Positions 1 through 6,209 of a stretch of DNA of 6,209 bases are shown piece after piece. The stretch lies in NCBI GenBank assembly GCA_003345555.1, contig PRDJ01000028.1:1-6209 (forward strand), given 5' to 3'. A model generated the notes under the pieces. That model ran no database searches. It saw nothing but the letters and a program-made list of their open reading frames with translations, and had not been told where the DNA came from. The DNA comes from Candidatus Thorarchaeota archaeon. Its GTDB lineage: Archaea; Asgardarchaeota; Thorarchaeia; Thorarchaeales; Thorarchaeaceae. Numbering within the stretch: position 1 is the stretch's first letter; every line of letters begins with the position of its first letter. The position numbers and the translations under genes were made by a program.

Positions 1-2
1 AC

Positions 3-407
3 CTGCTGACACCATCACGTGCTTTGATATTCCCGCTGTTCTGGGCTGTGTTCCTAATCTACTTCCTGATTGATAGCATGTGGTTGATGGGCATTTTGAG
101 GACCGGGTCTCAGGGCAACTGGAAGATCGCCCAGACCAAGTGGACGTTGAAGGCGATGTTCATCAAGTGCATACTCTATCTTATCGTGATAGCAGTTGAC
201 TACGGTGTGGGCTTGGCTACTGGGAGGCCGCTCTTCCCTGGCTTACTGGGCTTCTCGCTCCTGTTCTTGTACGCATTCGTGCCCTATTTCGCAACGAGCA
301 CTGTCATTACTGCTTGGGGGTACAGGGTAACAGGCCACCATTACCTAGGAGCCATGCTCAATGGCTTGTTGTTCGCATGGGTTCTTGCGGCAGCATTGCC
401 TCTGTAG
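3..407 (+). CDS. 3' end of a multi-pass membrane protein, 5'-truncated by the window edge; resembles the C-terminal membrane region of membrane-anchored alpha/beta-hydrolase-type proteins
   Basis: The frame is open from nt 3 (LLTPSRALIFPLFWAVFLIYFLID...), so the TTG at 24 used by the track is probably internal. There are about four hydrophobic segments, ending YRVTGHHYLGAMLNGLLFAWVLAAALPL-TAG(405-407). The hydrolase family link is recalled resemblance only; no catalytic domain is visible in the window. Confidence 0.7.
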   Translation: MLTPSRALIFPLFWAVFLIYFLIDSMWLMGILRTGSQGNWKIAQTKWTLKAMFIKCILYLIVIAVDYGVGLATGRPLFPGLLGFSLLFLYAFVPYFATSTVITAWGYRVTGHHYLGAMLNGLLFAWVLAAALPL

Positions 408-426
408 CAAAGCAGCAACATCACGT

Positions 427-450
427 GGCAGGCCCTGCAAGGGACCTGCC
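427..450. terminator. GC-rich stem-loop between convergent genes (candidate terminator or 3'-end protecting hairpin)
   Basis: GGCAGG(427-432) pairs with CCTGCC(445-450), and inner CC(C)T pairs with (A)GGG around a GCA/GCAA loop. It sits in the 75-nt gap between the stop codons at 407 (+) and 483 (-). There is no long U-tract on either side. Confidence 0.4.
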
Positions 451-482
451 CTACTATTCCCGCCCACAGTCTGTAGAGAGTT

Positions 483-1388
483 CTAAGAACCTCTATGTGT
501 GAAGAGCCACTCAGTCAGGCCGGTTCCCTTCCTTTTCTGTTTCCCGTACTCATGCATGGCCATATTCTCGAAAAGATCCGTTGAGCCACCGGGGAACTGT
601 CTTGAGAATTTGACAAAGGAAGTCGGTGATATCAACACAGACTCAAGTGTGTAGTTGGACCCATCCACACCCGACACGTGGGTGGTTGCTCGGATAGGCA
701 TTTGCTCCTTGCCGCTAGAGAAGCCGGTCTCCACTTCAACACTCGAAATTGGCATGTTTCCGCGTCGCGATGATATGAATCCAGAAGAGTGAACTTGCCC
801 CCTGACAATGTCGCGCCTTAGTCCAATGGAGAATGTATCGAACTGAGCATGAAGTGCGTACCAGCCCTCGATGTGCCAGTCGCGAGCACCCCAACTCTTG
901 TCGCGCTCCCCGAGCCCGTTAATTCTGACTCGCTGGCCGTCAGAAAACTGAATTGTGCCGGTAACACTCTCAGACTGTTCAAAGTGGCCACTCCATGATG
1001 TACCACTTCCCGTGCCGAAGTCATACACTGGAAACCGGGCCTTCCACCTCAAATCGACTGCTGTGTTCTCCCCATGAAAAGTGACTCTCCACTCGTTGAG
1101 TGGCTTTACGAGTTCATAGGCAAGATGACTGTCGGCAAGAGACTCCACGAAACTCTCTGGAATTGGTCCATCCGGCTCTACAAAGTATGTTTCGCGTTTG
1201 TCATGATGAAATAGAGCGAATACAAACTCTCTCTTACGAACATTCGGAAGCAAGCCTATGGTGGTGAAGCCGGAGATCCCTCTATCGGCGTCAACGAAGT
1301 TGAAGTAGTAGCTCTCGCGCCAGTCAGGCTGCTCAGAGGGCTTGTGAGCATACTCGTCAGCGATATCAGGTAAAGTCATCTCGGTCAT
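483..1388 (-). CDS. DUF7064/DUF7065-like protein, predicted CrtC/AttH/tocopherol-cyclase-like double beta-barrel; putative lyase, hydratase or cyclase
   Basis: 301-aa ORF with an ATG start 20 nt after the stop of the upstream gene. Motifs typical of this group: DWRESYYFNF, xxPLNEWRVTF, VDLRW, HFEQ...VTGTI, GxGERDKSWGARDW. The sequence is rich in aromatic residues and beta-strand-like segments. Family assigned by motif recognition, without a database search. Confidence 0.7.
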   Translation of the reverse strand: MTEMTLPDIADEYAHKPSEQPDWRESYYFNFVDADRGISGFTTIGLLPNVRKREFVFALFHHDKRETYFVEPDGPIPESFVESLADSHLAYELVKPLNEWRVTFHGENTAVDLRWKARFPVYDFGTGSGTSWSGHFEQSESVTGTIQFSDGQRVRINGLGERDKSWGARDWHIEGWYALHAQFDTFSIGLRRDIVRGQVHSSGFISSRRGNMPISSVEVETGFSSGKEQMPIRATTHVSGVDGSNYTLESVLISPTSFVKFSRQFPGGSTDLFENMAMHEYGKQKRKGTGLTEWLFTHRGS

Positions 1389-1408
1389 CTCTGCACACTA
1401 TTCGTGCA

Positions 1409-2614
1409 TTACTCTGGAAGGAGATAGAGTGTGGGATCCTTATCCTGTTCCTCCTGCTCTCGAAACATTCTGAAGAATGCAGGGTCTGCATCAACCTCCA
1501 TGAAGATTGGCAGGTACTCGTCCAGAACTTTCGGTGAAAGGCCCCAGTCAATCTTCTGCGTTATGCCAACTTGATTCGTATATCTTGCAAAGCCCCTCCA
1601 ATAAGCAATGGCTCCAGCAGTAAGAAGCTGCTTTCTGTCCCACCCTGCAAACTTCATGTAAAGCTCTGCTTGGGCCTTGTCTGCGGCTTCGCCATAGGCA
1701 GAAAGCTCGTCGAGACCCAACGGAACAATCTTGGCGCCACGCTTCGCGTACGCCATCATCTTCGTTACCAGTCCCGCATACTCAGTTGGTTCAATTGTCA
1801 TCGTACCGACATCATTAAACTTTGCAGTCGCACCCTTTAGAACCATGCCAATACCCAATGTGGATGAAGGGAGCTTGGCCTCGGTATTGGACCACGGCAT
1901 CCAGAGTTCGCCTTTTCCGTCGTGCAGGTTCGTGTACTCCGAAACAACTAGAACCTCACCCTTGTCTAGTGGGTATGGTCCATGGTCTGTGATCTTCGCC
2001 CGTGCCTCACACTCGTCCATGAATGCATACAGGTCCACAGAACCAACAGCACGTCTGGCCTTGCTGACCTGTACTTCATTAACCGGCTGCATGCGATCGA
2101 GCAACCACCCGACGGTCTTCCTGTCAAACGCCAGATTTACGCCGCCCGAAGCTGAGACCGTCGGCTTACCTGTGTTGAAGTAGTTCGTGGCGAGTCTGTA
2201 CCAGTTGTCTAGCATAAAGAGCCACTGCTCGCGTTTCTCCTTGGGCTCCTTCGATGCGTCGCCCTCGCACTTGTTGAAAACGACTCCCATCCTTGCAAGA
2301 GAGTAGTAGAGCCACAGGTAGGTTATAGAGAGAGCTTGAACCTCTGAGAGCAAAGTCTTGCTTCTCTTTGCTAGCTCCTCAGCCGATATCTTCTGCCAAA
2401 CCTGCTTCATCACGTCGTAGAGACATGCATACGTCTGGTAGAATGCGACACAAATGTACGCATTGACGGGGAAGAGCTTTGATTCAAGCAGACCCCGTTC
2501 CATCAGTATATTTGAGAAGACTGACGAAAGGTGAGTAATCTGTTTGTTCGCGTCTCGAACTTGCAACCAAATCACAACTCCGTGCAGAATCGCGCCCGCG
2601 TTCTGAAAACGCAT
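1409..2614 (-). CDS. Uncharacterised soluble protein (~385-401 aa), candidate acceptor-binding subunit of a split PEP-utiliser/dikinase system
   Basis: Long 401-aa ORF with natural composition and no clear transmembrane segment. Conserved-looking blocks: ESKLFPVNAY, ECEARAKITDHGPYPL, LWMPWS, FNDVGT...EPTEY. Start is uncertain: ATG 2614 (GAGGTG only 2 nt upstream) or TTG 2566 (GGAGTTGTGAT 4 nt upstream, giving MQVRDANKQI...). Function is inferred from gene context. Confidence 0.75.
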   Translation of the reverse strand: MRFQNAGAILHGVVIWLQVRDANKQITHLSSVFSNILMERGLLESKLFPVNAYICVAFYQTYACLYDVMKQVWQKISAEELAKRSKTLLSEVQALSITYLWLYYSLARMGVVFNKCEGDASKEPKEKREQWLFMLDNWYRLATNYFNTGKPTVSASGGVNLAFDRKTVGWLLDRMQPVNEVQVSKARRAVGSVDLYAFMDECEARAKITDHGPYPLDKGEVLVVSEYTNLHDGKGELWMPWSNTEAKLPSSTLGIGMVLKGATAKFNDVGTMTIEPTEYAGLVTKMMAYAKRGAKIVPLGLDELSAYGEAADKAQAELYMKFAGWDRKQLLTAGAIAYWRGFARYTNQVGITQKIDWGLSPKVLDEYLPIFMEVDADPAFFRMFREQEEQDKDPTLYLLPE

Positions 2615-2655
2615 CCCACCTCTGAGGCAATATTAAACGTTTCAGACCTTCAGAT

Positions 2656-2665
2656 GATATATATC
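2656..2665. promoter_or_regulatory. Palindromic TATA-like element GATATATATC in the divergent intergenic region
   Basis: Perfect 10-bp palindrome about 40 nt upstream of ATG 2614 on the minus strand. This spacing is compatible with an archaeal TATA box plus a short 5' UTR. A second minus-strand candidate, TTTAATAT, lies near 2631-2638. Confidence 0.35.
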
Positions 2666-2725
2666 GGCGGGTTTCGATTAATCAACTGTATCTTGGCATC
2701 CGAGTGATAAAATGGCACTAAGAAT

Positions 2726-2755
2726 GCGCCAGTCTTTTAAGACACCTTCTGGCGC
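2726..2755. promoter_or_regulatory. Inverted repeat enclosing a TATA-like box (candidate operator/promoter of the rightward operon)
   Basis: GCGCCAG(2726-2732)-16 nt-CTGGCGC(2749-2755). Inside it, GTCTT-TT-AAGAC (2732-2743) contains CTTTTAAG (2734-2741), about 35-50 nt upstream of the start at 2776 or 2791. Confidence 0.4.
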
Positions 2756-2775
2756 TGTGCGAAAAAGCAGACCTG

Positions 2776-3141
2776 ATGGAACTGACTGCCTTGAGAAGAG
2801 TGGGACAAGGATTGATCACCCTGAAGCTCAGCGCCGAAGGGGAGATGAGAGTCGTCAAATCAATCCAAGATGTCGTCCGGCTTTGGAAGGAGGGACCTGA
2901 AGGCAAGATAGCTCTTGTTGAAGATGCAGGTACGACAACTCTCGCACCAGTATTGTCCAAACTGGCAGGTGTGGTCTGCACATCCGGGGCCCTTGGCTCG
3001 CATCTAGCTATCGTTACACGTGAATTCCAGATTCCCGCACTCATGGGAACTAAGCTTGAGACATCAGAGAGCTTGGATAGAAGAAGAGTCGTCATCAAAC
3101 CTGAAGAAGGCACTGGCGGTGTCCTTCTGGTCTCTGACTAA
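2776..3141 (+). CDS. Stand-alone PEP-utilising enzyme mobile (phospho-histidine swivel) domain protein
   Basis: 121-aa ORF. GVVCTSGALGSHLAIVTREFQIPALMG matches the PEP-utiliser signature (TxxGGxTSHAAIVARExGIP); the catalytic His is codon CAT at 3001-3003. Alternative start TTG 2791 (MRRVGQG..., preceded by GGAACTGA plus 5 nt). Confidence 0.9.
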   Translation: MELTALRRVGQGLITLKLSAEGEMRVVKSIQDVVRLWKEGPEGKIALVEDAGTTTLAPVLSKLAGVVCTSGALGSHLAIVTREFQIPALMGTKLETSESLDRRRVVIKPEEGTGGVLLVSD

Positions 3142-3181
3142 CAGACATACCACTCAGCAATCTCGTCGGGAGTAAGATGAA

Positions 3182-4198
3182 TTGCCTCGTTATAACTCAC
3201 CAACCAAGTCATCGGGGTCAACACGGTCATGCATTTCCTTTTTCGAGACGATAGGCGATGACGACTTGGAAAGATTCGGCGGCAAGGCAGTGAATCTTGC
3301 TCGGCTACGCAGGGCAGGATTGAAAGTCCCAATCGGGTTCTCCATATCATCGGAGTGTTTCTCTGAGTTTCTGGCCGGTCTCGATGGATCGGACAGAATA
3401 TTGCAGCAGCTGGAATCGGCCACGGACTTGGAAGAAGCCCTGAATTGCGCTGCCAATCTTGAAAGCCTCGGTTCATCTTGGAGAATGTCCGGCGAAACCA
3501 AGAAACAGATCATAGATGCATTTACGCTACTGAGATCGATGGTACATGAACACGGTGCGGGATATGCGGTTCGGTCGTCAGCAAACGTCGAGGACAGTAG
3601 GCATATCTCGTTTGCAGGTCAGGCAGAGAGTTTCTTGTGTGTCAATGGAACTGAGAATGTCATTGATTCTGTTAGAAGAACCTGGCAGTCAGCCGTCTCC
3701 TTCCGCTCAGCTCTCTACCTGCGTGAAATGGGGGTGCCCCTAAGCAGCGTGAAGATGGGTGTAATCGTGCAAGTGATGGTTGACGCAGATATTTCAGGTG
3801 TCATGTTTACAGCCAACACTGTAACGAATGACCCCTCTCAAATCATCATCGAATCCACATGGGGCTTAGGAGAACCGTTGGTCTCAGGGAAAGTAATCCC
3901 AGATACCTTCTTGCTTCATAGGAAACCTTTGAAAATCGTGCAGCGCCTGCTTGGGTCAAAGGCTACAATCGCCACTATCGCCATGTCCAACCAGCAGCAA
4001 CGAATCATGCTTGAGGACACCCCCTTGAGTAAACGAACTGCGTTTACCTTGGATGATGCCGAACTGCTGAACCTAGCTCGATTGGGTATGAAGGTGGAGA
4101 ACATACTGGGTGGTCCTCAAGACATAGAGTGGTGTATGAAAGACTCTCAACTTATTGTGCTCCAAGCAAGACCAGTGACAACAATGAAGTCATGCTAA
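3182..4198 (+). CDS. Stand-alone PEP synthase/pyruvate phosphate dikinase-type N-terminal ATP-grasp (PPDK_N) protein
   Basis: 338-aa ORF with a TTG start; an in-frame TAA at 3173 fixes the upstream limit. All hallmark motifs are present: FGGKAVNL, YAVRSSANVED...SFAGQ, MGVIVQVMV...SGVMFT, ESTWGLGEPLVSG...PD, PQDIEW...LQARPVT. It ends 5 residues after ARPVT with no His or acceptor domain, so it is not a complete ppsA. Confidence 0.93.
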   Translation: MPRYNSPTKSSGSTRSCISFFETIGDDDLERFGGKAVNLARLRRAGLKVPIGFSISSECFSEFLAGLDGSDRILQQLESATDLEEALNCAANLESLGSSWRMSGETKKQIIDAFTLLRSMVHEHGAGYAVRSSANVEDSRHISFAGQAESFLCVNGTENVIDSVRRTWQSAVSFRSALYLREMGVPLSSVKMGVIVQVMVDADISGVMFTANTVTNDPSQIIIESTWGLGEPLVSGKVIPDTFLLHRKPLKIVQRLLGSKATIATIAMSNQQQRIMLEDTPLSKRTAFTLDDAELLNLARLGMKVENILGGPQDIEWCMKDSQLIVLQARPVTTMKSC

Positions 4199-4214
4199 GA
4201 GCGAGATAAAAGTA

Positions 4215-4242
4215 AGAAGGGAGGCACCCAGCCTGCCCTTCT
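4215..4242 (-). terminator. Stem-loop with downstream U-rich tract on the minus strand (candidate terminator of the Fe-S operon)
   Basis: AGAAGGG(4215-4221)/CCCTTCT(4236-4242) plus AGGC/GCCT gives 11 bp with one bulge and a 5-nt loop. On the minus strand it is followed by TACTTTTATCTC. It lies in the 50-nt gap between convergent stop codons at 4198 and 4249. Confidence 0.55.
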
Positions 4243-4248
4243 GCCCTA

Positions 4249-4533
4249 TCAACCGTGCATGCGCATCTTGTATAGTGACTCCCCGGGCGAGACCTTGATA
4301 GCCTCCACCGGACACGATGAGACGCATTTCCCACAAGAAGTGCACACGTCCGGCCAGACAGGAGTGACTACCCACTTCTCCGGGTTGTAGGGATCAGGAT
4401 GCTCCTCGAGGGTTGGATGCATGAGGAATACCGCAGGATCGCAGACGTTCAGACACTTCCTGCACTCTCTGGGGTCCATCTTTCCATCAGGTCCGCACTT
4501 CTTGTAGTCGATCTTAATCTTCGTCTTGCCCAT
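4249..4533 (-). CDS. Small ferredoxin-like protein, probable 2[4Fe-4S] with an atypical first cluster motif
   Basis: One canonical motif CTSCGKCVSSCP and one variant C-x10-CRKCLNVC-DP. Start moved from GTG 4542 (track) to ATG 4533 because GAGGTG lies 6 nt upstream of it; 94 aa. Ends with tandem stops TGA TAG. Confidence 0.88.
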   Translation of the reverse strand: MGKTKIKIDYKKCGPDGKMDPRECRKCLNVCDPAVFLMHPTLEEHPDPYNPEKWVVTPVWPDVCTSCGKCVSSCPVEAIKVSPGESLYKMRMHG

Positions 4534-4539
4534 TCGACC

Positions 4540-4545
4540 CACCTC
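4540..4545 (-). promoter_or_regulatory. Shine-Dalgarno site GAGGTG for the small ferredoxin
   Basis: Minus strand reads TAG-AAGAGGTG-GGTCGA-ATG, complementary to the 16S 3' end (AUCACCUCC), immediately after the stop of the upstream gene. Confidence 0.7.
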
Positions 4546-4547
4546 TT

Positions 4548-5417
4548 CTAGAAGTTCCGAGCCTGTCCTGGCACAGACTCCCTCGGTACCAATTGAAGGG
4601 CGTCATTCTTGCACGCGTGACGACAAACGCCACAGCCGAAGCATTTGTCGTGATTGATTATCACCTTGTTAATCGACGGGAGATATCGGAGAGCTCCAAA
4701 CTGACACATCCTTACACACGCCTTGCAGCCTTGGCAGTTATCTCGGTTGACTGTCATGAGATACTCTCCCTTCAGGACTGTCCTCAGACCAAAATCATTC
4801 CTTAGGCGCAGACCTCCACACTCCGGGCTCTCGCATGAGCAAATCGCATTGATGTAAGGGACCGGCTGGAACCAGACAGACGCTACGTATCCTTTCTTGT
4901 TCTGTGTCTCAAGGGCTGCGATTGCTTCCTCTCGATCTAGCTGCCATTTCTCATCGACCGGAATGTATCTTGTGAGCTTTGGAATGATTTGGCTCAAACA
5001 ACCGAAGTTGATGCATACGGCGTCTTTCACTCCCCTCTGCATCCACCTGCAGACGCAGTAGTTCTTTATGATAGGCTCAGCCGCTAAGTTGCCAAGAATA
5101 TGCTGAGCATCCTCAAGGGGAATGACCTGTCCGAAATGACCATCAGCTCTGACCGGATTTCGCCCTGGCTTCTCACTGTGTATCATCTTCTCGGCATTTG
5201 ACCGTAGAAAACGTCCAATGAGCGGCATCTGCATCTTGTATCCTAGACCAATGGAACTGAAGCCCATGATTTTTCGGATGAACAGAGTCTCCATGTTCTT
5301 CCATTGTTCTTCCAAGTACTCTTTCATATTGTATTCGTCTGCAAGCTCATAGGAGTAATTGCGGGCATTCATGTACCACTTGCCGCCAGCACCATGCTTC
5401 ATGCACCAGTCACACAA
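4548..5417 (-). CDS. Multi-cluster iron-sulfur protein: C-terminal 2[4Fe-4S] ferredoxin domain plus Cys-rich N-terminal and central region
   Basis: C-terminal motifs CQGCKACVRMC and CFGCGVCRHAC; additional CDWCMKH, YCVCR, VCINFGC and ICSCESPEC; 17 Cys in total. Likely start is TTG 5417 (MCDWCMKHG..., GGTGAT 4 nt upstream) rather than GTG 5426, which is part of that SD sequence. Confidence 0.88.
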   Translation of the reverse strand: MCDWCMKHGAGGKWYMNARNYSYELADEYNMKEYLEEQWKNMETLFIRKIMGFSSIGLGYKMQMPLIGRFLRSNAEKMIHSEKPGRNPVRADGHFGQVIPLEDAQHILGNLAAEPIIKNYCVCRWMQRGVKDAVCINFGCLSQIIPKLTRYIPVDEKWQLDREEAIAALETQNKKGYVASVWFQPVPYINAICSCESPECGGLRLRNDFGLRTVLKGEYLMTVNRDNCQGCKACVRMCQFGALRYLPSINKVIINHDKCFGCGVCRHACKNDALQLVPRESVPGQARNF

Positions 5418-5421
5418 TGAT

Positions 5422-5427
5422 ATCACC
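5422..5427 (-). promoter_or_regulatory. Archaeal-type Shine-Dalgarno site GGTGAT
   Basis: Minus strand reads CC-GGTGAT-ATCA-TTG-TGT; GGTGAT is complementary to the 16S tail AUCACC. Confidence 0.6.
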
Positions 5428-5469
5428 GGTTTCCGATTGTCTGTGAATCAGCAGACCATCCTGACGGGT

Positions 5470-5477
5470 TATTTAAG
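5470..5477 (-). promoter_or_regulatory. Candidate archaeal TATA box (CTTAAATA) for the Fe-S operon
   Basis: Minus-strand CTTAAATA matches the YTTAWAWA-type consensus. It is about 52 nt upstream of TTG 5417, which leaves room for a short leader containing the SD. The BRE match is weak. Confidence 0.45.
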
Positions 5478-5556
5478 TGTCGTGAGTGCTGCATGACCTC
5501 TTTCGGCAAAAGCCGATTTCTTGAAGAACTATGCAAAAGCAGTACAGACCGCATAT

Positions 5557-5576
5557 AGCACGAAGTGGTTCGTGCT
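5557..5576. repeat. Perfect 8-bp inverted repeat AGCACGAA-GTGG-TTCGTGCT (operator-like site or RNA hairpin)
   Basis: Read directly from the sequence, in the middle of the ~275-bp divergent intergenic region. Confidence 0.6.
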
Positions 5577-5701
5577 CTGTCTCTGATTATCGGAGTTCAA
5601 TAGGAACGAGTCACGCTGATGCCAATGGCGTACACGGAAATTGTTGGTGCTTTTATTGTATAGTAACGAACACTGCGACAAATCACAGAGGAAGAGACTG
5701 C

Positions 5702-6209
5702 ATGCAGCTGACCATTGACCTAGCATCATTTGCGAATCTGTCGACCTCAGTATTCTCGATTACCATCGCGGTATTTCTCATCTCAGTGTGGGTCAGGCAG
5801 AAGAACCACCTGTACACAGACTTGCCGCTATTGTTCGGAGTAATGTTCATGGCACAAGCCCTCAATAGCATCGTAAGGACGCTCCCAACCCTCGGAATAA
5901 TCGAAGCATCGCTTCTGCTCTTCCGGCTTCGCACATTGGTCATACTCGCGGTCGTCTTCCCATTGGCCCTAGTTGTCCTTCATATCTGGTTGCCAAGAAT
6001 ACGGGACAAGTACTCGAGAGTGCTTGGTGTCCTCGCAGCCTACTGGATTGTGGTCACCACACTCGCGCCATCGGAGGACCTCATAATGCTCCTCTGCATA
6101 CCGATTCTGCTGGTTCTTGATCTTGCCATGATCGTGACCTTCTCCATAACATGGAAGACAGGCAGACTCAAAGAGGTTAGGAGCAGTCTAATGGTTCTTG
6201 CCTTTCTCC
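5702..6209 (+). CDS. Multi-pass membrane protein of unknown function, 3'-truncated by the window edge (absent from the ORF track)
   Basis: Manual translation from ATG 5702 is open to the window end: MQLTIDLASFANLSTSVFSITIAVFLISVWVRQKNHLYTDLPLLFGVMFMAQALNSIV...LVILAVVFPLALVVLHIW...VLGVLAAYWIVVTTLA...LIMLLCIPILLVLDLAMIVTFSITWKTGRLKEVRSSLMVLAFL. At least five hydrophobic helices are separated by basic loops. A purine-rich GAGGAAGAG lies upstream. Confidence 0.85.
   Translation, partial: MQLTIDLASFANLSTSVFSITIAVFLISVWVRQKNHLYTDLPLLFGVMFMAQALNSIVRTLPTLGIIEASLLLFRLRTLVILAVVFPLALVVLHIWLPRIRDKYSRVLGVLAAYWIVVTTLAPSEDLIMLLCIPILLVLDLAMIVTFSITWKTGRLKEVRSSLMVLAFL

Follow-up and report, generated by a model that had tools for sequence, protein, structure and literature searches.

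The window analysed here is the whole of a 6,209-base contig, C28, from an Asgard archaeon whose best matches are Thorarchaeota. The genes and features discussed below are the following.

483 to 1388, minus strand: DUF7065+DUF7064 gene, 301 amino acids, AttH-type double beta-barrel, predicted phosphate-eliminating C-O lyase.
1409 to 2566, minus strand: X385 gene, 385 amino acids, TTG start at 2566, proposed acceptor or substrate subunit on which the phospho-His domain would dock.
2567 to 2775: intergenic region between the divergent genes, with conserved A/T-rich boxes at about 2630-2638 and about 2733-2742.
2776 to 3141, plus strand: swivel gene, 121 amino acids, free-standing phospho-His swivel domain, catalytic His76 at nucleotides 3001-3003.
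3182 to 4198, plus strand: ATP-grasp gene, 338 amino acids, free-standing PEP-synthase-type ATP-grasp (nucleotide-binding) subunit.
4249 to 4542, minus strand: ferredoxin-like gene, 97 amino acids, Fer4 families, second gene of an Fe-S pair.
4548 to 5426, minus strand: Cys-rich gene, 292 amino acids, with an N-terminal part of 220 amino acids (CxxC, CxC, CxCx4C) and a C-terminal 2x[4Fe-4S] domain.

The swivel gene comes first and is followed by the ATP-grasp gene. In a Pfam search the 121-amino-acid protein matched PF00391, PEP-utilizers (E 4.5e-11, profile positions 2-72 of 72), and its Gly-rich loop, TSGALGSH76, carries the catalytic His, which is invariant across 43 aligned sequences, fused forms included. 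Almost the whole of the PF01326 (PPDK_N) profile (E 9.7e-77, positions 3-313 of 328) is matched by the 338-amino-acid protein, which has no other domain and whose TTG start (3182) is uncertain; among NCBIfam models, PEP synthase matched with an E-value of 4.3e-73 and PPDK with 3.7e-5. The two hallmarks of the PEP-utilising dikinase superfamily (PEP synthase, PPDK, rifampin phosphotransferase RPH), a PPDK_N ATP-grasp and a His-bearing swivel, are both present. No PEP-utilizers_C or Enzyme I domain was detected in the window by Pfam search, and a PEP-utilizers_C search of the 2.28-Mb, 93%-complete genome found no free TIM barrel. The only PF02896 (PEP-utilizers_C) match in that genome lies within an intact 952-amino-acid PPDK frame on contig C12, on which ground classification of the system as a PEP synthase or PPDK proper was rejected. 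A preliminary description of this DNA had proposed separate swivel and ATP-grasp genes, a catalytic His at codon 3001, a window devoid of pyruvate/PEP barrel and Enzyme I domains, and an archaeal host, and each of these points held; gene boundaries and domain content likewise confirmed its proposal that all three modules, the divergently encoded protein among them, are free-standing.

That description had given the divergent protein 401 residues, the full extent of a reading frame open over 1409-2614 (401 codons). This length was not upheld. Orthologues begin at residue 17, where the TTG start is preceded by a conserved Shine-Dalgarno-like GGAGTTGTGAT, and the gene most likely spans 1409-2566 and encodes 385 residues. 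Alignment with three related Thorarchaeota loci revealed the A/T-rich boxes of the intergenic region, which are candidate archaeal TATA elements of two operons and may act as promoters; no inverted repeat was found within the divergent region. At least 352 homologues of X385 (60-93% identity) were collected, and the family forms 163 clusters in a representative library. The X385 sequence had no match in Pfam, NCBIfam or PDB sequences; Pfam and NCBIfam gave no nucleotide-binding family, and the NCBIfam RPH, PigC and PRK08296 (PpsA-like) models did not match, a mismatch that alone does not prove a different fold. The AF2 model of X385 has a pLDDT of 96.7, and no solved structural relative was found for it, the best Foldseek E-value being 0.14 and the best VIA Z 4.4-4.5 among compared chains that included RPH.

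X385 is supported as the partner of the swivel domain, because of its synteny, natural fusions, predicted docking and a genome that holds no free barrel. The swivel gene adjoins X385, head-to-head or in the same operon, in 67 of 80 archaeal loci, which span Thor-, Hermod-, Hod-, Loki- and Frey-/Jord-/Atabey-archaea, Methanomethylicia and Bathyarchaeia. In three naturally fused proteins (P0155, P0172 and P0268), a PEP-utilizers domain at the N-terminus is followed by an X385-like domain. The predicted swivel-X385 complex scored 0.87 (runs of 0.86, 0.89 and 0.87), as against 0.00 for the best of three controls; 58 of 80 solved complexes attained the 0.87 mark, as did two of 110 mismatched pairs. 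At least 98% of the contacts agreed between runs, and partner pLDDT was at least 90. In the predicted complex, loop 70-76 of the swivel touches R24, R172, E187 and R189 of X385 and His76 is placed on a conserved Arg-rich face, the docking-site Arg residues of which are near-invariant. Conservation was 0.486 at the X385 interface and 0.360 elsewhere, a value equalled by six of 10,000 random residue sets. Two of the lines of enquiry that had been proposed in the preliminary description, a neighbourhood survey for co-occurrence and fusions and a docking of the His onto this protein, came out in favour of the partnership. Its view of the divergent protein as acceptor module stands as regards the swivel, and phosphoryl acceptance itself stays putative; co-occurrence was likewise borne out for the swivel gene and only in part for the ATP-grasp gene, which is adjacent in 48 of 80 loci and there translationally adjacent to the swivel gene.

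The gene at 483-1388 stands downstream of X385, with which it would be co-transcribed under the mechanism proposed below. Its 301-amino-acid product, of the DUF7064/DUF7065 (Rv3169) family, matches Pfam PF23213 (E 1.1e-13) and NCBIfam NF053593, and its AF2 model has a pLDDT of 94.5. The top Foldseek matches of this model were the 25-phosphosteroid lyase (25-PSL) entries 9g4c, 9g2i and 9fzn (E 1.9e-15 to 2.5e-13, TM about 0.75), compared with about 1e-9 for hydratases and pericyclases. VIA was less selective, with Z of 24-27 over all AttH-fold chains: 26.9 for AttH (2ich), 24.5 for kievitone hydratase, 23.6-24.9 for pericyclases and 24.3 for 25-PSL (rmsd 3.3 over 271 residues). When the family profile was compared with PDB sequences, 25-PSL was the sole significant match (E 2.8e-6), at 14-17% identity and with the motifs YYFN and GxRDxSWGxR in common. 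Residues G160, R162, D163, S165, W166, G167 and R169 are invariant across 50 orthologues, and the D163 motif aligns to GSRDRSWGVR of 9fzn and to GSRNRSWGVR of the product-complex entry 9g4c, in which the Asp is replaced by Asn; this deposited D-to-N variant suggests a catalytic role for the Asp. The AttH-type fold is also that of hydratases (CrtC, kievitone hydratase, Hgs) and of pericyclases. Fold, motif and strict co-occurrence together lead us to predict that the protein is a phosphate-eliminating C-O lyase related to 25-PSL.

The DUF7064/65 gene adjoins X385 in 79 of 80 loci. Among 151 sampled Asgard genomes X385 occurs in 38, DUF7065 in 39 and both in 37, making this the tightest gene pair, and paralogues are likewise paired. 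A Hermod-like genome carries a paralogous module with all four parts, and the locus of a bacterial swivel-X385 fusion includes a relative of DUF7065 in which the motif reads GFRDRSWGSR. Phosphatases occur in related loci, DSP-type in L098 and Y_phosphatase3 in L015. The DUF7064/65 gene, which of all is tied most closely to X385, had been passed over in the preliminary description. The dikinase modules on which that description based an ATP-to-AMP phosphorylation of a small molecule are indeed present, but with a 25-PSL-like gene tied to X385 phosphorylation is unlikely to be the end reaction, and the net reaction is therefore likely to be an ATP-dependent dehydration.

The Fe-S pair at 4249-5426 is a frequent but not obligate neighbour and lies outside the obligate core. 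The ferredoxin-like gene is adjacent in 45 of 80 loci, its position differing between Thor and Loki/Hod lineages. In the 292-amino-acid protein, Fer4 matches are confined to residues 224-283, and a Pfam search returned no family for the N-terminal 220 amino acids. This N-terminal part is present in 47 of 80 loci at 62-96% identity (32% in the Atabeyarchaeum locus L071), and orthologues of the protein were likewise found in 12 genomes of the Asgard sample that lack X385.

We propose, with somewhat better than even confidence, that the conserved archaeal module joins a three-protein phosphotransfer relay to a phosphate-eliminating lyase and so acts as an ATP-driven phosphorylate-then-eliminate dehydratase. 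By analogy with family chemistry, the ATP-grasp protein would spend ATP to phosphorylate His76 of the swivel, releasing AMP and Pi. The phospho-His swivel would then dock on the Arg-rich face of X385 and phosphorylate the hydroxyl of a bound small molecule, from which the DUF7064/65 protein would expel phosphate and so form a C=C bond. Overall, ATP would drive the loss of water from an alcohol that is otherwise unreactive; this alcohol is probably tertiary and hydrophobic, for instance an isoprenoid-type compound. In some lineages the product may be processed further by the Fe-S pair. In phosphoryl-transfer potential, tertiary alkyl phosphates match ATP, so that an ordinary kinase acting on tertiary alcohols is fully reversible (PMC8449060); a dikinase, because it spends two anhydride bonds, would render this step irreversible. 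As a tentative extension, doubtful as it stands, the module may dehydrate, and with the Fe-S pair possibly deoxygenate, the tertiary hydroxyls of isoprenoids, with an acceptor subunit in a fold new to solved structures. Substrates would then be, for example, OH-archaeol, OH-GDGT or the sterol- or hopanoid-like side chains of anoxic sediments, and Asgard and related archaea would have an anaerobic route for making or removing double bonds in saturated isoprenoid chains.

Swivel and X385 are not always accompanied by the ATP-grasp. Three Methanomethylicia genomes and one complete Freyarchaeota chromosome encode swivel, X385 and lyase, and a PPDK_N search of these four found no free-standing ATP-grasp, the domain being confined to enzymes of 817-914 amino acids; in a Jordarchaeum MAG whose completeness is not known, the fifth genome searched, PPDK_N had zero matches. 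Since swivel and X385 are kept in these genomes with no evident phosphoryl donor, X385 could be the donor rather than the acceptor site, binding a donor such as PPi, a nucleotide or some phosphorylated metabolite, with the swivel carrying phosphate to a substrate in the DUF7064/65 barrel as both acceptor and eliminator and the ATP-grasp serving as an alternative or additional donor. Retention of swivel, X385 and DUF7065 in Methanomethylicia and Frey/Jord genomes fits this arrangement, as do the second X385 paralogue in the same Frey/Jord operon, so that the lyase and swivel genes lie between two paralogues, and the particularly tight pairing of X385 with DUF7065. We nonetheless consider it unlikely: where an ATP-grasp gene is present it adjoins the swivel gene translationally, giving the relay its standard donor; such a relay needs just two docking sites, of which the confidently predicted one is on X385; full-length PEP synthase or RPH-like enzymes could charge the swivel in trans in genomes that lack the ATP-grasp; and X385 matched no nucleotide-binding family. 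We rate as no more probable a scheme in which the DUF7064/65 protein is an AttH/CrtC-type hydratase, cyclase or binding protein that supplies a tertiary alcohol, phosphorylated by the dikinase as end product (activation, detoxification or a head-group-like modification). VIA scores AttH, kievitone hydratase and pericyclases as high as 25-PSL, and hydration of unsaturated GDGT lipids has been proven for an archaeal AttH-like protein (10.1101/2025.10.20.683597). Foldseek E-value and identity, however, prefer 25-PSL, by five orders of magnitude, the family profile retrieves 25-PSL alone through the Asp-bearing GxRDxSWGxR, and the related loci L098 and L015 show phosphatases, not hydratase partners.

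Two further readings concern the relay itself. The presence, inside the paralogous module of L098, of a PAS-rich sensor of 1,019 amino acids beside the DSP-type protein phosphatase would suit a PTS-like regulatory relay in which the swivel phosphorylates or binds X385 to control the activity of X385 or the lyase. This is very unlikely, as conservation of those sensor and phosphatase genes does not extend to the other 80 loci, the swivel-X385 fusions resemble the enzyme architectures of RPH and PpsA (PMC12167813), and the docking-site Arg residues, being near-invariant, are consistent with phosphoryl transfer to a bound ligand. Least probable of all, and hardly credible, is a split PEP synthase or PPDK that uses a barrel encoded elsewhere, with X385 as an unrelated neighbour: the ATP-grasp does score best on PEP-synthase models, but the sole PEP-utilizers_C domain sits inside the intact PPDK, and fusions, cross-phylum synteny and the predicted complex bind the swivel to X385.

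If the dehydratase proposal is correct, phospho-His swivel dikinases, so far one- or two-chain enzymes, would extend to a fully modular three-protein relay, whose acceptor subunit would come from a large and as yet uncharacterised family with a confident model and no solved structural relative. The link to a phosphate-lyase family that was solved only recently suggests that phosphorylate-then-eliminate dehydration may be widespread in anaerobic archaea, Asgard included, beyond the sterol-degrading Betaproteobacteria, and the patchy, cross-phylum spread of the module points to a transferable metabolic trait. Four families now annotated as hypothetical would gain testable names, and research on archaeal lipids and hydrocarbons would have a specific candidate for chemistry that modifies unactivated carbons without oxygen.

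Among known systems, the phenylphosphate synthase PpsAB of Thauera, CreHI of Corynebacterium (4-cresol) and HpeHI of Rhodococcus (hydroxyphenylethanones) retain a fusion of the His domain with an RPH-type substrate domain (PMC12167813), and the preliminary description had stated of PpsAB and CreHI that the His domain is fused to another domain; because of this fusion, a fully split dikinase with a differing acceptor (no fold match) would be new. The present module shares with these three a PEP-synthase-type ATP-grasp that is a separate protein, and shares with them and with their single-chain relative RPH the lack of a TIM barrel and a swivel that here is predicted to commute from the ATP site to a substrate site for something other than pyruvate. 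As for these enzymes, the expected stoichiometry is ATP to AMP, Pi and phospho-product (PMC12167813, PMC4844700). In the published enzymes, RPH included, the swivel is C-terminal to the substrate domain, whereas here it is a free protein of 121 amino acids and is N-terminal in the fused relatives. X385 differs from the substrate domains of PpsAB, CreHI and HpeHI in matching no RPH/PpsA-like sequence model and no solved chain, RPH included. Those systems and RPH are bacterial and act on phenols or rifampin; this module is archaeal and lyase-coupled, with the swivel gene placed before the ATP-grasp gene.

For the elimination step the closest precedent is 25-hydroxysteroid kinase (25-HSK) and 25-PSL of the anaerobic sterol degrader Sterolibacterium denitrificans, where a hydroxyl is phosphorylated and the phosphate then eliminated to an alkene in an ATP-dependent tertiary-alcohol dehydration (PMC7411048, PMC8449060). 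There too a kinase function is paired with an AttH-fold protein, and the 301-amino-acid protein, nearest to 25-PSL, has GxRDxSWGxR in common with it, although it is about 60 amino acids shorter and only 14-17% identical. 25-HSK is a 40-kDa phosphotransferase-family (APH-type) kinase that yields ADP, is fully reversible and is encoded apart from the lyase gene (PMC8449060). A domain search of the window found no APH-like phosphotransferase-family kinase, and the kinase function would instead reside in a three-part dikinase encoded beside the lyase-like gene. With the AttH/CrtC hydratases, Hgs included, the 301-amino-acid protein shares the double beta-barrel (Z 26.9 to AttH 2ich). Hgs, the archaeal hydroxy-GDGT synthase, modifies isoprenoid membrane lipids at tertiary carbons and is reportedly largely missing from Asgard archaea (10.1101/2025.10.20.683597). 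Unlike these hydratases, which add water to a double bond and use no ATP, the 301-amino-acid protein is nearer to 25-PSL in sequence and is paired with X385 and usually with the swivel.

The genome that carries the window is that of an Asgard archaeon (2.28 Mb, 93% complete), with best matches originating from Thorarchaeota. Contig C28 (6209 b), which the window covers in full, contains six complete genes:

483-1388, minus strand: DUF7065/DUF7064 protein, 301 aa (hereafter the barrel protein)
1409-2566, minus strand: X385, 385 aa, without family
2776-3141, plus strand: PEP-utilizers swivel domain, 121 aa
3182-4198, plus strand: PPDK_N ATP-grasp, 338 aa
4249-4542, minus strand: ferredoxin-like protein, 97 aa
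4548-5426, minus strand: Cys-rich protein with a C-terminal 2x[4Fe-4S] domain, 292 aa

Truncated ORFs at both contig ends, 3-407 (+) and 5531-6208 (+), encode hydrophobic, membrane-like products without a match in Pfam. The divergent reading frame had been described as a 401-aa protein, a length corrected here to 385 aa because X385 orthologues start at residue 17 of the ORF, a TTG codon (2566) that is preceded by a conserved GGAGTTGTGAT. No inverted repeat was seen in the divergent promoter region.

The preliminary description placed the swivel and ATP-grasp modules on separate proteins, and the family matches bear this out. The swivel protein covers the whole PF00391 profile (E 4.5e-11), and the ATP-grasp protein matches PF01326 (E 9.7e-77) and is far nearer to PEP-synthase models than to PPDK models. 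The His codon noted at nt 3001 is that of His76 in the swivel protein, a residue invariant in 43 aligned swivel sequences. The window is also free of a TIM barrel, as had been observed; the sole PEP-utilizers_C domain of the genome is part of a 952-aa PPDK frame, and a separate RPH-like gene (900 aa) is found elsewhere in the genome.

The proposal that the divergent protein is the partner of the swivel domain is upheld by four independent lines of evidence: synteny, fusions, a predicted complex, and interface conservation. Synteny was assessed in 80 loci from GTDB species genomes that span Thor-, Hermod-, Hod-, Loki-, Frey-, Jord-, and Atabey-archaea, Methanomethylicia, and Bathyarchaeia. X385 is adjoined by the swivel gene in 67 of the 80, divergently in most lineages and within the same operon in Frey- and Jordarchaea. 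When 1.84 billion cluster representatives were searched exhaustively with HMMER, 163 relatives of X385 came up, three of which (P0155, P0172, and P0268) are fusions of an N-terminal PEP-utilizers domain to an X385-like domain. The predicted complex of X385 and the swivel protein scored 0.87 (0.86, 0.89, and 0.87 in the individual runs), compared with 0.00 for the best of three controls. Of 80 solved complexes 58 met this mark, as did 2 of 110 mismatched pairs; these counts are only approximate here because custom alignments were used as input. The runs share at least 98% of contacts, with partner pLDDT of at least 90, and the predicted interface pairs the His loop (residues 70-76) with R24, R172, E187, and R189 of X385; the model supports, rather than shows, binding. 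Conservation across the distant family was higher for the interface positions than for the rest of X385 (0.486 versus 0.360), a value met by only 6 of 10000 random residue sets.

The preliminary description had missed the most faithful companion of X385, namely the gene downstream of it (483-1388). A DUF7065 gene adjoins X385 in 79 of the 80 loci, the sole exception being a contig-end cut. Among 151 evenly drawn Asgard genomes, X385 was found in 38, the DUF7065 protein in 39, and both in 37, although these are related genomes and the counts are not independent. Three genomes have one without the other; all are 83-88% complete, and their matches are partial or weak. Paralogues of X385 and DUF7065 likewise occur as adjacent pairs. 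Even so, distribution is uneven inside families (9 of 26 genomes in the family to which the window belongs), a pattern implying that the two were repeatedly gained or lost together.

The predicted structure of the barrel protein is an AttH-type double barrel (pLDDT 94.5). Its best Foldseek matches are three entries for 25-phosphosteroid lyase (25-PSL) from early 2026 (E 1.9e-15 to 2.5e-13, TM ~0.75), followed at ~1e-9 by pericyclases, kievitone hydratase, and AttH. Nothing significant was found in the PDB with the single sequence; the family profile matched 25-PSL alone (E 2.8e-6), through the motifs YYFN and GxRDxSWGxR. In the 25-PSL entry solved together with product and phosphate, the Asp of the latter motif is replaced by Asn, a substitution suggesting that this Asp is catalytic; it is invariant in 50 orthologues of the barrel protein. 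Both its structure and its nearest relatives suggest that the barrel protein is a phosphate lyase. VIA Z scores are 24-27 for 25-PSL, pericyclases, kievitone hydratase, and AttH alike. That the barrel protein is instead a hydratase or cyclase is an unlikely reading.

In Sterolibacterium, a 25-hydroxysteroid kinase and 25-PSL dehydrate a tertiary alcohol at the expense of ATP (PMC7411048, PMC8449060). Tertiary alkyl phosphates match ATP in energy content, which makes this kinase fully reversible (PMC8449060); a dikinase converting ATP to AMP would remove that problem. On this basis, we propose that the module is an ATP-driven phosphorylate-then-eliminate dehydratase. The ATP-grasp protein would charge His76 of the swivel protein, the charged swivel would dock on X385 and phosphorylate a bound alcohol, and the barrel protein would expel the phosphate. 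The ATP-grasp gene adjoins in just 48 of the 80 loci. Searches of three Methanomethylicia genomes and a complete Freyarchaeota chromosome yielded no free-standing ATP-grasp; PPDK_N domains there are confined to enzymes of 817-914 aa, and PPDK_N gave zero matches in one Jordarchaeum genome. The second X385 paralogue is also absent from the Methanomethylicia genomes. In genomes of this kind, either the free swivel is charged in trans by one of the long enzymes, or X385 is itself the phosphoryl-donor site and the acceptor is held by the barrel protein; we regard the latter reading as improbable.

Several other genes neighbor the proposed dehydratase module. The Fe-S pair (4249-5426) is adjacent in 45-47 of the 80 loci, converging on the ATP-grasp gene in Thorarchaeota and lying downstream of the barrel gene in Loki- and Hodarchaea; that adjacency is kept while position shifts between lineages argues for a real link. 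The pair was rejected as an obligate part, since 12 sampled Asgard genomes that lack X385 have orthologues of high identity, Hermod-like and Frey/Jord genomes positive for X385 contain only paralogues of 30-35% identity and no orthologue, and a Heimdall locus (L097) has the pair alone, with X385 and DUF7065 genes not nearby. It is treated as an optional redox accessory. In a Korarchaeum locus (L096) only a 292-aa-type gene was found, at the contig end, and no adjacent small ferredoxin gene was called. The 292-aa protein (4548-5426) is the best conserved product of the block, with 62-96% identity across Asgard lineages and 32% in the one exception, Atabeyarchaeum (L071). Its N-terminal ~220 aa belong to no family and contain several Cys motifs (CDWC, YCVC, and CSCESPEC), and its matches to PDB sequences were confined to the C-terminal ferredoxin domain. 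Its family is archaeal and multi-paralogue, present in 74 of the 151 sampled Asgard genomes, and a second copy in the window's genome (G000:C35:22476-23111) is 47% identical.

In 22 Loki/Hod-type loci a 148-aa protein is encoded beside the ATP-grasp gene on the opposite strand (for example L079:8027-8473); it is 63-93% identical among these loci and has no match in Pfam or NCBIfam. A histone-deacetylase-family gene recurs a few kb or less from the module in L016 (14740-15957) and 29 other loci; these include Thor as well as Loki lineages, with the gene at different relative positions. An AMP-forming acetyl-CoA synthetase is nearby in 13 loci. These two may reflect lineage synteny or a separate acetylation-control unit. 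Both, along with alpha/beta hydrolase, methyltransferase, URO-D-like, and TrmB neighbors, were rejected as parts of the module because they track lineage synteny.

Related loci lend the proposal further support and offer hints about the substrate. A Hermod-like genome contains a paralogous complete module (L098:4346-11852) that encodes a swivel, an ATP-grasp, a 1019-aa protein of about seven PAS domains, paralogues of X385 and DUF7064/65, and a 148-aa DSP-type phosphatase. A bacterial metagenome locus (L015:1-12211) encodes a 794-aa swivel-X385-like fusion and a 372-aa relative of DUF7065 whose motif reads GFRDRSWGSR, together with two APH-type kinases, a Y_phosphatase3 protein, a PPDK_N+swivel protein, a P450, and both alcohol and aldehyde dehydrogenases. 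It resembles a gene cluster for the catabolism of a hydrophobic alcohol. In a second bacterial locus with such a fusion (L013), genes for a P450, an aldehyde dehydrogenase, and an SCP2 sterol-carrier-like protein are present. In Frey/Jordarchaeia the operon order is X385 paralogue-DUF7065-swivel-X385, set in arrays with up to five B12-binding radical-SAM paralogues (L057-L061, L063) of ~535-541 aa (e.g., L060:1687-3294 and 7799-9424), whose best matches, both sub-threshold, are the hopanoid-associated HpnJ and BchE. In archaea, tetraether lipids are modified by an AttH-like hydratase as well as by B12-radical-SAM enzymes (10.1101/2025.10.20.683597). Taken together, these settings suggest that the substrate may be hydrophobic and isoprenoid-like.

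The AlphaFold model of X385 is of very high confidence (pLDDT 96.7, pTM 0.93) and comprises a long bundle of helices, an antiparallel sheet at the center, and a helical C-terminal part. No resembling PDB structure was found for the whole model by Foldseek (best E 0.14), VIA-align against 48,161 representative chains gave a best Z of 4.4 (4.5 on a second look), and neither search matched an RPH, TIM barrel, or kinase. Sequence searches of Pfam, NCBIfam, and the PDB, with the single sequence and a 72-sequence profile, gave no match, nor did RPH and PpsA-like models. Longer X385 relatives (P0179, P0239, and others) have C-terminal extensions that matched no Pfam family, and a DUF7065 identity for these extensions was rejected. 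Literature searches returned no account of the module or of such a free-standing swivel protein, and nothing usable on DUF7065/Rv3169 function, archaeal stand-alone swivel domains, or 25-PSL structure. In the two-component dikinases HpeHI, CreHI, and PpsAB, an RPH-type substrate domain is fused to the swivel (PMC12167813), whereas here the swivel is free and X385 is separate. Given this difference and the missing matches, which do not prove a new fold, X385 looks like an acceptor module different from the RPH type. Dikinase chemistry through phospho-His is already known, as is the logic of a kinase paired with a lyase; what is new is the division over three proteins, an apparently different acceptor fold, the coupling of a dikinase to a 25-PSL-like lyase, and the occurrence in archaea.

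What the first reader, a model, noticed from the sequence alone, without database searches (positions are those of the whole stretch)
1409..2614. 401-aa protein with enzyme-like motifs and no recognisable domain
Seen: a soluble protein with a predicted helical N-terminal half and a mixed alpha/beta C-terminal half. It carries polar, catalytic-looking blocks (ESKLFPVNAY; DECEARAKITDHGPY; SEYTNL; FNDVGT). I cannot assign a named domain. I recall similar proteins beside short PEP-utiliser mobile-domain genes in bacteria, but this is unverified. Inference: it is a new acceptor-binding or catalytic fold, or a remote homolog of the rifampin-binding or PpsA substrate domain. The E-x-R...HGPY segment is a candidate active site.
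Basis: inference. Interest (0 to 1): 0.62.

Follow-up and report, generated by a model that had tools for sequence, protein, structure and literature searches.

The report
Unknown-fold partner of split dikinase
This Asgard-archaeal gene encodes a conserved protein of no recognisable fold that most likely holds the substrate for a three-piece, ATP-driven phospho-histidine kinase, whose product a neighbouring phosphate-eliminating lyase then turns into an alkene; no member of this protein family has been studied.

Summary
The ORF is real. It lies on the minus strand at 1409..2614 and gives 401 aa at most. Homologues suggest a TTG start at 2566, giving about 385 aa. All four quoted motifs are present.

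It belongs to an uncharacterised superfamily of 164 clusters at 50% identity, found in Asgard archaea, Methanomethylicia, Thaumarchaeota, Actinomycetota and Proteobacteria.

Three lines of context point to its role:
- In 29 of 29 Asgard loci it is followed by a DUF7065 gene. That gene matches 25-phosphosteroid lyase by sequence (E 2.6e-9) and by fold (TM 0.75).
- In 19 of 29 loci it sits beside a stand-alone phospho-His swivel domain, and in 15 of 29 beside a stand-alone ATP-grasp domain.
- Some bacterial proteins fuse the swivel domain directly to this domain.

Elsewhere the same lyase pairs with APH-type kinases, which suggests this module replaces that kinase.

Best reading (about 0.6): it is the acceptor-binding subunit of a three-component dikinase that feeds a phospho-lyase, giving ATP-dependent dehydration.

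It is not detectably related to the rifampin-binding/PpsA/HpeH acceptor domain.

The scan reached a similar reading before on other genomes.

The parts
1409..2566 (-). TARGET: 385-aa protein of an uncharacterised superfamily and the proposed acceptor-binding/phosphotransfer subunit. The longest ORF extends to the ATG at 2614 (401 aa).
   Evidence: It has no Pfam, NCBIfam or PDB match and no fold match.
1973..2008 (-). Superfamily signature segment E203-A-R205-AKITDH-G212-P213-Y214 (numbering of the 401-aa ORF). R108 (codon 2291-2293) is the other near-invariant Arg.
   Evidence: Translation was checked. Conservation across 62 members: R205 100%, E/D203 100%, G212 98%, P213 94%, Y214 98%, R108 94%, H211 53%.
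483..1388 (-). DUF7065 / Rv3169-family protein, a relative of 25-phosphosteroid lyase (a phosphate-eliminating C-O lyase). It lies 20 nt downstream of TARGET on the same strand.
   Evidence: Pfam PF23213 E 1.1e-13. The profile hits PDB 9fzn/9g2i/9g4c at E 2.6e-9 with a shared RDxSWGxR block. The AF2 model (pLDDT 91.5) has 9g4c_B as its best Foldseek hit, E 2.7e-14, TM 0.75. It is adjacent to TARGET in 29 of 29 Asgard places.
2567..2775 (.). Divergent intergenic region between the TARGET-lyase pair and the swivel/ATP-grasp pair. It holds A/T-rich stretches and is presumed to carry the promoters.
   Evidence: Sequence read. The divergent layout is kept in family f1 loci. Promoter function is inferred only.
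2776..3141 (+). Stand-alone phospho-His swivel (PEP-utilizers mobile) domain of 121 aa. The catalytic His76 lies in GSHLAIVTRE (codon 3001-3003).
   Evidence: PF00391 E 4.5e-11. Translations. The His is invariant in 9 partner proteins.
3182..4198 (+). Stand-alone PEP-synthase-type ATP-grasp (PPDK_N) protein of about 338 aa. There is no swivel domain and no pyruvate-binding barrel.
   Evidence: PF01326 E 9.7e-77. It matches the N-terminal thirds of the PEP synthase, RPH and PigC models.
4249..4542 (-). Small 2x[4Fe-4S] ferredoxin of 97 aa. It is a frequent but not constant neighbour.
   Evidence: Fer4 families. It recurs in 7 of the 16 large loci.
4548..5426 (-). Fe-S protein with a Cys-rich N-terminal domain of about 220 aa and unknown family, plus a C-terminal 2x[4Fe-4S] domain. 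It is a frequent neighbour.
   Evidence: The Atlas search of the N-domain returned only unnamed clusters.

Best explanation
P0001 is the acceptor-side subunit of a dikinase split into three proteins.

Proposed steps:
1. The ATP-grasp protein (3182..4198) binds ATP and charges His76 of the free swivel domain (2776..3141). This would follow PEP synthase, RPH and HpeHI chemistry, in which ATP gives AMP + Pi + His~P.
2. The swivel domain docks on P0001.
3. P0001 binds a so far unknown, probably hydrophobic alcohol and catalyses phosphoryl transfer to it. The invariant Arg205 and Arg108, the acidic residue 203 and the G-P-Y214 loop would form the site.
4. The co-transcribed DUF7065 protein, a 25-phosphosteroid-lyase relative, eliminates the phosphate to leave an alkene.

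The net reaction is an ATP-driven dehydration of an unreactive (possibly tertiary) hydroxyl group.

Shown here:
- The identities of the ATP-grasp domain, the swivel domain and the lyase.
- The conserved linkage of the genes.
- The natural swivel-TARGET fusions.
- The conserved motif.

Inferred:
- That P0001 binds the acceptor.
- The chemistry and the nature of the substrate.
- That the Fe-S proteins act downstream.
For: (1) Neighbourhood. In 29 distinct Asgard places holding a family member, the lyase gene is adjacent in 29, the swivel gene in 19 and the ATP-grasp gene in 15. This includes deep paralogues of about 33% identity, and one tandem array swivel-TARGET-swivel-TARGET with a single ATP-grasp gene.

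(2) Independent bacterial lineages keep the same set:
- Rhodococcus sp. 008 plasmid: TARGET-swivel-hyp-DUF7065-(PPDK_N+swivel) in one operon.
- Methylibium petroleiphilum PM1 plasmid: DUF7065-TARGET-hyp-swivel.
- Paraburkholderia: DUF7065 about 1.6 kb from TARGET.
- Croceicoccus: swivel-TARGET-phosphatase.
- R. pyridinivorans: three swivel/TARGET pairs or fusions.

(3) Rosetta-stone fusions. P0161 (516 aa), P0178 (Gordonia otitidis, 575 aa) and P0275 (Citricoccus, 794 aa) carry an N-terminal PF00391 swivel domain followed by the TARGET domain.

(4) Kinase displacement. On other plasmids the DUF7065 lyase sits next to APH/EcKL-type kinases (R. ruber, R. aetherivorans, Sphingopyxis, Diaphorobacter). 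This recalls the characterised 25-HSK (APH-like) + 25-PSL logic (PMC8449060, PMC11061730). In those loci the kinase takes the place that TARGET and the swivel hold here.

(5) The lyase assignment rests on both sequence and fold.

(6) The most conserved TARGET residues are two Arg, one acidic residue and a Tyr, which is a plausible phosphoryl-transfer site.

(7) Precedent. In two-component dikinases the ATP-grasp subunit is a separate protein, and the H subunit alone transfers phosphate between acceptors (PMC12167813).

(8) Thermodynamic rationale (inference). Tertiary phosphoesters have an ATP-like transfer potential, and 25-HSK is fully reversible with Keq 0.34 (PMC8449060). An AMP+Pi-forming dikinase would make the step irreversible.
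Against: - There is no direct evidence that P0001 binds a small molecule or receives the phosphoryl group.
- In one Asgard family (f19, including a complete genome) the swivel-TARGET genes occur without any stand-alone ATP-grasp. The only PPDK_N there is the canonical PEP synthase of about 800 aa. Several bacterial loci also lack one nearby. The phosphoryl donor is therefore not always the neighbouring ATP-grasp, and TARGET could sit on the donor side.
- Ten of the 29 Asgard places show no swivel gene within the DNA examined, though six of those were read only 1.5 kb or less each side.
- The substrate is unknown, and nothing in the archaeal clusters names a pathway.
- Neighbourhood counts come from related genomes and are not independent.
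Confidence: 0.6

Rival explanations
1. P0001 is on the donor side or is a relay. It binds a phosphoryl donor other than ATP (for example a high-energy phosphoester, PEP or polyphosphate) and charges the swivel His, or it is itself phosphorylated on a conserved residue (for example Tyr214) as part of a phospho-relay. It would not bind the final acceptor.
For: Swivel-TARGET pairs exist without any dedicated ATP-grasp, both in f19 Asgard genomes and in several bacterial loci. The f19 loci carry two divergent TARGET paralogues flanking one swivel gene, as would be expected for one donor site and one acceptor site. Tyr/DSP-phosphatase-family genes recur next to the cluster.
Against: In the window, and in 15 of 29 Asgard places, a PEP-synthase-type ATP-grasp lies right beside the swivel gene. 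That already supplies a donor site. The lyase needs a phosphoester substrate, and no other kinase is present in the cluster. The phosphatases also occur in APH-type clusters, so they are not specific to a protein relay.
Confidence: 0.17
2. P0001 is a non-catalytic accessory of the lyase or of the pathway. It could be a carrier or solubiliser of a greasy substrate, a scaffold or a regulator, with phosphotransfer carried out by other components.
For: It is strictly adjacent to the lyase gene (29 of 29), more constant than its adjacency to the swivel gene. The N-terminal half is a large helical bundle. No known catalytic fold was found.
Against: Covalent fusions are to the swivel domain, not to the lyase. 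Very strong conservation of polar residues (two Arg, Glu/Asp, Tyr) across roughly 20%-identical members is typical of an active site rather than a carrier. APH-type clusters manage without any TARGET homologue.
Confidence: 0.1
3. P0001 is a highly diverged member of the rifampin-binding-domain family, the acceptor domain of RPH, PpsA, HpeH and CreH. The system would then simply be a further-split PpsAB/HpeHI-type dikinase.
For: The functional context is the same (ATP-grasp + swivel). The size is similar, about 385 aa against about 430 aa. RIF-BD-type domains diverge fast: HpeH is only about 20% identical to RPH (PMC12167813).
Confidence: 0.05

Closest known systems
Two-component small-molecule dikinases HpeHI, CreHI and PpsAB (phenylphosphate synthase), and single-chain rifampin phosphotransferase RPH
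   Same: They have a PEP-synthase-type ATP-grasp module, a phospho-His swivel domain with the G-x-H motif, and a separate acceptor-binding module. In HpeHI and PpsAB the ATP-grasp is a separate protein (PMC12167813, PMC4844700). The window's ATP-grasp and swivel match these families.
   Different: - Here the swivel domain is a free 121-aa protein, so the system has three components rather than two or one.
- The acceptor module P0001 shows no detectable sequence or fold similarity to the RIF-binding-type domain shared by RPH, HpeH, CreH and PpsA.
- In natural fusions the swivel precedes the acceptor domain instead of following it.
- Known members act on phenols or rifampin, and none is coupled to a phospho-lyase.
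25-hydroxysteroid kinase (25-HSK) + 25-phosphosteroid lyase (25-PSL) of Sterolibacterium denitrificans: ATP-dependent dehydration of a tertiary alcohol
   Same: The logic is a kinase followed by a phosphate-eliminating lyase. The window's DUF7065 protein matches 25-PSL by sequence and fold. Many bacterial DUF7065 genes sit next to APH-type kinases like 25-HSK.
   Different: - The kinase here is not APH-like. It is replaced by ATP-grasp + swivel + P0001.
- It would presumably form AMP + Pi rather than ADP.
- The host is an anaerobic Asgard archaeon, the substrate is unknown, and no Mo-hydroxylase genes are in the window.
- The lyase is only about 14% identical to 25-PSL over the structural alignment.
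PEP synthase / pyruvate phosphate dikinase
   Same: The ATP-grasp and swivel domains are the same, and so is the ping-pong phospho-His mechanism.
   Different: There is no PEP/pyruvate-binding TIM barrel (PEP-utilizers_C) in the window, and P0001 stands in its place. The genome has a separate 891-aa RPH/PRK06241-type enzyme elsewhere.

Membership tests
PEP-synthase/RPH-type phospho-His dikinases (system level) | ATP-grasp nucleotide-binding module (PPDK_N) | tested here: met
   Window 3182..4198 matches PF01326 at E 9.7e-77 and matches the N-terminal parts of the PEP synthase, RPH and PigC NCBIfam models.
PEP-synthase/RPH-type phospho-His dikinases (system level) | Swivel domain with the catalytic His in a G-x-H-(A/L)-A-I-V-x-R-E motif | tested here: met
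   Window 2776..3141 matches PF00391 at E 4.5e-11. His76 in GSHLAIVTRE is invariant in 9 partner proteins.
RIF-binding-domain type acceptor modules (RPH, HpeH, CreH, PpsA) | Detectable profile-profile homology of the acceptor module to the RPH-type central domain | tested here: not met
   hhalign of A1, A2 and A3 against RPH-type central-domain and full-length profiles gives probability 0.1-0.4%. The positive control within the TARGET superfamily gives 100% and 98.7%.
RIF-binding-domain type acceptor modules (RPH, HpeH, CreH, PpsA) | Shared fold with RPH residues 327-754 | tested here: inconclusive
PEP-synthase/RPH-type phospho-His dikinases (system level) | ATP converted to AMP + Pi with transfer of the beta-phosphate via His~P | not testable with these tools
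   This needs biochemistry.
25-HSK/25-PSL-type kinase-lyase dehydration systems | Phosphate-eliminating lyase of the 25-PSL (DUF7065/AttH-like) family next to the kinase | tested here: met
   The A4 profile hits 9fzn/9g4c at E 2.6e-9. The model's best Foldseek hit is 9g4c_B at E 2.7e-14, TM 0.75. The gene is adjacent in 29 of 29 Asgard places.
25-HSK/25-PSL-type kinase-lyase dehydration systems | Kinase of the APH (PF01636) phosphotransferase family | tested here: not met
   No APH hit was found for any window protein. APH/EcKL kinases are found only in the alternative bacterial DUF7065 clusters.
Unnamed TARGET superfamily (this protein) | Signature [ED]-x-R-x6-G-P-Y plus a conserved Arg in the helix-4 'G-R' motif, in a domain of about 370 aa | tested here: met
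   E203, R205, G212-P213-Y214 and R108 are all present. Their conservation in 62 members is 94-100%.

The most novel reading that the evidence does not exclude
P0001 founds a new structural class of phosphoryl-acceptor domains for phospho-His swivel enzymes. With a free swivel protein, a free ATP-grasp and a 25-PSL-like lyase it forms a previously undescribed three-component 'dikinase-dehydratase'. Anaerobic archaea (Asgard, Methanomethylicia) and catabolic plasmids of bacteria would use it to remove unreactive, possibly tertiary, hydroxyl groups from hydrophobic substrates such as isoprenoid-type molecules without oxygen.
Probability: 0.45. Interest if true: 0.78.

Novelty: new variant of a known kind. 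Interest (0 to 1): 0.66.

Why it matters
Phospho-His swivel dikinases are known with only two kinds of second-substrate module: the PEP/pyruvate barrel and the rifampin-binding-type domain. A third, unrelated acceptor module would widen that enzyme class. It would also give names to hundreds of proteins now annotated 'hypothetical' or 'PEP-utilizing enzyme' in archaea and on bacterial catabolic plasmids.

Coupling to a 25-phosphosteroid-lyase relative suggests that ATP-dependent dehydration may be more widespread than thought. Until now this chemistry has been known from one steroid pathway in a denitrifier. It may exist in an energetically stronger AMP-forming version in Asgard archaea, whose catabolic abilities bear on models of their ecology.

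The fold itself has no PDB counterpart, so a structure would be informative.

Tried and rejected
- Pfam, NCBIfam, PADLOC and PHROGs scans of P0001 gave nothing (best hits DUF7103 E 0.21 and BagL E 0.18, both noise).
- PDB sequence search (phmmer) gave no hits at E<=10. The 62-sequence profile search gave only herpesvirus gB at E 0.5, which is noise.
- The ESM Atlas returned no usable hit.
- The word-index search for longer, fused relatives found none. The exhaustive HMMER search did find fusions.
- Selenocysteine idea: the in-frame TGA reported in three homologues lies upstream of the conserved start, not inside the protein. Rejected.
- MarK (UPF0261 aromatic kinase) was checked as a possible characterised relative and is unrelated.
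- Literature searches for DUF7065 and Rv3169 gave nothing functional.
- The Atlas search of the Fe-S protein's N-domain returned only unnamed clusters.
- The defence-system and phage readings have no support.

Full report
**1. What is there**

The 6209-base window is the whole of contig C28 of an Asgard-archaeal genome bin (2.28 Mb, 93% complete). The ORF named in the finding is on the minus strand, 1409..2614, and gives 401 aa from an ATG. The finding gave no strand, and the plus-strand reading is full of stops. All four quoted motif blocks are present.

The real start is probably the TTG at 2566, giving 385 aa:
- Nearly all homologues are 385-392 aa and begin there.
- The same-genus relative has no start codon more than three codons upstream of that point.
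- In three relatives a stop lies in the upstream stretch.
- Residues 1-17 are modelled with pLDDT below 50.

**2. The protein itself**

No known family or solved structure matches it by sequence. Pfam, NCBIfam, PADLOC and PHROGs give nothing significant. Neither do PDB sequences, whether searched with the single protein or with a 62-sequence profile.

An AlphaFold2 model built from 25 homologues is confident (mean pLDDT 80, pTM 0.82).

The model has no counterpart in the PDB:
- Foldseek's best hit is E 0.07 at TM about 0.1.

**3. The family**

A word-indexed search found 352 relatives. The best 120 are 58-93% identical and are named only 'hypothetical protein'. They come from Thor-, Hod- and Hermodarchaeia and from Methanomethylicia.

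An exhaustive HMMER search of 1.84 billion representatives found 164 clusters at E<=1e-3. These include Thaumarchaeota, Burkholderia ambifaria, Gordonia and Citricoccus.

Across 62 members that are only about 20% identical to the window protein, the conserved positions are as follows (numbering of the 401-aa ORF):

| Position | Conservation |
|---|---|
| R205 | 100% |
| E/D203 | 100% acidic |
| G212 / P213 / Y214 | 98 / 94 / 98% |
| R108 | 94% |
| R40 | 89% |
| H211 (the His of 'HGPY') | 53% |

**4. Context in archaea**

I searched 151 genomes of the phylum and 38 have the gene. I then examined 29 distinct places with my own HMMs.
- A DUF7065 gene is next to the family member in 29 of 29 places, directly downstream on the same strand in most.
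- A stand-alone PEP-utilizers swivel gene is adjacent in 19 of 29.
- A stand-alone PPDK_N ATP-grasp gene is adjacent in 15 of 29.

All loci of the window's own family have the full divergent layout lyase<-TARGET | swivel->ATP-grasp. Most of the larger loci in that family also have a ferredoxin plus a Cys-rich Fe-S protein.

Deep paralogues keep the association:
- The roughly 33%-identical paralogues do.
- The 455-aa forms do.
- One locus reads ATP-grasp | swivel-TARGET-swivel-TARGET | lyase.

The swivel proteins all keep the catalytic His in G-x-H-L-A-I-V-x-R-E, which is His76 in the window.

**5. Context in bacteria and fusions**

Three longer relatives carry an N-terminal PF00391 swivel domain fused to the TARGET domain: a JGI protein of 516 aa, Gordonia otitidis WP_007239118 of 575 aa, and a Citricoccus zhacaiensis protein of 794 aa.

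On plasmids and in genomes the same genes recur together:
- Rhodococcus sp. 008 has TARGET-swivel-hyp-DUF7065-(PPDK_N+swivel) in one operon.
- Methylibium petroleiphilum PM1 has DUF7065-TARGET-hyp-swivel.
- Paraburkholderia has DUF7065 and TARGET about 1.6 kb apart.
- Croceicoccus has swivel-TARGET-Tyr-phosphatase.
- R. pyridinivorans has three swivel/TARGET pairs or fusions plus a PPDK_N+swivel protein.

So the link between TARGET and the swivel domain is shown by conserved neighbourhood in three distant lineages and by covalent fusion.

**6. The neighbour gives the chemistry**

A profile of 13 DUF7065 neighbours hits the PDB entries for 25-phosphosteroid lyase (9FZN, 9G2I, 9G4C) at E 2.6e-9. 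The two share YYFN and RDxSWGxR blocks.

The AlphaFold model of the window's DUF7065 protein has pLDDT 91.5. Its best Foldseek hits are those same entries, at E 2.7e-14 and TM 0.75. These rank ahead of the AttH-like pericyclases and kievitone hydratase.

In Sterolibacterium, 25-PSL eliminates phosphate from a tertiary phosphoester made by the kinase 25-HSK. The pair achieves an ATP-dependent dehydration (PMC8449060, PMC11061730). 25-HSK is a 40-kDa APH-like, ADP-forming and fully reversible kinase with Keq 0.34.

On other bacterial plasmids the DUF7065 gene is indeed next to PF01636 APH or EcKL kinases: R. ruber, R. aetherivorans, Sphingopyxis and Diaphorobacter. Those loci contain no TARGET homologue.

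The lyase therefore has two alternative partners, an APH-type kinase or TARGET + swivel (+ ATP-grasp). That is the pattern of non-orthologous displacement, and it assigns the kinase role to the TARGET module.

**7. Mechanism proposed**

1. The ATP-grasp protein charges His76 of the free swivel protein from ATP.
2. The swivel protein docks on P0001.
3. P0001 binds the alcohol and catalyses transfer. R205, R108, E/D203 and Y214 are the likely phosphoryl-site residues.
4. The lyase expels phosphate and leaves an alkene.

Splitting ATP to AMP + Pi would pull an otherwise near-equilibrium phosphorylation of a hindered alcohol forward. This is an inference from the thermodynamics reported for 25-HSK.

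The precedent for a separate ATP-grasp subunit, and for an acceptor subunit that alone moves phosphate between acceptors, is HpeHI/PpsAB (PMC12167813).

**8. What it is not**

HpeH, CreH and PpsA share the rifampin-binding-type acceptor domain of RPH. The window's genome encodes an 891-aa RPH/PRK06241-type enzyme elsewhere.

I built a profile of its central domain from seven Asgard homologues and compared it with three TARGET profiles. The probability was 0.1-0.4%. The single-sequence test gave 0.19%. The same method gives 100% (E 7e-49) between the Asgard clade and family members of 23% identity or less, and 98.7% against a single remote sequence.

It cannot be formally excluded without a structure.

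**9. Open problems**

- The substrate is unknown.
- In family f19, including a complete genome, the only PPDK_N gene is the canonical PEP synthase. Several bacterial loci also lack an ATP-grasp nearby. There the donor for the swivel His is unexplained. The two flanking TARGET paralogues in f19 raise the possibility that one of them works on the donor side.
- Phosphatase-family genes recur in both TARGET-type and APH-type clusters. Their role is unknown; proofreading of mis-phosphorylated products and regulation are both possible.

**10. Relation to earlier scan notes**

After I had found the lyase match, the scan's notes showed that follow-up agents had reached the same general reading on other genomes. 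One note pointed me to HpeHI/CreHI, which I then read and used.

New here, as far as those notes show:
- The swivel-TARGET fusions.
- The bacterial operons.
- The displacement of APH kinases by the TARGET module.
- The superfamily signature with the non-conserved His.
- The genomes that lack an ATP-grasp.

**Verdict**

P0001 is a real, conserved, uncharacterised family. It is best read as a new acceptor module of a three-component dikinase coupled to a phospho-lyase.

Noticed in passing
L068 (Methylibium petroleiphilum PM1 plasmid RPME01, NC_008826.1 480093-483884): DUF7065-TARGET-hyp-swivel lies about 5 kb upstream of genes for a B12-binding domain protein, an AMP-binding ligase and MeaB. These look like the 2-hydroxyisobutyryl-CoA mutase set of this MTBE/tert-butanol degrader. 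That is a tertiary-alcohol metabolic context and might hint at substrate class.
   Followed up: no
L032:10406-10852, L033:10411-10869, L041:10293-11066, L072:6144-6896: Tyr/dual-specificity phosphatase-family genes recur next to the lyase. This holds both in TARGET-type clusters (Asgard paralogue loci, Croceicoccus) and in an APH-type cluster (Sphingopyxis). Their role is unknown.
   Followed up: partly
L026, L030, L031 (Asgard family f19): The layout is TARGET_B-DUF7065-swivel-TARGET_A, flanked by tandem B12-binding radical SAM genes. These genomes have no stand-alone ATP-grasp at all, only the canonical PEP synthase.
   Followed up: partly
G000:C36:32708-35380 (L040:706-3381, minus): The same genome encodes an 891-aa single-chain RPH/PRK06241-type dikinase (PPDK_N + central domain + C-terminal swivel). 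Its best PDB relatives are Listeria rifampin phosphotransferase 5FBS/5HV1, at E 1e-99.
   Followed up: partly
window 3..407 (+): This is the C-terminal membrane part of a protein cut by the contig end. In the same-genus relative it is a 571-aa alpha/beta-hydrolase fused to a multi-pass membrane domain.
   Followed up: partly
window 5531..6208 (+): A multi-pass membrane protein with no family match, cut by the contig end. It is conserved at this position in the same-genus relative only.
   Followed up: no
window 4548..5426 (-) and 4249..4542 (-): The Cys-rich N-terminal domain of about 220 aa in the Fe-S protein has no Pfam family. With its small ferredoxin partner it recurs beside the cassette in 7 of the 16 large loci, duplicated in one. 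This may be a redox step downstream of the alkene.
   Followed up: partly
L034:10968-12230, L035:12338-14901: The 455-aa TARGET paralogue loci are followed by 2-hydroxyacyl-CoA dehydratase D-component (HGD-D) genes, another dehydration chemistry for unreactive alcohols.
   Followed up: no
L074:1309-1905, L066:16905-17513, L068:8985-9446: Small unannotated proteins of 150-200 aa sit inside the bacterial TARGET/swivel operons. They have no Pfam match and could be an extra subunit. I did not look for an equivalent in the Asgard window.
   Followed up: no
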